A stretch of 63,923 nt of DNA, the filler included, from Lenisia limosa (Eukaryota; Protista; Breviatea), in the NCBI GenBank assembly GCA_001655205.1. It is 14 parts of 14 records of this genome, joined end to end, with 100 filler letters (N's around TTAATTAATTAA, not from the genome) between each part and the next. Parts side by side here need not be neighbours in the genome. Positions count along the whole stretch, not along the records: positions 10,738 to 12,864 come from LPNZ01000570.1; 13 more parts are not named here. The stretch is one strand, 5' to 3'. Position 1 is the stretch's first letter, and every line of letters starts with the position of its first letter. Position numbers and translations under genes: made by a program. Below, piece by piece: positions 1 through 63,923 of the stretch. A model generated the notes under the pieces. That model worked only from the letters and a program-made list of their open reading frames with translations. It did no database searches and was not told the origin of the DNA.

Positions 1-993
1 GTGAAAGGCCAATCAAACTTCGTGATAGCTGGTTCTCTCCGAAATATATTTAGGTATAGCGTCATGTTGTAGCATAGGGGGGTAGAGCACTGATTGGGCT
101 AGGGCCTATACCAAGGTACCAAACCCTGTCAAACTCCGAATACCCTATGTGTAATCATGGCAGTCAGACGGCGGGTGATAAAATGCGTCGTCGAGAGGGA
201 AACAACCCAGACTACCAGCTAAGGTCCCAAAGTGATAACTCAGNNNNNNNNNNNNNNNNNNNNNNNNNNNNNNNNNNNNNNNNNNNNNNNNNNNNNNNNN
301 NNNNNNNNNNNNNNNNNNNNNNNNNNNNNNNNNNNNNNNNNNNNNNNNNNNNNNNNNAAAGTTATCCACCGAAGCTGTAGATTCAAAATTTATTTTGAGT
401 GGTAGGAGAGCGTTCTAGTCAGCGCTGAAGGTGTACCGGTAAGGAGCACTGGAGCGGCTAGAAGTGAGCATGCAGGCATGAGTAGCGATAAAAGGGGTGA
501 GAATCCCCTTCGCCGAAAACCCAAGGTTTCCTACGCGATGCTCGTCATCGTAGGGTTAGTCGGGACCTAAGTCGAGTCCGAAAGGGGTAGACGATGGAAA
601 ATAGGTTAATATTCCTATACTAATTATAGAGCGTGATGGAAGGACGCTTAGGGCTAAACGAGCTATCTGATGGAATAGATAGTCGAAGGGCGTAGATTGA
701 GACGGAGGCAAATCCCCGTTTCTTTAATTCGAGACCCGACAGGCACTTGATACTCTTCGGAGTGGAAGGTGAATCGTTGATGCCGTCGAGCCAAGAAAAG
801 TTTCTAAGCATATCTATAATTACCCGTACCGTAAACCAACACAGGTGGGTGAGATGAGTATTCTAAGGCGCGTGGAAGAATCCTGGTTAAGGAACTCTGC
901 AAAATAGCACCGTATCTTCGGTATAAGGTGTGCCTCCTTCGGTATAGAGATTTACTCTCGAAAGCTGGAAAGGTTGCAACAAAGAGTCCCTCC

Positions 994-1026
<33 letters not shown>

Positions 1027-1031
1027 CACGT

Positions 1032-1066
<35 letters not shown>

Positions 1067-1125
1067 TGGAAGGTTAATTGATGCTGTTAGCTTCGGCGAA
1101 GCAGTTGATCGAAGCCCCAGTAAAC
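1..1125 (+). rRNA. rrl: Bacterial 23S rRNA fragment (internal part, gap at 244-357), Campylobacterota-like
   Basis: Conserved LSU motifs GTGAAAGGCCAATCAAAC, GAGAGGGAAACAACCCAGAC, CCCGTACCGTAAACCAACACAGGTGG, AAGGAACTCTGCAAAATAGCACCGTA and GTGACGCCTGCCCGGTGCTGGAAGGTTAA. The stretch CTTCGTGATAGCTGGTTCTCTCCGAAATATATTTAGGTATAGC matches my recollection of epsilonproteobacterial 23S. The taxonomic call is less certain than the rRNA call. Confidence 0.97.
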
Positions 1126-1169
1126 NNNNNNNNNNNNNNNNNNNNNNNNNNNNNNNNNNNNNNNNNNNN

Positions 1170-1181
1170 TTAATTAATTAA
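1170..1181. other. Artificial contig spacer TTAATTAATTAA (stops in all six frames) embedded in Ns. Also at 6117, 7550, 10682, 12909, 18055, 36813, 41742, 45054, 59043, 60249, 61751, 62864.
   Basis: Identical 12-mer always centred in ~100 N; typical concatenation linker. Confidence 0.97.
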
Positions 1182-1225
1182 NNNNNNNNNNNNNNNNNNN
1201 NNNNNNNNNNNNNNNNNNNNNNNNN

Positions 1226-1322
1226 GGGGGGGGGGGGTAAATTGGAATACAGAAATCAACTCTTTTGGCGGACAACGCACAAGGGTTGAGAACAACAACA
1301 ACAAAAAAGAAGAAGCTCAGGC
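1226..1322 (-). repeat. Intronic repeat family B copy
   Basis: Reverse complement reads CCTGAGCTTC..TGTTGTTCTCAACCCTTGTGCGTTGTCCGCCAAAAGAGTTGATTTC..TTCCAATTTACCCCCCC. Confidence 0.8.
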
Positions 1323-1399
1323 CAAAAGGGTAGGGGGAGAGAAAGTGGATTAAAATATGGCCAAATGACAAAACATCATTCCCGAGGAGAAGTGCATAC

Positions 1400-1674
1400 C
1401 GGAAGGGTAGATTTTCTCTCCAAACGGTCCCGGTAAACTGTCCTCTGATGTCACTGATCTGGGGGGTAATTATGAAACAAAAAGAAAGCCCAAATCACCT
1501 GTGTTGGCTGCCAACACACGTAATTGGAAAATAAAAACTTCGGAATCTGTCTCATAACCCTTTAACATCCTATGAAGCAACAAGTATTGTCACTGTTCCA
1601 CAAACCCGGTTCGCTTCCTCCGGTACTCCGCAGGGGTGAGGGGGGTCATTGGTCGTGAAGAAGGCAGGGATGGC
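1400..1674 (-). CDS. Two exons of an unidentified gene (AIPAFFTTNDPLTPAEYREEANR | ISDIRGQFTGTVWRENLPF)
   Basis: Exons 1606-1674 (CTAAC..CAG acceptor, GT donor) and 1400-1458 (CCCCCCAG acceptor, GTATGC donor) join in frame. Confidence 0.45.
1461..1520 (-). repeat. Family B 3' part, ending in the acceptor AG at 1459-1460
   Basis: GTGTGTTGGCAGCCAACACAGGTGATTTGGGCTTTCTTTTTGTTTCATAATTACCCCCCAG|exon. Confidence 0.8.
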
Positions 1675-1693
1675 CTGGGTGGTTAGTAAGTAT

Positions 1694-1787
1694 GGCTTCA
1701 CTTGGGTTCGAGAAAAAAACCGAATTTCTCGATAAATCCTCGAAAACTGCTGATATTTTACTGTCTATTTGGAACTGAAGTGAAGCC
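1694..1787. mobile_element. MITE family A copy (a degenerate second copy follows at ~1793-1880)
   Basis: TIR GGCTTCACTTGGGTTC...GAACTGAAGTGAAGCC; shared core TTCTCGATAAATCCTCGAAAA. Confidence 0.8.
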
Positions 1788-2136
1788 CAAAGGCTCACGC
1801 CGATTCAGAAAACGACTTGATTGCTCGAAAAATATCGATATTTTACTGATCTTGTTCGCAATCGATCGAAAACCAAGTGGTTAGTCATGGTGGCTGAGTA
1901 GTACATCTACCAAATCCCGTTTACAGACTGTTCAAAGTGGCAAGTAAGGTGAAGGAACTAACGTCTTGTTTGATCGCTCAAAAACTCCCAGCAAGTCCTC
2001 AATCCTCCCCCCCCCCCACAGACAAACTCATATTTCATATCATAATTTAGTGTCCCATTCCCCATAAAGATCCCACACACACACCTACTTCCTTAAGAAG
2101 CCCCCACCTCACAATTCCTCGGGGATATTATTGTTT

Positions 2137-2232
2137 GAGCTTTACTTCGGTTCGACAAATAGAGGTAAAATATCGATAATTGTCGAATATTGTTCGAGAA
2201 ATTCAGTCTTTTTTCGAACCGAAGTTAAGCCC
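2137..2232. mobile_element. MITE family A copy
   Basis: GAGCTTTACTTCGGTTCGA...TCGAACCGAAGTTAAGCCC followed by TAA. Confidence 0.8.
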
Positions 2233-2247
2233 TAATTATTGTAACCC

Positions 2248-5200
2248 TCACCTATTCCTCAGGAAGGTCTCGAGGTCGCTGAAGACACGTTCGATGTCAC
2301 GGCTGCCGTCAACCCGGTGGCATACTGCAGTGTGGGGGCAGATGGCAGTGTAACACTCAAGGATTCCTGGGGTGGGGGGTAAATTTGGAAAATTAATGAA
2401 ACAAAAAAGCCCAAAATAACTTTGGCTGATAATACACAAGGATTGGTAAGGAGATTCAGTGCTAGTGTCACTGAAATTTGGTTACAGTATTATAAATAGC
2501 AATGAGAAATAAAAATAAGATGTATTAGTCAGATTCAGTCTACTTACTCTCTCTCTCCAAATAAAGATACGAAGATAAAGATAGAGATGATAGATTATGA
2601 AAAGAAAATACTGACAGTGTCATAATAATAATAACAAAAAAATAAATCAACCGAATCCAAAAATGAAAACAAAGCAAGGTGGAGATGATGGGACGTGCGG
2701 ATTATATCCAAAAACTCTCGGAAAATTTTGATATGTTTTTTTTCTCTTCCAAGCGGTATTACCATAGATTTTACCACTCGTAAATTGAGAAGTTAATTTT
2801 TGTTGACTTAAACAACTGCTATTCGGTTGCCAGGTCCCACGTGGAGATTGTCAAGGTCAATGGGGTCATCCCACGACAGTGTTCTCATTGCGATATCAAG
2901 CTCAACAACTGCCTCTACTGTCAGGGGGCTGAGTTCAAGGTGAGTTCCTCCGGTGCTTGTTTTGTAAAGAATTAACTTATTATTTTAAGTTGTTCAAACA
3001 AAACAAAACAAAAAAAAAACATTGCCGCCAATCTGGTAGAGCAACCTTAGCCCTTTCTTGGCACAACCCTCCGTGGGAGTTGGTGTTTCATGTGGATAAT
3101 TGCAATCTAGAAAGAAATGTTCATTTTAACTCAGGGGTGTTCTTCAGAAAGCTGCTGACAGGATGGCCACACCCTCCCTTGATCATCGTCGAGAAGTAGG
3201 AATTTATCATACTAATATAACCTTTAAGGCGATGAAGACAACTGTGTTTTAAAATGCCTTGTATAGGTTTCCTTCGCCAGCCAAATACGGGAAATCCCTC
3301 TCTGGGCTAATTGTCATCAGTGATAGTCGGCTTTTGTATTTTATTTTTGATTATTTTTCGAAACTTCAAACTTTTTCTTGGCGAATGGAATGAATGACCC
3401 GTCAAGCTTTGTTTTCTGGCTCATTCAACAGATCACTACTTCCGACACAATGCCTGTTTAAATTTTATGATATATTTAGGTCATACAAGACCGATCTACC
3501 AAAATGTGTTTCTGAAGGATGAGGTTGTTTGTCCATCTTTTTTGATAGCGAAATACAAATTGTCCATGATACTTAAGGTGCAAGGTTGAACATTCTTTGA
3601 TTTTTCAAAAACTATTTTTTCCTTAACAATCGTACAAATACCCCGAATTAGATATTTTGGTTGAAGAGTATCAAAGTGGTCATGTTATAATGAATAAATA
3701 GGAGTTCACCTTATTTGCCCAAAGCATCAAACATATAACATACAATGTATCATATCCTAACATGGTGTCCTTCCACCCTCACCAGCCAAGTTGTTCTTCC
3801 ACCCTCACCAGCCAGGTTATCATTGTAGGTTGCAATTCGTCTCTGGCATTTCGCCTCTGTATCGTCCTCGCGGCAAATACAGCGAGTTGCTACCTGTGGG
3901 TTGGTGAGGCAAGTTGACAGAATACTGTGGGGAAATGATCGTCATAATAGTTATGAATGAAACATTATACAAAAAAAAAAAAAAAAAANNNNNNNNNNNN
4001 NNNNNNNNNNNNNNNNNNNNNNNNNNNNNNNNNNNNNNNNNNNNNNNNNNNNNNNNNNNNNNNNNNNNNNNNNNNNNNNNNNNNNNNNNNNNGCGGGTTG
4101 AAGTCTCTGTGATAAATGTAGCCTAAGTAGTCAGGACAGGACTGTGTTTTGTATGTTTCACTAATATTTGTGTTTTATCAGAGGAGGCTGAAAAGACAGG
4201 TTGTCAGCACCAGATGTCCTGTTTCCTGTTCTACTCCGCGACTCCACCTCTACTCGTCCACCCCCCACCAGTTTCGGGATCCACCAAGCGGCCGACCACG
4301 CGCGAGATGAGAACGTCATCGTCCACGTCGAGTTCAATAACGTGCGTGGGGACGATTCCACTGCGCTGCAACGCGAGGGCCTGGTTGTGGGTACCTTGAC
4401 GGTGAAAAGGGTATATATATATATAAAAAAAGTTCAAAATCAATTGTGTTGGCTGACACCACACAAGAGTTGAAAACAACANNNNNNNNNNNNNNNNNNN
4501 NNNNNNNNNNNNNNNNNNNNNNNNNNNNNNNNNNNNNNNNNNNNNNNNNNNNNNNNNNNNNNNNNNNNNNNNNNNNNNNNNNNGGTTCGAAAAAGACTGG
4601 TAAAATACCGACAGTTTTCGAGGATTTATCGAGAGATTCAGTCTTTTTTTGAACCGAAGTGACGCCCTAGATAAAATACAGAGTGAACTTGTTTTGATAA
4701 GACATTTGAGAAACACACGCGGGTTGAAAAAACAATGAAAGAAATCGAAAGGAATAAGGACGATGAAAGAGCATCAAGAAGAGGGGGAAATAGTGACAAT
4801 TTGAGAGTGATAAGATGGGGGGAATCAAAAAAAAAAAAAGATATGANNNNNNNNNNNNNNNNNNNNNNNNNNNNNNNNNNNNNNNNNNNNNNNNNNNNNN
4901 NNNNNNNNNNNNNNNNNNNNNNNTGATAAATCAGGGGGCAAAATGATCGAAAGAGTGGCAACACAGATGGGTGAAAGCAATGAAACTGTGACAAGATAGA
5001 TGGGTGAAAACTGTGGCAAGATAGATGGGTGAAAGCAGTGAAACTGTGGCAGGATAGACGAAAAAAAAGGAGTATTGGTGTACCCAGGGGGTCAATACCA
5101 ATGACAAAGACAACAAAGAAAATGGTGTCCACTCTCGGTTATTTTTTTTTTTTTTATCACATTTTCCCCATGGTTGTATTTCTTTCATGTATTCTCTTCC

Positions 5201-5780
5201 TCCTAAAAAGCTCACGGGGGAATCCATCCAAAATCCAGCCATGCTTTTGACAGTCAAGAGTGTCAAGCTTCTCCTTCACCTACAGGATAAGATTAATAGA
5301 TCTCATTATTTGAAAAAATAGGCGTATCTTGTCGAAGCCGTCCGCCCATCATGATTCTCATAGATACTGGGTTATTGTTTAATATTAATTCACCCAATCA
5401 TTTGTGGTACAACTCTGTGCACACAACTTTCTGCGTGCCTCCAACATGTGTGAAAAGTGGAAATAACAGATGTTGGTGCGCATCGTAAACAAAAACACTC
5501 TTAACCCATTATAATGGAAATGATAACCCCCTCATTCCGTGGTAATAAAAACGCAGTATCCCATGAAAAATTGCACGATTAACTCCCCGTAACCCCATCA
5601 TACCATCGTAGACATGCACCCGCCCTCTCATACCATGGTGATGATGTCCTCATCAGGAACGAGTTTGCCGTTGTCAATGAGGTGCTTGACCTTCTTGCCC
5701 AACTCGGTGTTGTTCTTCACATTCTCTCTCAACATGTCTCCCGTACTGATGTGCACCAAATGGTGCTCGTCCACAATGAA
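2248..5780 (-). CDS. ADK: Adenylate kinase, spliced, 5' P-loop exon not in scaffold. Exons 5634-5780, 5216-5279, 4269-4394, <4093-4122, 3809-3893, 2248-2366.
   Basis: Spliced translation: [40 protein letters not shown]|[14 protein letters not shown]|[33 protein letters not shown]|YIYHRDFNP..|[26 protein letters not shown]|[25 protein letters not shown]. All checkable GT-AG junctions are phase-consistent. Confidence 0.93.
2368..2447 (-). repeat. Family B 3' part, ending at the last ADK acceptor
   Basis: CCAATCCTTGTGTATTATCAGCCAAAGTTATTTTGGGCTTTTTTGTTTCATTAATTTTCCAAATTTACCCCCCACCCCAG|GAATCC. Confidence 0.8.
2754..3525 (+). CDS. Putative multi-exon gene nested antisense in the ADK intron (exons 2754-2779, 2834-2939, 3040-3082, 3135-3195, 3267-3325, 3432-3525)
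   Basis: Consecutive GT-AG junctions keep one stop-free frame: ..[35 protein letters not shown]|[14 protein letters not shown]|[20 protein letters not shown]|[20 protein letters not shown]|NHYFRHNAC.. Product not recognised. Confidence 0.55.
4410..4481 (-). repeat. Family B copy upstream of the ADK acceptor at 4395
   Basis: TGTTGTTTTCAACTCTTGTGTGGTGTCAGCCAACACAATTGATTTTGAAC. Confidence 0.75.
4585..4667. mobile_element. MITE family A copy in ADK intron (left end lost in gap)
   Basis: GGTTCGAAAAAGACTG...CAGTCTTTTTTTGAACCGAAGTGACGCCC followed by TAG. Confidence 0.8.
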
Positions 5781-5818
5781 CTACAAATGTCAGGAATGTT
5801 TGATGTGACGAATGTATA

Positions 5819-5915
5819 AGGTTTCACTTCGGTTCAAAACAACACTTACTTTCAGGATAAATCCTCGAAAATTATCGATAATATACCGATCCTTTTCAAA
5901 ACCAAAGTGAAGCAC
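5819..5915. mobile_element. MITE family A copy
   Basis: GGTTTCACTTCGGTTC...AACCAAAGTGAAGCAC; core GATAAATCCTCGAAAATTATCGATA. Confidence 0.7.
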
Positions 5916-5974
5916 TAGGAATGTTTGACGGCGGTGTGATGGTTTAATCTTACCGCCGCCTCAACAATATGAAT

Positions 5975-6051
5975 GCCAGTCCCAAAAAAAGACCGAATAT
6001 CTTGATAAATATCGATATTTAAACGGTCTTTTTCGGACCGTAGGGAAGCCC
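5975..6051. mobile_element. MITE family A copy (subtype A2 end)
   Basis: Ends CGGTCTTTTTCGGACCGTAGGGAAGCCC followed by TAA. Confidence 0.75.
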
Positions 6052-7739
6052 TAATTATATTCCCCCCCCCGCNNNNNNNNNNNNNNNNNNNNNNNNNNNN
6101 NNNNNNNNNNNNNNNNTTAATTAATTAANNNNNNNNNNNNNNNNNNNNNNNNNNNNNNNNNNNNNNNNNNNNCCCCCTCAGCACCCCCGCCGCCACGACT
6201 GAGGTACATGGCCATGCCAAAGACTGCAATGAGGCCTAAAGACGACCCGATTACCTGGCTGTAACGGTTATAACGGTCAAATACATGGATATATCGGTCA
6301 AATATAAAATATAACCTCAAAGTTCTAATAATATTATTTCGATAATAGTATGAGTAGCTTCAATTTCAGTTCCAAAAAAGACTAAATGGATGGAAGAATG
6401 GACCATTGATACCTAATATCATCAATACCCCCCCCCCCCNNNNNNNNNNNNNNNNNNNNNNNNNNNNNNNNNNNNNNNNNNNNNNNNNNNNNNNNNNNNN
6501 NNNNNNNNNNNNNNNNNNNNNNNNNNNNNNNNNNNNNNNNNNNNNNNNNNNNNNNTCACTTGGATGAAGGTGCCCTTGACTACTTTTCCGAAAATATCGG
6601 AATTATCTTGCCTCATGCTGATTTTGCTGATACGCGAGAAGTTTTCGATGGAGTTCAAGTATGATCCTTGTTGTTTAACATTTCGCATTGTATGATTGAC
6701 GTCTGGTTTGTGTTGGTGATATATCCCTAATTTCTCAGTTGTTTATTTCTTTGGTTTGTTTTAGTGATATATCCCTAATTTTTCAGTTGTTTATTTCTTT
6801 GGTTTGTTTTGGTGATATATTTTGGTTTGTTTTGGTGTTTGGTTTTTATTATTTTAGGTTTTTTTTTCAAATATGACATTAAATTCTTGATGTCAAGTAT
6901 AATCCTTGTTGTGTCTAACGCCTAACTTGCGTACTTCGGTCAGATTAGTGATTATGTTGTTTGATGATNNNNNNNNNNTTTGCTGGTGGAATGGTTGGCC
7001 ACTGGTTGATCATCAAACAACATAATCATCAAACAACATAATCACTAATCTGACCGAAGTACGCAAGTTAGGCGTTAGACACAATGCTGGTGGAATGGTT
7101 GGCCACTGGTTGATTGTTGTTTGACATGGACCAAGCCGGAGCCCGAAACCAGGGGGAAATACATGTATATGATCGATAAATCAATGAATTGGAACCGAAA
7201 GTGAAGCTCTCATTTANNNNNNNNNNNNNNNNNNNNNNNNNNNNNNNNNNNNNNNNNNNNNNNNNNNNNNNNNNNNNNNNNNNNNNNNNNNNNNNNNNNN
7301 NNNNNNNNNNNNNNNNNNNNNNNNNNNNNNNNNNNNNNNNNNNNNCATCAGGAACGCCGTCCTCCTCACAAGCCCTAAGTAACTGATCCTCAAACTGTCG
7401 CGATGACATGACGTCTGGGTGGTCAGATATGGGGAGAGTTACAGCATTATCTCTTAAATGTCCATATACATGTAGTAGTATAGTATATGCTAGGCAACCT
7501 AAACTNNNNNNNNNNNNNNNNNNNNNNNNNNNNNNNNNNNNNNNNNNNNTTAATTAATTAANNNNNNNNNNNNNNNNNNNNNNNNNNNNNNNNNNNNNNN
7601 NNNNNACCCTGCTATGTTATACTCTGATGCTAGACCCTGCTATGTTATACTCTGATGCTAGACCCCCACTTTACCAAATACCATCCCTTTGTTTTTTCTT
7701 TTTTCTATTTCTTTTTCTCCCTTCCTACAATATACTATA

Positions 7740-10290
7740 AAATACCCCACATACACCCCACCCACTCTGGGTCTTTACTCGCGTCTTCCAAGTCGGTCGG
7801 GACGGGGTAGGAGGTCACTGATAAGCCACCCTGTAGTGGTGTGAAAGATTGCGTGACTATGCGCAAAAATGATGTCAATTGAAGTGAATTGACGTGAAAA
7901 TGATGTGAATTTATGCGAAAATGGCTTGATAGAAGCAATGATAAGGGAGATGATAAGATGTATGACAAGAGGTGTTTTATGAAACAAAGAAGCTCAAAAT
8001 CAACTTTGCTGTCTAGCAACACACGTGATAGTGGCCTCAAAAGAGTGACCCCACATCAATTAGCATCATTTCCGTTCTTTCGTATCCTCCTACCCATATT
8101 ATTTCGGTCATTTATTACACATCATTTCAGTCTTCTAGTATCCTCCTACCCATATTATTTCGGTCTATTAAACATTATTTCATGTTAGTATACTCCTCTC
8201 CCCTACATCAAGGTGCATCATTTCAGTCTCGGGACTGGAGACTGGAGAAGGTGGAGCGATTTGCGGAGGAGACGAGGTGATCTGCGGGGGGGGGGGGGNN
8301 NNNNNNNNNNNNNNNNNNNNNNNNNNNNNNNNNNNNNNNNNNNNNNNNNNNNNNNNNNNNNNNNNNNNNNNNNNNNNNNNNNATCGATGAAGAATATTGG
8401 CGTAAAGGTACTAATGACGAACCGAAATAATCTGAAACTCCGGGAGTGATATTGGAAAATTTATGAAACAAAAAAAAGAAGCCTAAAATCAACTCTGTTG
8501 GCTGAAAACACACAAGGGTTGGTAACAACAAAACAAACAAATCCCAGGGCGGTTGATTTTGCCGCACCGCATCCCATCACTCTCCAGCGTAGAATGAGGG
8601 GGGAGTGTTTATGGTAGGGTCACGGGAGGAGGGAAGATAGCGTGAAGGGATATGGGGACAAGTTTAAGGTTTCAGCAGGTCTGATAATGACGGAATAATA
8701 TCGATAGATTTCGAGGATTTATCGAGAAATTCAGTCTTTTTTCGAAGTGAAGCCCTTGTTTTTAACAAGTATATATTTGTTGTTAAATCTCCTCAGAAAG
8801 CCGAGATTAACCTCATGACGCTCTGATCATCCCCGAACCTCAGCCCTTCCATAGCGCTGGTGACTGTTGTGTTGTCTGTTATTCGCTTTGCCCTTCATTG
8901 CGGATGGCACTGTTTCCTNNNNNNNNNNNNNNNNNNNNNNNNNNNNNNNNNNNNNNNNNNNNNNNNNNNNNNNNNNNNNNNNNNNNNNNNNNNNNNNNNN
9001 NNNNNNNNNNNNNNNNNNNNNNNNNNNNNNNNNNNNNTCATTATCACCACTGTCACCGTCATCATCATCTCACTATCATCATCACTATCACTATCAACAT
9101 CAACATCATCAACCCCTACCATCACTATCAACACAATTATCAACACCGATCACCCCTCCCCACCCTCTCCTCATAAGCCAAAAGACTCAAGACGTGACGT
9201 CACTGATTCGGTCTCAGAATGGGCCATCGCCACATTCTCTTCACTCCCTCCCTTTCATAACCATCATCATAATCGTCATAATCACTAACAACAACAACAA
9301 CATCATCATCGTCATCATCATCAATATCATTATATAATAATATAATAATCATCATTATCACCACCGATCACCCCTCCCCACCCTCTCCTCATAAGCCACA
9401 AGACTCTCAAGACGTGATGCCACTGATTCAGTCTCAGAATGGGCCATCGCCACATTCTCGGGAGGAAGACCCACGTCGAAGGAAGTGTTGGAGGAGCTGC
9501 GGGTGTAAAATTGGAAAATTAAAACAAAGACAGGATCTGGGGGGGGGGATTTAGTCTTAGAAAAACAGTTTTCAATGAAATAAGATACAAACGATTNNNN
9601 NNNNNNNNNNNNNNNNNNNNNNNNNNNNNNNNNNNNNNNNNNNNNNNNNNNNNNNNNNNNNNNNNNNNNNNNNNNNNNNNCGGCGGAGCGCTATTTCCGA
9701 GCCTTCGATGTCGCACTCGATGTCCCTATATGGTAAGTGGGCCGAGGACTTGCCAAATAAGGAAGGTTGGTAGTGGGCCACTTTGAGAAATAGTATATCA
9801 GAAAATTCGGGATTTCATACAGCACCCCGACCGAAAGAGCGGAAGTATTGATAAACAATATATGTGTGTTTAACCCATCATATCCAGTAGTGCTATGATC
9901 AAGTGACCGACTTTTGAGTCGAAATGATGACAGGTTTATCTCTAAATGTTATTGAGACCTGTTGGTCAATTATTATACGAGTGGATATGAGGTATCATAT
10001 CACTGCGGGGAAATGGTCAAAAAGTGATATGACTGTAAACAGTCCAACCTGAGGAAAGACGCAATGGCAAAGTGGACTGTGGCTGAATTAGGGAAGTCTC
10101 GAACCAGCTCAATGAACAGGAGGCGTGTCCGCGAACTGCGCGTGGGGTGGTTAATTGATATCTACAGATACAATCTGGAGCTTGATTTCAATTATCTTTT
10201 CTATTGGGTAAGCAGACAAATGTAACGTCTTGCTTGATTTCCTCCTACCGGAGCTGGTGAATGGCCTTGGAGATTCGAGGAAGTCTATTG
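7740..10290 (-). CDS. Unidentified multi-exon gene, fragmentary (e.g. RLLFIELVRDFPNSATVHFAIASFL; SSNTSFDVGLPPENVAMAHSETESVASRLESLVAYEER; ITSSPPQIAPPSPVSSPETEMM)
   Basis: Several GC-richer open blocks bounded by C-rich AG acceptors and GT donors on the minus strand; no family recognised. Confidence 0.4.
8442..8590 (-). repeat. Family B, near full-length copy
   Basis: TACGCTGGAGAGTGATGGGATGCGGTGCGGC..CCTGGGATTTGTTTGTTTTGTTGTTACCAACCCTTGTGTGTTTTCAGCCAACAGAGTTGATTTTAGGC..GTTTCATAAATTTTCCAAT. Confidence 0.85.
8668..8755. mobile_element. MITE family A copy
   Basis: Core TTTCGAGGATTTATCGAGAAATTCAGTCTTTTTTCGAAGTGAAGCCC. Confidence 0.7.
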
Positions 10291-10780
10291 AAATTCGGCT
10301 TGGGAGAGGCTAAATAATGAGATTTGGGGAGTATGAAGTTAATAATAAAATCGATGTTAAAAATAAAACACCATAACCCCTGCCTCAGATATCACCATTC
10401 TCTCCCCACAGGATGCTTTGACACCCATCCCCCCATAATTTTTATAAGTCACTGAAGGTTCCAGAAGACATGATAAATATTGAAGAATGATCTAGAATTC
10501 AGTCTTTTGGGAACCGAAAGCGAAGCTCACTGTTTACGTACGTTTTCCCATCTTGGACAGAAATCTCCAACGTGGATTGGATCCCTCCCACCCCCTCCAA
10601 AGGATGGTCGTCAATATATACATGTACTATATATCATNNNNNNNNNNNNNNNNNNNNNNNNNNNNNNNNNNNNNNNNNNNNTTAATTAATTAANNNNNNN
10701 NNNNNNNNNNNNNNNNNNNNNNNNNNNNNNNNNNNNNTCGGCCAGATGCTACCTTATTTTTTGTTTCTCATTGTAAATAT

Positions 10781-10880
10781 CTTTGTTTGTTTTGTTGTTG
10801 TCAACCCTCATGTGTTGTCAGCGGAATTGATTTTGGGCCTTTTTTTTTTTGTTTCATAAACTTTCCAATTTTACCGCTCC
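10781..10880 (+). repeat. Family B copy upstream of a probable acceptor (~10915)
   Basis: CTTTGTTTGTTTTGTTGTTGTCAACCCTCATGTGTTGTCAGCGGAATTGATTTTGGGCC..GTTTCATAAACTTTCCAATTTTACC. Confidence 0.8.
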
Positions 10881-10915
10881 ACCCTTTCTTTGTCCTAAAA
10901 TATCCTTACTCGGCA

Positions 10916-12727
10916 GACGGTTACACAGTCGCGTGCTGTCATGGACCCCTTAAGTGACGAAATTGTAAGGGGTTTTTGTTTTGTTTTTTGAAACAAGAGA
11001 AATAATATGATAGACATTAGAAATCTAGTGAAACAAAATGTTTAGCTTTGTTTACTTTCCAATTTACGCTGGATTGATGGATGCGGTGCTGAAGAAGCGA
11101 CTGGCCTGCGCTTTGTTTGTTTTGTTGTTTTCAACCCTTATGTGTTGTCAGCCAACAAAATTGAATTTAGGGATTATTTTTTATTATTATTTTTTTTTTT
11201 TTGTTTCATAATTTCCAAATTACCCCCCACAGCTCTCAGCCCTTCTTAAACTAACCTCCACCATTACTGAGGCCATTTTGTTCCTTTTGAAGCACCAAGG
11301 TTGGGGGGGGGGGGTCAAATTTGGAAAAGATAAGATATATATACATATGAGGTCCGCGCGGAATTGTGTGTAATACAGGAGTTGAAAAAGAGCATGCCTA
11401 CGGTCCGACAAAGACCGTTAAAGTGTCGAGATTTATCGAGGAACTATCGAGAAATTTCGTCTTTTTTCTGACCGTAGGAAAGCCCTTGATTTATTGCAAA
11501 TGATCGGATATGTCTCGTAGAAGCTTTGGTCAGGTACTACCTTGTTTTGTTTCACTTTGCATTTACGTATTACAATTTAAGAATCATAGTTGGTCTTAGG
11601 AAATGAATAAGGCTTTTCAGTACAGTCCCGACAGACTTAGTTTCTCGATAAATCCTTTATAATTATCGACATTTTGCCGGTCTTGTTCGGACCGTGGAAA
11701 AGTCCTATAGATAAACATCTACCCAATTTTTAATACCGTCCAGATTCCACCACTCTCCGCCCTGTCGCAGCCGTAACACACAAGCTGCAATGGCGCTTGG
11801 TCAAGGCCTTGAGTTTAATGGATAATTTGGGGGACGGTAACACTGAGGAAGTTTGTCAAGCTGCACTGGAGGCCCTCCCCAGTATGAAAAAGGACGCTCT
11901 CCCACTACTGCCAATTCTGAAAATGTTTCTCCTATTTTGTTTCATAAGTTTTGCCATTTTCCTGAGCTCACCCCTCTTTCATTAACCCCCAGACCCCTTC
12001 CACATCCACATTCTCAATATCATTCGTCGATTCCTAGTAAAAACCGCTCAGCCAACAACGGACGTTGACAAAGCCATAGTGGTATGGGGATACAATATGG
12101 GTAAAAAAAATGACGCTTTATTATCAAACAAAATCTAATTTTCTTAGATAATCAGCATTTGATTATTACAAAAAAATCTAATTAATAGAAAAAACCTAAT
12201 TATCTTAGATGATAAACAGAAATACGCCTTTCATGGTCCCCCCTTGGGCCCGAGCCAGGAAGATGGCCCTCGCAAGTTCGGGGGAGAGGGTATTTTTTTA
12301 GGGCTACGTGCAATTGATTGCCTAATTTGAAGTGACCTTTTGTCAATGGGAACTCCATTTCAGACACTTTAATTTCAAATTATCTGTCCTTTTATTTGCT
12401 ATTTTTTGTATGACTCTTGTTATTATCTTATATTTATTATTATATTTAGTAATTATTTTATTTTTTTGGGGGGTACAGGGCTGTTATTCTGCTTTGTTTC
12501 ATCCCCCATTTTCACAGGATATTAACTCGAAATAGGCGAGACGGTTACGGGCAGCGAAGTGGCTTTTGCCTATGAGGCTTGCTTACAGGTTGGGGGTGGG
12601 GGTATGTTTCTTTGTTTTGTTTTGATTGGTTTTTGTTTTTTGTTGTTTTTATCGCGCCTTGAGATTTATATTCATCGCACCCGCAGGTTATGCATTCTCG
12701 CCAAGAAGTCGGACTGTTGACAATGGT
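10916..12727 (+). CDS. Unidentified multi-exon gene fragment (e.g. LSALLKLTSTITEAILFLLKHQ; GETVTGSEVAFAYEACLQ)
   Basis: Short open blocks flanked by CAG acceptors and GT donors (e.g. ~11232-11299, ~12536-12589). Confidence 0.4.
11066..11231 (+). repeat. Family B, full-length reference copy ending in the acceptor CACAG
   Basis: ACGCTGGATTGATGGATGCGGTGCTGAAGAAGCGACTGGCCTGCGCTTTG...TTTCCAAATTACCCCCCACAG|exon. Confidence 0.88.
11393..11485. mobile_element. MITE family A copy (A2)
   Basis: CCTACGGTCCGACAAAGACCG...TTTTTTCTGACCGTAGGAAAGCCC. Confidence 0.75.
11610..11706. mobile_element. MITE family A copy (degenerate A2)
   Basis: GGCTTTTCAGTACAGTCCCGACAGAC...GTCTTGTTCGGACCGTGGAAAAGTCC with the A core. 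Confidence 0.65.
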
Positions 12728-12964
12728 ACGGGGGGTATGAAGAAGATAAAGCTTAACATACTAAATATAATAACTCTCCAGTTTAACACGCCAATTTTAT
12801 TTTCCCATTTCAACATAACTATTTTTTATTAATACTTTTCATAAATTGTCTGTCTTTACAACCTNNNNNNNNNNNNNNNNNNNNNNNNNNNNNNNNNNNN
12901 NNNNNNNNTTAATTAATTAANNNNNNNNNNNNNNNNNNNNNNNNNNNNNNNNNNNNNNNNNNNN

Positions 12965-15900
12965 GCTCAGATCGATCTTGGGCTGTCAGTCTCGGACTTC
13001 TTGACACAAAAGGTGGGGGGGGGGGCTGTTCGGTTTTATGACTGCTGATCAATGTACTGTTTCCTCCTTCGTGTCACCCCCCTCCCCCCAGGCTCTTGAG
13101 CTCTACAGTACGCTCACCATCCGTCACGGAGTGATTCTCCTGGGAGAAAGCGGCACCGGTAAATCCGAGGTTATCAGAGTCCTCAGGAAGGCTCTCAGCA
13201 CCGCTGGAGGGGCTGTTGTCCAGCAAACTGTTTTCCCAAAGGCCTTGACCCAAGGCGTGCTATACGGTTCGGGGAGCCTTTGCATAGCTGCGGCCTTTCT
13301 GACCTTGGAGTGATGGGATGCGGTGCTGCACCTGGGCTTTGTTTTGTTGTTATCAACCCTTGTGTGTTGTCAGCCAACAGAGTTGNNNNNNNNNNNNNNN
13401 NNNNNNNNNNNNNNNNNNNNNNNNNNNNNNNNNNNNNNNNNNNNNNNNNNNNNNNNNNNNNNNNNNNNNNNNNNNNNNNNNNNNNNNNNNNNNNNNNNNN
13501 NNNNNNNNNNNNNNNNNNNNNNNNNNNNNNNNNNNNNNNNNNNNNNNNNNNNNNNCTTGCTTCCGTATTCAAAAACGCCGCTGAAGGTCTGTGTGCAGGT
13601 GAACATTCAGCATTACCTCTGCAGGCACATCGCCGCAATGGATCGTCTTAGACGGCCCAGTTGACCCCCTTTGGGTGGAGAGTCTCAACACTGTCCTGGA
13701 CGACACACGTGCGTTGTCTCTTGCTGACGGGCTGAGAGTGCCGCTGAAGGATCACTCCAGGGTCATCTTCGAGGTGCTGTGGGGTTCAGAGCTGAGCTCA
13801 GGATGACAATGAATATATCCGTTTCATCAGAAGCACCATAGTACTGAATTTTGGATACAACTCTTCTCTTACGTAAGGTCATTTGATAGATACCCACTAT
13901 GATGGGTCTTTTGGGACGACTTTCCTTATAAGGAAATTGGTCGTGTTTGCCTCACCCCCCCCCCCANNNNNNNNNNNNNNNNNNNNNNNNNNNNNNNNNN
14001 NNNNNNNNNNNNNNNNNNNNNNNNNNNNNNNNNNNNNNNNNNNNNNNNNNNNNNNNNNNNNNNNNNNNNNNNNNNNNNNCATAATCCACATTGAAGCCCA
14101 GGCCGGCCTCGACATTTCCATCATCAGAGCCTGGGGGAACAGAATGGCCAAGAAAAGCGGAAGTGGGTGGGGGTACAGACATTGTATTATCATATTCGTT
14201 GTTAACTGTCGCATAAGGCAACTAACACATCCCTATAAGGCAACTAACACATCAGTCTTCGCAGCCGCGGACGACCTTGCCGACACAATGGCCTTGGTGT
14301 GGCCTCCCCTCGCCACTTTTGTGTCACGCATCCTTGCCAAGGTGCCTGGGCATGAGCATTATATTATAACCCAGAAACCGTGACAGTTGTTGCCTTACTA
14401 CTCAGGACCGAGCATCCCCCCAGGACATGACTGGACGCCTCGATATGGCCCTCTCTCTCCTCTCCACTCTCCTGCAAACTGCTGCGTAGGAAGGGCTCTG
14501 GGATAACCGATACCGCCAGTGGGCAACTTCTTCACCCCCCCCCCNNNNNNNNNNNNNNNNNNNNNNNNNNNNNNNNNNNNNNNNNNNNNNNNNNNNNNNN
14601 NNNNNNNNNNNNNNNNNNNNNNNNNNNNNNNNNNNNNNNNNNNNNNNNNNNNNNNNNNNNNNNNNNNNNNNNNNNNNNNNNNNNNNNNNNNNNNNNNNNN
14701 NNNNNNNNNNNNNNNNNNNNNNNNNNNNNNNNNNNNNNNNNNNNNNNNNNNNNNGTGAAATGATCTTGAGAATATTTCCTTCATTTTGGACAAGGCAGGC
14801 TCTTACCCACAGGAGTCAATATGGCGCTACTTTGGTGCTGCGTGTGGGGCTGTGGTGGAGACATGTCTGCTCAGTTCAGACCGAGAATTGACAGTTTTGC
14901 CAAACGGCACAGTTGCCACACCGCTAATGTCAAACTGGATGTGTCACTCTTCGTTTGTGGGTCTTCTTTAACTGGAAATGAGGTTAACCAAGGAATAGAT
15001 ATATGCTACTGTTGATATGTGCAAGTAGTATGACTTTTAAACTACTTTTTACGCTGGAGTGATGGGATGCCGTGCTACAGAAGCGACTGGCCTGGGCTTT
15101 GTTTTNNNNNNNNNNNNNNNNNNNNNNNNNNNNNNNNNNNNNNNNNNNNNNNNNNNNNNNNNNNNNNNNNNNNNNNNNNNNNNNNNNNNNNNNNNNNNNN
15201 NNNNNNNNNNNNNNNACGACAGGTACGCTCACGGCGTGGGATGCCCCCGAGGCTGCCCCGTCCAATGTCATCGGGTCCGGCCTGGGGCCCATAGCCTCCG
15301 TCCTGCACCCCAGGGTGGGTCATGCCGGTTACTAAAACATTAAATGGAGAGAGGCAGATATTATATGATATCATACATGTAGTACCTAATATATAGTTTC
15401 AATCAATTTGGATGACTGTTCACCATCATAGGACTTGCCCATGCACTACGTTGCGACCGGCGACACAGAAGCGGTTTCGTAGGGGGGCTCTTTTGAGCTT
15501 GTGAAAGAGAAGCTGAACTGAACTGTCTCACACATCAGGCACATCAGCGGCATGCTCCTGTCCCAGGGGCGCGGTGTGCTCATCAAAGGCAATCAAGGTG
15601 TCGGTAAATCAAGGGTCGTTTCTCGCGGCCTTTTGGAGCGCCTCAGCCCATCTACGTAGGCTGAAATGGATCAAGACCTCTAAAACACCAGGTTCTCAGC
15701 CTCCATGCACACGGCCTCGACTACCATGACTCCAGCCTGTCTTGTGGATGAGGTTTTGCCGCATCTGAGAAGAGGACGCAAAAACAGGTTCCTGCCCGAT
15801 CTCGGTGGGTTTCGTGTTAAACCTAACGCTTCTTTAAATGCATGACACGATTATTATGACGACTCAGACGGACGGCACGTGATGCTCATTGACGACTACA

Positions 15901-17539
15901 ACCTCACTGCTGTGGGGGGCACATTAAATGTACAATACAATGTGTTATTTCATATAATTATAATGACGCTCACACTTTCAGTCTGACCAATGGGGTAGCG
16001 TCATGCTTTCTGAGGCCCTTAGACAAATGGCACAAACATCTACAATGTGAGCATTGTTCTATATATACCTCTCCATCTGCATGTACAGACAGGCATGAAT
16101 CTAAAAAAAACCCGGTTTAATATCAACACTGTCTTTTGCCAAAAGACACGACAATGATTATGTCTGCAGACCAACACTGCGACATGGCGCCAGCGTGACG
16201 CTCACGGACGTCGTTCCCATCATTGTTGCCACGACGCCCTGCGAAGTAAGTGGTGTGTCTTATATTGGGCTTCCCTACGGTCCGAAAAAGACCGTTTAAA
16301 TATCGATATTTATAAAGGATTTATCGAGAGATTCGGTCTTTTTTGGGATTGTAGAGAAGCCTTAGACGGGTTCACGAATTTCTAAAATTTACGTAAAAAT
16401 ATTAAAGTTTGCCTACTCAAGAGGAGGTACTTAAAAATTCGTAAGTTTACGGAACAATTTTGGGAAGCCAAATGCGAACTTTAAAATTGTTACGTAATTT
16501 ACGTAAAATTCGTGTACCCAAACGGCCACTTATATAGCATTGAAAAGGCCAGCTGGTTGCCTTCTCTCAGTTCATCCTGCAGGTGATCCCCGAGCGCTTT
16601 GAGAGGCATCTGGCTGTCTTGAACCTCCAAACACCTTCCGTTGCTGTACTTGAGGACCGCATTAAACTGGTGGGGTGAGGACCGCATTAAACTGGAGGGG
16701 TGAGGACCGCATTAAACTGGAGGGGTGAGGACCGCATTAAACTGGTGGGGTGAGGACCGCATTAAGCTGGTGGGGTGAGGACCGCATTAAACTGGTGGGG
16801 TGAGGACCGCATTAAACTGGTGGGGTGAGTGTATGGAAAATAAAAACAAATAAGGAGATGGGGTAACAGTTTAATATTATCGGACTTATCCCCCAGATTC
16901 TGTCTGAGAACTTCCGGCACCAAGGGGTGGCAGCAGAGGTTCAGAACCTGACCTCGGAGACCGCGGAGGCCCTGACTGCCGTCTACTCGTCCTTGGTGCA
17001 GAGTATCCGGTAGGAGGTTTTGAGCAATTGAGTTTTAAAAAAAATACATGTGAATCTATTTGTACATTGCTCATGGCATGTTGGCATGGATACAAAACTA
17101 TACATACAAATCCGTAGTAGCCTAAATAGTTCAGCATATCATATGAAACAAGCAGTAACAGATTTGGCATTATTCCATTTATTGCAGACCAACCCCCCGC
17201 ATGCCACAGTACAAGCTGGACCTCCACACTCTTGAAAACACTGCCTTGGTTTGCTCGACTTTTCACGGCTCATTTGAACTATAATGCAATATCTCTTNNN
17301 NNNNNNNNNNNNNNNNNNNNNNNNNNNNNNNNNNNNNNNNNNNNNNNNNNNNNNNNNNNNNNNNNNNNNNNNNNNNNNNNNCAGGGTCTTTTGAAAGTAG
17401 CACCGCACCACCTCACCAACCGCGAGAACCTTGGCCTTGCCATAGCCCACGAGTGCTGTCGTGAATACTTGGATAGACTGGGTAGCGACAACATGCTAGA
17501 AAGCGCCTCTGCCACTATTGCACGTGCCGTTTCTGCCAG
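12965..17539 (+). CDS. Dynein heavy chain, divergent, internal fragment (AAA2-AAA3 region), about 15 or more exons
   Basis: RHGVILLGESGTGKS (AAA2 P-loop); TVFPKALTQGVLYG; WIVLDGPVDPLWVESLNTVLDD; GVLIKGNQGVGKS (AAA3 P-loop); RFSAS; VMLIDDYNL; SEALRQ; PERFERHL; AHECCREYLDRL. These motifs occur in the canonical dynein heavy chain order. Confidence 0.92.
13306..13385 (+). repeat. Family B 5' part in dynein intron (runs into gap)
   Basis: GGAGTGATGGGATGCGGTGCTGCACCTGGGCTTTGTTTTGTTGTTATCAACCCTTGTGTGTTGTCAGCCAACAGAGTTG. Confidence 0.85.
15051..15104 (+). repeat. Family B 5' part in dynein intron (runs into gap; exon follows the gap)
   Basis: ACGCTGGAGTGATGGGATGCCGTGCTACAGAAGCGACTGGCCTGGGCTTTGTTT. 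Confidence 0.85.
16267..16361. mobile_element. MITE family A copy (A2) in dynein intron
   Basis: GGGCTTCCCTACGGTCCGAAAAAGACCG...CGGTCTTTTTTGGGATTGTAGAGAAGCC followed by TTA. Confidence 0.85.
16368..16519. mobile_element. Second MITE-like palindrome (family E), adjacent to the A copy
   Basis: ~45-bp imperfect TIRs: GGGTTCACGAATTTCTAAAATTTACGTAAAAATATTAAAGTTTGC vs revcomp GGGTACACGAATTTTACGTAAATTACGTAACAATTTTAAAGTTCGC. Confidence 0.65.
16651..16829 (+). repeat. Seven tandem 25-bp units TGAGGACCGCATTAAACTGG(T/A)GGGG made of a dynein exon end plus donor site
   Basis: The first unit encodes ..LEDRIKL of the exon. Units are near-identical with no spacers. Confidence 0.92.
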
Positions 17540-17628
17540 GTGCGTGGGGTCGATACCTGGCTTATGCTTGGTTTAATGTGTCAGTTTTTTTCTTTGGAGC
17601 GGTACACAATATTCTCTTATAGTATAGA

Positions 17629-17724
17629 GGGCTTCCCTACGGTCCGAAAAAGACCGGTAAAATATCGATATTTATAGAGGATTTATCGATAAATTCAGGG
17701 GGTTTTGGAACCGAAGTGTAGCCC
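17629..17724. mobile_element. MITE family A copy, chimeric (A2 left end, A1 right end)
   Basis: GGGCTTCCCTACGGTCCG... left end; ...GGAACCGAAGTGTAGCCC right end. Confidence 0.8.
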
Positions 17725-18359
17725 TGAGTATCTGATAGAGTGTCAGAGTGGCTGGTCAAGTACTCATTAAATTTTCAAATCAGATAACTTCTAAAATTAA
17801 TGGAAATCGAACACTTTATCATCGACACAAGTTAAGTGCCACTCTTCATTTGTCAATTGCTGGGGATGCCTCACATTCTAGCTTGGACGTTTTATTGGAA
17901 CCTGACCTCGTGAAGTCCATTGTGTTTAGTGACTTTTCCACCTCGGTATGTTGTTGCCAGCCCTTTGTATCAATACCGCATAATCCATACAAATGCACTT
18001 GCACGATTTCNNNNNNNNNNNNNNNNNNNNNNNNNNNNNNNNNNNNNNNNNNNNTTAATTAATTAANNNNNNNNNNNNNNNNNNNNNNNNNNNNNNNNNN
18101 NNNNNNNNNNGGGTCCACCTGGGAAATTTAATTTCGGACATGAATTCGGCATTTTGGACATGATTTCTGCGCCCCAGCATATATATACTATATCATATAC
18201 TACTATAATATACAGACGACGATGTCAACAGAGACCACTCCCACAAAATGCCACCAAGGGGGATGTGCAGATTGTGCAGCCATCAAAAACGACGCAGGTG
18301 GTGCCTATTATCGTAAACGTATTGTATCAAATATTGATTAAAGTAAAGTTGAAGTAAAT

Positions 18360-21300
18360 TTGTCATACTGGGTGGGGAGCTTCAGGGTTTGGAGGAAGTG
18401 CGGGTCCTGGAATATAGACACCCGCCATCGTGTCCATAAAGCGTGCAAGGAGGGCCTGTGTTGTTATTGACTCTCATGCTCAGAAGCCATATCGATATGT
18501 TGAAAACCGTGCTTTATCCATTTTTAGTACATGGAGATGAGAAATAAACATCTGGTTGAAGCCGTCAACACTATCACGCTAAAAAGGTATATTGGACAAT
18601 AATATGATACGAAATGGTGATTTTACCCCACTTTGAATTGCGAAAATGCAGCAGGATGGCGCGCCATCTCAGTGATTTTGTTGAGGAAGCCCCAGGTAAC
18701 GGCAAAGTCAGGTGTGAAGTTGTTGGATTCGGCAACCACTCGGCCGGTCCGTCCAATGATATCATCATTAATTAGGGCAAGAACTGCCTAATATGGTAAG
18801 TCTTCTTGAAGTCAATGTTGGAGATAACCCCCNNNNNNNNNNNNNNNNNNNNNNNNNNNNNNNNNNNNNNNNNNNNNNNNNNNNNNNNNNNNNNNNNNNN
18901 NNNNNNNNNNNNNNNNNNNNNNGCAGAATGCCATCAAAGCATTGTGGTCTTCTCGAGGACCCTTCACAAGCGAAGGTGTTTTCTTCAGGGTAATATAGGG
19001 TAATATGCATCTCAAATCGCATGCCACCAACACCACACACCCACCCTCAAAACAACGTCATTGTAGTCGTCACTTGGAAGGTCGGACGGAAACCTTGGTT
19101 CTGCAAAAGCCAGTGTGGTGACAATGCTCGTTTTAAGCAAATGATGGACATTAGCCCATGTGATCATTCGGACAAACTCCAACCCAACTGTAAGGGTGTA
19201 AGGGTGTCAGTAAAACGACCATCAATTAAACAACAAACTTACAAAATAACAGCGCAAAGAGAGGCAATAATAAAAGCAAAGCAATAGTGAAAGAACAATC
19301 AAGCCCACTTTGGGCCTCTGCCGGCATATTCTGTGGAGTGTGTGTAACAATATGGCGTGATGCTGCCTCAATACTGCGAATGGTATTTGGCCAGTCCTGG
19401 GGGAGCGGGTGAAGTTTTTGGAGAATTTCATGTTGAACTTCGAAATTCATCTGGAACCCACGTGAATAGAAGAGATACTGGAGAGAGACACGCGTTGCCC
19501 CAGTAAAAGGAAAATAATACTCTCAGTTGCACGAAGAGTAATTGGTGCACAAGGGAGTACAACAGAGTTTACCATTGCGCGAGCTTGTGGCTGTTACATT
19601 AGTTACAGTTGTGAAATGTGTTAAGGTCGCATTCCCACCAGTAACATTGCGGCCCCAAGTCTTCCGCTTGAAATAATGATAAGTGACATGATTTCTGGGC
19701 ACCTACAAAGTCAGTTTTATGATATTTCAACAATCTAAGAAACCACCAACGCAGTGCACATTCTTGCCAAAGCCTCCACAGCCTCCATACGCAACTGTCC
19801 CACAAGGTGTGTTGATGGGAACGGCTGATCAGACTGCGGTGGTAATACAAATTATCCAGTACTCACTACGACAAAGAAGGCACCCCCTACAATAAACACT
19901 TGTTCTCTCATTGGTTCGAGGACTGAGGAAATCCAGACCAGTTCGTCCACAATAACACTGACTAATGGAGGAGGCGCTTCCTCCTGAGAATATAGGACGG
20001 GACAAACTGCTTATACAATTCCGACATGTATTACCAGATGATGCGTAAGAAACTAGATAACGTAGTTCTCTTTCAACTACATATGATATTTTGAAAGATA
20101 CTACATGCACAATATGGTGCCCCACCTCGCTCCATCCGGAACCATGAAGAGCAGCAAGAGCGATATTAGCGAAGCATGCCATAAGAGGAAATGAGTGTTG
20201 GCAAATGTCCTGCGCTGCTTTGGACGACTTGAGAGCTTCTATACACGGTGCCTGAAGGGAGGGGGGGGGTCAGAAACCAGACAGCTGGAATTAACTCAAG
20301 AAGATGTTTTAACAGTAAAGGCGCCCACCTGGAATTTAAGGAGGAAATGGGCAAAAGTTGCACGATGTGTGTGCTTGTCTTGAGGCAGTTTGTCAGTGAA
20401 TTGTTCAACTGTTTGATCGTAAACATGGTACAACTCGGCAAAACTTCTCTCCAACTCGGCAGCAGTCTGAAGAGTGAAGCAAAACTCACTATTGGCTGTT
20501 TTCTTTCAAGTTCATCCCCAAACAATGTAGTTCCAGGGGTATTCCGGATAAATCGGGTCAACCAAACGTTTAATTGGCCACGACGTTCTGGTCAGAACAG
20601 GCAAAACACTACGGGGTGAGGCTTGAACTGTATACTCTATTCACCATCAGCAACAAGTTCATTTCAAAAAACACTGGTATCACATTTCCTCCATAAACCA
20701 ACAAAGTGTGCAAGGAAGGATGCGCAGCCGTAATAGAAGCGGTCACGGCAGCAAGGTCAACTACAAGGCTGGCGGGGTGAGTAACAAAGGTACCCTACAA
20801 TACAAGTACTGCAAGATAAAAAGTAGACTAGGCGCACAAACTGCTNNNNNNNNNNNNNNNNNNNNNNNNNNNNNNNNNNNNNNNNNNNNNNNNNNNNNNN
20901 NNNNNNNNNNNNNNNNNNNNNNNNNNNNNNNNNNNNNNNNNNNNNNNNNNNNNNNNNNNCTCTGGGCTCTTTCTGTTGACATCAGCGCAAGACCTTCGGG
21001 AAGACGGCTTTGGTCCAGCATAGCTCTGAGGTCGGCTTCCTGGCAGTGTAATCAACTCAGCACTCAGTAATCTGACCTCTAATTCAGCAGTTGCGTTGAG
21101 ACCAAGAACGCTGACAATGAGCCCAGGAAAGTGGAAAAGATCCGAGGCCTTTAGACTCATGAAGCACCGAGCCCACGCCATGCCTGCGGTCTAATGTGTT
21201 ATGGTAAAGCACTAAATAAAGGAAGCAACACAGTGTCAAATCTGCAATGTCAAATCATCCCAATATAACATTCCGATATCACATAATGCCATTTATTATT

Positions 21301-24300
21301 GTTATTCAGTCCCAAAATAGACTGAATTTCCCGATTAATTCTCGATAAAATATTGATATTTTGACGATCTTTTTCGGACCGCAAGGAAGGCCTAAATATA
21401 GTACAGCCTTACTGAAGTAAAAAGTCGCATAACAGCTACGACAGCCATTTCTCTGTTGGTTTTCCCTCCTTGGTTCGCTGCTGGAGTGTGACGAAAAACA
21501 ACTATCTTTCAAAATATATATCTCTTTTTTTTTTCTGTAGTATATGTATATCATATGATATGATACATATTCATCATTCAGTAGGAATTTAAAAATGACT
21601 ATTTCAGTTTAATCCAAAAACTGGAAATCAAATGTACATATTCTCAAGCAGCTCACCACTTTCTTGGACAGCTGTGGAATTCGGTTCATCCGGCAGAGTG
21701 TGATCCTAAAGTGTCAGATCACTACTCTCATTTACCCTCACGATAGATGGGTATTACCATTTGGGGCTCCTCGTCAGTTTCGGTGTCGCTTCGAAGAACC
21801 AAAAGGGGCATATCATTTTCGACGGGTGACGCTGGGGCTGTAGACGGATCACAAGGTAGCTCAGATGCCGCCTGTGGTATGAGTACCGTAAATATCATAG
21901 ATCAAACAAAACAAGAAATCAACTACGGTGATTTATGCTCCAATAGTAATCACCCCCAGGAGCATACAGGGGTTGGGAATCTCACGAGTGGTGAAGACAA
22001 AGTTACAGGAGCCTCCATACTACAGCTGTTAATGTCTCCATACTACAGCTGTTAATGTCTCCATACTACAGCTGTTCCATACTACAACTGTTAACGTCTC
22101 CATACTAGAACTGTTAATGTCTCCTCTCCGGCATGTACGTTGTACCCAGCCCCCCCCCCAACTCTGCCCATTCCCAGAGAGCGNNNNNNNNNNNNNNNNN
22201 NNNNNNNNNNNNNNNNNNNNNNNNNNNNNNNNNNNNNNNNNNNNNNNNNNNNNNGGGCCCATCATCACTGAAGGCCGATGACGGCAACGCAAAGAGTAGA
22301 GTCAGCAGGGCTCTGGGGGGTCAATACTCCTCTTATTGACTCACATCATTTCATCAAGATCGTAGCACCATTGCGGTCTTGTGGCTTGAATGTAGCGATG
22401 CAATCCAACCTCGGCAATTGCCTAATTATATCAGATAACACTCATTTAAAATAGAGTAGCATATCCAGAAACACAAGAATAATGAGTGTATCTATTCGTC
22501 AATTCAAATTGTCCAGCATAAAAGATACATCCCTGACATGTACTTCCACCCTACCATGTTCAAACGTGCAGTGAACAAGCCGTCCTCTGTGAATCTGCGA
22601 ATTTCTGCCATCATATCCGTCATTTCATCCAACGCGTCCTAAAAAAAAAAGTGAAAGAGATCACTTGTATGTTCCCCCCTCAACCTATGTTTCCCCCCAA
22701 CCTCATTGAGCATGGCTCCACTAGAAGGGACAGAAATATTGTTCATGTAGTCACATTGGTAACAAGTCGCAACTGTAACAGTGATAACAGCAAGTTAAAG
22801 CTAATAATCAATTCTCTCAAATAACTCTTCAAATCTGTGGATGCAAACTTCCCCCAGCCCACCCTTATACTGTGTTTGGTCCATAATATTCCAAACACGC
22901 TTTTGCACCTGGGACACATACTCAATTTTCTGGTTCTGAAAAATTTAAATGAGTGGTGACCAATCACACACACTCCTTGTGTACCTTTGATTCAAGAGCG
23001 ATCTTATAAGCTTTAGCTGCCTCAACAACAAGCACCACCATTCCTTCAAACTCTATACGACTGTAGTCTTCGGTAATAGGTGCAGTGAAAAGTGTCTATC
23101 AGGTGAAATATGATACACAATGTCATCATGTCCATTAATTTAACGAAGACACAAAATTGAAGCGTTTAGAGCTTCTCACCTTGATATTGACAGGAATAGT
23201 GGAATCAGGAGAGAGGTTTGTTGAAGGTTCTGCGGAGGTAAATACAGAAACTCCGTTGAAGCACAACAATTAAAATTAAGACTGAAAGGATGTACTGAGG
23301 CTCCCCAAAACTGACTTTACCAGAGCCTCACCTGGAGCTGTAGTACTATCATCCACAACGTCTATTTCAATTTCTTCATTATCAATTAAAGTGCCTTCAG
23401 AAGTCAGAAAGTGATTTCAATCTTCAAGGATAAAATATCATATAATATATTATACAAACAATAGTAAACATACCATACTTAACATGTATGGTTTCATCCC
23501 AACATACCACTGTTTGCGACATCCCTCATTAGAACACTACTCAAATCGCTTAGTTCAACATCCTGGGCTGCTACAAGAGACCTTAAACCAAAACTGTAAA
23601 GCTCATCCTAAAAAAGCCCAAAACAGTAATAAATATCCCCTAGCGCCCGCATCAAAACAGATTTCCAAACAATACTGCAAGCTTAAAGCTAGATTCAAGG
23701 CTGAAATAAAGAGTCATATAATTAATAACACGAGTAAGGTTTATTCAAGCTTCGGAACAACATACCTCTTAAGGCTGGGGGAGGAGCAATACGAGGAAGA
23801 GTGGTTGCTCCAGACTCAGGACCTACTCCTGACATCCTCAAAAACGCCTATATAACTCAAGGGAGAATGACAAGAAGGTAAAAGAGTTCGATTGCGTACA
23901 ATTGAAACTCCTTTTTCCTTTTGGTCTTTCAGCAAGTCTTAAGGGGCTTGTATCACTCTATACACCACCCAATATACACACTACGGACACACTTCACACC
24001 AGATATAATACAGCAAAAACAGCTATGACGGCAATGACGCAATAACCAGGCTAATGATGTGACTGTTATTATGTGTTGGTGTGTTGCTTAATGGTTTGGT
24101 TTGGTCTTTCTGTTTTCCCAGGTTTCCAGTTTCCAAAAGTTTTTCTTTTTCCGGTTTTTGGTTCCCGGTACGCACCGGGCATAATTGGTCTTATATCAGT
24201 AAACTGATCGATAAAGTGGCGTGGAGTTTGCGCGAGGTGGCGTACCGAGTTGGTTGCGGAATTCTCTGTGGTACCAGTGAGTATCATATAAATATGTTAC

Positions 24301-27300
24301 CAGTATTTGGACCCACTATCATGCCACTATTTGACTGGTGGAAGACTAATTTTCATGAGTGGAGGCCCCTTGTGATTAAGCTGTATAAAGCTTGTAATTG
24401 CCCGCCCTTGTATGCCCGTTTATTGAAACTTGCCACTTTGGGATTTGCTCCTATCTTAGCAGAGTCGTAGTAATCCTGCTCAATAAGCTCTTCTATTGTA
24501 TAAGTCTACAATAAGGTGCTCTAATATGCCCGTGAGAGCCTCAAAGCCGACTTTTCCAGCCCTGATCAAGATGGGCGGGAAGGGGCGTGTTTCTATAAGA
24601 GCATTTTCTGTTTTTTTTTCCCACTTACTTCCAAAATCCTATCATAACCTATATTCATCACCCATTTTTCAATACTCTCATAAATCAGTAAAAAAATAAA
24701 AGCAATTGCAATATCAGTATCAGTGGGTCCCAGCGATCACAAAATTTCTATCATTTACCTTGGAGGTGTCACAAGGTATTTCTCTATTCATATCGATTGT
24801 TGTAAGAAGACTATCATCATCATTGGTACGGATGGCACCCGTCAAAAAAAAGGCCAATTGGATTACATTACCACTGCTAGCCTCTTTGAACCTTTAGCGG
24901 TGTTACACCAACTTGGCTACCCTGACAATCGCTGCGGGGAATGTGAGATAGGCTATAGCTCTGCAGACAGTACAGGTACAACTGCGTGTGCTGCTCTTAA
25001 AAGACCCTTGCAACACTTTGTTATAGTGTTGGTGGAAATGAATATCTATTACTCCTATACTACAATAACATACCTGCACCTCTGCTCGGCAAATAAAACA
25101 ACTCAAACAACATAAAGAAACTGAAGCCACTAGGTGTAGGAAATCATGACAGCTCCCACCGCACCTGAACAATCAAATAACACAATCAGCGTATAGATAT
25201 TACAATGAATTATCAGCATTTCCCAATACCCACTTGGTGCTGAGGGGTCGTCAGACCTTGTTAGGGGGTTGGTTCGTGGCGATATCTGATGGTGAGTAAC
25301 AGGAAAAACCCATATGATTGGAACAAAATGTGCAAAAAAAAACCCCGATCATAAATATCACCAGGTACCCTTGGTGCTACCGGCGGCGTAGGACGCAACA
25401 AACAACGAGGAGTGTCCTGAGCCTCCACAGTCTAATATCGTAAAACAAGACTTTAAGCAAAACCAAAACCACCTTTTTCGAATGCTGGACAACCACAGAA
25501 GCAGGGCCTCTTGGGGATATGGTATGGCGGGGTGGAGCCTGTATTCTTAGTAGAGGGTATTGTTTTTGAGCGCATTTCAAAGTGACTACAAGGTAAGACA
25601 GCGTCAAGAGATAACACCCAGGTACAATTGAGGATATTCCAAGGGAGGAAGCAGGGAGAAGGGAAGCTGATGCACCAGGTTGGTCAACTGACTGATGGTG
25701 TAAGTAACGCTACAATACAGCAATAATGAAAAGTAATTTAAAACAGCCACTCACAAGATCTTGACTGGTGTAGGTGACAACGGATATTGAGGGCGAGTGG
25801 GTGATGAGATTGCCACGAGAAGCTGAAATAATTACAAATATCGTCTATTTGGTGGACAAACAGAAAGTACTTGGGATTCTTGGGAGACTGAGAGGGCTTG
25901 AATGCTTGGACTGAAGTGATACTGAGAAAGGTCAAAGGTTACTGTCAATCAAAAACAAGCCAAATGCTACCCCTACTTTTGGAGGTAATGGAAGATGATG
26001 AGCCTCCAGCAATAGTTGGAAGTTTCAAATGAGGCACTCTAAAGCCATAAGGGAGGGGGGGGGGGGGAGNNNNNNNNNNNNNNNNNNNNNNNNNNNNNNN
26101 NNNNNNNNNNNNNNNNNNNNNNNNNNNNNNNNNNNNNNNNNNNNNNNNNNNNNNNNNNNNNNNNNNNNNNNNNNNNNNNNNNNNNAACTCCAAACAAAAA
26201 ACAAAAAACAAGGAATAACAAACACGAGCAACCAACGCTAAAAAACTAGACAAACGCCAGATGACAAAACAAAAAGAACAAAAATAAGCCCGAGCCAGCC
26301 TTTGAAGAGTTCCACCACCGCTTGATCACCCAAACATACCTGTAAGGCGTTAAAAAAGTAAGGGAAAAAAAAAATCCGACTTATTAACGGTCACAACCCA
26401 ATCATAACGCTTAGAGCCGTCCCAAGCATATGACCCCCGAGGGGATCAAAGCTGGATGGACAGAGCGCGAACCAGACCAGACTGCAGAAAAGAATCTCTA
26501 CTGGTACGAACAATATGGTGTCAAGCAAACTGTAACTATTCTAAACTATACTGATGCTGAGCAAAAAAGTAGTAATGGTATCAACAAGAAGTGGCTGGGC
26601 AAACACAAAGCACACACACAGCAAACATTAAAATTAAAACAACAGCACACAAACAATACAAAGGGGCACAAGTCAAAGGTTACTGTACAAATATTAAGCT
26701 GAGGGGAATAATCGCACTAGGACTATGAAAAAGCTCCCCTAGTTAATCTTTCAACCTAGACATTGTGACAGACTTGGCGCATAAGGCGGCCGTGTCTGGG
26801 GTTAATGAAGGGAAATCTGCAGACAGAAATGAAGGTGTGTGTGGGGGGGGGGGGGANNNNNNNNNNNNNNNNNNNNNNNNNNNNNNNNNNNNNNNNNNNN
26901 NNNNNNNNNNNNNNNNNNNNNNNNNNNNNNNNNNNNNNATAACAACGAATATCAGGTAGTTACACCTAAAGAAAGGAGGCGGGAAAAGAAAGATCAGTAA
27001 TAAATAAGAAAGAAGAGGAAGACGAGAGCCCGTCAGCCTTGAGGGGCAGGATGGAGGAACCACTCTTACATTGGGGGCGAAGCTGGTGTTGTTTCTTCTA
27101 AAATTGTTAACGCAAATACCAAATCTACACCTTCTTATCACCCCCTTACCAACGCAAAAGGCTTCATCATCACTTTCCGACTTTTCGGTTAGAGCTTCAA
27201 AGGAACTCGTGCCATGCATCCGAGCCACATTCTCGGTTGGTTGCTAATATTGTAAATCGCTGAGACCAAATCGACCAGCTTTTTACTTGTCAAAAAAATC

Positions 27301-27830
27301 CATATATTTTCAAAAAAAGTTGAGATAGCCAAGAACTGAACACCCCTGGTACCTGAAGAGGAGACACTCGAGGCGACAATGCTGACACGGGACTGGCGGG
27401 GGTATTCGGCGAACCTGGGCGTAAGGTGGCTTGACGCGATTTTGACAACCTACCAGTTGGTGATGACAGAATCTTACCTGGGGCCTGTCGCTTGGCCCTT
27501 GACGAGTTCGACCCAAGGGAGGATCTAGTGCTTTAGATACCCAAATGCGGAACAAAATTAACTGAAATGAGAATCCAAAGCTTAGCCATCCAAACCTGGA
27601 TAAATTTCGATTTTTATGAAGAAGATGGATATCCTCCTTCGATGAAACTTCAGTCAGAGGGATTTCCTCAGCAAGATCCCATTCGACTTGCGCAACATTA
27701 GGTATGCGCATAACTGTTGGACGAGGAATTGTTGGTGAATAGTCTGCTAAGGTCTCAAATTTCCCCGCTACAGGAGGAACTGGCATTCGAAGCGGGCCGC
27801 GACTTGCCATGTTAGGAAAGTGGGACGTGT
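18360..27830 (-). CDS. One or more long unidentified multi-exon genes on the minus strand
   Basis: Many open GT-AG-bounded blocks (e.g. DIIGRTGRVVAESNNFTPDFAVTWGFLNKITEM; DALDEMTDMMAEIRRFTEDGLFTARLNM; SRIEFEGMVVLVVEAAKAYKIALESK; RGPLRMPVPPVAGKFETLADYSPTIPRP). Gene boundaries and identity are unresolved. Confidence 0.4.
21306..21391. mobile_element. MITE family A copy
   Basis: CAGTCCCAAAATAGACTGAATTTC...TTTTTCGGACCGCAAGGAAGGCC followed by TAA. Confidence 0.7.
22013..22123 (-). repeat. About five tandem 23-bp units ACATTAACAGCTGTAG|TATGGAG (3' splice site plus exon start)
   Basis: The last unit on the minus strand continues into an open block MEAPVTLSSPL ending at a GTGAG donor. Confidence 0.7.
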
Positions 27831-28330
27831 CATATATTGCTCTGGCTTGTTTTTCCTCTTCTAGCCGCTGCCGGATTCGCTGTTCTCGAAGGANNNNNNN
27901 NNNNNNNNNNNNNNNNNNNNNNNNNNNNNNNNNNNNNNNNNNNNNNNNNNNNNNNNNNNNNNNNNNNNNNNNNNNNNNNNNNNNNNNNNNNNNNATAAAT
28001 TAAGGGCAATATTGATTGCAAAGTACCTGATGGGGGGGACATTTCCAGTTGCCTTTGATTTGTGATCCTCGTAGGCCGTCCCTGGCTTGGAGATAATGGA
28101 GTGTTTCTGGGGGTAAGAGATAATCAAGGCATTGCGGTACTTCAGCGTGTGGAATAAATGAGATCCCCCCCCCCCCCAANNNNNNNNNNNNNNNNNNNNN
28201 NNNNNNNNNNNNNNNNNNNNNNNNNNNNNNNNNNNNNNNNNNNNNNNNNNNNNNNNNNNNNNNNNNNNNNNNNNNNNNNNNNNNNNNNNNNNNNNNNNNN
28301 NNNNNNNNNNNNNNNNNNNNNNNNNNNNNN

Positions 28331-30427
28331 ATCCCCCATTTATTCGGGACGGCCTTTTCAGTTTCTTCCTCGTGATTGCTCAGAGCCAGGATGGGCTTCT
28401 CTGAAGATGCGATTGGCGTCATCTCATCTGCACGCATTGAGGCGCTAGCAAGTCGTCGCCGGGCATATTCGCGTTTGGCCTTGGCGCTTGTCGACGAGAT
28501 TCGCGTAACGTATTCGGCCATTGCATCTGCGTTGCATTTAATTTCATCCAAGGGGGCGTCTAGCTCGGTCTGAGGAGTGTCATTATGAGAATTCTGTCGT
28601 GTGTGTGGAGTCGCAGGGGTTTGTGACGCACTGCGGTTCTGGGTACTGTTAGGCCTGGGCGGCTTGACAGAATTGGTTCTAACCGAAGAACTAGTTAGGC
28701 GTGGCCGAACTTCTGTGACCTTCTGGAGGTCGTTGCTATTTTCGTCTTCTACGCCAAGCTTTTTCTTCTCTTCTCTTCTCTTTTCGACTTCGTCTCTTTC
28801 TTCGCTCGTCTGTTCATTTTTCTTCTGCTTTTCTTTACTTTTCTCCTCCATTTTAAGTGCTTCCTTCTGATTTTTCCTTTCTTCATCTTTACGTTTTCTG
28901 TCCGTCTCCTTTCTCAACTTGCCTTCCCATCTCCTCAACTGTTCTTCTTCTCTTTTCCTCTGGTTCTTTTGTCTTTCTTCATTCAATTTTTCTTCATTTT
29001 TTTTCTTCCTTACCTCTTCCTTCTCAATCAGCTTTTTGGTTTTTTCTTCTTCCCTCTTCTCTTTCTCAAGTTTCCTTTTCTCCTTATCTTCAATTGTTCT
29101 TACAGTTTCCTTTTGTTTTCTGTCTTTGCTGTCATCATTTGCTTTGGCCTTTTTTCTCTCATTTGTCTTCCCTTCTTCTTCCCTCCTTTTCTTTTCTTCT
29201 TCCTCTCTCTGCCCTTCTCCAATTCCTTCGTTGTTTCCTTGTTTTTTCTTAGATTCTTCAATTTTTAACTGTTCCGTCTCCCTGTTCACTTCTGTTTCTC
29301 TTGCTAACTTGTTTTCATCTTTCTTTTCAATTTCTGATCCTTTCTCTTCTTCCATTTCTAATTCTATCCTTCTCAATCTTTCCTCTTCCTTTTCTTTTAT
29401 CAATCTTTCCTCTTCCTTTTCTTTTATCAATCTTTCCTCTTCCTTTTCCTTTTTCAATCTTTTTTCTTCCTTTTCATCTTTCAATCTTTCTTCCTCTTTT
29501 TCCCTTTTCAATCTTTCCTCTTCCTCTTCCTTTTTCAATCGTTCTTCCTCTTTTTCCCTTTTCAATCTTTCTTCTTCTTCCCTTTCCAACCTTTCCTCTT
29601 CTTCTTTTTTTAGTCTTTCTTCTTCTTTTTCCCTTTCCAACATTTCCTCTTCTTCCTTTTTCAACATTTCCTCTTCCTCTTCCTTTTTCATTCTATCCTC
29701 TTCTTTTTCCCTTTTCAATCTTTCCTCTTCTTCTTTTTTCAATCTTTTTTCCTCTTTTCCCCTTTTCAATATTTCCTCTTCTTCTTCTTTTTTCAGTCTT
29801 TCTTCTTCTTTTTCCCTTTCCAACATTTCCTCTTCTTCCTTTTTCAATCTTTCTTCCTCTTTTCCCCTTTTCAATCTTTCTTCTTCTTCCCTTTCCAACC
29901 TTTCCTCTTCTTCTTCCTTTTCTTTTTTCAATCTCTCTTCTTCCTTTTCCCTTCTTTTTTGCAATCTTTCCTCTTCTTCCTTTTCCTTTCTCAATCTTAC
30001 CTCTTTTTCTTCCTCTTTTTTCAATACTTCCTCCTTTTCCTTCTCCTCCTTTTTCAACCTTTCTTCTTCTTCTTCATCTTCTATTATTTTTTCTTCTTCC
30101 TTCTCCAACCTGTCATCTTTTTCTTTATTAAATATTTCTCCTTCATCTTCCTCTTCCTTTTTCAATCCATCTTCTTCCTTTTCTTCTTCCAATCTTTTCT
30201 CTTCTATCTTTTTTCCCTCCTTTCTTTCTTCTTCCACTTCCATTGCCTCATCTTTATCACTCTCTCCACTGTCATTTGCGATTACTTCATCATCATTGCT
30301 GTCCTCTTTGCCGTTGGCAACCTCACCAAAAGATTGTGGTGAAGTGTTTTCTTTGATTGGTGACTCTGAGAGAGCGGGTAGAGCAGTTGTGGTGGCAGCC
30401 CCAAGTTCAGCAACTGTGATCGGTTAA
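28331..30427 (-). CDS. Long intron-free Glu/Lys/Arg-rich low-complexity coiled-coil ORF with (K)EEERL(K) repeats
   Basis: About 700 open codons (ORF track 28000..30243 spans gaps); near-pure purine coding strand; tandem codon-phased repeats. Upstream frame is interrupted. Confidence 0.65.
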
Positions 30428-31779
30428 GATATCTAATTCATGTGCTCCTTGACAGTTATTTGAACAGACCCCTCGAACTTTCCGGCGGAGGGGCAACAAG
30501 ACTGACCGAACCTCTTCGTCCGCGAACACCTCTTGCTCGCCCTGTACTGCGTTAACGCGTCATGATGAAACAATGAAAGTGATATAACTTCCACAGACCA
30601 GCAGAAATAGCTCTTGGACTAGGTCCAGGTGGAACTCCGAGGTTTGGGGTGGCTCCCGGCGGTGGTGAAGGGGAACCCTGCAAGTGACCAGCTGTTAGAG
30701 TACTGTCTTTGAATAAACACCCCTCCAACCGTTTCGATTTTTTTTGAGACGCCATCTAAAGCGCGACGCCAACGATTACGCGTAACTTCGCGCCTGTCTA
30801 TATCATCTTGTTTTTGTCTGGCCTTTTCTGTCAATGGTGAGAGTAAGTGAAAATAAAGAATAGCAAACCCTGCTGTGCATGAAGTTCCAAATGGCGTTGC
30901 TCACGTAATTCACGCGATTGTTTTTCTTTAATCAATAATCTTCTTTCGGTTGTTGTTAAGTTCTCCTGAAAAATGACATCATCCACCACCTGCCTCACCA
31001 CCATTATCACTATCTCTGCTACTGCTCACTGACTCAACAAACTTGTTCATCCACATCCTCTAACCTGCGGTGCTAAACTGGCAACTGCATTTTCGAGTGC
31101 TTCGCTCTCCCTTTTGGCTGCTTCTAACTTTCGCTCTATATCATCAGGCCACCAAGAATACTCTGAACATTCATGTATTGGAAGGCAATGGTGTTGTCAA
31201 TCAAATAATTAACAGCAAATCATGAACAGACACGCAGTAAAGCGAGTGAAATGAATAATAATAATAACAACAAAAGGGTATAATATTATCAAGCAAGAAA
31301 CATGGACCAGATCGAAGTGACAACCGAAAGAAGGGCGTATGGACTGTGGAAATCCTACCTAAGCGTGAGAGGTTCCGCTGATCACGACTTTCGGACATTA
31401 CAGAATTGTTTTTTTTTGTTTTTTTTACATATTCGGCGAGTATTCGTGGAAAGAAGATGACTACAACTCTAGATCTCCAGATTCTGGTGATAATACTATT
31501 AATATCTCAAATATTGGAACTCTTGCTAAATCAAAAATTATAATAATAAACCTGTAATGGGCCTTTGAACAATGAACACCAAATTTGTTGGCCATGGGGT
31601 GGCGCGGTGTCAACCTACCCAATTGGCTGCCGGTGCCCAGGTGATTCCCCGTTTCCTGCGCCATCTACCCTGGTTAGGTGTTCATTTCATACATATGTTT
31701 TCCATTGATTATGTACAACTACTAGGGAGTAGATAGAGACTACATTAAGCAGGCTTTAAAGACTAGCAAAGCAAGAAGC

Positions 31780-33217
31780 TTAGTTGCGCTTGGGCTTCTT
31801 CTGGTCCTTCTTGGACTTGCGTTCCTTCTTCTCGCCGTGAGCTTCCATCAGCTTGCCAAGATCGAACTTGGGGGCCTTGAGAACCTTGACCTTGCGGATG
31901 AACACGTTCTGGAGGGGGAAAATGTTCTGGCAGTGCTTCTCAATGTCCTTACCAATAACCTCAGGAACGAGCTAAGAATGGTAAAACCAATCAAAAATGA
32001 GATAAAACCCAAGGTGGAAAGAAACTATAAGCAAAACAAACCTTAGAAACAAGGTCGCGAAGGTCAACGGTGGTAGCCTGGGCGATCATGATCTCAGTCA
32101 TGCGCTTGCGGATGGCACGGATCTAACGAATGAGAATGGAAATGTATCAGCAAGGTAGAATAATAAAAAATGAATCAGTAAAATGATATGGATATCATAT
32201 CAACACAGCCTAGCAGCTTCAGTTGAACTATGCAATTTTGGCATCACGTTCAAGAAAAAAGTTAAAGAAGGTCCCCACCATACCTGAGCGGACTGGGCGT
32301 AGCAGGTCTTCGAAGTCTGCTGCTCACGACGCTTGGTGAAACCAATGCAGAACATGCGAAGGTAGTAGCCATCAGTGGTCTGTAGAGGTTTATACCAAGA
32401 TAAAAACTGACAAAAACTAGAGGAAAAAACTGCTCAGAAGAATGGATGGAAATAATTATCTTCATTGGATAAACCACATAAGACAAATGCCTCGAAGTAA
32501 TCATCGCAACTTGTACATATGTTATATTCCCGTCCATACCTTGACATCGACGTGGCACTCAATGGTGGTCTGCCACTTCTTGACGAGAGAACGGAGCTTG
32601 TCGGTGGTGAAGTTCATGCCTATAATATAATTTTTTAAAAAAAAGACAACAAAAAGGAGAACGAAAGAACTCAGTGGATTGAACGGAGGGTTAATTTCAT
32701 TGGAATCCACATCAGACAAATGCCTTGAAATATCAATACATATTTGATATTGTATGTATGCTCTATTTGCCTAGCCTCCATACCGTGGAACTGTGTAAGG
32801 CAGTCTTTGCCCTGAACCTCCTCGCACTTCAGCTTAACCTTGCGGAAAGCAAGATCGTCATCCTGGTTGAGGTCACAGAGGGAGATCTCGTAGATGCGGC
32901 CCTTGAGACCATCAGAGGCGATCTCTAGAAAAAAAGTTAGAAGTCAGGACATACTCAGCAGACCAAATATCATAAAAACCATGCATACTGGTACCAGTGG
33001 TACGGGTAACGAGAGTCTTGCCAACTTCACGCTTCTTGAAGACAGCGGGAGCCTTGACATCATACCATTCCTTCTTGGTGAAGGGATCGATGCTAAATAA
33101 GAATGAATAAGAGACACTAGAACGGAAAAGGAGCGGGAGAGCATGCATGCCTGCTCACATCTTCTTCTTGCCACCCTTTCCCTTCTTGGAGAGACGCTTA
33201 TTCTTGCCAACAGCCAT
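31780..33217 (-). CDS. RPS3A: 40S ribosomal protein S3a (eS1), spliced, about 6 exons
   Basis: [19 protein letters not shown]|..[29 protein letters not shown]|..[15 protein letters not shown]..|[26 protein letters not shown]|[16 protein letters not shown]..|IRAIRKRM..|..[33 protein letters not shown]. Confidence 0.97.
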
Positions 33218-34140
33218 GGTGCGATACTACCTGCTAGAGTACTAAAGAAAGTTAGAATGAAAAGGGTATTCGAGGAAATAATACTAAAACACAATTAGAT
33301 GATACATATAACAACCAAACAAACGACGAAATAAAAGGATTATACCCAACATACCGAAACCACTAAAAGAGGACAATTCTTGAAAAAAGTCATGTGAAAA
33401 GTGAAATTGGGTGACCAAATCTATTGAACTGAACCTCTATAAATTCACGGATAATTGACAGCATAATACAATCCTTAATTGAATAAAAACTGGCGCAAGA
33501 TATTTTGTAGTGATGGATATAGTTAACTACTTGAGGTTGCAGAACAAAAGCATTTCCATAAATTGAAAAAGTTAGCATAACTCTAAGTACTTGTCCTTTT
33601 TGCTGTTTTGTTAAATAACATAATACCTCCACCACCAGGTCAGTACCATCGTACCACACTACTAAAAAACGTGCTGCTGTTGAGAGTTCATTTAGCTTGA
33701 CCTTGATCATATCACCAAGTGTTATTAGATGGTTATTTAGACAGTTATTCAAAATGGGAGATGACATTGAAGTGGTTGGTTCACCGTTGCAATTTCAAAC
33801 GGTTTCCCCAAACAGTACACAGGTGTGTTTTTTAGTTTTTTGAAGGGGTCCATTGTTACATGATTTACCTCTGTAGACAGCATCGTTACAACCCTCATTG
33901 CCAATGCTTATTCCTGGCGAGTCCAAGAAGGATATTGAGGCAACGTTTAACGTAAGTTATCATCCCCCCCCCTATAATGCAAATGGTTTTCACACAAACG
34001 TCACTCATATTGAAGATTTCTCTTTTCTCAACTTTCCCCCAGATGATACCTTTAAAGCCTTCCCCGAGGCCAGTATCCAGACAGATTCCAAGCTCACAAT
34101 CGTAGACTGGTCTTCTTGTTTTTTTTGTTTTTTTGTTATT

Positions 34141-34332
34141 TGTGTGTGTATCTTTTATTCCAAACTTTTGCCCAACTAATGGAGCATTTGTGTGTGTCTC
34201 TTTTATTCCAAACTTTTGCCCAACTAATGGAGCATTTGAGTGTGTATCTTTTATTCCAAACTTTTGCCCAACTAAATGGAGCATTTGTGTGTGTATCTTT
34301 TATTCCAAACTTTTGCCCAACTAATGGAGCAT
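34141..34332 (+). repeat. Four tandem ~48-bp units TGTGTGTGTATCTTTTATTCCAAACTTTTGCCCAACTAATGGAGCATT upstream of a probable acceptor (34341-34342)
   Basis: Direct reading; each unit contains an ACTAAT branch-point-like motif. Confidence 0.85.
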
Positions 34333-35583
34333 TATTCTTCAGACGAAGCCGATCAAGGATTTTCCATGAGCAAAGCAGTCAAACAAGGCAAAAACCTCGG
34401 AATGGTAGGATTATGGAGTTTTCTTTCGTATTGCGATTTGTTCCCTTTGTATTTTTCAAGAGTTTGAAGCGAAGCATGTTTTGCCATTGGTTTTGACATT
34501 TTAGAATACATTCAGGAATGTCATGATCACTTGTTGAAGTTGGAGGTTTAAATTCTTTATTTCTTTGATTTTTTTTTTTTGTTGTTGTTATTTAATTATG
34601 CTTTTATTTTTATGATTAATGTGCTTTTATGCCTCTGAAGCTGACCCGTCAGGAACCTCATCTTAATTCCAACTGACAAAGAAGTTGGGGCAGATCTGTC
34701 CAGAGATTTGGAGTCTTTACAACGGTTTGCCAGACATAATACCCACGTACTGGTTTTCTCGTTTCCCGACTTCACATAATTCTGAGTCAAACATTTTCAG
34801 ATGCTTATGGCCTTGTATACTCATTACATTAGAGTTCAACAGTGTTTGGAGCAAGCAAATCATGCAATTATGGTATGGGGTTGATAAACTCCTTTTTCCA
34901 AACTTGTGTGGTTTTACTTTTTTCAGAGAGACATTGGTGAAATTATCAGCTACAAAGACAAGGTATTTTTATTACATACATACATATAATACACTCTCTC
35001 ACCTTGCTCTCACCTTTCTTAGAATCCAGACAACCATCTGTCAACGTTGAATGTAAGTTTTTACCCTCAATTAATTATCTTTTGGGTTGAAATAATATTT
35101 GCTTCAGGAAATGTCCTATTCTCATTTTGGGCTGTTCTTCCCCCCCCCCCCATTTATNNNNNNNNNNNNNNNNNNNNNNNNNNNNNNNNNNNNNNNNNNN
35201 NNNNNNNNNNNNNNNNNNNNNNNGGCCTCAGAATACGAAACCTTCTGGGTACTGATCGAGAAGAAGCTGTGAGAGAGGCTACCCACTAAGGAGGCGTGCA
35301 TCTTTTTTTGGACAATTTTCAGAAACCTATGTTTATTGTCTATCTTTAACCCTCTCACTTTTATTTTAGTTGAATTATGACCATTTTCAGCCATACCATT
35401 TTTCAGAAGACATCTTGCATTGAAAAGAGGGCGAAACCAAAACCTAAGGGACCTGTCACCAATTATTGATCGGTATTGTTGCTGACGTCATGCAATGCAT
35501 TATGTGTATCGTTTGGACATGACGTAATGCTTCGGCCGTTTGAACCTTTTTTTGTCAGAAAAATTGTGCAACGAATTTCTCAC

Positions 35584-35688
35584 CTCAAGTACAGTCTCAA
35601 AATGCCTCTGTCATAGCTACACCGGAAACCATGCTTGTTGTCTTGGTCCCACTCCTTGTCTACAATTCGGAATGCTATGGTTTCATAC
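35584..35688 (-). CDS. CACTIN: Cactin C-terminal domain exon
   Basis: YETIAFRIVDKEWDQDNKHGFRCSYDRGILRLYL resembles the cactin C-terminus (PPYEDIAFKIV.REW...GFRC.F..GI.L.F). TTTAG acceptor and GTGAG donor. Confidence 0.8.
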
Positions 35689-35861
35689 CTAAACAATATT
35701 ACCATTGCACAGATCATATGTAGAAGCTCGATTGCATCCCTAAAACACACAAAAAAACAAAAAAAAAACAAATGTCACAACCAGAAGGAATGTTCATGAC
35801 CCTGTTCTAGACACTGTTAGTGATATTATATACATATATATATGATATACTATATCGATAT

Positions 35862-36050
35862 ATATAGCAATGAGAAATAAAAAATAAGGTAATATCTGGC
35901 CGAATCCGTCCACACCATCACGCTTATAGAAGATATTGGTTTATGGTATTATATGAATTCACCCAATCAGTTGCCTTACAACTCTGCGTGCCTCCCCAGC
36001 ATACCTACAAGGATTAGATTCATGAATAAGGATAATAGCCCCTGCATGAG
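35862..36050 (+). repeat. Dispersed repeat family C (related pieces at ~2488-2545, ~5300-5450, 10738-10778 rev, 36700-36768)
   Basis: Shared blocks ATAGCAATGAGAAATAAA..ATCTGGCCGAA..GTCCACACCATCA and AATTCACCCAATCA..TACAACTCTG..CTGCGTGCCTCCCCAGCATACCTACA. Confidence 0.75.
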
Positions 36051-37128
36051 ATATTATATTTATACTATAGCATATATTACTACTTCTATTTCTAATGAGT
36101 GATATATTTATAATACCATATGCTCGAGGTCCTAAACTATGTCGTTAATTCAATTTTCTGTGACTGTCTCTTTTTCANNNNNNNNNNAAAAAGGACATAT
36201 GATATGAGAAAAATGCGAGCATAAACTGAAAAAAATTGCGCGAGCGTGGTAAAGTGCTGATCTTGCAAAAAAAAATTGAAAGGTTACATTTTTCGTTGTT
36301 TTCCTTCAGAAACAAATTAAGTGTGTATATCTCAGAAATATACTACTGTTTTGAAGGGGAATAGCTGATTTGGCGACCGTAAATAATTAACGACATTAAT
36401 TCGAAATAACGACATAATTTTGGACCTTGAGCATATGATATATACTATTACTTCTATTTCTATGATACGATAGTGGGTGAGATATTTTTTTATTTTAGAA
36501 ACTGGATTTTTTTTTTATTAAAAAAAAAATCGTAGAAATGAATGAAGTTGCGAAGAACCTTTTTCATTAGGCTGGTGACAGGTTCTCCCTATTTTTATTG
36601 TGTGGATGATAAAGGAGCTGATCCAGAGATTATACCCCATAGATTTCAATCGGGCTTCAATTTTTAACATTAGCCAAGCTTTTAAAGTTTGATGAATACT
36701 ATAAAAAAATATAGCGTGAGAAATAAAACAATAAAGATGTATCTGGCCGAAGTCGTCCACACCATCACNNNNNNNNNNNNNNNNNNNNNNNNNNNNNNNN
36801 NNNNNNNNNNNNTTAATTAATTAANNNNNNNNNNNNNNNNNNNNNNNNNNNNNNNNNNNNNNNNNNNNTCATCTTCTGTAATGTTGTCAGATTTACACTC
36901 CTCCCCCCGCAACCCTATCATGCTAGTATCACCAACTCCCTCTCCCAAAATGCCACACTAATCACCTAAACTTCCTCCTTATCGTTTTTTCATCCCTCAC
37001 ATGCTGTTAACAACACCCCTCCCTTTCCCCTTTTCCACTCGCGCTAGAGCCACGGTATTGTCATCTTCTTACTCACTTACCATGTTAACTTTGAACCTTA
37101 CTATTATTCGGTTCATGATAAGTAGGTA

Positions 37129-37220
37129 CGACTTCCCTACGGTCCATAAAAGACAGGTATGTATCTGAGATTTTTTAATGTTTATCGAGATTAGGTCTTT
37201 TTGGTACTGTAAGGAAGGCC
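37129..37220. mobile_element. MITE family A copy (A2)
   Basis: ACTTCCCTACGGTCCATAAAAGAC...GTCTTTTTGGTACTGTAAGGAAGGCC. Confidence 0.7.
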
Positions 37221-37553
37221 AAATTACAGTAAATCCATTAGTTTTTCACATTAAAGAATGTTTTTCTCCTGAGCAAAATAGTTCACTGTTTTATAAGCTT
37301 CAGTTATTGACTGGAAACACATTTCATTAATAGTTTTAGCTGTCTTCAGTTGCTTTATCTAATTGTTATTCTGTGCAATATTAGTGTAATGTATCTCTAT
37401 TATTGATTCAACAAGGAACTGATTTAGCATTTTACATTTAAAATGTATTTCCCTCTATTACAGGGTAAAATTAAGAAAAATTGGTGTTATCAAAGAGCGG
37501 TCGCGGTTTCGGTAGTGCTCGTCGATATATATACACATATGATATATGTATTG

Positions 37554-38172
37554 TCAAAGCTCCGGACATCATTCAAAATTCCCGGACACATCAAAACTCC
37601 CGGACAGCTTGAGTTTTTCATACAAAATCACCATAAACCACCTAGAAACCCTATTTCCCTTCTGTTTTTGAAAGTAATCTCAATCTTAATCAAATAATGA
37701 AACCCCAAGTTAACATATTATCGGGTCAAAACCAAATTAAGTCCCTAAGCTCTCTAAAAGAATCATGGAATAAATGGCAACTATCTGGGAAAGTTTACCC
37801 CTGTAGACAGTGCTATTTTTAGCATTTTTTCCTCAAAATTCACCATTACATAGCCAAAGTAAAGTGGAACCCGGAACCAAATACTCCGAGGGGTGCAAAT
37901 TTTTGTTTCTTAACACTTAAAGAGGGTAAGATTCAGAAAAAAAATCCAGTGAAAAGGCAAAAGGGGGACCCCCGGGAGACCAAATTCACGGATTTATGAC
38001 ATTTGCTCAAAATTGAAAAAAAAAGTTAGGGAACATTAGGAGGTCCATTTCTCTATGTATCTGTCGAAGCATTTTTCAAAAACACAAGCAATGGCCTATA
38101 CAAGGTGTCAACTTCAAGCTGTCCGGGAGTTTTGATGTGTCCGGGAATTTTGAATGATGTCCGGAACTTTGA
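37554..38172. mobile_element. Non-autonomous TIR element, ~620 bp, with 59-bp TIRs
   Basis: 37554-37612 and the reverse complement of 38114-38172 differ at one base. Each TIR has three CCGGACA subrepeats. No ORF inside. Confidence 0.85.
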
Positions 38173-38179
38173 GGACCCA

Positions 38180-38412
38180 TATAGCAATGAGAAATAAATC
38201 TGTGCATACAGCTTTCTGCGTGCCTCCCCAGCATACCTACAAAGATTAGATTCATGAATAAGGACAATAGCTCCTGCATAATAACCCAGGTAGGCCCTCC
38301 TAATCCGTCTTAGGTGCCAGAGAGTTAGAATTGCAGACATCAAAGGCTTTATAGAATAATATTATTGTAAATATTGATAACGTCCTCAAAGGAGAACAGA
38401 TTAGTATAATAG
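38180..38412 (+). repeat. Family C copy; matches 48361-48575 (reverse) over ~200 bp
   Basis: CTGCGTGCCTCCCCAGCATA..GATTCATGAATAAGGACAATAG..GGTGCCAGAGAGTTAGAATTGCAGACATCAAAGGCTTTATAGAA..GTCCTCAAAGGAGAACAGATTA. Confidence 0.85.
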
Positions 38413-39289
38413 TGTATCACTATGATTTGATGTTTTATCCTGATTAAAGAGTGTAACTTATCTTACCAATGAAGATAATTAATTACCGTATTAGGAAACC
38501 ACAGCCAAGCCAGGCGAGCACTTTGCAACCGAGCTTCTCCGGGTCTCCTTCCCCGACAACATTCTGGCAATTGCGGCGATAACTCTGGATGTGGTGGCAG
38601 GTGCTCCCAATAACTGCTCTGGTATGTTCAACCAGCCCAAGGCATACTGGTCATATTTTTGACCGCGTAGAAACGTCGCCACGACTCTTAGCAGCTTGCA
38701 CGGCGATTCTGGAGGCTATTGCTGTGGGTTTCTTTTGTAGCTAGTCATCGTTACATTATTGTCACAACCCAGACTCTGTCATTACCGGGAAAGATCCAAA
38801 AGGGACTGTTTGAAAAACTGTCCAGCACTCTTCCACTCCAAGTGAGCCCGTTTCTATTGTTTTTTGGGAGTGTGCTTTGAAGTCAAGAATCAAACAGTGT
38901 GTATGATATGATTATAAATGCTGCTATTCATTCCCAATACATTACAAAAAAAAAGAAGATTATACTTCTGATATACAATACATATGTACATGCACCTCTT
39001 TAGATGCCAACATTATACATACACTATTAGTAATAATTTATATCGAACTCTTTCATTTAGTAGCTTGCGGTTTGCAAGGATTCATCATTCAGATTGGAGG
39101 GAGCTGTGTTGTCAGCCTTGTGTCGAAGCTTTTATCTTCTGAGGCAACTTTGGAGGTTTGTTTTCTGTCTATTTTTTTTCTAGTTTTATGGTGGTCAACA
39201 TATCCTTTCCCTTCCTTTGATCTTTTTGATCTTAATCTTTTTGATCTTGCTCTTTTTGATCTTGCTCTTTTTGATCTTGCTCTTTTGAT

Positions 39290-39780
39290 CTTGTCATAGC
39301 TCCTGAGAGAAGAAAACGAATCGGTCTTCATTCGAAACCCCAACAAGTCGCAACACTCGGTCAAGGTCGTCCCGGCAGAATCCAAGACATGGAATGGAGT
39401 TAGTTTCATCGCGTAATCCATATGACATGATTTAAGGATTGAATAACCTCCACAGCTGGTAGCCACCCTTCGGGGCATCCTCCAGGAGCGCATGCCCTCA
39501 GGCCGGCCGACCTGGCACTCAAACATTGCCTCCATTGAATCGATTTGCAACGGCCTGAAGGACATCATTGAGGTTTGGTCACTATATTCGCTTGCCACAT
39601 TAACAAGGCAGGAGGTTCCATCTCTTATTGACCGATTCTGGTCCCTTATTGCCGAGGTTATTGTGCCTTGGTTGTGCTCGCTGCCTCATCCCAAGAAGAG
39701 CGCCGACTGTGTCATTACCCTCATTAAAGGTTGGATTTTCAAATATCTTCATATGGCCTTTTTTTGGTCTGGAGGTAAAA
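39290..39780 (-). pseudogene. Degenerate reverse-transcriptase-like remnant (LTR or DIRS type)
   Basis: Weak motifs in order: GALLGMRQRAQPRHNNL, ..CQVGRPEGMRSW.., CDLLGFRMKTDSF (LG.iD-like thumb motif). Frameshifted; no clear YxDD. Confidence 0.3.
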
Positions 39781-42430
39781 TTGATCACTAGATGGGGATC
39801 TGAGGTGACACTTCCCCAGACCGAAACTCCAAGTCGCAAAAATAAGTACATAGTTTTGGGTCTACTCTGATTATAAGAATATTCAAGGATTGGTTGAGAG
39901 ATGAGAAGTTCCAAATATCTTCTTTTAAAATTGAGTTAGAGTCCAACTCTGAAGACCAATACCTTTTATGTTTATTACAATGTTTTTGATGATCCGAAGT
40001 GCTTATTGGCGGAGATTTTTTGATCAGGAGCCCGTAACATTTCAGCACATAGTAGCTGTATGAAGCTCATTCTGTACTTTTGCTATTTTGCGGTGTTTTG
40101 GTGCTAAATACAGGCTTGATGTTTTAAAACGTCACGTACCATATTTAAGCTGTGTTTAAGATATGATACATATAAAGAGAGGTAAAAGTCTCTTGGGTAA
40201 AGAGATAAAAAAAGTTTAGCTACCTCCCGAGCACGATTTAGCTAAGTACAAAATGTATAAATTTTGCAAGTACTAAAATATTACGGGCTCCAGTACTTTC
40301 CTCTTCCCAAGACAAAAGGAGGTATAACCCCCCCCCTGAAGGATCGCAGGCCTCTGTAAATAATGTCTGTTGGTCCCATTTCCAAATGGATACTCAAATT
40401 GATGGGATCCTCTAAACCTGCTTTCAAAATCAGTCACTTCCAAAACAAGATATCGTATCCCTAACTAACTGGGAAGGAGCACCCGATATTTGAATAACCC
40501 AATGTACCTTAGAGAGATAAATAGTCTCAGCAGTCAAGGGTTAGGGAGTGCAAGGATTTCTTTGTTTACTCCCTAGGATTGGATTGGTCCTCCTGCAGTG
40601 CCCATATCTACAGCCCCGAAACGTGCTCACAGCTTGCAAACTCTTGTCAAATCCTTAGTGAGTTACTACCTCGCTTTGTCTAGGTTATTATTTGACTTGA
40701 TGTTAATTACCGTTGCCGTGTTTATTATCTTCAGAAACAGCGATTAGAGACATTGTCGAAGCGCTGGATTGGTCCAAATATTTCCATGTGAGGGGTCCGA
40801 AGTAGTTCAAACAACAAATTTAGTCTTGGTTGTATTTAACCGCTAATAACCATACAGGTTATTGCCTATGCACACCAACACCATAGTGGAAGCACAGGAC
40901 AGGCAAGAGAGACAGGACTGCATCCTCCGTCTTTCCTTTCGCTCTATGCTGCTGTCGCCGTGGGTGCTTACTCCATTCAATAAGCCTAAGACTGGCTGAA
41001 TAAACTATCATACCATCTTACAGCTATTAATTCAAAAAACCGCATCCATTGTTGACACACACACATAGACGCGCTGGCCTGAAGCGTTGCCCTCTAGTTG
41101 GTGCGAAACCGTTGACGAACTAACGTGAGGGGGGTTCATTCTTTGATAAGTGATGGTAGCTCCTTATGCCATTCAGGAATACGAGACAATCAACCACCAT
41201 GCCTTGGTCAGCCACAACCGGAGAAGGTATCATAAAGGTGTGTGTTTGCCACCATCTTTCATTCAATGGGATACAGGAAACGCACTCCTCAGTTTTGTTT
41301 AGTCTTGTTGATAGATTTACCCCCTGCAGGCCTTCAGTGGTGGCACCCTTCGGTCTCTGATTCTGGACGACTTACTTTCTGTCAACCCGTGTGATGTCAT
41401 AATGAAAGTCCTGCACTGCTTGCTGCGGCTTGCATCTCGAAGTAGGCTGGCTGTGGTTTGTACCTTGAATAGACCTATCTCAAGTGGCTGAATTACGATT
41501 TTAGCTGGTGATGTCGGCTCCCTAGCCATTGTTGCCCACGAAACTAGATCTCTGATCTATTTTGTCGTAGCATCCTCAAGGAACATGTATAGGTTGGGCT
41601 GTCACCTTTTCAAACCCCAGTTCATTCTATCTTTTGTGAATATGTTCTAACCTGAATAGACCAGAGTATGTTCTAACCTGAATAGACCAGAATATGTNNN
41701 NNNNNNNNNNNNNNNNNNNNNNNNNNNNNNNNNNNNNNNNNTTAATTAATTAANNNNNNNNNNNNNNNNNNNNNNNNNNNNNNNNNNNNNNNNNNNNGGA
41801 GAGAGACTTGAAAAAAAAAAAAAAGCTCAAGAAAAAGAGCAAGCAACTTTCAAGATTTCCTGAGGGGTTTTGTGGAGCCTTCAACTGCTCCCCAAGCTCC
41901 AACAAATGGCAATGTAAGAACTGTTTTGGACGGATCTACCTTTTCCAAGCCTTCAACTTCTCCCCAAGCTCCTACAAATGGCAATGTAAGAACTGCTATT
42001 TCAACACCACAAATTATCTTCTATTATGCACTTCATGAAATACCCAACTCTCTCAATCATACCAATTAATTGAAAATAATTGTGGAAGGTTGCAATCTTT
42101 TGTAGAAAATCATATAATGTATGTAGCTATGTACATATATAGTATTAAGATTACTGGACCCCGAGTCTTCTCATCTTAACCCATCTGTCATCATACAATG
42201 GTGCGACTTAATGGAGCTCCTTCATTATCACGAACTGAAGAAAGAAATCACTTCTGCCAAACAGGGAGGTTTATAAATGAAGGGCGAATAACGATCTCTA
42301 GAAAACTATTTATACCGAATACCCAGTTGCACCCATTCATCTTCCAATACCATCTGTAAGATGAACAAAACTGTGGTATGACATTACTGTGGTATGACAT
42401 TAATCCTTGATGATTTATCTTCACTGAAGG

Positions 42431-42625
42431 GTACGCAGCAGGATAACTGTTCAGGGAGAACGATTCCGGTCAACAAAGGATACAAAGCGCTACCGCCCTA
42501 GCAAGAAGGGGTTCCAAGGGCAGGTCCTTGTTGTAATGTGCAACCACGGCAACGTCATCGCCTCCAAAATCTTCGCGGTCACAGAGTCGACCGCAGTGAT
42601 GACCCAATGGGTCCAAGAGAGATGT
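42431..42625 (+). pseudogene. KDZ (Kyakuja-Dileera-Zisupton)-like transposase fragment
   Basis: GQVLVVMCNHGNVIASKIFAVTESTAVM resembles the G..v.mC.HG.v...k.....ES motif of KDZ/HMGXB3-type domains. Confidence 0.45.
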
Positions 42626-42770
42626 AATACATATTACATATCACAGTATTTTGTATACTATTTACCTGTAGCTATAGTACCATATGCTATAATATAGCTA
42701 AAATATTTCAAATCTATAGATCGATATGTATAATATATGATATAATATATAAGTATGTTTATATATACAA

Positions 42771-44281
42771 TGCACCAATCGAGCTCCCCAGCTGGTTCAG
42801 AAAAACTGATGAAGAATACATTGTCTATGGAAAGTGAACTTGGAATTAAAAACCTTCCTTACAGAATGAACGAATTCATAGCAGTTTCTCGGGTCGTTCT
42901 CACTTACATTAACCCAGAGTTTTCTATCATTGACTATGCACGCTCTACAATCCTTGGAGTTCAAAATGGACATTCGTTATATCAGATCTTCCATAACGTT
43001 ATTAAGCCAATGTGTAAGGAGAAATTCTCAGAGGAAAGGTACAAAAGATTTTTAACAAACCCAATATTCAAAGATCTCTCTGAAGATTCTGTTGAGAAAT
43101 TGCTACACACTTATAAGTTGGAGGTATGTATCGGCTCTTCACATCGTTTATAATGTCTGCTCACGAAAATGTTTTAGCAATTTGGAAATACCATCAGTTG
43201 AAAAGGATACAATAATATATCAAGAAAGACATGGGAACTTAACTCTGATGCTCTCGTCAAACGCAATGAAAGGTCTAATGGTATTCCATACTCTTTCAGG
43301 GCTAAACACAACTAACACTGTCACTTCTGATAATGAATTCATGTGTATTGGTCCAAAATCTGAAAGCCTTTCGAGTACTGATACTTTGTACAAACACAAG
43401 GGTGAAATGGTCTCTAGGGATATCGATGACAAAACTCTTCAACACACTCAGTGCATCTATCAAGGGAACAATAATGCTATCAAATATACCGAAGTCAAAT
43501 TGGCTGAGAGAGGTCTGTCGCCTGTGGAAAATCATCTTACACGAGTCTCTACGAACAAGTTTGCCGTTTTCTATCCGCATACGAACACGGACCCCCGACA
43601 TGTAGGTAACATGTTAATGGACCCTGAGATTCTACTCTACATCTCTTACCATGTGTCAAAATCCCTCTCATTGATCACTATAATCTGGGAACCTATTATT
43701 CCATATGGTTTTCCTAAGAGAGTACCGATCACTGTCTCCTACGATGGAAAGGAAATAATTATCAAGACCGACTGTATCAATTCCAAACAACTCAATTGTA
43801 TTAGGAAAATGTTCTATTCACTACCATATTACAAGCGTAACTTGACGATGGCATTGATAACTTCAACCAACTGGTATTACATAACTGTACCCATGTACAA
43901 GTGCCTTCTGAGATTATGCTCACTGTCTTTAAATCCTCATTTCCAATTCCAAAGAGTATCAAGTTCGAAAATGCAAATGGAGTTGTGAAAGATAACATTG
44001 ACAATCTTACCCCGTTCGAAAAGTTTACTGACAAACAGATACGCCATGCTGTTATCACCAACACAAAGGAGATTGACAATATGTCTGGTGTAAAGCTGGT
44101 TTTCAAGTCTGTCAATTTGAATGAACCCGTAGTTTACAAGCTCCATAACAATTCCCAACAATTCAAGAATTCATTGAGAGATCCAAGCGATACATTAGAC
44201 AATAGCTATTTTGGAGAATATGTTACCCACCCACTAATTGTCAACTGGATCCCATATGACCCTTGTCGGGATCGGGTATGA
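42771..44281 (+). pseudogene. About 500 codons of intron-poor coding sequence in three overlapping frames (42755-43153, 43092-43988, 43901-44281); unknown product
   Basis: Long high-complexity ORFs in a genome whose other exons are short. Frame changes near 43120-43180 and ~43880. Confidence 0.55.
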
Positions 44282-44741
44282 GTGGGAAGGGGGTAACCTT
44301 TTTTGAATACTTGTAATTATTCCATTTTGTTGTGATAGTTTATAATTTTGTATTTTTTGGTTTGTAATTTTCATATATCTAGCTCAAATGGTCTGAGCGC
44401 TTTGATTAGTGACGCCAACTGCGTTGTTGAGGAGACAATTAAGTGCCACAGTCCTCAGTGTCAGCCCAAAACATTTCGGGTGAAGAGATGTGTTTTCCTA
44501 TAAAGTATTTTAAAAAACAGCAAATCCGATCTCCTCAGGAACTTGAAAGGGAAACGTGAATTGAAATAAAATACAAATACAAGAGAAAGGATGAAGAAAA
44601 AGAAAAAAAATTTTTTTTTAAAAAAAGGTGAAGTAAAAAAAAAGGTGGTTGGGGGTTGGGGAAGGTGGATAGATATTGAACAACACAAGTAAATCCCCCA
44701 ACATGTTATCGCTTATCATATCCTGCTTTCACCCCTTCCTT

Positions 44742-44925
44742 GTGATTCATTTCGGTTCGAAAAAGCCCGGTGAAACATCGACAGTTTTCGAGGATTTATC
44801 AAAAAATTTAGGCTTTTTTCGAACTGAAGAGAAGCCCATCCCTTCCTCACAATAAATTAGACCTTCATAAATCCTCGATAAATATCGATACTCTATCCGT
44901 TTTTTGGAACCGATAGTGAAGCTCT
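44742..44925. mobile_element. Two adjacent MITE family A copies (44742-44837 and partial 44862-44925)
   Basis: TTCATTTCGGTTCGAAAAAGCC...GGCTTTTTTCGAACTGAAGAGAAGCCC, then ...GGAACCGATAGTGAAGCTC. Confidence 0.75.
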
Positions 44926-45799
44926 ACCATAAATCCCCCACACACCATAGCCAACTAAAAGGGGCATGTAGGAAAAAGTTGACGCGTAGACGAACGTTCC
45001 TCCGGCTTTNNNNNNNNNNNNNNNNNNNNNNNNNNNNNNNNNNNNNNNNNNNNTTAATTAATTAANNNNNNNNNNNNNNNNNNNNNNNNNNNNNNNNNNN
45101 NNNNNNNNNTGCCGTAACTTCGTCAGTTGACATGGGGTATCATTTTCAAGGTTCGCCTATTTTTTGTCAGAAAAAGACTAGGAGATGATGTTTCAAGCAT
45201 TGTTCCAGATGCAAATCAATAATGCCGATATCATTCTCACCTTTCAGAACAACTCTGAGCTCCGTGAGTGTTCGCTCTACAAGTCTTCTGACTCCTCATC
45301 CTCAGGAACATAGCTTCTCACTTGCGTTCCTGCTGGTGAGCTCTAGCGCGCCAACGGTTTTAAAGGCACGAAAGGCTGATAAGTTGACGACAATGTTTAA
45401 ACTAATAAAAGCAAGAACTTTCCTTATAAGGAAAGTATGTTCTCAGATGATTAGTGTGGATTACCCCTTAATTTGTTTCAAATTTTGCGAAAATAACTTA
45501 CCCACACAGAACCATCAAAGACATCCTGCCCGACATTGAGAGTCTCCACGTCCAGCAGGTCCTGTCCACCATCTTTCGCGCCCTTGGCCAGGCCCCTACC
45601 CTCGAATAAGATCGACGCCGCCCCCTCCGTGGACTACTCTCTCGAGGCTAGTCCCTTCTACGTGGCTGCCCCGGTCCTGGCGCCGATCTCGTCAAACAAG
45701 AAGAAGTATGAGGGTATATTTTTACATATCAATACACAGTATGTTGAAAAATCATGCATGTATGAACATTCTAACATATTCAGCAAGCTCATTTGCCGC

Positions 45800-46727
45800 G
45801 ACTTTAATTCCGATCGCTGCTGTACCTGGAATGCTGTGAGGAAGTTAAAACAGTACCACTTCCCATTACAGAAGAAAATGTTAGTTTATCATGGTTATGG
45901 TAACATTAATATATTTTAGGTTGAATTATGGTTGGCTTTCATCTCCCCACGTATGAAGGGAAGACAGACCTGCTCCGGCTATGTTTCCGCCCTCGCCCAT
46001 GACGCAGCCATAACTGGCCAGCCCCACCCAATCAAGGGACGTTATGCAGCCCAAAGGTATATTGATTCCGAGTCCATATCTTACTAATTATCTAGAATGA
46101 TCCTGAGCATCAATAAGGCCAACAAGTCCAAGCCAGTTAAACAGGCCCCTGAGATGTCGCCCGCCCAGTTCCACAAGCTCGTACGAACCCGCCCCCCGAC
46201 TGGCCCCAACAAGAAGAAAAAAATCCTCATCCGAGCCATCTACCTCGCAGGGTACTACGGAGTCTGTCGCATGGCGATTTCCTCCCTCCTACCACCAAGG
46301 ACCTTTAGAGAGGCCCCACCATTGATGACATCAAGTTTGATGGCAATGAGGCTAGCATAGCATGACGGTGAAATTCACCAAGAATTCCCCTCACTCCCCC
46401 GACACCTTTACTTACGAGTTCTCTCCCCATCCGCGCTCTCCGAGCCCTCCAAGCCTAGTCCGCCGCTAACCCAGCCAATACCCACCGAGTTGTCTTCTGC
46501 TGGCCTGACACAGGAACAATCGTTCGTACAAGAGCCATGTACAACATCTTGCGCGACGATCTAAAGGAGTCAGGAATGGATGACAAGGCTACCGGAAAGT
46601 TCACTATCCACTCACTCCGTCACACTCGCGCTACCGTCCTTCGCAACGAGAAGAAGAGATCGCCTGAATCGGTTATGTAAGACGGTGGATGGGGCTCTCT
46701 CCAACAACCAAGAAGTACGTGCACTAA
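45800..46727 (+). mobile_element. Crypton-like tyrosine recombinase gene with spliceosomal introns (45880-45919, 46057-46095); degenerate in its 3' half
   Basis: YLECCEEVKTVPLPITEEN|VELWLAFISPRMKGRQTCSGYVSAL..AAQR|MILSINK..KQAPEMS; LAGYYGVCR (first catalytic Arg); HSLRHTRAT (H-x-x-R); GGW; KKYVH* (catalytic Tyr after a frameshift). Confidence 0.75.
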
Positions 46728-47044
46728 TGTGGTGTTGACGTGTTATGTATTTATCATTATCTTCATTTGATACAACGTGACAAACCGTAATTAATTTGGG
46801 TTATTTTGGGGCTTTGGTCCGGATCTCAGAGAGATCTGACCAGGAAAGCTAGAATAGTTGTCCTCTTCACACTCAATTACGTGTCACCTTACCACAGTAT
46901 CACATAGAAGGAAGTTAGAATATTTGTGTGCAATAACAAGAAGAATAAAACACGATTTAGCTGCAAAAGTGTGATTAACATCGCTTTTATTCGAGATATG
47001 TAACAACAAATCTTGAACAAACAACCTCGGGTGTCAATGTCTCA

Positions 47045-47445
47045 ATTCCTCCTAATAGGAATTGGCCTACCTATCAGTCTATTTCCAACTGTTTTGACTT
47101 GACCGCCTAGTAAATTGTTAACAGGGGACTAGCTTAGACCACACCCCCTAAGGTTGTTTGATACTACAATCAACCGTATATAAACGATAGGTTGTCTGAA
47201 CGGCAGTTAGCAAGAATGGCAGGTTACCATGGATGTGGTTATTCCTCTAATAGGAATAGGCCCACCTGTCAGTCTATTTTCAACTGTTTTGACTAGGCCG
47301 CCTAGTAAGTTGTTTACAGCGGCTAGCTTTGACCCCCTAGGGTTGTTTGATACTAAAGCGGCAGTTAGCAAGAATAGCAGTGTACCCTGAGAGTGGTTAT
47401 TTCCCTAATAGGAATAGGCCCACCTGTCAGTTAATTTCCAACCGT
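47045..47445. repeat. About 2.3 tandem copies of a 170-190 bp unit
   Basis: Recurrent CTAATAGGAAT(T/A)GGCC(T/C)ACCT(A/G)TCAGT at ~47049, ~47246 and ~47406, with shared CCGCCTAGTAA and GGCAGTTAGCAAGAAT. Confidence 0.8.
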
Positions 47446-47628
47446 TTTTACTACTTTTTGGTTTTCTTCTGCTATTGCAATAATCATCAGCCTTCTCCTT
47501 CATTTTGCTCGTGTTCTTCTATTNNNNNNNNNNNNNNNNNNNNNNNNNNNNNNNNNNNNNNNNNNNNNNNNNNNNNNNNNNNNNNNNNNNNNNNNNNNNN
47601 NNNNNNNNNNNNNNNNNNNNNNNNNNNN

Positions 47629-47702
47629 CGGTGTTGCAGAAGCAACTGGCCTGGGATTTGTTTGTTTTGTTGTTTTTACCCTTGTGTTATTTCTAGCCAA
47701 CA
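47629..47702 (+). repeat. Family B copy; host gene unresolved
   Basis: CGGTGTTGCAGAAGCAACTGGCCTGGGATTTGTTTGTTTTGTTGTTTTTACCCTTGTGTTATTTCTAGCCAACAG. Confidence 0.8.
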
Positions 47703-48360
47703 GTAGAAGATTCAAGATCTAAATATTTTAAATAGGTATTATCACTCTGATTGCCTGACTTATTGTGTGAATAACTATTGTTTTGATGAATGTAGATTAT
47801 TCACGTTTAACTGAAGTGAATCGTGTACTTGCACCTTTGTACTTTTTCTCTTATCTTGTGATTGTTTATTTTTGCCTGAGTTGCATGTTCATTGCAATTA
47901 TTTCAGAAAGTTATGAAATTCTTCATGAGGTTGGTTTTCACTGAACATTTTCTTGCAGCGTGAATTATTTTGACATTACAATATCATAATTTTTTTTGTT
48001 TTTTTGGGGTATGGGTACATTTACTTGGTATTTTGAAAATGTTTCTTGTCTGTTTTTTTTTTAAAAAAAGTTCCTTTCTACCCCCAACAAGACAAAAAAC
48101 AAAGGGAAAAGACACAAAAGAATGCATCCAAGAGGCTTGAACTCTCAGATACATACGTTCTTGTTTTCTAATAGTTCGATCAGAGCGACCCCAAAACGAA
48201 ATATACTAGGTGGGGTCACATGAACGCGCCCACTTTTTCGATTTTCATTTTTGGCTGGATAATAACCAGTAACAAATCCCAGAGCTTCATTTTTGTTATC
48301 ATAATATTGATAGGTCTCAACTTTTATAGAATTGATTTTCTAGGTTTTTTATGTCTAAAT

Positions 48361-48575
48361 CATTATTATACTCACTTATAATCTGTTCTCCTTTGAGGAC
48401 ATTATCAATATTTACGATAATATTTTTCTATAAAGCCTTTGATGTCTGCAATTCTAACTCTCTGGCACCTCCTGAATCTGACATAAGACGGATTTAGGAG
48501 GGCCTACCTGGGTTATTATGCAGAGGCTATTGTCCTTATTCATGAATCTTATGCTGGGGAGGCACGCAGAAAACA
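48361..48575 (-). repeat. Family C copy
   Basis: Reverse-complement match to 38200-38412. Confidence 0.85.
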
Positions 48576-49857
48576 CCCTGACGTATTACTGGTCTTCCAA
48601 CCAGCCGACTAAAGAGTTTCAATGGTACGAATAACTTCTCTTGACTTCCCCTTACCCTGAAAACCCATAATCCACCTCGTTCCTAAGGGTGATCTCACTG
48701 GAAGCATCACTTAATATCCTTTTGATTCATGCTCTGATAAACGTTTGAAACTTGCCTAATATGGTCAGTGATTAATTTTATAGATACTGAGTCTTCTGAT
48801 GACAGTGATGTCGACTTCAATGTTGGGACAATCACCATTCAAAGACCAACATCGGGTGAGGTTTCCTCTTCTTTTTCTGATGATGATGATACATTGGACT
48901 GTGGGGTAGATGCGATTGACTGTGCTCCACCAACCCCGACGTTCTTTGCCCCAATCAAAGGTTCCGTTGTCACACGGTTCCGCAACAGGAAGAAGTTTGA
49001 AAAGACTTTCAGCGGAATTCACGCAGCAGGCACTAAATCACATTTGTTCTTTTGTTTTATGAAAGTAATTTTGCTGTAATGTAGAAGATGTTTTCAAATC
49101 CCGCGCGTTGTCAAAAACCGCACTTTTTCAATGGCCGTTCATGGCTATATTATAAGAAATTAACTAACGGTAAAAGCACACGAGAAGTTATCAAGAGATT
49201 GGTCATACTTCAGCAGCAGGCTTGACGTTCTTGCCAAGGTTGACCTTCAATAATAAAAGAAAGAGAAATTAAAAGTTTTAGAATGATCAATAACAACCAG
49301 TTCTACATTTTGCCCTTAAGCCTACCTTGAAACCACTGAAGGCGGGATAGCGCATCTTTTCCTTGCAGCTGTTGCGCTTTCAAATTGCGCTGGTATGAGT
49401 TCCTAGATACTATCAAAAACGGTATCATTATCATATGAACTGAAGTGATGGACANNNNNNNNNNNNNNNNNNNNNNNNNNNNTTCGAATAAAAGAGCAGC
49501 TAACCGGACATATGAGCAGGAATACCGTTCAGTAGCTTGTAATTTGTTGAGGGTTGCCTTGGTTGGTGTCAAAAATGTCTCTTCCTGACAATTGGAGCAA
49601 TGTCAAATACTGGTATGTGAGCATTCTTCTAACTTTTCCACTTCGGCATTTCGTCGTCAATTGACTTCTTGGCGCAGGAGTCTTGATCATGTAGCTAAAG
49701 CAAAGGTCAAAATATTATTCAGAGATAATCCAATGCAGGAAAATAAAACAACTTTATGTGACTTCGGAGTAGGTTCCCAATGATGTTGACAGATTCCTTC
49801 AATATTATACAATATCCAGAAAACAAAAACAAAACGTAGTAGAATCCCAAAAAGTCT

Positions 49858-49990
49858 CACCATGGGGTCAAGGGCCTTGGTACTGACATCAACAGTGAGG
49901 GTTTGCCGGTGCAGGATCTCATAGTCAACAACCTTGCCATTGCAGAACCCAATGGTGAGGACATCTAACGAGCACCAACCCAGGTATAAT
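49858..49990 (-). CDS. WD40-like exon of an unidentified gene
   Basis: LGWCSLDVLTIGFCNGKVVDYEI resembles a WD40 strand pattern; ends at a GTGAG donor. Confidence 0.35.
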
Positions 49991-51727
49991 ACGTTAATCT
50001 TTCCAAGAATATGAATACTTTTGTCTTCAATCATGTCACACAATTTATTCTTCAGAAGGAGAGTCATTTGCGGACATCCTCGATTGTCATAAATTCAACA
50101 ACTTCCCAGTTGTAACGTATTAACCCGTGCTGTCTCTTCTTCTTATGGTAAGAAACTTGATCACTCATAGGCCCTTCCAATTCTTCATGGAAGTGACCTT
50201 TCCTATAACAATTATAGAAAATGCGAAATTTTTGTCACGTAGTCAAACGGCTGCAGCAATACACAACTTCATTAGGTATGAGGACTGGTCTTTGGTCCTT
50301 TCCACGTTGACTCCAACCAAGATCTGTAAATCAGGTTCTTTTGAATAAATGTATCATTATCGTTTATTGACAGGCGTAAGAAGAGGTACAGGAACGAAAA
50401 AAGAAAAAAATTATGGTTTGCCTTTCGGCTATTTTGTGCTGTGAGCTTTGACCTTGCCTTTCTTGTGCTCATTGACTTGCAACATACTCTAATGAATATT
50501 TTCAGAGGAAGTTAGAATCTACACATTACATTTTTCGAAAACTTCAAAAAACCGCCAAAAATGACTCCATCAACCGACCACCTTAAAAAAAGAAGTGTCC
50601 GCAGCTCCAAAAGTAAGTGCCTCCTCGAAGTCCTTAAACCTAGCCAAATCTGTGGAATGTGGCTTGAATTTTACACTTACAAATGATCGTTCTTGGCAAC
50701 AGTGGGAATATCATGCTGAATACCCAACAAATTTAAATCGGCAATTAATTTCGGAAACAGTAAAAGCCTAGACCTCATTTTATTTAAACCAAGGGACCAC
50801 CTTAATTGAATTACATACAATAATATGATCAGGGAAATCAACATACTATGCAAAGTACTACCTTCATAGTAATTCATTATTGTCTTGACAATACATCATA
50901 TGCCCTAGGGAAAATGAGAAAGTCATATTTTTCGTTTTGGGGTCATTTTGATTTCGCGAAAAATCATATTTTGTCGCTCTGACTGAACTATTAGAAGCCA
51001 TTTACGGGAGAAAGGGGATAAAGGGGGTAAGAAGGGTGGGGGATATGGGGTGACACGTCATCGGAATGTAATATATCATATGTACTATATGATGAATATG
51101 ATGAAAAAAATATGACATTTGTCTTATTACCCGCGGGAATAGGATATATGATATATTTTGTAGAGATCCGGGCAATTGATATTAATATTAATTAATATAT
51201 GATATGTATTATTTTTGTTCATTGTAAATATTAATATTTGATTAATATGTAAATATGTAATAGTATATCAATATTAATAATATAGTATTTATTTATTTAC
51301 AATATTTTTTTGTTCGTTGATTGTGTGAGAACAATTGTTTTAAAACGATTATTTCATTCCGTTGATTATTTTGTTCTTCCGTTTTCTGTTTTTCTGTTTC
51401 TACTGTTTCTTCAGTATTTTTTTTTAGTACTCCTTTTATTATGTATTAATATGAGATGTATTAATTTTTAATTCATCAATCAGCACGGTAAATACACTAA
51501 CAAACCTTCTTGTTAAACAAGATCTTGCTCCAAAAAACGCCAGTTGTTCAATTCAAGGCAGTGAGAGGATCCAATGAGGAAAACCATCTCTTAACTTCAG
51601 AAAGCAGAAAAAAGAAGACAAAAAAACTATCAATACTGCATCACTTTAAATTAGTTACATTATGTAGAATTATTTTTAAGTAGCAACATGAATGAAATAT
51701 GAGAAATGTTATCCTGTTGAAACATAG

Positions 51728-52725
51728 ATTTAAAAAGATATATTACAAGAGCTACCATCGATGGTGATGGCATCAGAGACCGTATTATTATGAGTTCGCT
51801 TTAGAGAAGGTAAGAGTTGGTGTGATTATTTATTCGTAAAGCTCAGTGTATTCCTTTGTAATAGAGTATAATATACATATAATACTAATATACTTAATGG
51901 TATAGGTCCGTGCCTCAATTCTGAGTGAAAACTTCTTCTCCATCATCCATGACATTTGGACTGATGAGAGTGGTGCTTCATATCTTGGTGTCAAGTCATC
52001 CTTCATTGAGTGGTGCGACGTTGCAAAATTTCGTACAGTAACCCTCGCTATGGAACCAATTACTTCACATAAAACCGGTAGTTGGTCCCGATTGTGCAGG
52101 TAAGAAGTAAAACTAGATGGGCTACTTTTAACACTTTAGAGAGTTCTTGACGAGAGTGGATTAGACAAAGATAACATTGCTGGTGCACAGAGGACAAACC
52201 CACTCTGCTCAAAGTTTAAATGCAGGGTTATCATTTTTGAGTGTTTGGTGCGTTTCACACCATCTTAACGTTCAGTCGAGAATGCTCAGGTTGGTACCTC
52301 ATTGATATTGGTGAAAGTGTGCCAACTCTTTCATTGGGTTTGCCTTGGAGCTTCGGGCTTCGGTCTCGTTACATCACAGCTTAACAGAGTGGAAATCAGT
52401 GCAAGCAGAAAAGAGTGATTTTAAGGATAGAATGTCGGAGAATGCAGTTCCGCAATGCCAAGAAGAACAAAGATGTGCGTGATATTCAGAAACCACAACT
52501 CTATGAAGTTGACTTGAGCTTGGATCCTGATGTTCGCCTTGCCCAGTGTTTAGCATTTGAGCTTCGTCTCGAGTTCCCTTTCGACCCGGACTGTGTTTTC
52601 TTCAGCTGCTATACTACTCTCTTCCTCTACTGGGATGGCCATGAGCAATTCAGCAAACAAATGCAAGCAGCCATTTGGGATTCGATTAAGGACCGCCACA
52701 TTGTCCTGCTCCTCAGCCCCTAAGG
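51728..52725 (+). pseudogene. hAT-family transposase remnant with introns
   Basis: YITRATIDG..FALEK|VRASILSENFFSIIHDIWTDESGASYLGVKSSF..HKTG matches hAT D-x-WT...SYLGV around the first catalytic Asp. GT-AG intron 51810-51905 is in frame. Downstream RVLDESGLDKDNI. Confidence 0.7.
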
Positions 52726-53668
52726 CATTAGCATTTCCCATCAATTTCATTTACGACTGCAGCCGCCTGATCTCCCATGTCAGGTTTGGGGGTGACAAAA
52801 GTGTATTACGTTTGCTTACCGTTCTCCTGATTCTTGACTCCTGCTGCTTCCGCCATGTTCAAGAAGAGGCGCAACAGTGCTACTTGTGTTCAAAAGACGT
52901 TCTCCTCTTCTTGGGAATCTTTTGGAACCTTCTAATAGCTTCTTCGACGTCACGCCTTCCTGCAGCTTTTTCTTCTTGTTCATCTTCTCGAGCTCCTTAT
53001 TTACTGTTATTTTTACGAAGCAATTCCTGATATTCCTGAGCATTTTTATTAAAAGTCCTGAAAGTGTTTTGAGACTATCTTGAACATTTTATGCACACTA
53101 TTAATGTTATATTAATATCATATACTAATTAATTCTTTCCTCCTTCACTCTTTTTTGTTTTTTGAAAACTTCTCTTCTAATTCTTCCAAAAAACAATAAC
53201 CTTTGTATTAATCACCTAAAAAGAGTAGAAGCATATGTATATATTTTATTAAAAAAAATGGAATTATTCAGATTAGAGCTTAAACTCAGATGGAGAGTGC
53301 AGCAGGGTTGGGTAGATTACAGAGCGGTTTTCTCGCCAGAACATTGCATTGGCAGTGACAGCGGGCGATAGGCCTCTCTTAGAAGTTGTTCTTCCTGCAG
53401 AAGAGAAGAGTCTTTCGACAGAGATAGATGAAGCCTGGGTACAATAAAATGATGGAAGATATTCAAATAATAGTTAATGTTAGACGAACTGTTTTTGCAA
53501 TAAGAGGTGTATTGATAATGAGCTGGTGATGTGAGTCTGTGATGGTATCTTCTTCCATTGGCGGAATATCATTCGGCATCTGTGTCTCCATTTCAAAGAC
53601 CTCGTTTCCTAATGTTGTTATTCCAAACATAAAGCTACCGTAATTATCAGCATAGAACTTAAGAGTAT

Positions 53669-55750
53669 GTGCAGGAGGGCTCTGCAGCGTCATCCCCAAG
53701 ACGGAGCTCAAGGAGAGCCAACCTGTGGTTAACGACCACTGTCAAAATGAACAGCCATCTGAGGAGGATCAGGAAGGATTACCAGAAGGAAGCTGAGAGT
53801 AGGCAAAGGATTGAAAGAATGATTAGGAATCATTCAGGCATGGCAACATTCATGAGAGTTACGGCAATGGCGGCTCACCTGGGAGATGAAAGCATTAGGG
53901 GAGGACCAGGTGTATATGGCACTCAGGTTCTCGCCAACCCAAGAGGACGGAGCGGGCCGTACTTCACGGCGAGAGAAATTAACAACAATAGGGAGGAAGC
54001 TAAAGAGAGTATTGAGGACAAGGAGGACAAGAAGAGGGGCTACGAGGATGGGCGAGGCTACCTTGAACACAAAGGTTGGAGATTTGACAATCTACTGGAA
54101 AAAATATGGCTGGGAGAACGCTGGGAACGGATGAGGAGTTCGAGAAGAAAGAAGAGGAGGCATGGAAGAAAGTGGACGACTATTATGAAAGAGTTGAAGC
54201 AGGAGGACAGGAGAAGAGGGTACCAAAGAAGAGCTCACCAATTGTGGGACTCAGAAGCCTTCATAAGACAAGCTGAAGAAGCTAATTACACAGACCTTCC
54301 AAGGCTAAAGAATATACTGGAAGAGGAGTTATTTTTATGGTAAACGATGAGAAGTACAAGGGGAAGAAGAAGAGAAAGAATTGGCGATAATCACAAGCGG
54401 CCGGGAGGACGGCTCGATCAAAAAAATTTACAAGAAGCTGGGGGAAGAAGGAATAGTAGCATGAACAGACCTACAGATAAGGTACCCAGTGGGTTTAACT
54501 GAAACCCCATCGGAATGGTGGAAAAGGGGGGGGGGGGNNNNNNNNNNNNNNNNNNNNNNNNNNNNNNNNNNNNNNNNNNNNNAGACATATCTTGGATGTA
54601 TCCTCTATGAATGGAGCTGCGTTACACTTACCGTTCAGGCTTCCAAAATTGAAATTATTTTGGGAAATTTGTAATAAGCAATGGGTTCTTTATGTAATCG
54701 ATTTAAATGGCGCGTTCTTGCTGGAGATCCACGAGAAGTTCCGAAAGGTATTCTACCTTTGGTAGAAGGGGTGGACTTTAAGATTGAGTTTTACTTGGAT
54801 GATGGGCTAGGGGGTCGAAATGAGACAATTGTTGGCTTTTATGGTAAGCATTAATTATGACATTCTTATGTTTTACGGACAGCAATCAAGGCATGAGAGT
54901 CAACTCTACTATACAGGTAAGGAATGAAGAAAATATGATAATCAACAGAACGGAATGAATCAAACGCTGCACTAGGAGGAACATGCGGGTGTATGTGGCA
55001 TACATTAATACCATGGACAATGTTTCAGCTGATCGTGCCAGTTGGGAGGGCAGAATCATGAAAGAGGAGGGAGGTGTCACACCTGCTCCGATTAATGCGT
55101 GGATAATGCATTGAAAAAAAAAGGGGGGTAGGAAACACACACACCCAAGTTTTAAGCTGGACATCACATAATAATATTGTAGAAACGCGCAACTCAGCAA
55201 ACACTCAAAGGATATACGTATTGTCGGTGATTAGAAACGCCACTGTGGAGAATGGTCACCAGTGGATGATTGCAAAACCTACAGAGGATTTAGGATGTTG
55301 GTGGGTGGAGCAGCACAAATGAGGAGTGAGGTGTCAAAAAAAAAGAGAGATGTAATTCCCATATCGAAGAAAGATAAAAGCAGGTACGTGAAGGCAGCCA
55401 AGGGGTGATGAAAACAGACGTGAAGGAGAGAACGTTGATTTTGCCAACAATCAAGAACAGAAACAAGGCGTCAAAATTGGAGTTATCGAAAGGACTAACA
55501 AGGGACATCAGGAGGCTTACCCAGGGGGAAAGGAGGGAGGATTTAATCTTCACATGGGAGAACGGCCAACCCCTAAACGGATAAAGATTTGACAAGATTA
55601 TGGCGCGGCACAGCAAGCTGCTGAAGCTGTCAAGAACGGGGCACTGCTTCTGTGACGACTGATATGATAAGGAGGACGAAGGATGAGAAGGCAACGAAGA
55701 AGAAAGGAAGATGGGCCAAGAACTCTATCATGGATATATTATGTTCATTA
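53669..55750 (+). mobile_element. Degenerate DIRS-like retroelement: 224-aa ORF, RNase H-like region, tyrosine recombinase
   Basis: RNase H-like FYLDDGLGG..FTDSN..YINTMDNVSADRAS. YR-like FRMLVGGAAQMRSEVSKKKRDVIP..LIFTWENGQPL..TGHCF..KKKGRW. Many stops and frameshifts. Confidence 0.55.
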
Positions 55751-57559
55751 AAAAAGGGATATCATGTTTTTAAAAAAAAAATGGGGGACGGAGGGAACAG
55801 TTGGGATGGTGGGGAATTGGATAAACGGAAACTCGTTAATCCACAAACCTTGAGAGGGACTCGTTCCCTAGTCCAGACAAGTAATAATTTGAGTAAATTA
55901 TTAGTTGTCATTTGCATGTCAATATACCATTGAAATTTAACAGACCCTGAAGGTTTCGGAAGGGGAGAGAGAAGAAAGATAAGAAAGGTTGGAATAGAGA
56001 AAGACAAGTCGAGGGGGATAAAACGTGCGGTTATAAGTTGTGGAAAATCATCAAATTTAGCCGTTTTTTTTTGTTATTTTAATATCAACTTGCCTTATAG
56101 CAAAATGCCGTTTTTTTTTTACTCAAAATGAATGAAATTGCGAAAAGTTACAAAAACTTAGTACCATTACTTATCCCACGCACTATATATATCTATATCG
56201 ATATATATATTACATATAATATATGATATATTTCAATCCGACGACATCTTTAAAACCTTCTCAGTCGTCTTGAGAAAAGCCAGAAAGCTATTATAGTATA
56301 TGCATATGATATCCAGCCAGAACCTCATCACGATTTAGGAACTAGGGAGGCAACACTCACTTCTTAGTGGAATTAAAAAGGTGAGAATATATAGATTGTT
56401 TTTTTTTTTTTGGTTTTTTTGGAAGGAGGGGGGGGGNNNNNNNNNNNNNNNNNNNNNNNNNNNNNNNNNNNNNNNNNNNNNNNNNNNNNNNNNNNNNNNN
56501 NNNNNNNNNNNNNNNNNNNNNNNNNNNNNNNNNNNNNNNNNNNNNTATAAGAAGGCAAAACAGCCCTCCACCATACTGACTTTGATATTACATATCATAT
56601 TCATGATTTGAAGTTATTATTGTGTCACAATAATAATATTATGACACCCCCCACCCCCTTTAGGCCTAAAGTATAGCGTGTGGCCTCCTTGTAGCACTTT
56701 ATTCAAGCTCATGATCAATAAATATAGCCAGATCCTCAACACATTGATACCTTCAGAAGAATGTTGATCTCTCTGTGGTTGAGAAGTGATAGACCGTCAG
56801 TTTCAAGGGGTTTCGAAGGCTTATTTCCTTCAACTGTTTTTCTGTTGGCCCGTTACTCTCCATTGGGACTTTGTTTTTCGTATTTCTCGCGCAAAATGAC
56901 AATATTATCAATATGAGTGCAAACTAAAAGGATAATGAGCTTGAAAAAAGACTTTTAAAAAAAAGGGGGGGGGGAAGTGTATTTTTACTGGGCACAATTT
57001 TTTTAGAGATCACCCCCTGAACATGTTGCATTTTCAATTTCAATTTTTTTCAGTGCCTTCCTTTGCCTCCCCTCTGCGTTTGCTTGGATTATAAAAGCCA
57101 CCTATGAATACATTAATTTGGATAGGAAAAGTAATCTTTTCCATGACTTTTTCCAAATTGCAAAATCGAAACTACCTCTTGCTGGTAGGTGTTACAATTT
57201 TTAAATCTGCTAATTCTCACTAAAGTTCTGGCTATTTAATTTAATAATTTCCTAGACATGTTGTNNNNNNNNNNNNNNNNNNNNNNNNNNNNNNNNNNNN
57301 NNNNNNNNNNNNNNNNNNNNNNNNNNNNNNNNNNNNNGTCTACTGTTTGACTGGTCGAATTTAAAAGCACCATTGAACTAGGGTCACAATTTTATCCCGG
57401 AAGCCTACCCTCCTGGAGCTGACGATCTTAATGACAACAGAAGGGCTCATACCCAGGTTTGTCGAACTCAACATATTGATTCAACAAGCATTTGGGATGA
57501 GCGATAAAACAAAATGTATGATCACCCCCCCCCCCTGTTACGTTTATCTTAATACCTTA

Positions 57560-58760
57560 GTCAGAAGAAGCAGTTAAGCTTTCAAGAGCTTTCAATAGCG
57601 GAAAACGGCTGTATTCACATGCCCATCATGCAATTCGCTCTCTTGGCCAGAACCCATCCAACAGAAACAAGCAGAAGGCTGTGGCAACTGCCTATGGAGT
57701 ATATACCACGATTGAGGCGGTGATCACCAAGGCAATTACAGCTGCACGACATGGACGTGCTAGAAACTTCGACAAAGGTTTGTCAATAATTCGAAGATGG
57801 GGTGTTTATTCACCTTACTTTCTGAAATATTGCCTTCTGGTTCCAACAATTCCACCATTTTTAGATATTCTTTCAACAAGTGTGTTCTTTTTTTATATAC
57901 TCCCCTCAGGTCTCGAAGCTCCAAGAGCCATATGATGACTTCAACACCTACTACATGAAGAAAGCGAAAGCACAACTTGATGGTATTGAGGAGGTCTTCA
58001 CGACTCTTACCAAGGTGGGAAGAATAATTCAATTTGCTACGGTACTCCGATGTCTTATAACGCGCCATTTTGATTGTTTTATTAGGATCTTCAAGAAGAA
58101 TGATGACAATTTGGATGAACCTATGAAGACCAGCAATGAACTTCTCACTCAGTCAGTCCCAGATTCCTATCAAGATTACGAAGTGCGGAGACAAGTACAA
58201 TGATGAGCTCTCCAAGTGGTATACAGATAATCCAGACCACATCACCCCCACGCTTTACGCTCCATCCCCAACCATGGTCTCCAAAGCCCAAGAAAATAAC
58301 GTATTTTGCCTTGGTGTAAATAAGAGCTCCTTTTACTCTACAATGTCGGTGATAAGCCATCTCTTTCAGTTCGCTAAATATGTCAACGCCTCGCCAGAGA
58401 ACCACAAGCTGGTGGTTCTGGATGGTTCAAAAGTCCACATCTCCGCTGAGGTAAGACATTTAGGAATATATATTTTTTTTGAATGATTATCTTACGCCAA
58501 TTGTCATTTGTTTGAAAAGTTAACTCCTCAGGTCCACAGCGTGTGCTACCTGGCACTGGGGCTGATAATTGTGATTTTGCCTCCCTTTGCCTCCCACTTC
58601 CTCCAAGTTTGATGGTTTAATATTGTGACATCTTAATTTTTACTGTTTTTTTTTTTTTCATACTTGCGTAGGTTGGTGACCAGTTCCACCACACCGTAGT
58701 GAATACTAAGATGAGGCGAAAGATCTCCGAATGGAAGAACAATTCCTCTTTTGCGTGAGC
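57560..58760 (+). mobile_element. pogo/Tc1-mariner superfamily DDE_1 transposase gene with introns (58451-58531, 58607-58671)
   Basis: FQFAKYVNASPENHKLVVLDGSKVHISAE|VHSVCYLALGLIIVILPPFASHFLQ|VGDQFHH matches DDE_1 LLILDGH.SH...LPP..SH.LQP.D. Both introns are phase 0 and restore the motif. Confidence 0.78.
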
Positions 58761-59204
58761 GTGTTTTTTTTTTCTCATCATATTATCAATGTGACATTTT
58801 GTTGAAAAAACAGTTTTGCTTTAACACTTCCAGTATCCTCAAAGATCATATGCTGACAGAGTTTTACATGGATTCAAGTAAACATCAGTGCTTTGAGATT
58901 CTTCACTTACTCAACAGGGTGAACGCGTTGTTTCGATTAAGCCTGGGGAAGTTGTTGCTGCCGAATCCGATATAAAGGATGCAGTCAAGAGAAATGCTNN
59001 NNNNNNNNNNNNNNNNNNNNNNNNNNNNNNNNNNNNNNNNNNTTAATTAATTAANNNNNNNNNNNNNNNNNNNNNNNNNNNNNNNNNNNNNNNNNNNNAG
59101 AATCGACATCTATACTGTATATAGGGGGGATATAATATGATATTATTATTATTATTATTATGCCCCTTTACGCCAATGTTTTCCCCCCTATAAATCTTAC
59201 AACA

Positions 59205-60150
59205 CAGACCGCCCCCGCACCGTCTCTGGAGGCCCTGTATATTGCCTGCTTCAAGGAGGGCATGCTCGAAATGGTCCATCATAAGTGGGGTGGTGGGGGT
59301 TTGTTATATGCTTCTAAAAGAGTTGTAAGGCAAATGATTGGATGAATTAATTATAATCTATAATTCAATATCTCATATAAGCGTGATGCTGTGGACGGCT
59401 TCGACCAGTCTCCAGTTTTCTCATTAATTACCTAGGATTGCCAACTTTGTGATGCAGTCTCTCCTGGCATGTGTGGACGACTTCAAACTGATGCGCAGTA
59501 TCCTCGAGGAAATCAACCCAATTGCTGAGGTTCTCATTGGTGAGGGGTGGTGGGGTATTTTGGTGCTTTTTTGAAAATAAAAAAAACACAATATGTATTG
59601 AATACAAGACAAGGGAAACAAATACACATTACGACCATATGTCGGGGAAGCGTCGTGAAGCGTTTTGGGTCCTCATCCTCTCTGAGGAGGTGTATTGACC
59701 AATTATCTTTTCTGTAGCGATGGCCACTGCCATCATGGCTTTTTAGTGGATTAATATCAATAATAATTATATTAAGAGTTGACTTTTGTTGTTTTCAACC
59801 CTCGTGTGTTGTCAGCCAACAGGGTTGATTTGGGCTTCTTTTTTTGTTTCATAAATATCAAACTCTCCCTCTCCTTATCACCTCACTTTCCAGCTGAGAA
59901 GAGAGCGGGTGTGTTACTGAAAATTGTCGAGTCTGCCGCGAGGAACCAGCTCTGCGAAAAGGAGGCTGTGGATGTAAAGGGGGAGGGGGACTCAATCAGT
60001 TTTTTTCCATGACCTTTTTCAATGGCTGCTTCTATTCGGATTTGCGATGATGTTGCAGGCGCTTGCCAAGGGCCTGTCCCTGACTGAAAAGGACGGTGCC
60101 GTGGCTGCCAAGCGAGTCTTACACCTCAATACCCCAATTGCTGTGGGTGT
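59205..60150 (+). CDS. Unidentified multi-exon gene fragment (IANFVMQSLLACVDDFKLMRSILEEINPIAEVLI; ALAKGLSLTEKDGAVAAKRVLHL)
   Basis: Plus-strand AG/GT-bounded open blocks, e.g. CCTAG|..|GTGAGG at ~59436-59540. Confidence 0.5.
59783..59865 (+). repeat. Family B 3' part upstream of the acceptor at 59891-59892
   Basis: TTTTGTTGTTTTCAACCCTCGTGTGTTGTCAGCCAACAGGGTTGATTTGGGCTTC..GTTTCATAAAT. Confidence 0.85.
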
Positions 60151-60304
60151 ATATGTTTTCATATTATAATCTATAATTCAATATCTCTTAAAAGCCTGAT
60201 GGTGNNNNNNNNNNNNNNNNNNNNNNNNNNNNNNNNNNNNNNNNNNNNTTAATTAATTAANNNNNNNNNNNNNNNNNNNNNNNNNNNNNNNNNNNNNNNN
60301 NNNN

Positions 60305-60361
60305 GAAAACAACAACAAAATAAAGAAGCCAAGCCAGGCCAGTCGCTTCTGCAACACCGCA
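60305..60361 (-). repeat. Family B 5' part at scaffold edge
   Basis: Reverse complement TGCGGTGTTGCAGAAGCGACTGGCCTGGCTTGGCTTC..TTGTTGTTGTTTTC. Confidence 0.8.
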
Positions 60362-62069
60362 TGTGATTATGGATGTAACAGGCTGAGTGAAGGATAACAG
60401 AGAGGGATATCAAAAAAAATTAAAAACAATAGTTTACAATCCCAAGACAGCATTTGGCATTGACTTGGATGCCAGTTCTCTATCTTCGAGGTTGACTGAA
60501 TCGTGTTTCTCTTGATGTAACATTTGATTACGTCGAATTACTTAGCACACATCTTCCGTTGCGGTGAGGGATGTTTTGCTTACTGAATGAAGAAGAATCT
60601 CTTTCAAAAGAGAAAATCTTTATGTTCAATTGTAAAAAAAAAAATATTGAGAAATCCATGCTATTCCTCATCATCCCCCAAAAGAAGGATTATGAGGCGC
60701 TATCGGCCCCATTTTCTTCTCATTTTAAGACATTGTGGCCACTCTTCCGGAACCAGGACAGGTCCCCTTCTCTTTGTGGAGAGCAGTCTCACCAATTCCG
60801 GGGCTAACATTAGCCAACTGAAGGGGATCAGAAACGGCCTACAAAACAAACGTACTGAATCGTTGTCTCTTGTATCTAATATTGTCATTAAATGTTGTTT
60901 ATAAAAACAGATTGGTGTTTAGAGAAGGGTGAAGAGCTGAGGGACACTCGAATCCCATTGAGGAGGTTTGTAATTATGGCTTATGTATGAAATCCCTATA
61001 ATGGTTCGACATTTTTATCTGTAAGGAAACACCCTACCTCACTTTGGAAGAGATGGTCCGTATCAAGGTGGGTTTTTGCAAGTCTGGATCGCGCTAATAG
61101 TATAAAAAGGAGTTCCCGCCGCCAGGGCCCTCACCGACCATGAGGAGGATTTGGAACCGAAGAGGATGGCATTTCCCGTCACGGAATGGTATCCCACCTT
61201 TTTGCTGGTCCCCCCTCTTATCGAAGTTGGGGGAAATGTACAGAATATATTTTTTGCTTAGCTTAAAGGATTGATCTTATAAGAAGTAAGTTTGCATGCT
61301 CTTTTGAATGCAAATTCCTTATAAGCGCGAGCGACGTTCTTCCAAAGGGAGAAGGTGCACCTCAAAAATTACCAGAAGACCTTCAGCCAATTCTCTTGTC
61401 GCAGGTCTATGAGAGGATTTTAACTGGTAATGCCCCAGATAAAAATGAGATGTTACAAATGGTAAGTTGCAGTTGAATATGCTTTGACCAACAGACTCAG
61501 AAAGTAATCTTGGATAACACTGGAAAATTGTGCAAGCTTTCATCAATGTGGCTCCCACGATTTTTGAAAAAGTTCCCCATTCTTAAAAATGCGATTCGTT
61601 GTCATCTTGTTATTTACTATTATAGAAACCAAACATATCAAACCCCGATATGCACATGTGATGCTAGAGACACTTCGGCAACACAGAATTCTGATGTACT
61701 TACTACNNNNNNNNNNNNNNNNNNNNNNNNNNNNNNNNNNNNNNNNNNNNTTAATTAATTAANNNNNNNNNNNNNNNNNNNNNNNNNNNNNNNNNNNNNN
61801 NNNNNNAGAGAACGGCTGCCGTGGACTTACTATAAAGGGAAATTAGTAAGCGTAATTACAATAAATAGCTGTCGGTACTGGAAATTGGTAATATCATTTA
61901 CTATAAGGGGGAATTATCAGGGGAAATTAGCAATATATTACCCATGAATAGGCAGATCATATCATGTAATATCATATCATATCTTATAATATCATATCAT
62001 CATACATGTCCTATCATATAGTAACTACATGAGAAACAATAAATGAAAATCTGACCAAAGTCGTCAACA

Positions 62070-62580
62070 CCATCCCACTTCTAAGAGCCCTCTGATTGAT
62101 AAAAAACACAAGGGAAGTCCTACTTTTGCGCCAGTTCAGTTTTGGCTTGGGAGAGTTGGTTGCGCACCACCTGCAATGGTCAAATAGAATGGCAAAAAAA
62201 GAGGTACATATCATATATTAACCAAATCAGCCAAATAGAACGGCAGTGTACATAAAGACTAGATATACTACATGTAGTATGCATGATAATCTTGTTCAAA
62301 AAAGGTAGTAATATTATATGATATATCGATATGTATAATAGACACTGTGGATACTATTCGTGAAAAAATAGGTATCCTAAGATATAACCCCAGCATCCTG
62401 GTACATGATATAATCCCCCCACTGCCAGATTATTTTCCAGCGACTGAATTCGGGTCTGCACCTCCGGCGGCACCCTGGTAGCAGCCTTGGACGCCTTTCT
62501 TGCGTCGTCGCGTTGCGCCTTCAGGACCTCAATCTCGTCACGTGCCTCCTCTAGCTCCTGCTCTAACTTGGCTACCTGGG
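62070..62580 (-). CDS. Coiled-coil protein exons (VAKLEQELEEARDEIEVLKAQRDDARKA; VVRNQLSQAKTELAQK)
   Basis: Heptad-like translation; CCCAG/CAG acceptors and GT donors. Confidence 0.5.
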
Positions 62581-63629
62581 GGATGAATACAGTTTAGAGG
62601 GATTTATGTGTAATATTGGGTTATATTTAGGGTATGTGTTCTACTGTGGTGTAATATATTGGGTATTCACGGGTGTTTTTGGTGGTGTTAAGAGAGGGGG
62701 GGTATTCACGCGCATCAAGTTGCCACCAACATCATTATTACTGGAGGTTATTTGATTTCTGATACAAAAAAGAATGGGGTGTGTGACAAAAGGAGGAGTA
62801 ATGTGGGGGTCCACTATCCNNNNNNNNNNNNNNNNNNNNNNNNNNNNNNNNNNNNNNNNNNNNTTAATTAATTAANNNNNNNNNNNNNNNNNNNNNNNNN
62901 NNNNNNNNNNNNNNNNNNNGGGGGTATATATGGATTATACCATATAGTATATGCAATAAGTGACTGTGATTCTTATGTTACCCAATATTGCATGTTTTTT
63001 TGTCAACGTATCCAAATTTATTTTTCAATCTATTTGAAAATTGGTTAGTCAAAGATTCATCTAAACTAACACATCTTTCAGAAATTTCATTATCATCTTT
63101 TAACTCTTCTGGGAAAAATTGAATAGAACTATAATAATACGTGTTTGTATCGCTTGTATCAATTATTTCACTCATTTTTTTTCTTCTTATTTCTTACCTG
63201 GTTGAAAGAGAAGGTCTCAACAAATGACGCAAATGATGCAAGGTGGTCGGGAAGGATACTTTCCTAATATGGTAAGTCAGGGCTAATCGTTGTTTATTTG
63301 ATGCAAATAAAACACGACGTTGTTGCTTACGATATCTTCGGGTTGGGGTCCTTGGAGCACATTGCAGAGGAGCTGTAGAGGAATAAGAAATGGAGAGGCG
63401 GGTAAATATACACAGCGGGAAATCGGTCAAGACTTCTATATCCCGGTTGCTGTAGACAAGAAAAGCCCAAAATAAAATAAAAATCACCCAGCACCTTTTC
63501 ACCCCCCCCCTTTTTTTAGAGTTGGTTTCTCGTGCTTGTTATTGCTTGTTGTTTTTGTGTCAGATTATTCGGTTTGTGATTAGTACCTATACGCCAATAT
63601 TTTTCATCGAAATTCCCTTCGTTACTCAC

Positions 63630-63721
63630 CCCCAAGCCCCTCCCTCACATCGGCGACAGTTCTGCGGCGGAAAGCCTTGACCTTCTGAGCAGTCACGAGG
63701 GGGGCAATGCGAGGCCATGCC
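63630..63721 (-). CDS. Exon of an unidentified gene (AWPRIAPLVTAQKVKAFRRRTVADVREGLG)
   Basis: TTTAG acceptor, GTGAGT donor, open frame. Confidence 0.5.
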
Positions 63722-63736
63722 CTAAAGCGTGAGAAA

Positions 63737-63832
63737 ATCGAAAAGTTTATGAAACAAAAGAACCCCTCTGTTGGCTGACAACACACTAGGGTTAATAACA
63801 ACAAAACAAACAGAACCCTGGTGTCGCTTCTG
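63737..63832 (-). repeat. Family B copy upstream of the acceptor at 63722-63723
   Basis: GCAGAAGCGACACCAGGG..TTATTAACCCTAGTGTGTTGTCAGCCAACAGAGGGG..GTTTCATAAACTTTTCGATTTTCTCACGCTTTAG|exon. Confidence 0.82.
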
Positions 63833-63923
63833 CAAAAAGGGGACAAAAGAGTTCCAAGAAAGAAGCGAGTAGTTTCCCAGAAATTTCCGTTTTGTCCTTG
63901 AGGGGAGGGTGTACATAGTGATT

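Follow-up and report, generated by a model that had tools for sequence, protein, structure and literature searches.

The window analysed here is a stretch of 63,923 nucleotides from Lenisia limosa, and all coordinates given without a contig handle count along it. Our judgement on its copies of the repeat named family B (hereafter B) covers the piece at 10738-12864 (~2.1 kb, LPNZ01000570.1), which is AT-rich eukaryotic DNA with a GC content of ~38%. GT-AG models built by hand, in silico, on the + strand of this piece predict a gene whose exons, 39-177 nt long, join into 181 stop-free codons, with a GC fraction of 0.50 in the exons and 0.35 in the introns. An intron ending at 10916 is followed by exon 1 (10917-10964; 16 codons, phase 0 at both ends), intron 1 (10965-11232; 268 nt), exon 2 (11233-11299) and intron 2 (11300-11770; 471 nt), the last of which has a degenerate B-like 3' end. 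Exon 3 (11771-11947), which is HEAT-like by language-model features only, is separated from exon 4 (11993-12081) by intron 3 (11948-11992), which is 45 nt long and ends in a C-run and AG. Intron 4 (12082-12219; 138 nt) starts with GTAT and GGGG, followed by a weak inverted B-module, TTATCAAACAAAA. The + strand model continues with exons at 12220-12289, 12536-12588 and 12687-12725; intron 6 (12589-12686; 98 nt), between the last two, starts with GTT and a G-run, has a B-like GT-rich spacer at 12603-12621 and ends in CACCCGCAG. In total, three of the seven introns of this gene carry clear B sequence (the intron ending at 10916, 10965-11232 and 11300-11770), and the other four have short B-like motifs only.

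The protein atlas gave a HEAT-repeat lead only for the host gene. A HMMER search with exon 3 returned only three weak matches, to low-complexity proteins, and found no orthologue, and exact look-ups of three ORFs gave no record. Exons 3 and 4 are in frame only with the donor at 11948, that is, with the 45-nt intron; the donor at 11925 leads to a frameshift and a stop. Sequence resembling the 3' module of B spans 11935-11962 (module profile, E = 0.028) and is overlapped by the last 8 codons of exon 3, so that with the donor at 11948 these eight codons would be translated from B-module-like sequence. The segment 11925-11992 could be either a partial exonisation or an assembly indel. In intron 5, a miniature stretch at 12462-12517 runs from a G-run to the TTTGTTTCAT motif, a C-run and ...CACAG, and its sequence resembles a B-family element of which only the two ends are left. 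Intron 2 also holds an unrelated inverted-repeat element at 11400-11695, whose 63-nt arms (11400-11462 and 11633-11695) are 78% complementary.

Both copies of B that the earlier note had reported in this piece, starting at 11066 and 10781, were found at those places, with a similarity far beyond chance. The full copy (11066-11232, + strand) makes up the last 167 nt of intron 1, with the predicted acceptor AG at 11231-11232; its end had been placed at 11231, which is correct in that the copy reaches the acceptor but one base short of the true end at 11232. It consists of a GC-rich head (11068-11111; 44 nt), a GT-rich spacer (11112-11130), a 34-nt hairpin (11131-11164), an A/T-rich run (11165-11202) and a 3' terminal module (11203-11232) composed of GTTTCATAA, TTTCCAAATTA, a C-run and ACAG. 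The sequence ends in ...ACCCCCCACAG, and the next exon begins at 11233. The AC at 11066-11067 does not belong to the head of B; it is the end of a fragment, in direct orientation, of the 3' module of B itself (11045-11067, + strand; GTTTAC..TTTCCAATTTAC) that abuts the GC-rich head upstream. The second copy (10781-10884, + strand) lacks the 44-nt GC-rich head and has the spacer, the hairpin (10801-10830), the T-run and the 3' module; the next AG, ~30 nt downstream at 10915-10916, is the intron end. Repeat finding aligned 10781-10822 with 11111-11152 on the same strand at 95% identity over 42 nt, and the likeness of the two copies continues through the T-run and the GTTTCATAA...TTTCCAATTT motif (repeat families D1-D6).

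A pattern scan of genome contigs for the conserved B cores gave three matches, of which one was true; the other two, L001 and L002, were chance hits inside bacterial genes. The same cores had no match in two metagenome scans and two viral scans. The true match, L003, is CBDLPA010000039.1, a contig filed under an uncultured Colwellia MAG (marine) built from run SRR2018010. To judge from its sequence, L003 (1-8000) is a eukaryotic contig mis-binned in a bacterial MAG, as host or protist contamination, since it has GT-AG introns, GC-rich exons in a 148-codon frame and repeat families in common with the window. Its + strand model, built in the same way, has exons at 279/281-430, 3917-4041, 4952-5080 and 5490-5532, which give 148 stop-free codons with a GC of 0.57, versus 0.38 in the introns.

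L003 carries at least five further copies of B, all on the coding strand of the model (+), and one of them runs straight into the acceptor. The 3' part of a copy lies at L003 27-86, where this upstream copy continues past the module into a C-run and a tail, and a full copy follows at L003 ~95-240. A degenerate copy and then a copy split by a nested 2.3-kb transposon occupy L003 ~1325-1415, continuing at 3756-3837. Finally, the full copy at L003 5346-5489 ends at the acceptor and is preceded by a fragment of the B 3' module (5305-5346), the same arrangement as that of 11045-11067 upstream of the full copy in the window.

Other repeats were observed on the same contig. The 2.3-kb element (L003 1409-3762) has long terminal inverted repeats, the cores of which (1442-1496 and 3655-3709) are 94.5% identical; it is inserted inside a B copy, whose halves resume on either side. 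It contains broken ORF pieces on the minus strand (2137-2922) that are transposase-like by eye and have no Pfam match. Relatives of the inverted-repeat element of window intron 2 are present in both orientations, at L003 818-899 and 6803-6875. A near-perfect 72-nt palindromic hairpin at L003 595-670, which reaches sub-threshold scores with several miRNA precursor models on either strand, most likely represents a small foldback repeat. Very long homopolymers (a C-run of ~21, T38 and G17) lie in or at intron ends at L003 4841-4929 and 6779-6795, and their lengths are probably unreliable in short-read assemblies.

The window copies matched the L003 copies by blastn with E = 2e-26, 2e-21 and 3e-19, and identity among the B copies is 71-85% (15-29% divergent). 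An nhmmer profile gave E values of 1e-23 to 1e-44 for the five copies from which it was built, which is circular; its sole other match at E<0.01 was L003 27-80 (E = 0.005). All six profile matches at E<0.01, and 15 of the 18 at E<10, are on the + strand, counts that are inflated, as the sense strand is T-rich and several copies lie in one gene and are hence not independent. The evidence base amounts to ~10 kb and two or three genes. As in introners, similar introns occur at non-homologous sites in unrelated genes, the flanking exons of the window and of L003 being unrelated. On these alignments, family B is a real dispersed repeat family, and an old one. It is also present in an independent assembly, and is therefore not an assembly artefact.

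The order of the parts in a full B is the same as in the window copy, and the hairpin is the best-conserved of them, with 83% column identity. The earlier description of B as hairpin-bearing is accurate as far as pairing goes, the hairpin being paired in all five copies (95.7% of cells), but neither covariation nor special stability accompanies it. Zero compensatory changes were found among the five copies, and the pairing thus says nothing on RNA function. Likewise, B folds no better than shuffles (z = +0.42), and the whole L003 intron gave z = -0.01. The Rfam search that had been proposed for B was run and returned no match, ARAGORN detected no tRNA-like structure in B, TRF reported nothing that explains B, and B translated in two frames and searched as protein found nothing. 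The Rfam, folding and covariation results lend no support to a spreading intronic RNA, as which B had also been read. Conservation and constant pairing of the hairpin would be expected of a structured RNA from within the introns (a regulator of splicing, or an RNA of the snoRNA or miRNA kind), but with no Rfam match, no tRNA-like head, no excess stability and no compensatory change we give that explanation, together with an assembly artefact, next to no credence. B was also considered as a SINE and as a ciliate-type DNA-eliminated sequence. The first was rejected on the missing tRNA-like head and Rfam match and on a 3' end that is a C-run, not an A-tail; the second on the absence of TA or pointer repeats at the junctions and on the GC-rich exons.

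Every copy of B lies in an intron of the stop-free + strand GT-AG models, and B is therefore, under these in-silico models (181 codons in the window, 148 on L003), intronic and sense-oriented, as the earlier note had held. The only RNA run listed by the run searches, beside the probable source run, contains none of this stretch. In most copies the branch-point-like motif TTTCAT(A)A is found 20-30 nt ahead of the AG, with a pyrimidine stretch and then a C-run behind it. B was said to abut or approach the acceptor, and this is what we observe: two copies end exactly at it (window 11232 and L003 5489), and three of the five terminal copies stop short, the AG used in the model lying 25-90 nt further downstream. 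The exons behind the two exact copies, including exon 2, which directly follows B, are similar neither to each other nor to the tails of the other copies (z about 0), so that homology stops at the intron-exon junction. Similarity limited by the junction is the criterion that defines introners (PMC9860276). In some cases, what comes behind B is in turn another B module or tandem B (L100 versus L1 tail, z = 3.5; L003 3895-3907).

The three copies that stop short would suit a non-autonomous repeat of the ordinary sort, inserted into introns that already existed, where selection, and not the creation of introns, would produce the bias. Sense copies near the 3' end would be harmless, or would be co-opted as a stronger pyrimidine tract and acceptor, and antisense copies would add AATAAA-like signals and A-runs to the transcript; the reverse complement of B's T/A-run would indeed carry poly(A)-signal-like strings. 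The age and divergence of the copies agree with such a history, as does the failure to see a target-site duplication. It accounts poorly, however, for two copies that end exactly at the AG with the frame kept, which is unlikely for a random landing in an old intron, for G-runs at the 5' splice site that go together with 3' ends bearing the C-run and B (see below), and for tails that are B-module-like or tandem B. We consider it an unlikely explanation overall.

Ahead of each of the three full copies stands a direct fragment of the family's own 3' module, and in two of the three the junction between module and head falls at the same point, ...CCAATTT(T)AC and then the head. The 3' modules are, in addition, reiterated in tandem on L003 (1-235, 3790-3916 and 5170-5489). 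In these three cases the upstream fragment may be either an inherited terminal direct repeat or the trace of insertion into earlier copies. A rather improbable reading, in which B alone is mobile, would take it as the latter: a self-contained 3'-splice-region cassette would integrate in or beside existing 3' splice regions, preferably entering the 3' module of earlier copies, and would replace or rebuild the branch, pyrimidine and acceptor regions. The upstream fragments with their identical junction, the tandem reiteration and the otherwise dissimilar 5' parts of the B-bearing introns all favour such a cassette; yet the identical junction in two copies is explained more simply if it was inherited with the element, whole-intron units are indicated by the G-run starts and by the similarity between 5' ends, and such targeting, which would rest on three cases only, has neither a mechanism nor a precedent.

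In both sequences, putative donors have 5-17 consecutive G, set off from the GT by 1-3 nt (window 11300, 12589 and 12726; L003 431, 5081 and 6777), and a 4-G form is found at window 10965 and 12082. Runs of five or more G number 7 in the 2.1-kb piece, against ~0.5 expected by our own rough estimate, and sit right after the GT at the putative donors. A poly-G sequencing artefact was rejected, the runs being internal, at junctions and in two assemblies. Introns that end in B's C-run have a G-run, the complement of that C-run, 1-3 nt behind their initial GT. For example, intron 1 starts with GTAA and GGGG, ends in a C-run and ACAG, and has complementary ends. Some of the G-run introns have, moreover, an inverted copy of the last 15-25 bases of B behind the G-run. 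On L003, both introns with a G-run start finish with a C-run and AG and have B or a B-like module just upstream, and a third intron (GTGAGT...TTTTCAG) has neither the runs nor B. Because run-start and B end go together in this way, the G-run looks, at the sequence level, like the partner of B's C-run rather than a general splice signal.

The likeness of intron ends could also reflect species-wide splicing signals (a G-run after GT; TTTCAT and a C-run before AG) instead of descent, which we hold to be very improbable. The short introns 11948-11992 and 12589-12686 do have only short terminal motifs in common, and convergent splice signals may explain the shortest motif matches, and those only. 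They fail for the 120-140 nt of internal homology in B (GC head, spacer and hairpin), which cannot be a splice signal, and two introns of L003, from 4042 and 5533, lack G-runs behind their donors, which are of the ordinary GTGAGT and GTATGT kinds.

The start of intron 2 (11300-11330, + strand) is a candidate left terminal inverted repeat. It is composed of GTT, a 12-nt G-run and TCAAATTTGGAAAA, and an inverted copy of the terminal ~15 nt of B follows the G-run (z = 5.9, 0/200 shuffles). The predicted duplex between the 45 nt at either end of intron 1 has an energy of -24.1 kcal/mol, compared with -11.7 +/- 2.8 in shuffles (z = -4.4, 0/300). End-to-end intron duplexes gave z = -4.4, -2.4 and -2.3; in L003 5081-5489, with z = -2.4, the MFE fold pairs both ends. 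The first ~30 nt of the L003 introns from 431 and 5081, both of which end in B or a B-like module, are alike (0/500 shuffles; 16/500 without the G-run). The criterion for introners in PMC9860276 extends to similarity up to the 5' boundary. The 5' ends of the window introns have little in common beyond the G-run, a profile of the 45-nt 3' module found inverted copies only at E = 2.5 or worse, and beyond the G- and C-runs the inverted repeat is clear in one intron only; the terminal inverted repeat is thus suggestive. No target-site duplication was visible at any copy, and by eye no direct repeat flanks 10965-11232, 11300-11770 or L003 5081-5489. From the G-run starts, the inverted copy at 11300-11770, the pairing of the ends and the common ~30-nt starts, we infer that the mobile unit probably spans the whole intron, and not, as had been proposed, its 3' part only.

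The reading that we prefer, with a probability of roughly 0.55, is that B is the asymmetric right-hand part of a non-autonomous, MITE-like, intron-generating transposon, that is, an introner. B is dispersed, sense, and at or near the acceptor, and the earlier term "introner-like" describes it best. The right terminus of the element would provide a ready-made 3' splice region, with the T-run, the branch-point-like TTTCAT(A)A, the pyrimidine stretch, the C-run and the AG. At the left terminus a G-run would come directly behind GT and 1-3 nt, and after it part of the right end would recur in inverted form; pairing of the G- and C-runs may be of benefit. If such an element moved at the DNA level into a coding exon, its insertion would be tolerated only when the element was spliced out, which would be possible in one orientation. 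The surviving copies would then be sense because only that orientation could be spliced, and the position lock would follow from B being the right end of the element. Introns would, in this scheme, have been created by the element, as opposed to older introns having received it. The 5' and middle parts of the introns would have come to look unrelated through subsequent nested insertions and through repetition of the 3' module.

Against the introner reading, or its simplest form, stand the three copies that end short of the AG, the inverted repeat that is clear in one intron only, the failure to see a target-site duplication, and two further observations. The copies are old (15-29% divergent), which leaves recent mobility unsupported. 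A simple transposon bounded by inverted repeats, for its part, does not predict the direct 3'-module fragment ahead of each full copy.

The catalogue of Gozashti et al. 2022 (PMC9860276) comprises 548 introner families from 175 genomes, most of them aquatic. Many accepted families lack a target-site duplication, and families with terminal inverted repeats but without such a duplication have been reported (PMC9860276). In single-orientation introners, the 3' splice site is provided by one end of the element (Roy et al. 2020, bioRxiv 10.1101/2020.10.14.339549; PMC9860276). The combined lock on strand and position, which had been noted as unusual for ordinary MITEs and SINEs, thus has a precedent. 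The single-orientation introners of dinoflagellates (the Symbiodinium type, and classes 4 and 5 of Polarella glacialis) are like B in this use of one end as the 3' splice site, in having one orientation only, in the presence of copies in unrelated genes and in being GC-poor relative to the exons. Unlike B, the dinoflagellate introners owe their 5' splice site to a target-site duplication of 4 nt (GHNN). The introner elements of Micromonas and Aureococcus, from the work of Huff, Zilberman and Roy in 2016, are reportedly non-autonomous and DNA-transposon-like, precisely spliced, and carry a splice site. They are young and near-identical, with clear target-site duplications, whereas B is 15-29% diverged and has none visible.

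Family 4 of Acanthoeca sp. (PMC9860276, Fig. 2D), also from a marine eukaryote with short introns, is similar to B in having inverted termini without a detectable duplication; the inverted repeat of B is mostly homopolymer G- and C-runs and is only partly preserved, and the likeness is one by description. Fungal introner-like elements (PMC3609843, PMC4457414) are, like B, reported to exceed ordinary introns in length and to become ordinary-looking as they decay; they are defined by an unusually stable predicted structure, whereas B and its intron fold as shuffles do. Ordinary MITEs resemble B in being small, AT-rich and non-coding, with inverted termini and nested in one another, but they normally show no lock to strand or splice site and do have target-site duplications. 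Family B is, on the best reading, an introner family of an already described sort.

Among mechanisms for bursts of intron gain, introners have the best support. The presence of B in three of the seven introns of one gene, with short motifs in the other four, would be in keeping with a genome in which a single family had given rise to much of the intron load. Three details of B are unusual: G/C homopolymer termini able to zip the intron ends together, a complete cassette of branch, pyrimidine and AG signals at one end, and the reiteration of that cassette. These details make the family a convenient natural experiment on what an inserted sequence must contain to be spliced. As an old and decayed family, B also shows how introners fade into ordinary-looking introns. 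If B alone were to move, it would mean splice-site turnover across many genes, a mode so far undescribed for introners.
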